Positions 1 through 64,000 of a DNA stretch of 64,000 nucleotides are shown one piece after another. The DNA comes from Narcine bancroftii (Eukaryota). A program made the position numbers and the translations under genes. Positions within the stretch are counted from its first letter, which is position 1. Each line of letters begins with the position of its first letter. The stretch is taken from positions 209,560,001 to 209,624,000 of the forward strand of contig NC_091470.1 of assembly GCF_036971445.1 (NCBI RefSeq), written 5' to 3'. Below the pieces are notes generated by a model, which saw nothing but the letters and a program-made list of their open reading frames with translations, had not been told where the DNA came from and did not search any database.

Positions 1-11731: not shown

Positions 11732-12750
11732 GGGGGACATCTCACGTAATGTTGAGGAGTAAGGAGAGGGCTTTACAAAGCTCCCGGATAATTATAAAAT
11801 AAAGGGAAAATGAAATACTTTACAGAAACTCAAACAGGAAGAAACTTTGTGGCAAAGATGTCGAAGAAGAATTAGCAGTTGTCGGCGACCTCAAGCTCCC
11901 AGCGAGAAGTGGAGTTTCCTCAAGGGAAAAGGGCCTAGAAACAGGGGGTTGTAGCTCATCCTGCCCCCACTCCCACTCCTGCAGGCAGCCCGACGCCTGG
12001 GAGGAATGGTGGAGTGTCCTCGGCATTGACGCTCTTGAAGAGGAGAGTGAGCTTGTGAACAGTAGAGGACGTGCATGGTGAAGAAAGAGCTCTCTCCCAT
12101 CAACCAAAGTACAGAGGACGAACTATGAATATTAAACCAGTGAGTGAAGTTAAGAAAGGTACAGCACAAGCCAAAGAAAAATATTATAATGAAGACAGAA
12201 AGAAAGTGGGAAGGACCTCAAAGGGCCGAATGACCTACTCCTGCTCCTATCTTCTATGTTTCTATGTTTTAACACAAATAAACTAGAATATGTCTTAAAA
12301 GTCATGACCAATTGGGGCCTTAAGTGACAGCAATGGAAGAAAAGGTGGATGAAATGACCAGGGAATGTGGAAATAGAATTAAATGAATGGGAAAATATGG
12401 GAAAAGATGGATTCTTTAGAGAATTTTAATAGAACAAAATTCAGGGAGGGAGGGGGAAAAACCCATCCACTTCATTCAATGACGCCCATCTAAAGTCCTG
12501 GGAGCACAAAAAGTTGGAGAAAATATCGTAATTGAGGTGTATAGATTCCCCTTTTCACATCCAGGAATGGATCAAAAACCACACCCCATATTAATTAGAT
12601 ACTTGAGATTCAAGGATTGTAAAAAAAAAGCTTTAGGAGAGAGAAGTACTGGAGGGAGGAGATTAGATTTGGGTTTTAAAGTCAACCTGTACCATGATTA
12701 AACTGAATTTTTACTTGAAAACCAAAATAAAATATTCAACTAAAAAGAGA
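11732..12750 (+). mobile_element. Degraded short L1-related element (5' end, ORF1 remnants, A-rich 3' end)
   Basis: Starts GGGGGACATCTCACGTAATG, resembling the 53127 element; purine-rich ORF1-like remnants (QEWIK, LIRYLRFKD); AATAAA near 12727. Confidence 0.4.
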
Positions 12751-13099
12751 GCACATACAATATAAAAATTGGTGCAAGAGCCAACCATTGAGTCTTTTCT
12801 GCCATTCTTTGGCTGATCTGATGATGGGCTCATCACCCACCTGCCTTTTCTCCATATCCATAAATTCCCCAAATGTATAAAAATCCATCCAACCTGGTTT
12901 TAAATCTACTTACTGAGGTCGCCTCCACTGCTTCAATAGGCAGCAAATTCAACAAATTCCTCATCTCTGTCCGAAATCTACTCCCCTGGATCTTAAGGCC
13001 ATGTCCCTGAATTCTGGGCATGGCAACAACTTCCCTACCTCTTAACTTATCTATGCCTTTCATAACTTTATTCGTCCTCTCTCATTCTTCCATTGAGTA

Positions 13100-13330
13100 A
13101 GGGGCGCGACCAAGGCAAACTTGACTCACTGTACGTGCCCAATATTAGCAGCAAGACTCGATTTAGTTCACGTAAACAATGAAATGAGCGCAGAAAATGG
13201 GGAATTCGGAATTGTGACTTTGTCCAGGGAGTGGGGGGTCATGCCCAATGGGAACAGAGGTGCTTATTAGCAGGCGGCCAATGAGCGCCGGGCGGCCCCG
13301 CCCACCGACGGCGAACTTTAGAAAAGTTGC
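13100..13330 (+). promoter_or_regulatory. YBX2: YBX2 promoter region
   Basis: CCAAT boxes at about 13139, 13245 and 13278; GC boxes gggcggccccgccc at about 13290-13303; locally raised CpG upstream of ATG 13487. Confidence 0.6.
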
Positions 13331-13486
13331 GGAAAGTTTGGCAGGAGTTGAGGGTCGAGTTTCAGGAGTTCGGGAAAGGTCTGTCACCGCAACCAAGGCT
13401 CCGTCCCTGGGCGTGTGGTCTCTCTCACTTCTGATTTGGCAGATACTATCAACTTCTCAAGAACTTTCCCCACCGCGGACGGGGCA

Positions 13487-13547
13487 ATGAGCGAGGCGGC
13501 GAATCAGCCCGAGGGAAGTTGCATTGCCGTAGAGAAGAAAGTACTCG
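13487..13547 (+). CDS. YBX2: Y-box protein 2 exon 1 (MSEAANQPEGSCIAVEKKVL)
   Basis: MSEA start; KKVL+G|GTATGG phase-1 donor matches Y-box gene exon 1 junction. Confidence 0.85.
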
Positions 13548-13841
13548 GTATGGGGGAGTTTGTAACAGAGAGGGAGGGGGAGAGATTGGCCGAGTGGCCA
13601 CCTGGGTGATATGATACCTTCTAGGAACTCCAGTTGTATCCACATCCCCCACCGACTGGTTAACTTAAAAAAAACTTCTTCCCCCATTCAATAAAGGTAA
13701 TAGTTTCAGAAAGGTGACAAGGAATTAAAACTATTTAAAGTCGGGCGCATGCGCTGCGAAAATTGGTTGAACTTTCTAAAAAGTTCCTGGAAATAGATTG
13801 AAAGACTGGTATCCCCCCTCCCTCCCCCCCTCCCTTCCCCC

Positions 13842-14003
13842 NNNNNNNNNNNNNNNNNNNNNNNNNNNNNNNNNNNNNNNNNNNNNNNNNNNNNNNNNNN
13901 NNNNNNNNNNNNNNNNNNNNNNNNNNNNNNNNNNNNNNNNNNNNNNNNNNNNNNNNNNNNNNNNNNNNNNNNNNNNNNNNNNNNNNNNNNNNNNNNNNNN
14001 NNN
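13842..14003. other. Assembly gap (162 N)
   Basis: Run of N. Confidence 1.
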
Positions 14004-15679
14004 CTTAATATGAACTTTGTTACTTGTTTGTTTCCTTTCTACTTAAGGTGACCTTGTGTGATTCTCATTTGTGTAGGGGGTTGCTTGATAATGAATGTTG
14101 GGGGGGTGTGATTGTTTGGCTGTGTGGAGTGGAGTTGTCGACAAGGGGGGAGCTTTGCATCTCAGTGAACCTTGTCTATTTAACAAGGAGACACGGGCAT
14201 ATAATGGGGTGGTGGTCTTGCAGAATGTTGCAAACAATTGGTGATTCGTATTGCAATGTAATTAATGTTCTGTCCACAATTCCAACCCAGCAGCATAATT
14301 ACATGATTTTTCGCTCTCTGTGCTGTAAGAGTTTCATGCATTGTGCAAATGATAACCTATACCTGTTGCTTTGTTAATTGGGATTGCTCTGTAAATCAGC
14401 AATGTGATTGGACTAGTGGCCCTGTCCAATCTGGCTTTGTGACTAGGTGTTGAAGGACACCATTAATTAATGACATTGGAGGGTGAAGCTCCTTCTAGCA
14501 TAGGTTTGGGATGTGGCGACCGTTGACCCCAGTTCTTTTGCAGTGCCCCCCCCCCCACCCCTGGTTTACATTTGCTGTCAAGTGGGCCAGTGTGTGGTGG
14601 GGAAGATTGTCTGTTGGGGAGGCCTCCGAGATATCCCATGTGTAGTACAGCAGAGTGATCTTCTGCTGAAGCAGTGCAGTTTTACTGGTGTGGGGCTTCA
14701 TTCAAGAGCCTGATCACAGCAGGGGTTGAAGCTGGCAGTGCAGGATCTCATGCTCACAGGAGAGGGGAATTGAAGAGAGTGGGGTGAGTCTCTTAATGGG
14801 TTGGCTGCTTTTACAAGGCAGTGGAGGGGGATTTAATGTCGGACTTGGTGTTCACATGGATTATACATTTGTATTGGCCATCAGCGCTGTCCATTACACT
14901 GGCTGCAACCTTCTCTCACGAACCAGTTTTGCTCATTTTGAAATGTCTTGTGTGATGGATTTTGCATCATTTCTGGTCTCAAACTAGCATGACTTAAAGT
15001 GGTTAATAATATCACCCCTTAATCCTGGCCCATGCTGCCTGTGTAGAGTTTGCAACTTCTCCCCATGACCTGTGTGCGAGAGGATGGGTGACTGGTTACG
15101 TGGAGGATGAGCCCCACAGCCCCTGGGGCCTGTTTTCTTGGTCCAACAAGGTGATGGCTGATGCTCCATATTCCTGATCAGCCCCAACTATATTTGAAGC
15201 CAATTCTCTGACGGAAATTCAGCCTCCCTGGAAAGGACCAGTTGTCGAGTTTCTATCTCCACAGATGCTGCCTCACGCTTGATGTATAATTTCTGATTTC
15301 CAGAGTCTATGTAGCTCAGATTGTTGGTTCATGTCTTAAAGCCTAGAGTCTGATTAAGAGTTTCCTTTTCAAAATATTTTTTGGCACTCCTGTTCATGAG
15401 GTTTCAACCATTGCTGGTAAAAGTGTGAAGTTTATAAGAGATGGGTTTCCAGGACGGTTTATTTAATTAGAGCAACAAGGCGAGATTCATTTTTGGCCTG
15501 ATATTGAAAAGGATTTCGGGCAACGTTAGGAACAGAATTTTGCGTCAAGATCTGTTAGTGTTTTGGTTTAAGGTTCAAGATGCTTTTATTGTCATTTATA
15601 TGAAATTAGCTATCTGTAAAGGCTTTTGATGAAAGTACGGTGGTTAGGTTACCAAGCTGAGGAGGAGGTAAAGCATTGA

Positions 15680-16640
15680 GGCATAGAAACAGGCCTTAAA
15701 CCATTCTATTATTCTCCCTAGTCCCACTGACCTGTACCCAGTCCATAGCCCTCCATACCTCTCACAGGTTCCAAATTCTTAACTGTTAAATTTGAATCCA
15801 CATTCACCACTTCAGCTTGTTCCACACTCCCTCCACTCTCTGGGTGAGGAAGTTTCCCTTTCAGCCTTGACGTGTGTCCTCTGGTTTGTATCTCACCTCC
15901 CCTTAGTGGGGTAAAGCTGACCTACATTTACTCTGTCTATCCCCCTTGTAATTTTAAACACCTCCATCAAATCTCTCCTCGTTCTTCTGCGCTCCAGGGA
16001 ATAAAGTCTGTACCCATTCATTGCAAATTCTACCTTGAGCCATAAAATCCCAACAGGTGATGCAGCTGTGGCTACTGTGGGGCCAACGATGGGGTGAGGT
16101 GCAGAGGCTTGGCAGCATAGGGCCTCTGTGGGCAGAGGAGAGCTCGGAGCAGGGAGCTTGAGGAAGGAACTGTGGGGCACATCCTCGGGATTTGCTGACA
16201 TTGCCCGGAAGAATTGCCTTTGCCCTGTTGCAGCATGCAAAGGGGCTGTTCTGCCCACTGAGTGCATCCTGACCCCAACCCATTTACACGAATCCCATTT
16301 TACTCTTTCCCCACCTTCCTGCCATCTCCCATAAACTTTCCACCCCTCACCTCGTACAGACATCCTCTAGTGTTTGCTGTTGTTATGCCAGGAAAGAGGT
16401 GCTAACTGTCCACTGTCCACATCATGTAAATGTCTATGGCCTCGTAATCTTGCGCACCTCTATCAAGTCTCCTCTCATCCTTTTTCGCTCCAAAGAGAAA
16501 AGTCCCAGCTCTGCTAACTTTGCCTCATAAGACCCATTCTCCAATCCCGACAACATCCTGGTGAATCTCCTCTACCCCCTGTCTGTACCTTCCCCATCCT
16601 TCCTGTAATGAGGTGACCAGAACTGAATGTAATACTTATT
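15680..16640 (-). mobile_element. CR1-type LINE fragments (intronic)
   Basis: LYSLERRRTRRDLMEVFKITRGIDRV; second fragment at 16380-16640. Confidence 0.7.
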
Positions 16641-17458
16641 GTAGACACTGATTTCACTGGTGGATGGTATCTTGATGTGCCTCAAATCCTTCAGAGGTGC
16701 TGGACAAAGTCGACGTTTGCTCTCGCTGATGATTTATGGGCCGAGGCTAACCATGCAGTCTGAAATGAAAAATCCCTGGTATATTCTGTAGGGCAGGCGG
16801 CAGGAGGGAGAGACGAGCAGCACTTCATGATGCTTGGAATTTGGTGGGACTCTGGGGGAGGGGCAATTGGGACAAGATCTGGGATGGGGCTGAATTTGGT
16901 CCATGGGTTCTTGGAGTAAATGACGAGTTCATTGTCGTAAGCTGAAATACTCTGGAACCATACAGATATTTTTTTTTACCAACCACAACAGTCTTGCATT
17001 GAAAAAGATGTTCATGGATAGTACCAAATGTTTATGGGTAGTAACTGTCCAGGATGGCACAGTTTTGAAGGGCTGAATGGTCTGCTTTTTTAAATCTGGG
17101 TGCCTCCATGATGGTGGAAAGGTGCCTATCAAGGAGGAGAATTTTTTAGCTATACAGCCCTTCTAGCACACGAGTCTATGCCGCCCAATTATCCTACATT
17201 TGGAATGGTGGGAGGAAACTCCCATAGACACGAGGAGATTGTTGTTTGGCCTCTTGAGCCACTGTCTTGGCATCTCAGCACTGGTTTTTGTGTTCTATTT
17301 GACTCATGCAAACCTGTCAGCTCAATCTGTCTCCCACTTGCTTGCATGTTGCTAGTGGAAATGGGGAGGACGGGAAATTGTGAGGAACAAATCAAGTCCC
17401 TCGCAAGGGAGAGCTGCTAGAAATCTTATGGCTGTTATTTTTCTGCTTCAAAACGCAG

Positions 17459-17522
17459 CCACCAGTGTACTGGGCACCGTGAAGTGGTTCAACGTTCGAA
17501 ATGGCTACGGCTTCATCAACAG
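17459..17522 (+). CDS. YBX2: YBX2 exon 2, cold-shock domain RNP1 (64 nt)
   Basis: cag|..[21 protein letters not shown]|gtaacg; canonical 64-nt Y-box exon. Confidence 0.96.
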
Positions 17523-19233
17523 GTAACGAGGTTGGGTTCCAGTTTGCTCGTGGCTTTCAGCAAGGGTGGCCTGGGGGGGGGGGGGGGGGCGTGGGGGTGT
17601 GGAGTGCTGGAGAAACCTGGCAGGTTTTATTGATTATTAATGTGAGATACTGAGATACACAAGTACAATATATCTATATACATGCAGTACAGGCCCTTCA
17701 GCCCTTGATATTGTGCTGACCCATATATTCCTTAAAAACCACCCTACCCGTAAGACTTTCTTTCATCCATGCTATACCCAAGAAACCCTTTCCTTCCCCA
17801 ACCCTCTCTTCCTCCAGCACCCCACCACTTCCCCCTCCAGCCAGAGAGCTGCGTCCCTCCCCATCACTTCTCAGCTTCTTTCTCTTCTGTCCTCCCACCC
17901 ATATCCACCAATGGCCTTGAAGCTGTTCCTCCCTCCGCCCCACATTTTTAATTTGGGCCCCAGCCTGGTCTTTTTTGGTTGTTGCTTGTACCTTGATGAA
18001 GGGCCCAGGCCCAAAACGCTGGTCAGCCTGTGGATGCTGGGTGACTTTGCTGAGTTTCTCCAGCGCAGTTGTGCATTGTGGTTCAGCCTAGCTGTGCACC
18101 TCCTTCCTGTTGGTAGCAGGTAAAAGACCACATCGGAGTATGGGATCAAACTTGCTTTTCTGGAGTGAGAGTCTGTAATTCTACCTGCTGGCCTGCTGAG
18201 TTTTTATGGGGTTGGGGGGGAGGGGGATGTGGGAAAGAATGCAGGGAGAATGTAAACACCAAGGGGAACCAACTGATTCCACAACGTAACTTTGCAGCTG
18301 AAATCCCCCTTCCCTAGATCTGTTCCCTACGTCCTGCAAACACAATTGGGTGCAAGTATTTTTTGTTGTGGCTTGACCTGAACTTTCCTCCTCTCCTAAC
18401 CTGAGATCCAGCGCCTTTCAACTTCCCCACCTTTTGGAGATCTAGCCACTTCGTTCCCAGCCACCCATGGACCAGAACACTTGTCTTTTTGTCTCAGTCT
18501 TGTTTGCTCATTCCAGGAGTGGGGGGGTTTAGATGTAACAAGGAAGTTTCTCCCCGGAGGGCATCAGTTTGAAGATTTGTAGTGGGTCCAAGGAAATGTC
18601 TGTCTCACTCAAAGGGTGGCTGGAATCTGGTACGTGCCGCCTGAGGGGTTGGTGGAGACTGAGACTAACCCCAGTTCAAAAAAACCTCTGGACAAGTGCT
18701 TATACCCCCTAAAGTTGAGGAGGTGACATATTCTCTGGGTGAACATTTTGAGTGTGAATGGAGATGTGGTTATCATCAACATGATGGGCTGAAAGGCCTG
18801 TTCGACTCCAGACATTGATGACTTCAGGACAGTCCTGTTGACCTTTGTCCTCCATACCACACCCATCCATGTACCTGTCCAAATTTTTCTTAAATGTTAA
18901 ACTGAGTCCGCATTCACCACCTTGGCTCGTTCCACCTCTGTGTGAAGAAGTTCCCCGCCCCCCCCACACTTAAACTTCTCCCCTTTCGCCCTTAACATGT
19001 CCCCCCAACTTCGGGGGGGGGGGGGCGGGGTGGGAAAAAGCTCCTTGCATTTCCTCTAATGAGACCCTGATAATTTTGTATCCAATCTCCTCTTGTTCTT
19101 CTGTGCTCCAGGGAATGAAGTTCCAACCTGCTTAATTTTTCCTTTTAATTCAGTTCTTCAAGTGGAGAGTCATGCAATTCTTCCACAGTTTGTGTGTCTC
19201 CACTGACTATTTCTTCTCTCCCTTTTCTTCAAG

Positions 19234-19267
19234 GAATGACACAAAAGAAGATGTTTTTGTTCACCAG
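19234..19267 (+). CDS. YBX2: YBX2 exon 3 (34 nt)
   Basis: aag|..NDTKEDVFVHQ|gtatgt. Confidence 0.96.
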
Positions 19268-20149
19268 GTATGTCTTATGGTTCTTGTATCTTTTCCCGAT
19301 TCCGCAGTGGTTGGGGTGGGGCTGGAGATGAGGGAAAGGCTTCTCTCCATTCAAAGGGTTTTGGGGGGGTTGGGTACATTGTCATGAACAGGTCACAATT
19401 TGTTTTGCAGCAACAAAATTGTGTAGGATTAGTGCAAAGAATTCATATAAATTACATTTCAGTAAATACACGGTATATTAAAAAAAAGTTAGGGCAAAAG
19501 CGGAGAAAGTGGGGCTGCGTCTGTGGGTCGTTGTCCATTCAGGAATCTGATGGTGGAGGGGAAGGATTTGTGCTGCTGGGTGCTTGTCTTCAGGCTCCTG
19601 TACCTCCTTCCCAATGGTAACAGAGTGAAGAGGGCATGGCCTGAGTGGTGGGGGTGGTCCTTGAGACTAGAGGTTGCTTTCTTCACACACCGCCTCTTGT
19701 TGAGTGGAGTCTGTTGCCCGTGATGGCTGCTTTCTTAGAAACCTCCCAAGAGGTCACCAACTGCCACGGGTTTCTGTGTGAGGCAGGCACCTTGTTTGGC
19801 AAATAATGTGAGGAATGGGATGTGACATCAAGCAGTTGTCCCAGGCGGACACTATGATTGTAGTAAAAATGCACAGTAAATACAGGAGGACCTTGGCCGC
19901 TCTTGCAACGTCCACAGGAGGTGAAGATCTATCACCGACATTTCAGGCCAGAGCCCTTCCTCAAGCCTGCCTGCTTCTTCGCACACCTTGAGGGAAGGCT
20001 CAGTCCTGAGGTGTCAGTGATTTACAATACCTTTACCTCCTGTGGATGCTGAGAGACTGGCCGAGTTCCTGCAGCTCTCTCTTTCCCTCTGCCATCCTGT
20101 TCCCCTCCCTCTCCAGTTTCTTGGTTGGTCATAGATCACCTGTAGAACA

Positions 20150-20750
20150 TGGAACATTGAGCAGAGAGCTACAGCCCAGTGCAGGCCCTTTGGCCCTCGA
20201 TGTTGTGCCAACCCATATATTCCTTAAAAAGAAATACTAAACCCTCCCCTCCATGTCACCTATTTTTCTTTAATCCACTTGGTTTGTCTAAGAGTCTCTG
20301 AAATGCCCCTATTGTTCCAGCCTCCACCATTATCCCCAGCAAGGCATTCCAGGCATCCACCACTCTGTCTATTAAAAAAAAAAGTACCCCTGATGTCTCC
20401 CCTAAACTTCCCTCCCTTCACTTTGTCCACTGGTATTTGCTACTCCTGCCCTGGGAAACAGGCACTGTCTGTCCATGCCTTTCAGAATCTTATCAACCTC
20501 TCCTCCTTTTTTGCTCCAAAGAGAAAAGTCCCAGCTCTGCTAACTTTGTCTTATAAGGTTTGTTTCCCAATCCAGGCAACACCTCTGTCCCCTCTCCATA
20601 GCTTCCACAACCTTCCTATAATGAGGTGACCACACCTGAACACAATACTCCAGAGATTTGTCGAGCTGCAACATGACCTCCTGACACTTGAGCTCAATCC
20701 CCTGATTGGTGAAGCCCAGTGTCTCATAGGTCTCCTTAACTATCTCGTCA
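20150..20750 (-). mobile_element. CR1-type LINE 3' fragment
   Basis: Homologous to copies at 16380-16640 and 29010-29620 (gagaaaagtcccagctctgctaacttt). Confidence 0.7.
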
Positions 20751-21197
20751 AGGTTGGATTAAAATGCTCCAGGGTTCCCTTGGAAATTTCTTTGGAGGTC
20801 TCTGTGGGATCTCCCTTCCTCCTTGAACTGTCTTGATTTTAATTTGGACATAAAGCACGGTAACAGGCCCTTCCGGCCCACAGGCCCGTACTGCCTGAAT
20901 ACACCAATTCACCCTCAACCCCTATGCGTTGGGAGGAAACCCCTCCATTTTCACACAGTGAGAACATACAAACTCCTCTGAGACAGTGCTTTATTGGAAC
21001 CTGGGGTGCAGTCATAGTCTTGTGCTAACTATGCTGCTCATGAAAGGTTGCTAAGAAAACATCAGGCCTTGGGCACATGTTTCGGAAATGGAGGGGGAGG
21101 GTATTTGGATGTAATTTGGGGGTGTGGTGGGAACTGAGGCAGCGCGTGCCAGTTGGGCATTTGCTGCAGCTCAGACTTGTGCCCTTCCCACCTGCAG

Positions 21198-21287
21198 ACG
21201 GCCATCAAGAAGAACAACCCTCGCAAGTACCTGCGGAGCGTTGGAGACGGAGAGACGGTGGAGTTTGATGTGGTTGCGGGTGAGAAG
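21198..21287 (+). CDS. YBX2: YBX2 exon 4 (90 nt)
   Basis: cag|[30 protein letters not shown]|gtgagg. Confidence 0.96.
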
Positions 21288-22869
21288 GTGAGGCCTTGCC
21301 AGAGCTCTCCCCTTTCTGAGGGAAAGGCTGGTTGCTGAGGGTTTGGTGAGGCAAGGTGGGCAGGAAGCAAGGGGCTGAGATCCATCACTAACGTTTAGTT
21401 CCCGCAATTTTGGTGAACAACTGGACAACTATTTTTTTCAGAAAGTTCACTTCTAGAAAGCAAATTGGTGATTCTGATGGACAACTTCAAGCTGAACACT
21501 AGGATAACTTCAAATTTGCTGCATCAAGTAGAAAGTTGGAGAAACCTTGCATTAACTTTTATTGAATTTAGCGTGTTTAATCGCATAATGACGCTGACAC
21601 TTTGCGTCAGTTCAGTCGACCTAAAAATGTTTTGCCGCTGATTTTCGTTTGTACTCAGCATCTGATGCCTCTCGTGTCAGTGTCCAACAATAGTCAGCCG
21701 GCGTTGACAGATTCCAGTTGCCCTGATACCGCTTTCCCACGGTTGCAATGACCTGGTGAAACCTTTACCGTGTTCATCACTGACAGCACCAAGATCAGTC
21801 GGGAGGACATCCAGGGGCGAATGCAGAGAATGAATTTTCAACAATGGTTTTGTCTGCTTGAAGGAGACTTAAAATGTGACAGGAAATCTCAAAAATAAGT
21901 TTATATCTAAACAATGGTGCATGATAGGAAAATATAAAGATGTTTTTGATCAGCAGCCCAACATCCATAAAATACAGCGTAAAGTGTTCAGGAAGCAAAA
22001 TCTTTATTGTCTAGTGTGATTAACTGATTCCTTGTCCAATGCAGGTGTGTGTAATCAAACTGGGTTACAATTTGCTGCAGATTGAAATTCCACACCCTAT
22101 TCCCACACTGACATGTCTGCCCACATCGTGCACTGCCAGACTAAGGCCACACAGAAATTGGAGAAACAGCACCTTGTATTCCATCTGACCTCTCTCCAAC
22201 TAGTCAGTGTTAATATTGACTTCCCAAATTTCTGTTAACATCACAAGATACAGAGGCAAAGTAGGGCATCAGCCCATCGAGTCTGCTCTGCCATTCTATC
22301 ATGAAGTTGATCCATCCTCTCTCAGCCTCCTGTTAACCCCTCCTCTTCCATGTTTGTCTCCTTCCTGGTCCCTCTGTTTCCTTCCCTCCCCATCACTTCT
22401 ACCCTCCCACCTGTGACCTCAGACCTGTTGGCCTCCCTTCCTCCCCCGGAGTCCAGGCCGTCTCCTTTATTCATAAACCCGCTTTCTATTTGCCCTGACC
22501 TTGACAAGGGGCCCAGGCCCTGAAACGTCAGTGACCCTTTTCCTGCAGACGCTGCATGACCTGCTGAGTCTCCAGCACCATTGTTCCCTGGGATTTATTC
22601 TGGTTTCATCAGCTTTGCTGGTTGCCCCTTCCTACATGAGGGAGGCCTCCTGTTGCCCAGGCATCGTGACTCATAGGGCATTGTGGATGGTAATGGTGCA
22701 TGCTCTATCTCCTTCAGCCCTGCTGTCTCTGATGTGCAGGGAGCGGGTGGGGGAGTTAATTTGCCTCTTGTTGTCCTGCATTAGGAAGAGGGGGGTGTGA
22801 GTTGGGTTGGGGAGGGTTTGATGGTGCCCACTCTCTACCTCCTCTCCTTCTCCCCCACCCCACGTGCAG

Positions 22870-22989
22870 GGAGCGGAGGCGGCCAATGTCAGTGGTCCTG
22901 GTGGTGTCCCAGTGAAGGGGAGCCGCTACGCTCCGAACCGCCGCCGATTCCGAAGAGGCTTTGTCCGCCGCCGGGAGCCCGCAACTCAG
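22870..22989 (+). CDS. YBX2: YBX2 exon 5 (120 nt), ending at a GC donor
   Basis: cag|[40 protein letters not shown]|GCAAGT; [11 protein letters not shown] is the YBX2-type signature; phase 0. Confidence 0.85.
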
Positions 22990-23464
22990 GCAAGTGGAAG
23001 GGTTCCCGAAACGTCTCGGCTGACGGTGAACAGGTTGCGGTGACCTGTCGTGGAGGAGGCTGTTCAGCCCCTTGTCTGTGCTGTCTTTGATGAGATATTT
23101 TGCCAATTTTTTTTCCTGTATTGTGCTTTCGAGCGTGCATTCCTTTGTGTTCCCTAAAATAACGTTCAGCAACTGAGATTCCTGCTGGATAAAGATGGAT
23201 CCCACCCCCAGCTTGAAATAATGTTGTCTCTGTTAAATAGATAAAAACATCAAGCAGGAGAAAGTCAGCAGGTCGATCGGTGCCCTTTAGGTGGCAAAGA
23301 TAAAGGTGCAGAAGTAGCGTTTCGGGCTCGAGCCTTTCAATAAAGGGCACAGTCCGACCTACTGAGTTTCTTCAGCTTCATGTTTTCACTTCAACCACAG
23401 CATCTGCGGACGTCCATGTTTTCACTTCTCTTAAATAGATCACCCCTTATTTTAACTGTTCCAT

Positions 23465-23900
23465 AAGAAATGGGGCAGGGGCCGGCCATTCAGCCCATCG
23501 AGCCTGCTCCACCATCCACCATGGCTGATCTGATGAGGGGCTCATCTCCACCAACCTTCCTTTTCCCCCCCCATATCCCTTCATTCTACGACTGTATAAA
23601 AATCTACCCAACCTGGTCTTAAATATATTTACTGAGGTCGTCTCCACTGCTTCAACGGGCACCAAATTCCACAGATTCCCCACCCTCTGGGAAAAGCATC
23701 TCAAACCTAAATCTCCTCCCCTGGATCTTGAGGCAATGACCCCTAGTTCTGGCCTCCCACCCATAGAAATAACTTGCCTAACTCTCCCCTTATCTGTGCC
23801 TTTTGTAATTTTATACATTTCTGTAAGATCCCCTCTCGTTCTGAATTCCAGCGAGAACAGTCCCAGACAACCTGATCTCTCCTCTCAGGCCAACCCCTCA
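23465..23900 (-). mobile_element. CR1-type LINE 3' fragment
   Basis: MYKITKGTDK...FSQRVGNLWNLVP; same subfamily as 4015-4510 and 12770-13095. Confidence 0.7.
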
Positions 23901-25612
23901 TCTCATTCCAACCCCTCATCTCATTCCGTGAGCATAGTTTTCTCGGCCACAAGGATCCGTACTGCAAGGAATTCCAAAGAAATCATTTTTTTCTTCTTTT
24001 GCTGGGAATCGATCTCCCAAGGTTTTATAGCCCAAGCTCTGATAATGAGTGGATGATGTGCACCAAAATTCTTATTTGCAGCAGCCAACATTTGAAGTTC
24101 CCTTTGTTCTGTAATAATACATAAAAATGTACATCAATTTCTGCCTGTCGTAAGGCAAACAGAGTTGCCATGATAATTGCCCGGCGCCTCTAACAGTGGG
24201 TGAGAGAAGCAGAAGACAATCCCTTCAGAGACCGAGTGTCTGTGGATTCACCTCCAACACTTCTGCAGCCGCATGGACTCCTGTTCGATCTGTCAGCCAC
24301 CTGAGCTCTGGATCTGAACCTCCGATGTGATCAGGAAGCCTCCAGCGCCCCGAGGCCCTTTCGAGCCTTTCTTGCCCTCGGCGTCCTCTCGATACTCGGT
24401 TCCCATGAGCCGGTCTCCAGCAGCCCGTGAGGCCATGTGGACCTCTCATTGGTCCGTCGCAGTCCTGTAGGGTCATCTCCTCTGCTGTTCCTCTACTGGG
24501 GTTGGGGGTGGGGTGATGTTCACCTCTGCTTCCTCCCCCCCCCAACCAACCCCCAAGAGTCTGCAACCCCTCGTGAAATGCTGCCCAGCACAGGCACTGC
24601 CATTTTGGGTACTGACCCTGCTCTCAAAGGGTTTGAAAACAAACACCATTGAACAAGTTTATATGGGAAATAAACTCCTGCAGGAACAACCGAAAATAAC
24701 TAATAGAATGTTTGATTGAATTAAGAGGCCATTCACTAGGTGATGGAAGGCATGGTCAGCCCAGCGCTGTTAGTGCCAGGAACTGGGGTTCGAATCCCGC
24801 GCTGTCTACATTCTCCCTGTGTTTGCTTGGGTTTTCTCTGGGGGCTTTGGTTCCTCCCACCGTTCGAACAGTACAAGGGGTTGTAGGTTACTGGGCGGTA
24901 GGGCCTCGTGTATCCTTAAAATAAAATAAAAGTGCAAAACAAGTTATTTAGCAATAGTGCAGACAGTCCTTTAGTGAAGTCAGTCATCCCTGGTTCATGT
25001 AACCAAGAGCCTGATGGATGTTGTGAAGAACCTAGAGGTGGAGGTACCTTCTGCCCAGAGGGAGCAGTGAGAAGAGGTTGTGACCAGGGGGTGGGGATCC
25101 TTGACGGCATCTGATGCCTTCCTGAGGTAGTGCCTCGCGCTGATGTCTGCAGTTGACGGGAGGTCGGAGACTGCGATGGACTGGCTGGGTTTGCAGTCTT
25201 CCATGTTCCTGGGCACCCAAAGTCCCAGAGCAGGCTGCGATGAGGTCATTCGGTGTGCCTTCCACAGTGCCCCTGTCGAGGTTTAATGGTGTACCTGACA
25301 AGGTGCCAGATCTCTTTTGGAAAGCAGAGGTGTTGCCATGCCCTGTACTGGCTCTGAGAGGGTGTGAGAAATCTGGGCTCCAAGGGCCTTGAAGGCCTTT
25401 CTGCCACCATCCCACCAGTGCGGACAGATGTGTGGTTCTCTCAGCCTCTCCTTCCTGATGCAATAAAACCTCTTGTATGCATCGCGTAATGGGATTATTA
25501 GATGCCGGATAAGTGTATTTTCCATTTGCTTGATCCTGGCTCTTACAATGCCCGATAATGCATCTGCATTAAGAATTAACACTGTACTTACACTGAATAA
25601 ATGTTGCCTGCA

Positions 25613-25652
<40 letters not shown>

Positions 25653-26704
25653 TTAAAGCATTTCACTTTATTTGAAAATGTTTAACTGTCGCTGCTGATG
25701 CACCATCAAAGATTAGAAGTTGTGTCAAAACTGATAGGCTTTTATTAACAACAGAATGGAGGCCCATCCGTGCTTGTCGACTGTCCTGGACTGAGGAGGG
25801 TCTGTGGAATAGTCACCCTTTATTTGTGGTCTGTGGGATGAGCCATAAGCGCAGTCAGTCCAGATGAACTGTAACAAATACTAACTCAGCCAAAATGCAT
25901 ACCTTCGTTTTGGGAGTTTGCTGGGTTGAAGTGAATTAAATGTTCCTTATAAATTGGTCTGGTCGGCTGCTGCAGCTGTTGTAGTACCAGCTGAGGAGGC
26001 ATCCATGTTTTGGAGGGCCACCTCGAGTGGGTCTGCTAGTTTGTCTGCCTTTAAGTTGAGCTCGCCTGCTCCAACAGTCTCTGGCGGATCTGAAGCCCAT
26101 GACGTGGGTGTCTCTGACTGGGTTCACTGCGGCCGTCGAGGCCTTGCAGCCGCAGGCCCGTCCAAGAGCTCACTGGGCCCAAAAGTACTTGGCGCTAGAT
26201 TTTCCCCGGGTCGCTGCATCTGAAGGTTCCTCCCCTTGACGGAACTGCCCAAAAGGTGAACAGTAACATTACAGATTACCCCCTCCCCCACCCAACTTTA
26301 CAGATAAAGTCTCTGCCCGCGGTGACTCTTACTCAGCGGGAGAAGGAGACACTTTGAGAGGCCCTCCCTTCCCCCAATGACAAGCGGAATCATCCAGCAC
26401 GACGTCATTGCTGTCTCACACCACAGCTGCTGCTACGAGCAAAGCCTGACCAAGGCTGGAAATCCACTGGCTGGATATTTACTCTCAAAAGTTCATGTTA
26501 CTTCAGAGAACTTTACAATTTTAAATGTGTGTTTTTTAACCTATTATTTTCTTTTTTTTAATTTTAAAATTTATTTTCAACTTGTTTTTTACTGGATGCT
26601 TGAATTCTGGACACCCAGGGTTTTACTGTATCAACAGCAATCTCCTGATGACAATTACGCAATTCTAAAACTAATACCAGCATTCTTTTAAAACTTGTAT
26701 AGTT

Positions 26705-26940
26705 CTGGCATCGTAGTGGTGTAGGGGAGAGCAATGCTGTTTCAGCGCCAATGACTTGGTTCGAGTCCCATGCTGTCTGTGAAGAGTTTGTACATTTCCC
26801 CCCGTGTCTGCGTGGGTTTTCCCCAGGGCAGTCCAGTTTTCTCCCACTGTTCAAAACTTACCGGGGGGGGGGGGGGGGGGGGGGGGGTGTAGGTTAATGG
26901 CGTGTAATTGGGCGGCATGGGTTTGTGGGCCAGAAGGGCC
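26705..26940 (+). mobile_element. tRNA-derived SINE (V-SINE/HE1-like)
   Basis: A-box-like tagtggtgtagg, B-box ggttcgagtccc, core gagtttgtacatttcccccgtgtctgcgtgggtttt. Confidence 0.7.
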
Positions 26941-26950
26941 TAATCTAAAA

Positions 26951-27294
26951 GTGTGGTTCTCAACCTTTTTCCTCCCACTCACATCCCACTTTAAGTAATC
27001 CCTAGGCCATCGTGTTCTGTGATTAGTAAGGGATTGCTTAAGGTGGGATGTGAGTGGGAAGGGAAGGTTGAGAACCACAGGTCTTGACCCAATTGTTATA
27101 TTTTGCTTGAAAAATTGTCATTGGCCCATTTCCTTTGGAGTTCTGAAATGGTGCACATAATGAGTCAATTAGAGACAATTAAGACAAGCCTTTCTTTCCA
27201 CTCTCATCCCACCTTGAGCAAATCCAGAGTACCGATGGCCAGGGGATTACTTAAAGTGGGATGTGAGGGGGAAGAAAAAGGTAGAGAACCTCTG
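26951..27294. mobile_element. hAT-type MITE built of two palindromic arms
   Basis: Ends gtgtggttctcaaccttttt / aaaaaggtagagaacctctg; near-identical 8-bp TSD atctaaaa/atgtaaaa. Confidence 0.75.
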
Positions 27295-28298
27295 ATGTAA
27301 AATTTAAATCTCCACTGACAGCCCAAAGTCTGACTTTGCTCCTGGTTCGAGCAATGGCCTGTGTCTGCTCTGAGGCCAGACCCCGATGGACCACACAAAA
27401 TATCGCACAAGTTCCACGAGGCAGAAAGGAATGGTTTGCTGCTCTTCTTCCCTGCTCCATGGATGGTGCTGTGTGTTTCGAGCAGTTTCTGTTTTCCATT
27501 AGCTGTTCGTGAGTAGGCCTATATTTTACCTCCGTGAGACCGAACTGTTCCAATGTGCAAGAATGGGGCGTCCTGGTGCCTGAGGTACACGAGGCTGGTG
27601 TGCACGTTTGAGTAAAAGGATTTGTTTACATGTGGATGCTGTATACAGTTTAATTTTGAGTGGGGGAAAATTTATCGTGGGGTTGTGTGTACTCTGACCA
27701 CTAATCTGAAAGTTTATCACTCAGAAAGAAAAAGTCATTGTGATGGCTCCATTTGTTCATGGTGATGGTGAAGCTGATCAGACCAATGGTTGATCTCCAC
27801 AAGGATGTTGATAAGAAAATGGAAGGTGTTCACAGGGAGTCCATGGGTCCCTGCCAATGGAGTCATTGATCTTGGTGGTGGGGGAAGAGAGGAGAGGAGA
27901 AATCTTAACTTTTCCACAGTAAAAAGTTCTGCAAGTTCTGCTCGCTTTCAGTTTCAACTGCTTGTGATGGTGGAAATCTGTTTTGCATGCTATCCAGACA
28001 GGTGAACCCGTATGGCAGGTGGAGCTGAATGTAGTGTGGCAGAGAAAAATGCAAATAAAACTATGCTCTGTCTGCACAGAGGTAGTTCGGTGGGAATGTC
28101 CATTGCACAAAGGCATTCTGGGAGTGCATGATGGGATGGTATGGAGGGAGTTTCACTCTTTCTGGCCCTGGGGCAATTTTGTACTGTCCACTCTGTCCCC
28201 CACAATGATCAGAGTAGTGACCACAGGCCACACATCCCCATGGCTGGGCAAATCACCCTCGACTTCCTCCAGCAGTGTTGACCATCTGCTCCCCACAG

Positions 28299-28486
28299 GG
28301 TGACCCGTCAGTGACGGGAGAGGCAGTGGAAAGCTCCGGTGAGCAGCAGGACGACTCAAGCAAGCCGGCTCCTGGCCAACAGCATGTGCCCAGCCAGCAG
28401 CGCAGCCTCTCCACTCCGTACTTCTACCGCATCGCTGTCAGCGTCGGCCTCAGGCTACGGCGCAAGGAGCTGGATCGGCAGCCAGT
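28299..28486 (+). CDS. YBX2: YBX2 exon 6 (188 nt as assembled; apparent 1-nt deletion near 28430)
   Basis: cag|GDPSVTGE...STPYFYR, then shifted frame HRCQRRPQATAQGAGSAAS|gtgagt; PYFYR parallels YBX2 PFFYRRR. Confidence 0.7.
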
Positions 28487-29009
28487 GTGAGTCGCTCCTT
28501 CTGGTTGGGTTGCTGGAGTGTCACCAGGAAGCCCTGGTGTCAGTTGCTGCTGCCTTGGACCCTCTTTTCACCCTTCGTGTTCCACAGAGGGAGGGGCTGG
28601 TGACCATCTCGCACGCATCACCCATAGTTACGGGCTTGTCGTCCACTGATGTTGGTTCCTCTGTCTTACCTCCACACAATCGTTTCTGTTGGAGGGTTTG
28701 TGGCTGTCAACAGGCGTGTAACTTGACTGTCCATGTAGGTGGTATTTTGGAATCAGGGCTAGCATGCTTTCAATGGGACAGAGTAGCCTCTTTTCTGCAC
28801 TGTTTGTCTTTGTAAAGTAACAGCGCAGACCCTTTTGCCCGTGGTGTTGTACTGACCCACTCCCCTTGTCATTGTAACCCTCCCCTCCACTTACAAACTG
28901 GCTAAAAACAGAAAATGGCCAAAAGGCTGATTGGCTGGGGTAGAATCTGCAGGATGAGAATGTTTGGGAATGAGAAATCTTATTTTTGTTTCAGAGTTTT
29001 CAACTTGTA

Positions 29010-29620
29010 ATACCTGAGTCTTAAATACCCCTAATGTTCCAGCCTCCACCAACACCCCGGCGAGGCATTCCAGGCCCCCACACTCTTTATGTAAAACAAA
29101 TTTCCCTGTCGTCTCTCCTAAACTCCCCACCACCCCCCCCGCCCCACTTTACTTTTTACAGACGCCCTCTGGTGTCTGCTATTCCGCCCTGGGAAACAGG
29201 CACTGTCACCCTGTTTCTGCCTCTCAGAATCTTGTCGACCTCTATCAAATCTCCTCTCCCCTTTTCTTCAAAGAGGAAAGTCCCAGCTCTGCTAACTTTG
29301 CTTCATAAGACTTGTTTCCAAATCCAGGCAACATCCTGGTGAATCTCCTCTGCCCCCTCTCCACAGCTTCCACACCCTTCCTGTAATGAGGTGACCAATG
29401 TTCCAAGTGTGGGTCTCACCAGAGATTTGTAGAGTTGCAACGCGACCTCCCGGCTCTTGAACTCAATCCCCCGACTAATGAAGTCCAGTGTCCATCGGCC
29501 TTCTTAAGCATCTTATCAACTTTGAGGGAAATAAGGATTTGGATCCTAAGAACCTCTGTTCCTCCACACAGTGAAGTGTCCAACCACTAACCCTGAACTC
29601 AGCCGTCTGGGTTGATCTTC
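29010..29620 (-). mobile_element. CR1-type LINE fragment
   Basis: Homologous to other CR1 3' copies in the window. Confidence 0.7.
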
Positions 29621-29985
29621 TCAAAGGCAAGTGTAAGCAAATTTATTTCTGAACTTTATTTAAATGAATCCAACCAATCTCGGTCCCAAAGTTTGGTGGA
29701 TCAGTCTCTCTCCAGTTTTCTCGAGCTAACAGATATCCTTCACTTTCGGTGTCTCCCTGGAACTGCTCTTGTTTGGCATGGGTGGGGGGGGGGAAGAGAG
29801 GGAGTGAGGAGCCAGATTCTTTGGATTTGAAGGGGGGAGTTGGGGGAGGCATTGAAAATCGCTAGGATTTTGGGAGTTGGTGACTTCAGCCTGGAGTTGG
29901 ACAGGGGTGGGGATGAAGAGTTAGTGCCTCTGTCTCTTTCCTGTAAAAAGCCTTCCTTCCTTCTTCTCCCCACCCCCCCCCCCAG

Positions 29986-30095
29986 GGAGAGGAGGCACTG
30001 GAGAACCGGGAGACCGCCCCACCGTCCAGAGATCAGCCACAGCAGTCGACGCAGCGAGTAGCAGGAGGCGTGAGGTACAGGCCTCAATTCCGCAG
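29986..30095 (+). CDS. YBX2: YBX2 exon 7 (110 nt)
   Basis: cag|GEEALENRETAPPSRDQPQQSTQRVAGGVRYRPQFR.|gtaatc; phase 0 to 2 as in Y-box genes. Confidence 0.85.
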
Positions 30096-30957
30096 GTAAT
30101 CTGTGGGCTGCCGCGAACCGTGCCATGTTTCTTGCCTTGCTGTTCTCCAGCACCACTCACCAATTTCCAGCGTCCCCCCTTCCTAAGATCTCGGAGCAGA
30201 AGCCGGCCTTTTGAGCGCACCCCACCATTTGATCATGAACTGATCACTTGATGCCTTGACTAATCAAACTCCCACTGATCTCTGCCTTCAACACACCCAA
30301 CAACCTCACTTCCACAGACTCAACCCTCTGGCTAAAGAAATTTATCCGCATGTGTTTTAAATTGACCTTTTATCCTCTTGTTCAGGACTCCCTGACTGTG
30401 GGAAACGTCCTTGCCCACATCGACTCTGTCCAGGCCTTTCAGCATCCAAAACACCTCGATGAGATTCCTCTCATTGTCCTTCTGTCCTCCAACGTATACA
30501 GTCCAAGAGCTGACAATCGTTCCTAGCTTACAAACCCTTTCATTGCTGGAATCATTCTAGTAAACCTTTTCTTAACCCTCTTCAATCCCAGGATGTCCTT
30601 TCTCAAATATGGCCCCCAGAACTGCACCCTGTTCTCCACGCAGGGTTTCACCTGTGTCCCACAGGGCCTCAACATCACACCTCTGCTCTGATATCCCATC
30701 CCTCTAGATACAACATCAACACTGCATTCGCCTCCTTCACCACCGACTCAGCCTGGAGGTTCACTTTCAGAGTGTCCTGTACAACTCCTGTCCCTTTGTA
30801 CCTCAGAATTTTGAATTTTCTCCCCATCCAAATAATATTCTGCCTGTTGTGAAGTGAATGACCTGGTAGGGGGGATGGGACAAGGAAGGGGTGGGGAATG
30901 AAGAGCTTATGTTTGACCTCTCGCAGCCTCTCCTGCTCACCCCTCTCCTTAAACTAG

Positions 30958-31132
30958 GCGCCCGTTCCGCCCCCGGCTCCAGCAGGATGTCTCAGCCACC
31001 TCCCCCACCAACACCAAGAACCAGAACGTGAAGCCAGAACAGCCGCTGCCAGAACGCAAGCGTTACCGCCGACCCTTCTTCCGCCGCAGGGTGGTTGAGC
31101 CCACGGGGAACCAGGAGCCTGCTGACTTGCCA
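30958..31132 (+). CDS. YBX2: YBX2 exon 8 (175 nt)
   Basis: tag|.RPFRPRLQQ...ERKRYRRPFFRRRVVEPTGNQEPADLP|gtgagt; frame joins exon 7. Confidence 0.88.
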
Positions 31133-31381
31133 GTGAGTGTTCTCTGGACCAAGAAGACCCCCCACCACTGCCTTGCCCCCTCCCAGATCCCCCTTCCAGA
31201 TCCCCCTTCCCCCCCCCCCCCCCAATCTTCCCTGAAACGTTGGTTATGTATCTGTGCCGTGCGGCGGGAGTTTCTCCAGCCTGTTTTTCCGTGGTCCGGG
31301 GATCTGTTTTGTGTGAATATCTGTGTCATCGGATGATAATGAACAAGTTTTTAAAAATTCTTTTTATCTCCTCTCTCCAAG

Positions 31382-31606
31382 AAGCAGCAGAAACCCCAGT
31401 TGGCTGCTGACGCCACAGTCCCTACACCCCCTTCCAGTGAGGGGCCTGCGGAGACTGTCCCCAAGCCTGCCTTAAGCCCAGCTGCCATGCCTGAGGAGCA
31501 GCGGGTGCCCAAGGAGCAGTCATCCTCTCAGGAAGTGAGTGTCCCTGTGGTGATCCCCAGAGAGATGCTGTCTGTAACCGCCCAAGAGTCCCCAGCTGCT
31601 GGTGTG
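31382..31606 (+). CDS. YBX2: YBX2 exon 9; 3' end uncertain (donor after 31534 or 31606, or read-through to TAA at 31624)
   Basis: Pyrimidine tract plus AAG acceptor; in-frame KQQKPQLAADATVPTPPSSEGPAE...; next acceptor cag|TGA at 31672 supplies the stop. Confidence 0.65.
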
Positions 31607-32443
31607 GTAAGAACAATGGCTTAAATCTGGTTTTGAGCAACATTTTCCCTCTTGTTTCACACACCCCACAGTGAGGAAGGTTCTTCAGTGAGCTGTCTGA
31701 CCGATTATCTCAAACCTTCATCCAGCATGGTAACTAGCGATGAAATCAAACTTTGGAAGGTCAGACCTGAAGGCAGATTATGTGGTTAATCAGCGTGGAA
31801 GAATAGGGACGTTGGAGTCAGAATCCATACATTTCTCAAGGTCACTGCACATGTTGGTAGGATCAGTACAAAGGCCTGTGGGATGCTGGGCTTCGTTAGT
31901 CGGGGGATTGAGGTAAAGTTTATTGTCATCTGATTGTACAACCTGACGAAACAGTGTCCTCAGTGCAAAACATGCAGACACACACCCGGACATAACACAG
32001 ACAAGCAATACATATGCAGTGCAAGTATATAAGCTTATGAATGTGTTAATAAACGTGATTAAAATGTGCCTTTAAAAGGTCTGGATTGTGAGGGTTTAGT
32101 TTAGGTCATATTTCACAAACTGGCATTAACATTTCACAAAATACATCTCATTTGAAGTGCAAGAGCTTTGCCTAAGCAGAGACTTCATGTCTATGGTGAC
32201 TTTGAAACATGGTTGTGAATGGGACTGATGTTGTGGAATTAAAATGGACTATTGTCTTTAATCAGTTTCTGAGCCTGGAGGCCTGTTCCTTTAAATCTCT
32301 TGCCGGTTCCAGAGGAGTCATGTAGTTTTGCAAATGGGGAAAAAACAGCCTATTCTCTTTGGGGGGGGGGGGGGTTGGTGGTGGTGGTGAAGAGTTTCAG
32401 TTTTACAGCAGGAAAAGGTGTTGGAAACTGCATCTTTAGCAGA

Positions 32444-32543
32444 NNNNNNNNNNNNNNNNNNNNNNNNNNNNNNNNNNNNNNNNNNNNNNNNNNNNNNNNN
32501 NNNNNNNNNNNNNNNNNNNNNNNNNNNNNNNNNNNNNNNNNNN
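32444..32543. other. Assembly gap (100 N)
   Basis: Run of N. Confidence 1.
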
Positions 32544-33474
32544 AATTGTCATATCACCATTAACTTTACAAATGTCTTTAATTTGATGTTTGGCTGCTAA
32601 GGGTTTTAATTGATTAGCCAAAAGTTTACCCATTATATCTCCATGGATATAAAATTGACTTTTGATTATAAATGTGGGTATTAATTGGATACACGAAAAA
32701 AAGGTTGTATTTGGCATTAATTTCAATGCGTCATATATATAGAGCAGGATTTGGATCCAGATCTAATAGCTTCAGTTGGTTGGTGAGTTTTTCTCTTGAT
32801 TCGCCTTTCCTAATGTTTGCAGTATAGAAATGGTTTGTATCCTAATAAAAGCCTTAAAAGTGTCCCATACAATAAGACGAGAAGTCTCTTCCACAGTATT
32901 TTTTTCAAAAAAGAGTAATTTATTCCTCCAAAAACTGGAAAAATACCGTATCAGATAGCAAAGTTGAAATGAAATGCCAAATGACTGTTTATTTGAGAAA
33001 TACCAGGAAAATTTAAAGATAGTAACATAGGACCATGATCAGAAAAAAACTAATTATTTGCATTCATAAGAACAAGTTAATGGGATAATTTGACTGTCAA
33101 TAAAAAAGGTCAATCTGTAAATATGTACTATGAACAGAAGGAAAAAAACTAATATTCCCTGTCTATTGTATGAAAATAATTCCCAACATAAATAATACCA
33201 CATTCTAATAAAAAAAAGATTGAATGAACAAAGCCGGATGAACAAAGCTGGTTTAGAAGAATAATCTAGTCCGGGTCAAACCAGCAATTAAAGTCCCCCC
33301 ATCACTAATGAACAAAGACTTAAATCAGATAAGATTTAAAAAAAACATTCAAAAAGTCCAGGGTCATCCCTGGTGTGGATCTGCAGGTGGGTCTTTAGGA
33401 TAGAGGAATGATTGAATCCCTTATGACACTCGGGGCAGGTGAAGGGCAGCTAGCAGTGTGAACCTACTGGTGGG

Positions 33475-34896
33475 TCAGCATGTCCCATTATAGATTGAAC
33501 CCCTTATCGAACTCGGGGCAGGCGAAGGACCTCGCCCTGATATGGATCCGCCGGTTGGTCTTAAAGCTAGAGGAGTGGGTGAAGCCCTTACCACACTCAG
33601 GGAAGGTGAAGGGGCACACCCGGTGTGGATCTGCCGGTGGTTCTTCAGTCTAGATGAGTGGATGAAGCCCTTGCCGCACTCGAGGCAAGTGAAGGGCCAC
33701 TCACCAGTGTGAACAAGCCGGTGGGCCAGAAAGACTGACGATCGACTGAACCCCTTGCCACACTCAGAGCAGGTGTAGGGCCTCTCCCCAGTGTGGATCC
33801 GCTGGTGGGTCTTCAGGTTAGAGGATTGGGTGAAGCCCTTGCCACACTCAGGGCAGGTGAAGGGCCTCTCCCTGGTGTGCACGCACTGGTGAGACTTCAG
33901 GTTAGAGGACTGGGTGAAGCCCTTGCCACACTCGGGGCAGGTGAAAGGCCACTCCCTGGTATGGATCCGCCGGTGGGTCAGCATGTCCCCCGAATGACTG
34001 AATCCCTTGCCGCACTCAGAACACTTGAAGGGCCTCTCCCTGGAGTGGGTCCGCTGGTGGATAATCAGGTTTGAGGACTGGGCGAACCCCTTGCCACACT
34101 CCGGGCAGGTGAAGGGCCTCTCCCTTGTATGGATCCGCTGGTGGACCTTCAGGTTTGAGCGTTGATTGAACCCCTTGCCACACTCATGGCAAGTGAAGGG
34201 CCTCTCCCTGGAGTGGATCCGCCGGTGGGTCTTTAGGTCAGAGGACTGGGTGAAGCCCTTGCCGCACTCAGGGCAGGTGAAGTGCTTCTCTCCAGTGTGG
34301 ATCCGCTTGTGGTACTTCAGGTGAATGAACTGGGTGAAGCCCTTGCCGCACTCAGGGCAGGTGAAGGGCCACTCACCGGTGTGGACCCACTGGTGTGTCT
34401 TCAGGCTGGAGAACTGGGTGAACCTCTTGTCGCACTCAGGGCAAGAGAAAGGCCTCTCTCCGGTATGGATCCGCTGGTGGGTCTTCAGGCTGGAGGATTG
34501 GGTGAACCCCTTGCCGCATTCAGCGCAGGAGAAGGGCTTTTCCTTGGTGTGGATTCGCTGGTGGGACTTCAAGTTAGAGGACTGGATGAAGCCCTTGCCG
34601 CATTCAGAGCAGGTGAAGGGCCTCTCCCCGGTGTGGATTCGTTGGTGGGACTTCAGTTTAGAGGACAGGGTGAAGCCCTTGCCGCATTCAGGGCAAGTGA
34701 AGCGCCACTCACCAGTGTGAACCTGCTGGTGGTTCAGCAAGTCCCATGATCGACTGAACCCCTTGCCACACTCAGGGCAGGTGAAGGGTTTCTTGTTCAT
34801 GTGGAGACGCTGGTGGGTTAGTAGGTGGGAGGACTTGGTGAAGCCCTTCCCACATTCCGAGCAGGTGAATGGCCTCTCCCCGTTGTGGGCACTCAT
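33475..34896 (-). CDS. Tandem C2H2 zinc-finger protein A, 15 intact fingers followed by a frameshifted tail
   Basis: CxxCGKGFxxxxxLxxHxxxH repeats with TGERPF linkers; first ATG at 34896; acceptor ttttgcttcag at about 35048; out-of-frame degenerate fingers continue to about 33360. Confidence 0.9.
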   Translation of the reverse strand: MSAHNGERPFTCSECGKGFTKSSHLLTHQRLHMNKKPFTCPECGKGFSRSWDLLNHQQVHTGEWRFTCPECGKGFTLSSKLKSHQRIHTGERPFTCSECGKGFIQSSNLKSHQRIHTKEKPFSCAECGKGFTQSSSLKTHQRIHTGERPFSCPECDKRFTQFSSLKTHQWVHTGEWPFTCPECGKGFTQFIHLKYHKRIHTGEKHFTCPECGKGFTQSSDLKTHRRIHSRERPFTCHECGKGFNQRSNLKVHQRIHTRERPFTCPECGKGFAQSSNLIIHQRTHSRERPFKCSECGKGFSHSGDMLTHRRIHTREWPFTCPECGKGFTQSSNLKSHQCVHTRERPFTCPECGKGFTQSSNLKTHQRIHTGERPYTCSECGKGFSRSSVFLAHRLVHTGEWPFTCLECGKGFIHSSRLKNHRQIHTGCAPSPSLSVVRASPTPLALRPTGGSISGRGPSPAPSSIRGSIYNGTC

Positions 34897-36149
34897 TTTG
34901 GAAGGCAGAAATGTCCCTTGCACACACAGCAGGTGAGTGACCAGGCTTCGGTTAGGATGTGCTCACAATGCCCCAAATCATCTGTGGAAAGAACACTGTG
35001 TTTGCTCCAGATTCACCCAACTGCTTCTAGGTGATATCCAGCTAATCCTGAAGCAAAAATTTCAGTCTGGACGGAAAACTATTTTTCAAGCCTCAACAGC
35101 GATTGATAATTTTTAACAAAGAAATATTTGTTCACTCCTTCAGCGATGTGGTAAATAAATTATTTGGCTTCACCCCTGTTTAGTTCATCAAAGCTTCTCA
35201 GAGGATGTGCTTCACTTTCCCTCAGTGACTCTCTCTGCACAACTGGCCAAAATTCCTTACAGTCAGTGGTCCTTAGCACTCTTATTCAGGGTTATGAATC
35301 CCACTGTCTTGCTAGTCACACTGTGGCTTGTAGTCTCTTCTCAGAAATAAAACATGCAAGTATTGCCTCTTCGCTGACGTGACTGGTGCTAATGTTGTCT
35401 TGGATTCCCATCCACAACTCCTCAGCTTTTATCACCCTGCAAAACAAGTGTACCCACATCATTATTCAGAGAAAGGCGGCAAGGTAGAACAGGTCATTGT
35501 CATCAGCTATTGGCTGTATTCCCACCTCAGTCAGAAAGTTGAGACTTCATAGACGATAATTGAGCCAAGAAGTTCAATGAATCACAAAAGTAATGAGAAT
35601 TTTGCTAAGGGTCCCAACCTGAAATGTTGTCCTTGGATGTGACCTGACCTGACCTGACCCTGCAGCTTCCCATTGTTCACTCAAAATTCCAGCATCTGCA
35701 GTTTTTGTGTTCTTCTACAGTGGGGTTTTTTTTACTGAGAATTAAATTTAGTTCATTGTCTGTTTTTAATCTCAGTCCCAAATGAAACTGTTTCCTCAAC
35801 CATGTGGATGTCGGCAAGGTCTGGAAAGCCAATCAGCTCCAAATCCATCCACATGCATTTCTCAATTCACTCGGCTGACTGACAGGGAGAGTGCTACTGG
35901 CAAGTGGAACCAGTGGAGTTAAATGAGGAAGTCTGCAGTCACTGAGGTTGAATGTTACACACAAACCTGCTGGAGAAACTCAGCCGGTCATGCAGCATCC
36001 ATGGGAAATAAAGGAGAATTAATTTGTTGAAGGGCTCAGGGCCAAAACGATGGAAATAATCTTTTCCTCCTATGGACACGAGAAGAACGGCTGAGTTCCT
36101 CCAACATTTCTGTGTCTTTTTTTTTTCCACCATTTCCAGACTGGGCACT

Positions 36150-37815
36150 TGTTCAAATTGGAGGAACAACACCTTGTATTCTGTCTGGGCCTTCTCCAAT
36201 CAGACAGCATTCCCACTCCTATCAGGGAATTAGTCTTTCCCCATCACCTCAGTTGTTTTTCTCTTTTACCCTCCCTCGTGCGTCCACTTGTGTCCTCATC
36301 TGCCATTTCTGCCACCTACTACATGATCCCACCACTAGACACAACTATATTTCCCTCTCCTCCCCTCACCGCCTTCTGCAGGGACCTCTCCCCTCTGTGA
36401 CTCCCTTCACCATTCCTCCCTCCCCACCAATCAACCCCTTGGTATCTACCCCGTGATAGGAGATGCTCCTTCTCCCTCACCAACATTCGGGCCCCACACT
36501 GTCCATCCAAGTGAAGCAGCATTTCACTTGAGAATCTGCAGGGATCATCTACAGCAGGGGTGTCAAACTTAAATTCACAGAGGGCCAAAATTAAAAACTT
36601 GGACTAAGTCGTGGGCCAAACTAAATATTTATTGAAAATTTTCAACATCTGCATGTTTTCTCTTCTTTCAACATATGTAATGTTAAACTTTTTCTTATTA
36701 AAATAAATGTTCAATAATAGTTTTGGTTAAACTCTTTCCAGAAGAAGCATTAACAAATGAGAAATAAAATATTCAATAAATAATATTTCTCTATAGCCTT
36801 TAAGCTCCTTTTAAATGTATTTTTTTTCACAAGCCAACAAGTCAAAAAAAATAACAACTTGCTTCAATGAAAATCCAATCTTTCAACTATGAACAGTCCA
36901 AAGTTAACCAAAGAAAATATTAATCCAAGCTTTGCTTGCTACACTGTGATTTACTCTGATGCACCTGGGTCTAAACCAGATACTTGGCATCTCTTCTTAG
37001 ATGCAAGTTCATCAAACTCTGGGGTCACTGTTTGCCTCCCACCTGTCTTGAAAGGTCCTGTTTTCTGTCTTTCGTTTGGCCATTTTTTGTAAGGGGTTTA
37101 TTACATGTGAGTTAGGTGACAGGTCGCAGATGCTAATGAAAGTAAAGAGGGGAGGTCGGGGTGATTAGCGGGCTGACAGGCCGGCGACAACGCATTTGCA
37201 AAGCATTCTGGGATTTGTAGCATTAGCTGTGCATGCGCTATACTGGCGCAGCAGCCAGCGGGCAAGCTCTAATACATATAACCATAACCATATAATCATC
37301 TACGGAGTGGAAACAGGCCATGTTGGCCTTTCAAGTCCGCACCGGTTCACAGATTTTGTGCGCCCTCTTCAGGCATTGGTCCCAGTAGATCTTCATTCAA
37401 TAACGATGGGCGAATTCAATGCAGCTGGAATCTTATTGAAATTGAAAGCAAGATTGTTGTCCTGGCACCACACAACCAGATTCTTGATCTCCATCCTGCT
37501 TTCTGACTCATGCATTAGCTCTGTCTGTGCCTGAGTTTGACATGTGTGATCTACAGCATCTGCTGCTCCTGCTGTGGTCTTTTCTACATCGGAGAGACGG
37601 GACGCAGCCTTGAAGATCACTTTGTTGAGCACTTCGGCTCTCGTCTGGCACAATAGCATGAATCTCCCAGTAGCCACCCATTTCAATACCCAGTCCCATT
37701 CCCTTGTTGGCATGCCTATCAATGAACTCATGCACTGCCAAACTGAGACCACCTGCACATTGGAGGAACAACACCTCATAATTCCGTCTGGACATTCTCC
37801 AACCAGATGGTATTA
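36150..37815 (+). mobile_element. Penelope-like element fragments split by a hAT insertion
   Basis: After removing 36555-37548 the sequence reads IYSICCSCCGLFYIGETGRSLEDHFVEH...HCQTETTCTLEEQHLI (GIY-YIG). Confidence 0.75.
36555..37548. mobile_element. Non-autonomous hAT element with 8-bp TSD ATCTACAG, carrying an internal LINE fragment
   Basis: Left end caggggtgtcaaact, right end agtttgacatgtgtg; exact TSD at 36547-36554 and 37549-37556. Confidence 0.85.
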
Positions 37816-38451
37816 AAGGTAAAGGTTCCATTATTGTCACGTAAAACGACATTTAGAATGTAACATGCATGAAATTCTTTAACATTTGTTGATAGAAATG
37901 CAGTGATGAATTTTGTCCAGTGTCCCTTACAGAAACCTGGTGCATTGGTGGTCTCCCCTGCTGAGATCAGACAATCTCAGGCGTATTCAGGCTATTAGTG
38001 CTTTACATAGACTTCCCAGTTTCTGTTAACCCCCTTCTTCCCCATCACATGCCCACAGCTGTCTTTTGCTCTCCCCTTTTCCCTGTCTCCCTCCACAGAT
38101 CCAAAACCAATGATCACCTCTCCTCTTATCATATCCAATTAAGACCTTTTGTTGACGGAACCCTCCACATTTGAAAAAAAAACACCAGAAGGTTGTGTGT
38201 GCCTGGAATGCTTTGCCGGGGATGGTGGTGAAGGACAGAATATTAGGGGCATTTAAAAGACTCTTAGACGGGTGGATGAAAATATAACAGAGAGTTGGGG
38301 GTAAGGGGGTTTAGTAATTTTTTATAGGAATATAGAGGTCATCACAACATAGAAGGATGAAGGGCCTGCATGGTGCTGCAGTTCTATGTTCTATGAACAA
38401 TGCCATTGGAAGGAAGCAGCAATCATTGAAGATGCACACCACACACTCTGT

Positions 38452-38707
38452 TCAGTCCCACATTGATCCCACTGCCCCACTCTCTCCCCACAGCCATGTA
38501 TTAGTCCCCACACTGTACACACTTTCTCCCCACAGCCCTGTATCAGTCCCCACACTGATCCCACTGCCTCCCCACAGCCCTGTATCAGTCCCCACACTGA
38601 TCCCACTACCCCGCTCTCTCACCACAGCCCTGTACCAGTCCCCACACTGATCCCACTGCCTCCCCACAGCCCTGTATCAGTCCCCACACTGATCCTATCC
38701 TGTATCA
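38452..38707. repeat. Minisatellite, about 42-bp unit x6
   Basis: Repeats of ccccacagccctgtatcagtccccacactgatcccactgcct. Confidence 0.9.
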
Positions 38708-38869
38708 GAACACGAACGAATCCCAGTCCCGAAGGGGTTACGGGGTTGGGAGGATTTAGTACTTTTCTTGGAATACATGGGTCGGTAGAACACCGAGGGC
38801 CGAAGGGCCTGTGCTGTACTGGTCTATGACCCAGAATGCCCTGCGTTATGAACCCGCTATATTGGGCCC

Positions 38870-39200
38870 AGTCTAGGAGTCCGGGGCCTTTCAGGGCCGC
38901 GCCCGCCCGCCCGAGCAAGCCCTTCCTACCAGGGCCGAGCCGTTCACCTGCCTGGGTCTCTCACCTCCTGGCGCAGTGGCCAATTCCCACGGGGAAGCGG
39001 GGCCGGAACTGGCCGATGTTAGAAGTCGGTGGAGCCGCGGCCTCCACTTCCCACCAGCCGAAGAGAAAAGCGGCAGCGCCAGTGGGAAACGGTCCCGCCC
39101 TTAGCCCCGCCTCCTGTCCCTCCCTGCTTTGTGACGTCACTGCATCAGTGTGGCGCCTGCGTACTTCGCCCCTGTGCTTGGATAGGGCTCTGCCACGCTT
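38870..39200 (-). promoter_or_regulatory. CpG island: probable promoter and non-coding first exon of zinc-finger gene A
   Basis: CpG-rich; full CRE TGACGTCA at 39132-39139; GC boxes at 39094-39113; minus-strand donor GAG|GTGAGA near 38964. Confidence 0.55.
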
Positions 39201-39269
39201 TTGAGCAAACATTTTCAGTTTGGGCGAAGATTAAATTAGGAACCCCTCGAGCTGGTTCATGGACTAGCC

Positions 39270-42068
39270 CGTAAAATGGTCAATGACCGCAGTGACTGTG
39301 TTGCCCTGGGGGTGTCACCGGCCGTCGTCACATGGCGGGAAGACGGAGAACTCTGGCGGGAACCTTGGCCAATTCTGGGGCAGCACTCCGACGATGCAGG
39401 GCCCTGACGTCAGGGCCAGTGGCCCACATGGGCGCGACGGGGGACCATCTATGCTTCCGACGGGATGGGTGTCGCAGCCGCACATGTGGCTTGAGCAGAC
39501 CGAGGCTCAATTCCAGCTTCACAACATCACCGCCGACCACATCCACGACGTTGTGAGCCCACTCAACCAAGACGCAGTGCAAGGGCCGTAGAATTCCTAC
39601 TGCAGCCTTTGGAGCAAGGCAAATACGCGGCCCTCAAGGAGCTGTTAACCCGATCTTTCGGGGTCTCCTGGCATAAGCCCGCTGCCCAATTGCGGCATTT
39701 GTGTCAGATTTGGGGACAGGGCCCCAAACACCATAATGAGCGAGATGCTCACTCTGAGGGCCTTGCCTGGTCTTCGAGCAGATCTTCTGGAGCAGTTGCC
39801 TGAGGATATCTGACTCTTGCTCACAGACGAGGACTTCAGCGACCCTGGGGGGGGGGGGAGGGGTCGCAGCCCAGATGGACATGCCCCAGAGAGCGAAGAA
39901 GGATGCCAGCTCCATTGTAGACCATACCAGCAAGCCCCATGAACAGCCCCCGGTGAGATCAAGGCCAATGGAGAGGCAAGTGGACTTCCTGGGGCAGCTA
40001 TGCTACTACCATCAGTGATGGGATGTGGAGGCCCTTTGATGCAGTCCACCCTGCAGGTTTTCAGGAAATACACTGGCCAACTGTTGTTGATGACTGCAGT
40101 GGTTGGCCCATGTGATAGCCTCCTCCACGTCTGGGACTCGTTGGGCAGGCGTTTCCTGTACAGTAGTAGAACACCTCATTTTCTTCTAGGGACAGACCTG
40201 CCTTCACATCCGACAACCACTGAGTAGAAGTGGGAGGGACAGCGTCTTCCTATCTCAGTAAAATGGCCCTTCTGACAACAAGGGAAGCAAAAGCCACGAC
40301 ATGGAATTGTGAAGAAGTTCATGTTCAATCCATGGCCCACTCACTCCAAAGATAGCAAAAACAATGGCTGAGAGTCATGTTAATATTAAGAACTAATGAT
40401 AAGGTGAGAAATATCCCTTGCCAGAAATGAAAGAGAGACATAACGAAAACATATGATAGAAAGTGACTTCCTCAATTAGGCATTTATCACATTTAGAAGA
40501 GATTAGGATGAAATGTAGCTCACTGCACCTTGGAAAAGTGAGCCCGATGGACCATGTTAAATTGCATTAATGAATGTCTGGCACAAAGAGGAGATGAGGG
40601 AGCCCGTTTCAAAATGGAATCCCATGCAATTTCGGCAAATGGTTGTTGAAAATCTTGTTCCCTTATTTTCTTAACACCACCCAGGAAACCATCTCAATAT
40701 CTTAAAATAATTCATAAAGGGCTGAAAACAATCCTTTATGATCAGATTTTAAATGATATACTTCCCAAATAAGGTCAGGTCTATGGTCCACCTGCTGTCG
40801 CACAAGTTCATATGGCACGGACTCTGTTGAGACATTACCCTATTGGCCCGAACCTGCTTACAGTGCCAGAGCGCCAAGGTGCACACTACAGACCTTCAAG
40901 CCAACACAACGCAGGTTCGAACATGTCCACATTGACATCGCCGGGCCCCTCCCAATGAGTTAAAGTATGAGGTACATGTTCGTGACTTCGTGCAAGATGG
41001 ACACGTGTGTCCGGGCTTTCCCAGCCACCTTGGTTGCATGTTTTGGAATCCTGACCCATATCACATCGGATCAGGGAGTGCAGTTCACCTCCTCCTTCTG
41101 GTCCAATGCGAAATTCTATGGCAGTTAAGTCCATCACACCACAACCTAACATCTCCAAGCAAATGGACGAGTCGAACGGTTCCACCACCACCTGAAGGCT
41201 GCCTTGAAAGCCTGACTGACCGGACTGAATTGAATTAATGAGCTTCTGTAGGTACTGCTCGGAATCAGCATGGCACCGAAAGAGGACCTGCCAGCATCGT
41301 CCGAGGTATGATACACCTCTCACCATTCCAGGGGACCTACATTTCAACCCCACAGCCCAGCACTTTAAACATCTTAAGCAGGTTGAGATCGCAAGAGGGT
41401 GAACAACTCCTTTCGGTACTGTCCCGACACGGATCACCACCCAACCACTTTCCATTAGACCTGCAGTCTACCCATTACATCTTCGTATGCAGAGGACAAC
41501 AAGGAACACCCCTACTGTGCCCGTACAAAGGCCCTTTCAAGGTTCTGGGGAGAGACGATTTTGTATTTACATTGGACATTGGCGGCTGACAGGACAGATT
41601 CACAGTCAACCGCCTCAAAGCCACACAGCTGGATTCTGAACTGCAAGCCCCCAGATCCCCGGGTCAGAAGCAGAGGTAGACTGCCCAGAGACTGTTCAGA
41701 CCGCTCAAAAAGCGGCGACAATTCTCGGGGGGTGGGGGGGATTGGTGTAGCAGGCCAAGCGACCATGTGGGTTAACTGGCCAAGTCACCACAACAAATGG
41801 CCATTCCAAAATGGTCCCCAAATGAGGAGCCTATGTTTAGCACCACGTGCAAACTAAGGAGCCTTCCACTTCCGTGAAGCAGGCTGCCAGCTGAGGAGTG
41901 ACACTGATGTGATTACATCACTTTCGGAAGCCAGTGGTTACATCACCGGAGGAGGGTATTTCCAGCGGGGCAATGCAGCAAATTCAAACAATAAAGTCAG
42001 TCTTTGTTGCACCCTCGTACTGTGTGGACGTCTCGTTATTCAATAGCGCTGCTAAAGTAGTTGCTACA
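39270..42068 (+). mobile_element. Degraded Gypsy LTR retrotransposon (gag, integrase, PPT, 3' LTR 41746-42068)
   Basis: Gag-like WLEQTEAQFQLHNIT; integrase RFEHVHIDIAGP and PYKGPFKVL; G-rich PPT, then LTR TGTAGCA...TGCTACA with AATAAA. Confidence 0.85.
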
Positions 42069-43678
42069 TATGCACCAAATTTAGATGATGAAAAATCTAT
42101 GCAAGATACTTTTTGACATTTGGCAGATGCACATGAGGTGACTTTAATTTTTGTTTAGATCCTTTATTAGACAGATCTTCAAGAACATTAGTTAAATCTA
42201 AAGCAGCTAAAACGATGTTACATTTAATGAAGGATTTAAACTTAGTGGATAAATGGAGGAAAATTTATGCTTGGGATAGAGATTATTCTTTTTATTCTAA
42301 TAGATTTAATTCATATTCTAGAATTGATTTATTTTTACTTTCAGTTCAAAATCTTGACAATTAAAAGCAGAACAAATCTCGAACAATCAATGCAATGTAA
42401 CGAGATAATAAGAAGGTGTAGCGGCTATTAAGGTAGAGCTACTAAAGAAATACAAACACACGCCAGAGTAGTCAACTGAAGACTGATTTATTCAGAGTTT
42501 ACAGGCTTTTATATACTGTGTGTCCCAGGCTCCATGGGACAAGGTGGGACGTCACTACGAGATTGCTGCTGATCCACGGGACCGGCAGGTTTAAATTTAG
42601 CCTCGTAAGTGTCCCACACCTTCTGGCAGGAGACTCAACAGTTCAAATGCCATTTCTTGGCACTCAGTATCTCTCATGTGTGGTCCATTAGGTGAGTAGG
42701 GAGACGTTCGCATTAGGGTTCCGCACGCCCGCAGAACCATGCCGGTGACAGTTCTCATTGCTGCGCTGTGCACCCACTCGGCCCGCTATAAGGACGCTAC
42801 ATCATATGCAGCACCCTTATTATGCTTTTGCACGTCCACAGAACCATGCCAGTGACAGTTCATGTTGCCGTGCTGTGCCTGCTCGGCCCGCTACAAAGGT
42901 GACATTTAAACCTCAAGAAACAAATGAAACTTTTAGGGAATTTTATGAAAATTATATACTTCAAAATCATTACAAGACAAAACCAATATAGATAATTATT
43001 TGCCACAAATAATACTGCCAAGATAAACTGAGTTAGATAAAGATAATTTGGATGGACCATTTACTGAACAAGAAGTTAAGGAAGCGCTTGTTGACAGAAT
43101 AATATCCTGGAGAGGATAGATTCCCTGTGGAATTTTATAAAGAATGTAAAGATCTAATTATTTATTTATTTATGCAAGTAATAGAACAAGCTTCTATGTA
43201 CATGCCCTTCAACAGCGATTATTATGGTTATTCATAAAAAATACAGAGATCCATTAAAACCCATTTCATATAGTCCTATTTCATTGTTAAATGTTGATTA
43301 TAAAAATATTGTGAAAATATTAGCAAATAGAATAAATAATTGGTAGATAAATTTATAGATAAATAAATTAATAAATATTAATAAATAACTGGTTTTGTTA
43401 AAAATAGACAAACTTCTGAAATCTAGTAGGATTATTAAGTATAATTCATCTGGCATTAAAAAGAGGGGATTTAAGTGTAGCAGTTGGATTGGATGCAGGA
43501 AAAACTTTTGCTAGATTAGAATGGGATTTTTCATTTAAAGTTTTAGATAAATTTGATTTTTGGATTTAATTTTGTAAATTGGATTAAATCACTTTATAGA
43601 ATTTTTAAAGCTAAAGTAATAACTAATGGGCAGATATCTCAATCATTTAACTTGACTAGATCAAGTAGGCAATGCTGA
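42069..43678 (+). mobile_element. Degraded L1 ORF2 fragments (endonuclease and RT)
   Basis: YAPN, GDFN..LDPLLDRS, YSRIDLFL, PISLLNVDYK, LDAGKTFARLEW, KVITNGQISQSF. Confidence 0.85.
42417..42895 (-). mobile_element. Solo LTR with 4-bp TSD AAGG
   Basis: Termini TGTAGCGG...CCGCTACA; aagg on both sides; minus-strand TATA and AATAAA; internal about 65-bp duplication. Confidence 0.85.
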
Positions 43679-43679
43679 A

Positions 43680-46041
43680 GCACCAATATCCAATATTTCT
43701 GGTGCAGTTCTAAATACTCAAGATTACAACCACTGTGACCTGTTTTCTCATGTTTATGTTGTACAATCAAATCATAAATATGAGATTCCTTAGCTAATAT
43801 AATTGGATGTTCCACTTGTTTTGGCATTGCTTTTTCCAATCTTGCTTTTGTTACATTCAGATTCTTCTTCAATTTTTATATCTCATTATCAAATGTCTTT
43901 TTCTGATAAAAAACAAATTATCTCAAATTCAGCATTCCCAACTCATCAACTGTGAGCTAATGGCTCTTTTGAGACTTCAGATTCTCTTTTTTGATACAAT
44001 GTAAAAACTTAGTTTTACATCTAAGAATCCATGCGACTGCCCTTTTCAAATGAAGCCATGAAGAATGAAAGCAAATTAATTGAATAATGGGATGATTCTC
44101 ATTAGATATTTGAATAGTATTTACTATTAGTGTTTTGGATTTCTGGATCCTCCATTTAATTTTTTGAACTCTTCTGGATTTTGAGGTCATTCTTCTTGAG
44201 AATGCAAAAGAAATTGAGGACCGAACACCCAAGTGTTGGCTCTTTTCAGAAACGATTGAACTTTTGATCCTCGTGAAGCCATATCAGCTGGATTATCCAC
44301 TGTTTTAACATCTCTGTTGATTAGCATGCAAAACCTTCTTGATCTCAGAAATTCTATTAGTCATAAAGGTACGAAACAGCATGATTTTTTAAAATTAATG
44401 TATTTACACACTGATGTACTATTACACTGATGTACTATCACTCCAAAACCAAGAGTCAGCTAACTCAACCTGTAATTTTCTTCTTAACACAGTGTCTATT
44501 TTGCTCACCATAGTAGCAGCAGTCAATTCCATTTGAGGTATGGTGACTGGATTGAATGAAGCCACTCTGGCTTTTCCCACAACAAATCCACAATGTACTC
44601 GTTCTTTATTATTTCACAGTACTCAATAACTGACAGTACAAAAACCACCTTCGCTTCCATCAGCAAAGAAGTGTAACTGAGAAAATGTTGTAATTCCAAA
44701 GTCTGTAGGTTTAAAACATCTGTTGACTTCAAAACTTTCTAACATTTCAAGACTCTCAATCCAATTCATCCAATCTTGTGCAATGGAATCTAGTACAGTT
44801 TTATCCCATCCAAATGTTTTTCTGCACAATCCTTGCAGAATTTTCTTGGCTATTAATACTACTAGTGCCAATATTCTCAAAGGATCGTATATTGAGCTTA
44901 TGGTTGAAAGAATACCTCTTATTGTTAAAGGCCATTCTTTCAAAACAATTTTGAATTTGAAAACATCAGATTGAACACGCCACTGCACTCCCTAGGATTT
45001 TTTCAACAGGTAGAACATCACAATCCAGGTCAAGGTGTTTTATCTCCTTTGCTCTTTCTGCCTCATCCCGACTGTTGCTGATCCATTTCATAAGGAAGAA
45101 ACCTTTATTATAGATTTCTTTCAATTCATGATAAAGATCTATTACTTCTCTGTCTGAAACCACTGAACAGAGACAATAATCAACATAAAAGTTATTTCTG
45201 ATTATGGTTGAGGCTTGAGAATGAAATTGCTCTTCATCATCTTCAGCACATTTCCTGAGAGCAAAATCTGTCCAACTCGGTGATGAAGTTGTTCCAAATA
45301 AATTAACTGTCATTCTGTATTCAATCGTATCTTTACTGTAATCACCATTAGGCCATCATAGTAATCTTCTGATAGTACTTTCACTTGATGAAACACTTCA
45401 ATATCTGTAGCAATTACAACAGGCTCTTTACAATATCTTATCAGAACACCTATTAAAGTACTGGTCAAGTCTGGACCTTGTAAAAGTTGCAAATTCAATG
45501 AAACTCCTTGAATTGATGCTCCATAATCAAATACTACTCATAGTTTCTCCTTTTGTGGATGTATGAGGTAAATACCATTTTTTACCATCTTTACATTCCA
45601 AGATATCTTCTGAGACCTTTTCTTCATAACCCTTGGTTATCATGTTCGACATGACATTGGTTTATTCCAAGTAAAAGGAAGAATTTCTCTTGAATTTCCT
45701 CTTTAAATTCAGCATGCGCTGTTCTGCAATTATTATCTGCATGCAAATTTCTCTTTTCTTCAAAGGTAATGCTGTACAGTAACATGTTTAACAGAATTTG
45801 AAACAAAATCCAGAAACTGCTTGTCCTCCTTTGGCAGTTCTTGAATATCTGTGAGACATTCAGGAAAATCAGTTTTAAACTGTTGTTCTCACAGATCATT
45901 GAGTTTCACAAGTGAAATTCCATTGACATTTACATTCGATGACTGCTGATCATTATTCATTTTTCCTCCTAATGATCCATTAATTGTCCATCCAAGCAAC
46001 GTTCTCACAGCATAATGCCTGTCATTTTGACTTCTTATTTT
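43680..46041 (-). mobile_element. Degraded BEL/Pao retrotransposon pol fragment
   Basis: LLQGPDLTSTLIGVLIR, LFGTTSSPS, NNFYVD, RGILSTISSIYDPL, LHFFADGSE, NPADMASRG. Confidence 0.9.
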
Positions 46042-46994
46042 TGTTACGGGCCCAGAGGACCTGGAAACCCAACAGCAATTGAAATTAACAAATAAGAAAA
46101 TTGAAAATAAGGTAAATGGTTACTTGAACAAAAGTTGCTTTTAATTTTAATTAAACTTTATAAGGATCAAACTTTAACTTATTACTATAAACTTAACTTA
46201 ACCCCCTTCTAATTCTAAGCGTATGTATAAGTAATGTGAAAATGTTCTGGAATGGACAAATATTGGGAGAATTTGGTAAGATTAGTGGGTGAAATACATA
46301 CACACATTTTAAAACACATCTTATTTGAAAGACTGAAGAATTCATATTCAGTAACATTGCAGGATCTCTGGAAAATGTGATGCACATTTCACAAGTAGGT
46401 GCTAATTGAAATGACATCATGAAATGAAAGACCATTGTTTGTAGGAGGCAAACTGGCTGTTAAAATGTTCTTACAGTGTGCTCACAGAAAGGTCACTCCT
46501 GAGTTTTGTTTATCTAAGAAAACAGCTAGACCAAGGGGGAGAACTCCTGTAGTTTGCTGAAGCAGGTGGAGGGTTTTGCAAGTGAGAGAGTCACATGGGC
46601 TTTCTGGAGTCAGTTGGAGAGAGGGGGAGAGAGAGAGCAATCTTAATAAGCTCTCTCTGCTAAGGCACTTTCAGGTGGCCAAATGCCCCGCATGTAAAGC
46701 CGCATGTTTAGGCAATATGCAGCTGTTTTGAGGCCACCTGAATGTGCAGGAGGCGCTATTGAGATAAGCTACGTAACCCTCCTCCGAGAGGGATAATCAG
46801 CTAAGCTCAGTGGCTCCCCCAGCCACCTGAATGCAGCTGGCTGAAAGCGGATATTAAAAGGTCAGACTGCTGACGTGGCAGTGACGTCATCAGCCTGAGA
46901 CGCCTGGCGTGAATCTTGAAGCACATTGTGCAGTCAGGCGAGTGCAGATTCAGTCATTTTGTTTAGTAGTGAAGGGAAACAGTGCATTTGAACA

Positions 46995-47900
46995 ATGGCT
47001 CCAAGAAAGGCTAGTAACTGGTCTGAAGAAGAGGTAAGACTGCTTCTAGACCATCTGATTCAGGAATCCCAGGAAAAGGAGCTCACTGGGACAGTTAGGG
47101 ATGGTCCCACTTTTGAGCGGCTGTCTGGAATGCTCGCAGCACAAGGGCACAAGCGCTGTAAAAATCGGATGGTCACGAAGCTGAAGAGCATGAGGAAGAA
47201 ATTCCACGCAGTCCTGGACCACAACAGGAGGAGTTGCAATGGGCGCAAGGAGTGGCAATTCTTCGACCAGTGCCACACTCTCTGGGGGGCTAGCTGCTCA
47301 GCTACTCCCTTGAATGTAGCCAGCACTCTGGAGACCCCTGAATCTCCAGAGCTCATCCCTGAGGGATCAGGGTTCACACAGCAGCAATGGAGGAGACAGT
47401 CCAGGAAGATGAGGCCACCACTGAGGACTCAGCAGCCACAGATTTGGATGCCTCTGAGAGAGGAAACGCAGAGGTCACTGTCCCTGGGAGTGGCAAGGCA
47501 GCACTCTCAACAGAGAACACAGGTACAGTAGCATTGAGGTTGTGTTTATGGAGAAGCACTTAAGTCCAATGCTGATGCACTTTTCCTGTTTCCACCCACA
47601 GCCTTTGGTCCCAGACGCAAGCACCAGCGACTGTCGAAGGGGCAGATTCTCGCGAAGGAGCTGCAGGCGATGATGTTGCCACTTGAGAGAGACCGCCAGC
47701 ATGAAGAGATGGTGCTGGATCACGAGAGAGTCATGCCTGCCGACCAGAGGGAGGATGAGGAAGCAACGCGCTGCTCCAAATTGGAGAAGCTTGCCCATTC
47801 GATGTCTTGAGTTTGTGGCTTCCCTGTGGGGACTGAGTGTCGCAATGGATAGGCAGTCAGTCATTTTCAACAGATTGGTCACGTAATTGGAGGCCTCCCC
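46995..47900 (+). pseudogene. Harbinger Myb/SANT-like DNA-binding gene (intact N-terminal domain, frameshift near 47370, probable intron 47523-47601)
   Basis: MAPRKASNWSEEEVRLLL...KLKSMRKKF...WQFFDQCHTLWG trihelix motif; acidic linker in another frame; coiled-coil-like second exon. Confidence 0.8.
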
Positions 47901-48493
47901 ATCCCAATTCCCACAGTCATATGGTCAGCCTCATCCCATGTACCTGGCCCCTCCATCCAATATGCCATTTCATTCCACAGCAGTGCATCACAGGAGTGGA
48001 CGCTTTGGCATGACTGAGATGCTGGGTACTGGTTCCTCATCCTCCGCCCCCCCCCCCCCCAACTCATTCCTCTCAATGCTGGAATGAGGTTTGTGTCAGA
48101 ATAAACATCCTTAATGCTGCTAACTCACTGTTCACTTTTGTTGTTCATGAAACCCCTCATAAGTGCAATGTTATGTACGACACTTTAAGGATGGAAACAT
48201 TCAGCAGTGAGATGCTATGGTGCCGGGTGGTTGTGTTTACTATTTTAGTGTTTGATCTGCTATATTCAAGTGTGGAGTGGATTTGCACTGTTATTTGTCC
48301 ATTCCATGGTTTTCTTGAATGATGTGAAATGTTAACATTGCGATATCTTCCCTCAGATATTTATGAAGCATTGTGATTTCTCAAAGAATGTCTTTTGTAA
48401 AATTTTATTAAATTTTTGACAAGCACACAAGTCACAAGTTTCATTTATATGCACCCGTTCATTCACGAGAGCATATAACATGCCAGGCTCATG

Positions 48494-49700
48494 TCACCAC
48501 ATTGGGTGGGGAGGGTACAAGTCATGGAAAATGGGGAACTGGGTAGCAGGGACATACTCTGACAAGATGGACATGATGGCATAATGGATGGCCTGGTGCC
48601 CATGGCCCTGCTGATCAGCACAATCTGCGCTATTGGGTGCAGGACCATCTGCTTCAACCAATGTCCACTCTGAAGGAAAGTCTTCCTTGTTAATCTCACA
48701 TATATTGTGCAGTACATGGCAGGCAAACACAACATCTGGAACTAAGGCGGTAGAGATATCTAGATGCTTGGACAGGCATCGCCAGTGGCCTTTTAGATGG
48801 CCAAATGCATGTTCCACCACTATCCTTGTTGAATTAAGGGCCTTGTTAAATCTTCGCTGATCCTGATTCAGTACTCGGTGCTGTGTGAACCCCTTAATCA
48901 GCCAGCATCGTAGGGGGTATGCCGCATCACCCACAAGATGCGCTGGAACCTCCACTTCCTCAACATTCTTGGACACCTGCAGGCACAACGATGCAGACAT
49001 GTAGTTAATTCATGCACCTGAACCTTGGACACAGCAAGCATGCATAACATTTGAAACACGGAGCTTTGAAGGGTGAACACTCACATCTCCTGGAGACGTG
49101 TTCCACTTGGCAGGGAGATGAAACGTTTACCAAGGAACTTAATCATGGTGGTAGTCTCCTCCTGCACCACCATGCACACGGTGCTGATGCCTATTCCAAA
49201 GATGGTACTGATGGATCGATACCCACAAGGGGTGGCATACCACCACAAGGCCACAGCTAATCGGTCTGGGCTCAAATGGTCACTGCAAGTCCAGTCTATG
49301 TGCCTTCAGGTGAGGTTCTATGAGTTCCAGCATGAAGTGAAAGGTGCCACGCGGCATACAAAAGTGTCTGCTCCACTCAGCATCATCAAATTTGGTGAGG
49401 ACATTACTCCAGAAGTCAGCACCCTACATTTGGTTAACCTCCAGAGAGACCAATGTGTCACCATAGCTAATTGACTGACCAGCAGCATTCACCTTCGTCT
49501 CCGACGTTTATGCTCCACGCGCCTTTCAACCGCTAACTGCTGTCTTCTTGCCCTCAAGCTTTGCAGGAATCTTCTCCTGATTGCACCCATGCAACTTTCA
49601 GATCTCAAGGACAAATGAAGAGCTTCAACAGCACAAATAGCCTTACCAAGGATCTGCCTTATCTAATTCTGAACATTCAGAAATGCTGAAATCATCATCA
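48494..49700 (-). pseudogene. Harbinger (HARBI1-like) DDE transposase, disrupted and internally deleted
   Basis: RLAVALWWYATPCGYRSISTIFGIGISTV; LVGDAAYPLRCWLIK; RIVVEHAFGHLKGHWRCL; ACHVLHNICE; the DG-containing first catalytic segment is not visible. Confidence 0.9.
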
Positions 49701-50829
49701 TTATGTCTCCTTCCTGCACAGGGTCGGCCATTGTCCTGTGTTCCTTCTTATCGCGCTCAAAATGACATCACATCAGTGGGTGGGATCACAGCTGACACTG
49801 GGCAGGAACCGGAGTGTGCTCAGAGCGGCATCCGGTGCAGCTGTGTCCTTCAGGTAGCCAGCGTTGGACTTTAAACGCTGCCACCTGAACGGCAATTTAA
49901 AGGGCCGCTTCTGCTTCTTCAGGCACATTCTTAGCGTAGAATGCTCCTGATAAGGCCTCTAGTGTGTGTGTGACACTAAAGGAGCTGAACAGTGCAAGCC
50001 ATGAAGAGCTGGTTGGAAACAAAGTTCCGGAGCAGTGGATGGCTGTAAGTGCTATGTGTCTCATGTTTCTCTTGGAATAAGGGAACAGAAAGGAACTCTG
50101 TGTAGCCTGAAGAGGTAACCATCTGAAAACTCTGATGGGGCAAGTTTCATCAGCAAGACATGAGGTGACTAATGGTGGTACCTCAGTTGTGGAAATCCTG
50201 AAACAAATCTCTCTCTGCAAACCCTACAAGATCCTTCCTGAGTGGTAAACATTTACTTCCCGAGCACCAAAGCCTGGTGAACTTTATACATGTTAAATTC
50301 TGTGCACAGTATAAGAATTGCCTGCAACCAGAGAACTTGGAAGAAGGAGAAAGTGAGATTGAACTGTGAACCAAATAATTTTTCTTAAATTTACACACAC
50401 ATTACATACACGTGCATTTAGAATTAGAAGGGGGTTAATTTGGGTTAGTTAAGTATAGAGATAAGTTAAGGTTTGATTCTGTTTTCATGTTTAAAGTTGA
50501 TTAAACTTTTGTTTTAAAAACTACTTGTCTTGGTGATTGTCTATTGCTGCTGGGTTTTTGGGGTCCTTTGGGCTCATAACAGTTCAGGAAAGTTGATTCA
50601 CAGTTCAATCATTCACTTCTCACTTCTCCAAGTTCACTGGTATCAGGCAATTCTTATACCGTGCACAGAATTTAACATTTATTAATTTTCACCAGACTCT
50701 GATGCTTTAAGTTACATGTTTAACACTCAGGAAAGTCCTTGTTGGTTTCAGAGAGATATTTGTTGCTCATTCCCTCCAATCAGTCACTTCAGTGTCATGC
50801 CGAATTAAGTTGCCCCATCATGGGGTACT

Positions 50830-51410
50830 TATGCTCCATGGGAAGGAGCTTACTTTGGCTGCGGTGTTGACAACATGCCAGAACTTGGAATTCTCCGAAA
50901 CAATGACTCTGAAATGGAACTGTGACTCGGCCAGCTGTTACCAATTCCTGAGACCGTTTGCCCAGAAGGGCAGAAAATGCATGCCCACAGCGTTGGTCAT
51001 AGCCGTTGCAACTGTAACAGTAGCAGCATCCTGTATTTTGTCGCTTTCGAGGTGGGTTCCAAAAATGCTGGAACCGTCGGGGTCACCACTGTAGCATGTG
51101 CTATCAGCAGCGTTATGGAAATAATAGACGTCCACCCAGCACGAAGGTTAATCAGTAACTGAACTTTATTGGTTGAATTCCTCGCGCTGCGAGCAGGGAC
51201 CACCCACCTTCTGTGATGTGAGCGCTGGCTTACAGAAGTTACATCACACATCTTGGCATTACTACCTGTCCAACGGCGCACAACCAGGAAGCAGCGATGT
51301 CCCCTGGGCAATGGGTGTCGCTAACTTCCAAGGCTTCTCCTTGGAAGGAGTGGGGGTCGTGCATCATCTTGAGTCGGATGTTTGGGGCGGCGATTTGGCC
51401 CATCTAAATA
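50830..51410 (-). mobile_element. Gypsy 5' LTR end, primer-binding site and gag start
   Basis: Minus strand ...GCTACA then gtggtgaccccgac (PBS, 51075-51088), then FLPFWANG..W..LAESQF. Confidence 0.65.
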
Positions 51411-51465
51411 TGCAGGTTTTTATAATAAACACAGTACAATGAAGAAAAGGGAACTAAATTGAAAT

Positions 51466-51497
<32 letters not shown>

Positions 51498-53126
51498 GAT
51501 AAAATTTCAAACAGTATAAACTTGGACTCCCCTCCAATGCACTGGAGGAACACAGAAATGAAATATATATATAGTCTTGGCAGAGAGGTGAGTACTAGAG
51601 AAGTTGTTTAAAAGAGCATGGAGGGGAAAGAGTTAAGCAGAGTATTGATCTGTGAGGGAGTAATTGAGATTATTGGCAGGGACAAATAAAAGGGGGAGGT
51701 AGCTAAAGAGGAGTGGAGCTTTGAGGGTTGGGCTTGAGAAGCCCTGGATGGTTCTCTTTCCCCCCCCCCCCCCCCCACCCTTCTTTCACAATGTTTGAAA
51801 GTGCACCCATTACACCCTCAAATAGTACCTGGTGGCTGAACAACCTCAAGCGCTAGTGTGGCTATTTCCATTCACCAACTCCTCTTGATCTCAGTCCGAA
51901 GTGGCCACCCTGAGACCAGGCTCCCTGGTTCTTGACTTGGTCCTTCCCTGAGGAGGTCAGACCCACACATGGAAACCCACCACCTGGCACTTTTACAATG
52001 AGCCTTGGATGCATTTGCCTCTGAACACTGAATACATCCAGTTTGCCCCATGAAGCTTCCTGTTGACTCTGTGTGCACTGCCCTTCCAGAGGGTGAGTCC
52101 AAGCTCACACCGAAAGAAGGGCTCTAACTTTGATATTTTGTAAATGACATTAAAATTTTAAAATTGCAGAATGCAGCGGATAATTGGGAAGGATGATGGT
52201 GGGTGATAGAAGTAGCACAGTCTTAAATGAACTGTATCACTTGTGAGACCACACCTTGAGTAATGAGAATAATACTGCTCCGTGAGAACTATGGACACCA
52301 CAGCATAGAAAAAAGGCCCTTCAGCCCATCTGGACCCTGACAAACTATTCTGATTGTCCTACTGACCCACACAGGCCATAACCCTTCATATCCCACCCAT
52401 CCCTCTACCCACCAAAATTTCCCTTCAACATTTAATTAACCATATCACCCTTAACCCATATCCCCTCATTTTTGTCTCACCTGACCTCTACTTGCAGTTG
52501 CCCCAATGATATTCCCCTCATCATCAAGTTCACTGGTTGCAGGCAATTCTTATACTGTTCACAGAATTTAACTTTATAAAGTTCAGACTCATGGTGAACC
52601 CAGCTAAGTGCCAGTTCAGCCTAGAGTCAATCGATTTCCTAAGACACTACTGCTGGATAAAGTAGAAGCCATCCAGCGATTCCTCCAGCCAAGCACAATC
52701 AAAGACCTACAGGATGCTGGGGATGCTGAACTTTTATCATTGTTTCCTCCTGGGAGTGGCCACTCTCATATAACCTCTATTCGACCTCGTCAAACTCGGC
52801 GACAAAGTTCACATGTCCAGTGGACATCGGCCAGAGTGGTCGGCGCGGTGCTGGAACAGTGGGTCAATGAACAGTGGCAACCCCTGGCTTTCTTCAGCAA
52901 ACATCTCCGGACACCAGAACTCAAATACAGCACATTCAACCATGATCTCTTGGTCCTGTACCTGGCAATACGATATGTTTGCTACGTTAGATTTCCGCCA
53001 CCTACCCAGATCACAAACCACTCACCCACACACTCAGCATGGTCTCAGACCCATGGTTGATGAGGCAACAGCGGCACCTCTCCTACATTTTAGAGAACAG
53101 AATGGACATTCATCAATGTGGTGGCC

Positions 53127-55560
53127 GGGGGAGTCACGTGATGGAGTAGTGGCCGGACGGTGAACTCCAGCCCTCTCCAGAAAAGTCGGGAAAAACAAGA
53201 GAAAACACAAAGGCACAGAAATAAAAGTTACAGAAAAGTGAGTATAAAGGTGGAAAGAAGATGGCGACAAAAAAAGAAAAGTCGAAAGCAACGGTAAGAA
53301 GAGAGGAAGAGAAGACAAAGGAGGAAAAAGGTGAAGGCCTTACCTGTCCGAAGAGGCCCGCTGCGGAGAGAGAAACCCGCTCCCTCAGGTCGGTAAATAA
53401 TGGACTACAAAAATGGCTCGCAGAGCCGAGCAAAAGTGCGCAACCGCGCATGCGCGAAGTTTCGCGCATGCGCGATGCGAATGAAAAAAAACACACCGAC
53501 GGGAGGGGGGACCAGCTGGGGAGTCGATCTCCACAGCCGGCAACGACAGCTGCAGAACACCTGCAGCAAGAAGAGACCACAGAAGACAATAGAAACAAGA
53601 AAGAAGAGGAGGAAAGGGCACCAAAGAAACAACAGATGGCCAACCCAGAGGAAGAAGAAGAGGAAGAGTATGGTGAAATAGAAGAAGAAAAGATAGGCAA
53701 GGTAAAGGATATACTTGCTCTTATTAAAGGATACATGGAGTCATTTAAAGAATGGCAAACACAGGAATTTAAGGATTTAAGAAAAAGAATAAACAACACA
53801 GAAGAGAAAATAATTAAAATGGAGATGACCTTAACAGAAATGGGAAAAAAAATGGACAAGATGGAAGAGCGGGCAGTAGCAGCAGAAATGGAGGTAGAAG
53901 ACTTAAAAAAGAAATTGGAGAAATCTAATAAAAAAACTAAAGAGACACAAGAACTACTAGCTCAAAAAATAGATACAATGGAAAACCATAACAGAAGAAA
54001 TAACATAAAGATAGTGGGCCTTAAGGAAGATGAAGAAGGCAAGAATATGAGGGAGTTTATAAAAGAGTGGATCCCTAAGACCCTAGGATGTCCAGAACTA
54101 CAGCATGAAATGGAAATAGAAAGGGCACATAGAGTATTGGCCTCTAAACCACAACCACAACAAAAACCAAGATCTATTGTAGTAAAATTCCTAAGATATA
54201 CTACAAGAGAAAAGGTACTGGAGAAGACAATGGAAAAAGTAAGAGAGGGCAACAAACCACTGGAGTATAAAGGGCAAAAAATCTTCATTTATCCAGATAT
54301 AAGTTTTGAACTCCTAAAGAAGAGAAAAGAGTTCAATACAGCAAAGGCGATTTTATGGAAGAAAGGGTATAAATTTATACTAAAGCATCCAGCGGTATTG
54401 AAAATATTTATTCCAGGACAACAAAACAGACTATTCTCGGATCCAGAAGAAGCACGAAAATTTGCAGAACAATTACAAAAATAGACTGAGGGAGGAAGAC
54501 GGGTAATGAGAGTTAAAATGATCACGACTGATATGTATGTGGGTAAAGACAAAAATAGACTGAGGGATGAAGACGGGGAATGAGAGTAAAAATGATCACG
54601 ATTGATATGTATGCAGGTAAAGAGGTATAAGAGTGAATAGAGACAATGAGCATACATGAATGTATCTGTACTTAGAGGAAAATATAGATAGTATAGACAA
54701 GAATTAATAAGGGAAGGTAATGGAATAGAGAGAATAAGGAGGGAATTAAAAGAGGGACCTTTGTGACATATGAAAAGTGAAATCTTTTCTGGGGGAGGCG
54801 GGGTGGGGGGAAATAGCGGTCACTGCAAAATCAGTTGACGCTTGCGAGTGGATTCGCAAATCCAAATGGAGAGGGGAGATGTGGTTGTCCGACAAGGGAT
54901 AAAGGACAACTCAGGAGGTGAAGGGGAGATTGGGGATAAATAAGATAGAAATAGGAGAATAAGGAAAATGTTAGATGTTGTAGGAATGTTGTCTTATAAA
55001 GAGTTGAAAATAAGAAAACAGAAATGGAAAAGGAGGAAAGGTAATGATGGAAAAACGGAAAGAGAAGATAAACAAAATATAAAAGGGCTACGCTGAACTA
55101 TATGTCTTTAAATATTAATGAAATACATAACCAAATTAAAAGGAAGAAACTACCAAATTTAAATGAATAAATGTATTCCATTAGAAAAAATAACATATTG
55201 GTTAAGAAATAATATTGAAATATTCGAACAAGTATAGGAGCCTTACATTAAATACAATAGCGAAAACCTACCGGGGACAAACATTACCTAAGTTGATGGA
55301 AGGAGAAGGAAAGAAAAGAATGGACTCAGTAGAATTTCTGGTGTAATTTTGTTGAATGACAACATTGTCTGACTGGCTTAATGCAACCTAGATTGTATAC
55401 CTAAAATGGATGAGAGGGGGGGGGGGGGTGGGGGGGTGGTTTGGGAGGAAAGGGGGGGGAGAAAAAGTCACTGTATATGTGTGAAAAAGAAATAGTGTAT
55501 ATCATGGCTAATGTGATTTATGGTGTGAAAAATAAAAAAATTAAAAAAAAAAAAAAAAAA
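53127..55560 (+). mobile_element. Non-autonomous ORF1-only L1 derivative (HAL1-like), 2434 bp
   Basis: 5' GGGGGAGTCACGTG, intact ORF1, G-rich 3' tract, AATAAA and poly(A); exact TSD aatgtggtggcc at 53115-53126 and 55561-55572. Confidence 0.88.
53261..54484 (+). CDS. L1 ORF1p (coiled coil, RRM, CTD), 407 aa, intact
   Basis: MENHNRRNNIKIVGLKE, IERAHR, PRSIVVKF, IFIYPDIS, HPAVLKI motifs. Confidence 0.93.
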   Translation: MATKKEKSKATVRREEEKTKEEKGEGLTCPKRPAAERETRSLRSVNNGLQKWLAEPSKSAQPRMREVSRMRDANEKKHTDGRGDQLGSRSPQPATTAAEHLQQEETTEDNRNKKEEEERAPKKQQMANPEEEEEEEYGEIEEEKIGKVKDILALIKGYMESFKEWQTQEFKDLRKRINNTEEKIIKMEMTLTEMGKKMDKMEERAVAAEMEVEDLKKKLEKSNKKTKETQELLAQKIDTMENHNRRNNIKIVGLKEDEEGKNMREFIKEWIPKTLGCPELQHEMEIERAHRVLASKPQPQQKPRSIVVKFLRYTTREKVLEKTMEKVREGNKPLEYKGQKIFIYPDISFELLKKRKEFNTAKAILWKKGYKFILKHPAVLKIFIPGQQNRLFSDPEEARKFAEQLQK

Positions 55561-57130
55561 AATGTGGTGGCCAATGCGCTATCCAGAGCGACCATCGCCG
55601 CTAACTCAGGAGGATTTGATGTCGTGCAGCTGGCCAAGGACCAAAGGGAGTTTGTGGACATCCAAGCCTACCAGATGGCCTGAAGGTTAGCCATTTCTGT
55701 CCCTCACTGGGAAGCCCGAACTTACTGTGCAACATGTCCACAGGTTTCCCCAGACCCATCCAACCCGTGACCTGGTGACGGCAGGTGTTTGACCAAATTC
55801 ATGCCCTGTCCCATCCCTCCATAAGGTCCATGGTCCACCTGTTGTCTGAAAAGTTCATGTGACATGGCCTCCGGCATGATGTGATCCTGTGTGCTAAGAC
55901 TTGTTTGGATTGCCAACGTGCTAAAGTGCACAGACACATCAAGGCCCCACTCCAGAGTTTCGAGCCAGTGCAGTGCCACTTTGACCATGGGCATGTGGAC
56001 ATCTTAGGTCCGGTCCCTATGAGCCAAGGTATGCGGTATCTGTTCACTGTAATCGACTGCTTTACCCATTGGCCGGAAGCCATACTCCTACCCACATGTG
56101 ACACAGAGACTTGTGGGTCAGGACTACAAAGCACAAGGTGGCTCTGGCACATCACCTTGGACAGAGGGGCCCAGTTCACGTCCTTGCTCTGGGCTAACCT
56201 AACCAACTCCTGGGGCAGCCAGTTGCACCACATCTCAGTCTGCCATCCTCAGGTAAGTGGCCTGATCAAGCATTTCAACCACTACCTGAAGGCAGCCCTA
56301 AAAACTCAGCCTTAAGGCCTGAATGGATGGACGAACTCCCATGGGTGCTGTTAGCCATTCGCACAGCGACGAAAGAAGACCTACCAGCTTCCCACTTACC
56401 ATCCCGGGGACATTGACTACAACCCTCCTGGTCACAGCCAGACATCCTCCAGCAATTGATGGTGCAAGTGGGTAAGCAGAAATCTCCGCCACCTTCCCCA
56501 CATGGCTCTCCACCCTGCCATGTCCTGGCGGACCTGCAGTCAACCGACTTGATCTCTGTTCGAAGAGGATAGCAGTGCCCCTACAAAGGCCCATTCAAGG
56601 TGTTGTAGCAGGATGGTGTCATTTTGACCCTGGACATTGGTGGGCGGCAGGACAGGTTTACAATTGATTGGCTCAAGGCAGTGCGTTTGAACTCAGGCCA
56701 GCCCACCACAGATCCCCAGGTCAGACACAGAGGTTGCCTTCCTAAAGACAGTATGATAACTTGTGGCAGTGATTCTTGCAGGGGGGAGGGTGGTGTAGTG
56801 GGTGGTGGAGCGACCACTCAAAGGGCCGAATTGCCACCCCAGTCATCCAACACAAGATGGAGCTGATTCCCCCCTTCCCTTCTGAGAAGCCTGCGGTTGG
56901 CAACACCCATTGCCCGGGTACATCGCCACTCCCTGGTCGTGTGCCATTAGATAGGTGGTGATGCCGCGACATGCTGACTTCACTCCTGAAAGCCAGTGCG
57001 CCCCTCAAAGGAAGTGGGTGGTCCCCTCATGCAGTGCGAGGAATTCAAAATAAAGTTTCAGTTACTGGTCCATCCTCGTGCTGTGTGGACGTCTCTCATT
57101 TTGGTGGTGCAGCTGGTAGCAGATGCTACA

Positions 57131-58620
57131 ATGTGCTGAATACCCGTGGTAAATTCAGACACATAGGACAAGTGTCTCTGTGGTCGGGTCGACCACAGGT
57201 TCGATACCTTATGGAAGGCAAAGGTCAGTGGCTTGTGATTGGTGAAGACCTTGAATTGCCAGCCTTCCAAAAAGAAATGGAAATGTCTTACCGGCAGGTA
57301 CAGCGCCAACAGCTCTCTGTCAAAAGCACTGAATTTAAGTTCGGGGGGGGGGGGAATGGGGGTGGGAGGGGGAGGTGCCTGTTGTAAAAGGCCAGGGGTT
57401 GCCACTGGTCCTCAGCAAGATGTTCTGGCACTGCCCCCTACCACTGTACTAGAGATGTTGACTGTCAGGGGTGCCTCCCGTCTGGGGTGGACCAGGAGTG
57501 TGGCCCTGGAAGACTCATCATCCCAAGTAATGTCTTTTGACTTGCCCGCCATTAGCGTGAAGAGGGGGCGCAAGATGTGCGTTGCTGCTGGTGTGAACCT
57601 GTGGTAAATGTTTATCATACCGTCAAATTCCTGCAGCCCTTTCACCGCACATGGCCTAGCAAAGTGCCGGACTGCCTCAACCTTCTTGGGGAGGGGTGAG
57701 GGTCCGGTGCTTGTTAATCCTGTACCCCAGGAAGTCGATGGTGTCCAGGCCAAATTGGAACATTGTGGGGTTGATCGTAAGACTGAACTTACTCAAATGG
57801 GCGCATAGGTGGGACGGGTGGTCTTTGCAGCTGCGGCTGGCGATGAGGATATCGTCCAAGTAGATGAACACAAATGAGTGGTCCCGGCCACTGTATCCTT
57901 CAGCCTCTGAAAAGTGTGTTGCATTCTTTAGACCAAGGGGCATGCGGAGAAATTCAAACAAGCCAGAGAGTCATGATTGCAGTCTTGTACCATCCTGGGG
58001 GTGAGCTAGGATTTGGCACCAGATGAGGTCCACCTTGGAGAACACCTGTGCCCTGTGCAGGTTAGTGGCAGACTTGGATATGGGGCACAAGATTTCTGTC
58101 GGGTGTGCTGGCCTCGTTGAGGCAGCAGTAGTCACCACATAGTCTCCACCCCCCTGCTGATTTGTAGAGGGGAGAGGCCCAGGGACTGTTGGAGTGGTGC
58201 ACAATCCCCAGCTCCTCCATTTTCTTAAACTCTTCCTTCGCCAGGCTGAGGTTTTCGGAAGGGAGTCGGCGCACCCTGGCATGGAGCAGGGGACCATTGG
58301 TCAAAATGTGCTTTGGCTCAGCCGCAGAGTTCTGTGGGGCCATTATCGGGGGAACTCTGTCAGAATGCAGGTAAATTCATTGTCTGAGTGTTATAAAGTC
58401 CAGGTGGGCTGGGGGGTTGTTAGCTTGGCTTCCCCAAGAGGCAGAGTCTTTAAAGCCCTGAAGTGCACAAAACACCATTCCTTGAGGTCTACAAGCAGGC
58501 AATGGGCCTGAAGGAAGTCGACCCCCAGGAGCGGTTGCGCCACTGCCACGAGGGTGAAGGTCCATGTAAACTGGCTGTTGCTGAAACAAAAGGGGATGGT
58601 GCAGGTACCAAAAGTCCAAA
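57131..58620 (-). mobile_element. Degraded Gypsy pol fragment (RT/RNase H)
   Basis: SNSPWASPL, WRLCGDY, FEFLRMPLGLKNA, FVFIYLDDILIAS, FDRELLALYL, FTNHKPL. Confidence 0.88.
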
Positions 58621-58679
58621 TGGAGGAGTTTTTGGCTACCCTCAGTGCTGGACTCTACTTGCTGCTGTCTTTGGATAGA

Positions 58680-60845
58680 TTAGATGACCGGCCCCTCCTC
58701 TTGGCTCTGCCCCATCGGTCTTAATATAAACCCTGTTTTTCCACCTTACCTCCAATGTATCTGAAGTCTCCAAATACTATTGATCACGTTACAATTTTAT
58801 TAGCTTACTTTGGAAACCAGATGGAAGCCCTATTGTAGCCATGCCTGCTCCAGGTTGTCCCCAGAGGCCCCGGAAGAATTCACCTACTGGTTGGAGTGCT
58901 TCCAGTCTTACCTAACAGCCACCCAAGAAGTCTTAGTCTCCGGAGATCGGTCCTCCACTCCCAAGTCAGTCCCAAGGGATATGCAGTCATCAGGGACTGC
59001 ATGACATATGAGACAGCCATCAAAGGCCTGAAGGCTGGCTACAAGAGGCCTCAGAATGTCATGCTGGCGAGACTCCAACTCTCTTAATGTCGGACACGAC
59101 CGGGTGAATCTCTGGACAACTATGTCTGGAATTATGGGCTCTGATGAAAAAGTCCCACCATGGAGTGGTTTCAGTGAAGGTGAAAGAAGAGCAAGTCCAG
59201 GACACCCTCATGGCAGGAGTGAGATTGAGGTACACAAGGCAGTAACTGCTAGAGTTGGGGAAGGACCTTGCCAGTACTCTCGATCAGGCGAAGTCACTCA
59301 AACAGGCCCAACTGGGAGCCGACAACCTCACTAATGAAAGTGGCACTTTCTTGGAAGACCCAAGTCTGTGGAGCACCGCCGGCCCTACGCAACCAGGGAT
59401 GCTACCTCCGCGCCAGATGCCATGTGTTCAGAATGCGGTAAGGGGACATTGGGCGAGTCTGCCAGGGGAACCCAAGAAAGGTGACTGCATGTTCAACCCC
59501 CAAATCAGTGTACAACCTGTGCCCGAGTCCAGAAGCGCTGGTCCCGGCATCCCCAAGCTGCTCACTGTCGCCACCTTGCTGCGCATCATGGCAGGAACCA
59601 CCAATGGAGGTGAAGCATCGAGAGAAGCAACAGTGGGAATGGCAACCATCTTGCTGCGCCTCATGGTCAACACCATCTTCCAAGCCCTCGGATCAAGACA
59701 ATGCCGACAGGGAGAGCAATGCAGTCTCCGAAGCGTTGGCATCAATTGTCCTCGACCAGGCAAAACCCCACCAGCTGAACTCGATGACGGAGGTGAGGGT
59801 AAACAGATATCTGATGGATGGCTTAATAGACACTGGCTCAACGGAGAACTTTATAAACTCTCCGACTGTTCAGCAATACCACTTAAAGTTTTACCCAATG
59901 GACGACAGTATTTATCTAGTGTCGCAATTGTATTCGGCGACTATTCAGGGGGTATTGTACAGTACACCTAACCGTAAAGGGGGGAATTTTGTAAGTTCTG
60001 ATTGAATGTTTTGGAGGATTTGTGAGCAGGAAATACAGAATACAGTGCAGGGGACCAAGAATTTATTAGAGCCGAAATGCAGCATCTGCTGAAAGAAAAA
60101 TATAATTGAGCCCAGCAACAGCCCGTGGACAGCCCAGCAGGTAGTCATGAGAGGGGGAGAAAAGCCCAGGCTAGTGATTGGCTATAGCCAATTACTTGAC
60201 ACTACTGAACACAAACCCCCTCGCCCAAATTACACAGTACTGGGTTTCTTCGACCATTGACCTGAAAGCTGCTTATCACCAGCTACTGATCCATTCCAAG
60301 GGCCATCCCTACACTGCATTCGAGGCAAAGGGATGGCTTTATCAGTTCCTGAAGGTTCCCTTTGGTATTACGAATGGGCTCTCGGTCTTCCAGAGGCAGA
60401 TGGACGAAATGGTCGACAAATATGAGTAAGGGTTACCTTCACCAATCTCAATAACATCACCATTTGTAGACACACTCTGGAAGACCATGACACCCATCTT
60501 CAGAAATGTATCCACATAGCCAAATCCCTGAACCTTACATACAATGTCATTAAGTGCGTGTTCCGGACTAAAGTCTGGCTATCCTGGGTTACGTGGTAGA
60601 GAATGGTGTTATTGGTCCGGACCCCGATCATAGGCGCTCCCGCTTAGTTCTCCCAATTCCAAGGACCATGAAAGCTTTAAGGAGGTGTTTGGATTTCTTC
60701 TCCAACTACGGCCAGTGGGTACCTCATTACGCTAACAAGGTCCACCCGCTCCTTTCCATTATTGGTTGAAGGCCAGGCAGCTTTTAGCTATGTCAAGCTA
60801 TATCACTAAGGCCACCATGCAGGCGGTGGACGAAAACACACCCGC
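58680..60845 (+). mobile_element. Degraded Gypsy element of another family (LTR remnant, gag, protease, RT)
   Basis: LIDTGSTENFI, IEPSNSPW, STIDLKAAYHQ, YTAFEA..LYQFLKVPFGITNG. Confidence 0.85.
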
Positions 60846-61773
60846 CTTTGGGATGATCCCTAGTGGTATAGTAATGACACCTCCCCCTCACTTGTTTTCG
60901 CTCACTAGCTGAAGTGGTTTCCAGTATGTGGCACGAGGGGCCAACAAGTAGGAGATGAGTGAGGTCCAGTGATGCCTACCATCCCCACCTTAGTGAGGGG
61001 GGTATAAGGAAGGAGGGTGGGAGGGGTAGGGCAAGGGTGAAGTAAACTAGCATGTAATCATTGTAATTTTAAATTTAATCGGTGTGTGTCTGCTTGCAGT
61101 TTATTACATGTATGGAAAGATTTTAAATAAAATATTCCAAAAAGAGTTAAATTCCATTTGTCAGTTTGACCCATCTTCCCAACTAACCTGCATCCTGCTG
61201 TAAACTGAGATATCCTCTTCTCTTCAGTGACAGCTTTTAACTCTACAATCTTTTATCTTCACCTTAATTAGACGCAATGATCTGGCCTCCACTATCCGAT
61301 GGAGCAGGAAATTCCAGCGATTTCAATTTTTAAAATACATTTCCGTTAATTTTCGAGATACAGCACAGTAATTGGCCCTTTTGGCCCACGAGCCCATGCT
61401 ACCCAAATATACCTAATTAACCTATAATCCATTGGAGAGTTATTGGAGAATGGTGGGAAACCAGAGCCCCCAGAGGAAACCCAAACATGTCACAGGGAGA
61501 ACAACTTCTTTCAAACAGCAGTGGATTCAAACCCACGCCACCATATTTAATTTAAAAAAAATGTAAACACATTTAAATGCTGAACATACACAGATTTAAA
61601 CATTGTCCCCGGTGTGACCCTGCTGGGGGGCCATCAAGTTGAATGACCAAGTGAATCCTTTCCCACACACTGCACAGGTGAAGGGTCTCTCGCCAGTGTG
61701 ACTCCACCAATACATCTTCAGTGTGAACCTGATGGTGGGTCAGCAAGTCTGACGGTCAACTGAACCCCTTGCC

Positions 61774-62502
61774 TCACTCATTGGAGGTGAAGGACCTCTT
61801 GCCGGTGTGAATCTGCCGGTGGGACTTCAGGCCAGAGGAGCGAGCGAAGCCCTTGCCACACTCGAGGCAGGTGAAGGGCCTCTCACCAGTGTGGATCCGC
61901 CGGTGAATCTTCAGGCTGGAGGAGCGGGTGAAGCCTTTGCCACAAGCGAGGCAGGTGAAGGGCCTCTCACCGGTGTGGATCCGCCGATGGGACTTCAGGT
62001 GAGAGGAGTGGGTGAAGCACTTGCCACACACGGGGCAGGTGAAGGGTTTCTCCCTGGTATGGATCCGCTGGTGGGATGTCAGGTTAGACGAGTGGGTGAA
62101 GCCCTTGCCGCATACGGAGCAGGTAAAGGGCCTCTCACCGGTGTGAACTCTCCGGTGGATAATAAAGTTTGATGATTGACTGAACCCCTTGCCGCACTCA
62201 GGGCAAGTAAAAGGCTTTTCCCCAGTGTGGATCCGCCGGTGGGACTTAAGGTGAGAAGACTGGGTAAAGCCCTTGCCACACTCAGGACAGGTGAAGGCCC
62301 ACTCACCAGTGTGAACCTGCCAGTGGGTCAGCAAGTCTGGTGATCGACTGAACCCCTTTCCACACTCAAGGCAGGTGAAAGGCTTCTCGCCAATGTGGAC
62401 CCTCTGGTGGGTTAGGAGGTGAGAGGACTTAGCAAACCCCTTTCCACACTCCGAGCAGGTGAATGGTTGTTCCCCGGTGTGGGCCTGCTCGTGGGCACTC
62501 AT
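61774..62502 (-). CDS. Tandem C2H2 zinc-finger protein B, 8 intact fingers; paralog of A
   Basis: Eight CxxC...HxxxH units; first ATG at 62502; acceptor at about 62654; degenerate fingers after the stop to about 61600. Confidence 0.88.
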
Positions 62503-62529
62503 TTTGGAAGGCAGAATGGACCCCTTCAC

Positions 62530-64000
62530 TCACAGCAGATGAGTGACCAGGTTTTGGTTAGGATGTGCTCTCGATGCCCCAAATCATCGGGGAAAAGAAC
62601 ACGGTGTTTGCTTCAGATTCACCCATCTACTTCCAGGTAAAGTCCAGTTAATCCTGAAGCACAAATTTCAGTCTGGGACAGAAAATTGTTTAACAAGTAT
62701 CAACAGTGATTGATCACTTTTAACAGCAATGTGGAAAATAAATTATTTAGCTTCACTCCTGTTTAATTCATCAAAGCCTCTCAGATGTGTTTCCCTCAGT
62801 GACTTTCTCTGTGCAACTGGCCAAAATTCCTTGCAGAGTCAGTGGTCCTTTACACTCTTATTCGGGGATGTGAATCTCACTGCCTTGCCGGTCACACTGT
62901 GGCTTGCAATCTCTTCTCAGAAATAAAACACGCAAGCATCGCCTCTTCGCTGACGTGACTGGTGCTAATGTTGCCTTTGATTCCCATCCACAAATCCTCT
63001 GCTTTTATCACCCTGTAAAACAAGTGTACCCACGTCATTATTTAGAGAAAGGCCGCAAGGTAGAACAGGTCACTTTGGCCTCTGTGGTCAGATGTCGGCT
63101 GTATTCCCACCTCAGTCAGGAAGTTGGGGCATTCTAAGCGTTAATTGAGCCAAGAAGATCATTGAATCATAAAGGTAATGAGAGTTTTGTAAAGGGTCCC
63201 AACCTGAAACGTTGGCCTTGGATGCGACCTGACCCACTAACTCCCTGCAGCTTCCCATTGTTCACTCAAAATTCCAGCATTTGCAGTTTTTGTGTTCTTC
63301 TGTAGAGGGTTTCATTTACTGGGAATTAAATTTAGTTCATTGACCATTTTAAACTCAGTCCCATTTGAAGCTGTCTCCTCAACCATGTGGATGTCAGCAA
63401 AATCTGGAAAACCACTCAGCTCCAAATCCATCCACATGCATTTCTCAATTCACTCAGCTGACTGACAGGGAGAGTTCGACTGGCGAGTGAAACCAATAGA
63501 GTTAAACGAGGAAGTATGCAGACACTGAGGTTGAGTGCTACACACAAACCTGCTGGAGAAACTCAGCTGGTCACGCAGCATCCATGGGAAATAAAGGGGA
63601 ACTTATTCCTTGAAGTGCTCAGGTCTCAAACGATGGTAATAATCTTTACCTCCTCTGGTCATTGCAAGATCGGTCGAGTTCCTCTAGCATTTCTGTGTGT
63701 TTTTATTACCAACATTTCCGGCCTAGGCCCTTGCTCAGATATAAGCAAAAACAGACAGGCATCAGAATAAAAAGGTGTGGGTGGGGGAAGGTGCCCGTAA
63801 ATTGGAGCAACACCACCTTGTATTCTATCTGGGCCCTCTCCAATCAGACAGCATTCCCACTCCTATCAGAGAGTTACTCTTTCTCCCATCACTTCACGGG
63901 TTTTCTCTTCCACCCTCTCACCTGTGTCCACTTTTGTCCTCCTCCACCATTTCCGTCACCTACTACGTGACCCCACCACAAGACACAAACTGTATTCCTT
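62530..64000. repeat. Segmental duplication: paralogous to 34920-36350
   Basis: Collinear non-coding similarity (e.g. gcctcttcgctgacgtgactggtgctaatgttg; cagctccaaatccatccacatgcatttctcaattcactc), including the shared Penelope fragment. Confidence 0.9.

Follow-up and report, generated by a model that had tools for sequence, protein, structure and literature searches.

The window, i.e. the whole stretch of 64,000 nucleotides from Narcine bancroftii that was analysed, harbours an L1-derived element proper at 53127-55560, in which the 5' end, ORF1 and the poly(A) tail are all present. The initial annotation had drawn it as 53115-55572, a span that includes the TSDs, while the element itself is narrower. 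The features of the locus are the following.

52500-56315, plus strand: host insertion, a decayed Gypsy-type pol with RT/RNase H on the left and integrase on the right (mapped extent partial)
53115-53126, plus strand: left TSD copy, 12 bp, an exact repeat with 55561-55572
53127-53260, plus strand: 5' UTR of 134 nt, opening with a run of G; its first whole bin already shows the full family level of read-contig depth
53261-54484, plus strand: ORF1 of 407 aa with charged N-terminus, coiled coil, RRM and CTD (domains delimited visually along the PDB match)
54475-54622, plus strand: 74-nt tandem duplication that takes in the stop codon of ORF1 and the opening part of the spacer, units 92% identical
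54485-55083, plus strand: inter-ORF spacer of 599 nt, between the ORF1 stop and the ORF2 remnant
55084-55161, plus strand: first 26 ORF2 codons (endonuclease start), with AGG for ATG
55161-55161, plus strand: deletion junction with one shared A; contigs have loose ends on both sides of it, and one (X1 record 4, see below) crosses it gap-free
55163-55291, plus strand: last 42 ORF2 codons, out of frame with the N-terminal remnant, with an internal TAG at 55235-55237
55292-55542, plus strand: 3' UTR with a G-rich tract and AATAAA at 55531
55543-55560, plus strand: poly(A) tail of 18 nt, followed by two A of the TSD (A-run 55543-55562)
55561-55572, plus strand: right TSD copy, an exact repeat with 53115-53126

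The TSD letters, AATGTGGTGGCC at 53115-53126 and 55561-55572, have no third occurrence on either strand of the window; one 12-mer abutting both element ends has a computed chance of ~8e-6. Read-contig depth begins at 53127, the element's native 5' end. The 5' end, the open 407-aa ORF1, the poly(A), the exact 12-bp TSD and the decayed Gypsy host, as first described, were all re-found. The pol of this host is frameshifted; its integrase core (rve) lies downstream of the element at 56019-56312 (Pfam, E 1e-6), and the motifs on its left flank are presumably those of RT/RNase H. The window sits in a duplicated zinc-finger gene cluster, and neither blastn nor tblastn found a second element copy in it. 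In the tandem duplication, one unit is skipped in one contig of sequencing run X5. With respect to part lengths, the 5' UTR, which probably carries an internal promoter, falls inside the 113-267 nt that Table 2 of PMC5381506 lists for fish L1s, and the spacer fits the 311-730 nt given there; ORF1, at 1224 nt, exceeds the listed 780-1059 nt, while the other part lengths fit.

Residues 195-402 of ORF1 match solved LINE-1 ORF1p chains in the PDB (E 5e-13), and Pfam returned no match for ORF1 at E<=0.01. The closest ORF1s are named Narcine bancroftii and share 91, 88 and 69% identity, which bears out the cartilaginous-fish host proposed from the letters; NCBI models label ORF1 relatives solely as LINE-1 ORF1 protein or as misnamed genes. 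Among these relatives the N-terminus and the coil are less conserved than RRM and CTD, a pattern of the relatives as a group that is not assignable to the deleted lineage. ORF1 searches elsewhere yielded four distant loci of 24-35% identity, of which L002, the one inspected, is a different, non-ray element; GTDB genomes gave no match.

Between ORF1 and the poly(A), just two short ORF2 ends are found in place of the intact EN+RT ORF2 of an autonomous L1. About 1195 of about 1263 ORF2 codons (~3.6 kb, a size derived by mapping on the teleost proteins P0029 and P0030) are gone, including EN and RT, whose loss had been called correctly; unlike an autonomous fish-type L1, the element cannot move alone. 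The N-terminal remnant, initially put at about 26 codons with ATG>AGG at 55084, comprises exactly 26 codons and begins with AGG. Its best ungapped fit is at residue 2-3 of two full-length fish ORF2s (equalled in 2 and 3 of 300 shuffles), and BLASTP with this remnant alone was not significant. The AGG need not inactivate a full-length copy, since an in-frame ATG lies six codons downstream. The C-terminal remnant aligns to residues 1223-1260 of EN+RT proteins of 1263-1264 aa (pairwise E 1e-9), the TAG being its codon 25. An exhaustive search with it gave three matches, one of them an ORF2 C-terminal fragment (P0026), the other two being repeat-rich proteins that were dismissed as chance; a word-based protein search (two candidates) returned no protein, and no intact partner ORF2 was recovered. 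The fusion that had been placed near 55160, joining the last 43 or so codons, is thus confirmed as a structure, with its position corrected to 55161 and its length to 42 codons.

Contigs from four of the 15 listed sequencing runs (X1, X5, X7 and X11) were aligned to the element. X1 possibly comes from the sample that yielded the window and does not count as independent evidence on this locus. X7 and X11 bear other organism labels and were not counted as further species: two runs of X7's sample contain none of the element's words, so that X7 was not taken as another species, and X11, at a depth of ~1e2 with no flank cover, fits carry-over DNA. Their signal may stem from a related species or from transfer. 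At 55161, 30 X1 and 10 X7 contigs continue into endonuclease-like sequence, while 38 X1, 26 X5 and 2 X11 contigs enter from sequence resembling the ORF2 C-terminus (both hand-read). Full-length partners diverge from the window sequence exactly at this position, and a second partner type departs at 55147; hence the autonomous partner, whose search had been proposed initially, is present in public contigs, in which its ends are seen. Partner and deleted form are at least 85% alike in both arms.

A further contig, X1 record 4 (347 nt, depth 5.9), spans 55085-55211 without a gap, covering 77 letters to the left and 50 to the right of the junction with 18 differences in 127 (14%). Since a full-length-type contig would mismatch at 20 of the first 30 letters beyond the junction (hand count), this gap-free, diverged record represents a different copy with the same deletion. 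The junction is therefore not unique to this locus, as the proposal of a family implied. Record 4 is the sole junction-covering record among the 30 listed (29,585 further pieces exist), none of the pieces listed matches the window perfectly through the junction, and a search of JGI metagenomes for the junction pattern gave 0 matches. Short contigs of this kind cannot tie the junction to flanks.

It is very improbable, in our judgement, that splicing or a fixed template jump repeatedly turns full-length RNA into the short form, which the parent proteins would then insert in cis, or that the junction is an assembly error. The partner sequence directly before the right arm does end in AG, and the lack of a window-identical junction contig among the pieces listed would suit a recurrent origin or an assembly error. 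However, the skipped stretch would start with AC or CT and end with AG or GA, so that GT-AG ends are lacking on both strands (hand-read), and these letters led us to reject splicing as the source; moreover, only one base is shared, and the crossing of the same junction by a differently mutated contig speaks against local misassembly.

Depth over the element reaches 3e5-1e6, compared with 7-9 for locus-specific contigs. The L1 family, both forms taken together, is very abundant, although summed contig depth is no copy number. The ratio of right-arm to 5'-half depth is 2.2, 5.2, 0.56 and 0.80 in the four runs, i.e. devoid of a steep 3' excess. In humans, by contrast, over 99% of L1 copies have lost their 5' end or carry an inversion (PMC4859970), a difference that speaks for the short mobile form; according to the same paper, however, a young autonomous L1 family can be one-third full-length, and the low 3':5' ratio is thus also explainable without a deleted family. 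ATG at 55084 accounts for 54% of X1 depth, leaving up to 46% without it, and TGG at 55236 for 72-76% of depth in X1, X5 and X7, leaving 24-28% without it, whereas three other positions (55121, 54755 and 54106) carry 0.4-1.3% non-majority depth. Lost start codon and early stop hence appear common to large subsets of copies, on the assumption that what is left at 55085 and 55236 carries the same letter as the window, and with AGG, junction and TAG not linked on single molecules. Taken with the high depth and its flat profile, these shared lesions point towards many separate insertions of the short form, each with a TSD of its own. X11 holds ATG and TGG only. Non-ATG at 55085 makes up 82% in X5 against 46% in X1, an enrichment that was dropped as evidence of expression because X5 is an RNA sample by guess. 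Full-length types may constitute most of the diversity, since the loose-end counts (30 and 38) are similar in magnitude to the numbers of contigs that underlie neighbouring variant rows (53-99); as a gauge of the deleted share these counts were rejected because partial contigs align less often.

These observations bear on a further alternative, in which a rare deletion, arisen in one genomic copy of an ordinary autonomous L1 family, reached a few loci through gene conversion or segmental duplication instead of retrotransposition of the short form. Most of the read evidence is explicable by full-length partners plus truncations, with one other junction copy among the records listed; the window lies within a duplicated zinc-finger cluster, and LINEs in stickleback decay mainly through large deletions, as described in PMC3381678. 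Nevertheless we consider this alternative unlikely: record 4 is 14% removed from a copy whose TSD is exact, whose A tail is pure and whose ORF1 is open, a picture that locus duplication fits poorly; an autonomous family could hardly sustain a lost start and an early stop in 24-46% of depth; and the depth lacks a steep 3' excess.

The reading that we favour, and hold to be probable to a modest degree, is that one internal deletion removed most of ORF2 from an L1 and that the present copy is likely a member of a mobilised family of the ORF1-only (HAL1) type, which likely borrows ORF2p from full-length L1s of the same genome. It is plausible that this copy is young, and the deletion itself looks older. 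Regarding ORF1, which had been termed clean, the absence of stops stands, whereas at least three amino-acid changes are near-private to this copy (all three displayed ones being non-synonymous), and its ORF1 ends ~8 codons earlier than that of relative P0001. In simulations an unselected ORF1 remained stop-free in 55-61% of cases at 1% divergence and in 31-37% at 2%; the contrast between broken remnants and a clean ORF1 is therefore weak for one copy, and it is nothing unusual for a young copy to have an open ORF1. If, as assumed, the deletion predates the 14% split (7% on each side), the simulated probability of a stop-free ORF1 without selection falls to 0.02-0.04, a figure that would favour selection on ORF1 in the deleted lineage.

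Alternatively, the deleted family might be mobile with ORF1 as a passenger, similar to a long SINE using both partner proteins, its ORF1 open through recency or through template switching with the near-identical partner. Such a course agrees with the stop-free probabilities of 0.55-0.61 at 1% and 0.31-0.37 at 2% divergence, and arms that are at least 85% shared with the partner would permit recombination; still, we rate it as rather unlikely, because a junction shared with a copy 14% diverged suggests that the lineage is long-lived (0.02-0.04 at 7%) and because the guinea-pig HAL1 ORF1 stayed coding for ~29-44 Myr, as PMC3627910 states citing Bao and Jurka 2010.

In the favoured scheme of an ORF1-only family served by full-length partners, RNA would be transcribed from the 5' UTR promoter and translated into its own ORF1p, which would coat that RNA in cis. 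Partner ORF2p would bind the poly(A)/3' end in trans, nick the target and reverse-transcribe the RNA (TPRT), giving rise to the 12-bp duplication. At 2.4 kb versus ~6 kb, more new copies would keep the promoter and could serve as fresh sources; with ORF2 useless, the lost start and the early stop would become more frequent by drift from one source lineage to the next, while selection would likely keep ORF1. A more far-reaching view, which we put forward tentatively and with considerable doubt, is that of an ORF1-only parasite that is long-lived, is still transcribed and numbers thousands of copies, so that a large part, or even the majority, of the L1 copies with a promoter in an electric ray genome would belong to it, beside a near-identical helper; if true, no earlier family of this sort would be on record for a cartilaginous fish.

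ORF1-only LINEs as a type are already known from HAL1, HeT-A and Ag-Sponge, and a known kind of element limits the surprise. Mammalian HAL1 is portrayed in PMC5753468 and PMC2241872 as an L1 minus ORF2 that encodes ORF1p only, is non-autonomous and had several independent origins. The present element likewise derives from an L1-clade parent, encodes ORF1p only, lacks EN and RT and has native ends, poly(A) and TSD; moreover, the 5' 2600 bases of rat RNHAL1 are 98% identical to the active L1, similar to the close partner here. Unlike HAL1, it resides in a cartilaginous fish, its fish-type L1 parent has a short 5' UTR and a long spacer, and both ORF2 ends persist as short remnants. The proposed independence from mammalian HAL1 is supported, since the parent L1 is found in the same genome, and origin of the family within the ray lineage is the best reading. 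HeT-A (Jockey clade) and Ag-Sponge (CR1 clade), as presented in PMC5786205, retained an autonomous LINE's ORF1 along with its 5' and 3' portions but lost RT; they share the bipartite ORF1-present plan, though in other clades and hosts, and HeT-A is telomere-specific whereas the present element lies inside a Gypsy within a zinc-finger gene cluster. With autonomous fish-type L1s, of which P0029 and P0030 are teleost examples, it has the 5' UTR, ORF1, spacer and both ORF2 ends in common. In the literature searched, Repbase and Dfam lying outside this scope, no cartilaginous-fish ORF1-only L1 was found.

The ray lineage split from that of mammals more than 400 Myr ago; if true, our reading would mean that the half-L1 lifestyle described for mammals re-arose from a fish-type L1 with another layout. 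Human L1 proteins favour their own RNA, and a family using ORF1p in cis and ORF2p in trans bears on how such a preference is bypassed. At the level of annotation, relatives of ORF1 already enter misnamed ray gene models. Finally, since the parent survives and the break is mapped to one base, helper and parasite can be compared directly, and the pair, if true, would make it possible to test directly what causes half-L1s to retain ORF1 and whether L1 is throttled by them.

The initial annotation placed an element with a full 5' end, an uninterrupted 407-aa ORF1, two remnants of ORF2, poly(A) and an exact 12-bp target-site duplication inside a decayed Gypsy at 53115-55572. The element proper spans 53127-55560 on the forward strand, and the description is borne out by the following features:

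53115-53126 and 55561-55572: 12-bp direct repeat (target-site duplication) enclosing a 2434-bp insert
Start of the insert (+): 5' UTR of 134 nt
53261-54484 (+): ORF1, open, 407 aa
Between the ORFs (+): spacer of 599 nt
3' end (+): G-rich 3' UTR of 250 nt
55531: AATAAA
55543-55562: A-run
Both flanks: frameshifted Gypsy pol, each flank read on its own
56019-56312: Gypsy integrase core

The 12-bp repeat occurs only twice within the window (chance probability about 8e-6). Left of it, at 53095-53114, the Gypsy frame apparently lacks about six codons relative to the usual RNase H end, which may stem from an earlier deletion or from sequence lost when the target site was used. A 74-nt tandem duplication at 54475-54622 spans the ORF1 stop. 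ORF1 ends about 8 codons before its protein relative P0001, the tail of which sits in another frame in the element, and since no indel was listed there in the contig comparison, the shorter end may be family-wide. In addition, a perfect 14-bp GC-rich inverted repeat lies within the ORF1 N-terminal coding region (53445-53474); several contigs skip 31-35 nt at this position, which is thus a variable spot in the family.

Elsewhere in the window, degraded ORF2 fragments from other L1 subfamilies occur at 42024-43672 (+), where the EN and RT stretches are nearer each other than in an intact ORF2, 40181-40660 (-) and 32571-33043 (-); blastn within the window found no similarity between them and the element. 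Two C2H2 zinc-finger arrays (33367-36171 and 61719-63753) are 81% alike over 2 kb, which places the window within a cluster of duplicated zinc-finger genes. A Harbinger/PIF-type transposase fragment (48494-49000, minus strand; DDE_Tnp_4, E 8e-17) and a perfect 33-nt tandem array (1038-1688; 19.7 copies, 100% identity) were also observed.

ORF1 has no Pfam match but aligns with LINE-1 ORF1p chains of known structure (E 5e-13). Among the 24 homologues found, the nearest three are named Narcine bancroftii (91, 88 and 69% identity). Next, at 46-49%, come one protein without a name and one from a stingray, and after them teleost L1 ORF1s. Judging by these names, an electric ray is the likely host. 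In the relatives P0002, P0003 and P0005, L1 ORF1 sequence lies within NCBI models called FAM122B, GrpE-like and tRNA adenosine deaminase 1, which are apparently misnamed or chimeric. The 42-codon ORF2 remnant from 55163 aligns with residues 1223-1260 of two EN and RT proteins of 1263-1264 aa. For the 26-codon remnant from 55084, the best fit is at residues 2-3 of the same proteins, equalled by 2 and 3 of 300 shuffles; searched alone, this remnant is a weak match. ORF2 has lost about 1195 codons, or 3.6 kb. Fish L1s have a 5' UTR of 113-267 nt, a spacer of 311-730 nt and an ORF2 of 3.5-3.8 kb (PMC5381506, excerpt), and by this layout the element is an L1 of fish type whose ORF2 interior is gone.

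Public contigs from four of the 15 listed sequencing runs (X1, X5, X7 and X11) were aligned to 52850-55850 at 85% likeness, and loose ends were counted from the 24 rows listed out of 1477 and translated by hand. At least 30 X1 and at least 10 X7 contigs run past 55161 into sequence reading as the next endonuclease residues, while at least 38 X1, 26 X5 and 2 X11 contigs enter 55161 from sequence whose reading frame continues into the C-terminal remnant. This clustering places full-length-type L1s, known here from contig ends, in the same DNA. Further exits at 55147 (at least 17 X1 contigs) and 55198 (at least 15) point to additional, more distant L1 subfamilies. The junction itself lies at 55161 with one shared A, and the skipped stretch carries no GT-AG ends on either strand; recurrent splicing, a template jump or misassembly is a very improbable origin. 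One X1 contig, record 4 (347 nt, depth 5.9), crosses it gap-free over 55085-55211 with 18 differences, reaching 77 letters to its left and 50 to its right, and is also collinear with 54865-55006. By hand count, a contig of full-length type would show 20 mismatches in the 30 letters that follow the junction, or 19 in the 30 that precede it. Record 4 is therefore a separate copy, diverged by about 14%, in which the same stretch is deleted. The junction, which might have been unique to this locus, is thus shared by a second copy, with a single witness among the 30 records listed, beyond which lie 29,585 further pieces. A rare deletion spread without retrotransposition is an unlikely alternative to a mobilised family; LINEs in stickleback do often carry large deletions (PMC3381678, excerpt).

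Mean X1 depth over the 5' UTR and ORF1 is 4.7e5 versus 7-9 for two contigs identical to the locus borders, although summed contig depth is no copy number. An estimate of about 1,900 (a rough floor, depth divided by the largest visible overlap inflation, 31) to 59,000 (ceiling) takes deleted and full-length copies together. Depth is already high where the 5' UTR begins. The ratio of right arm to 5' half is only 2.2 in X1, and 5.2 in X5, 0.56 in X7 and 0.80 in X11. More than 99% of old human L1s are 5'-truncated or inverted (PMC4859970, excerpt), and the flat profile seen here favours many short elements; it is no proof of them, because about one-third of human-specific copies are full-length (same source). 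Parts of the element also occur in runs X7, X10, X11, X12 and X13 under four other organism labels, X11 contigs being 97-100% identical. Carry-over DNA likely underlies the X7 and X11 matches, though a related species or horizontal transfer may instead be involved.

The 25 variant rows listed within the element, beside 181 rows in all outside the listing, fall into two sets: at 8 of them the letter found in the window is near-private, carried by no more than about 10% of X1 depth, and at the other 17 it is common to 15-85%. At 55085, ATG accounts for only 54% of X1 depth, and at 55236 TGG for 72-76% in three runs, whereas non-majority letters make up 0.4-1.3% at the comparison sites 55121, 54755 and 54106. 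Should the rest of the depth carry the letter of the window, loss of the start and the premature stop would be hallmarks of large subfamilies, a pattern predicted for an ORF2 that has ceased to matter. Several points speak against this reading: each change was observed at its own site rather than linked to the other, an in-frame ATG lies six codons beyond the AGG at 55084, X11 showed only ATG and TGG at these sites, and the loose-end counts are comparable in size with those of nearby variant rows, which rest on 53-99 contigs, so that full-length types may be numerous.

In a substitutions-only simulation, an unselected ORF1 stayed stop-free in 55-61% of cases for a divergence of 1%, in 31-37% for 2% and in 2-4% for 7%, and an open frame in one young copy says little about selection. 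It would become evidence of selection only on condition that the deleted lineage has the age implied by record 4 and that partners did not refresh its frame. The three near-private ORF1 changes listed are all non-synonymous, as expected after insertion. Among relatives, conservation is higher in the RRM and CTD than in the N-terminus and coil, which may be a relic of an autonomous past. A mobilised family carrying ORF1 as a passenger is rather unlikely.

With moderate confidence, we favour a mobilised ORF1-only family that keeps ORF1 and borrows the ORF2p of a full-length-type partner. The anatomy, insertion marks, partner ends and second junction copy were observed. By analogy with established L1 biology, the 5' UTR would drive transcription, ORF1p would bind its own RNA, and partner ORF2p would be captured at the poly(A) end prior to TPRT. 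Being short, the RNA would be reverse-transcribed to its full length more often and so retain the promoter, a point made for rat HAL1 (PMC8535693, excerpt). The element, which has the structural features of the class, would resemble in its proposed way of working HAL1, a non-autonomous L1 derivative with ORF1p only and several origins in mammals (PMC5753468, excerpt), as well as HeT-A and Ag-Sponge, the Jockey and CR1 equivalents (PMC5786205, excerpt). Rat RNHAL1 has about 7500 copies and a 5' part 98% identical to active L1 (PMC2241872, excerpt), and guinea-pig HAL1 retained ORF1 coding for 29-44 Myr (PMC3627910, excerpt). Searches of the open literature, judged from their listings and from excerpts, gave no ORF1-only L1 in a cartilaginous fish; PMC8535693 names sharks only in its references, and the excerpts of PMC5203782 and PMC13756887 add nothing on fish. 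The family may already be in Repbase or Dfam. Taken together, the element is real and was described correctly at the outset; as initially proposed, it probably represents a HAL1-type family that arose independently in rays, a further case of an already known kind of ORF1-only LINE.
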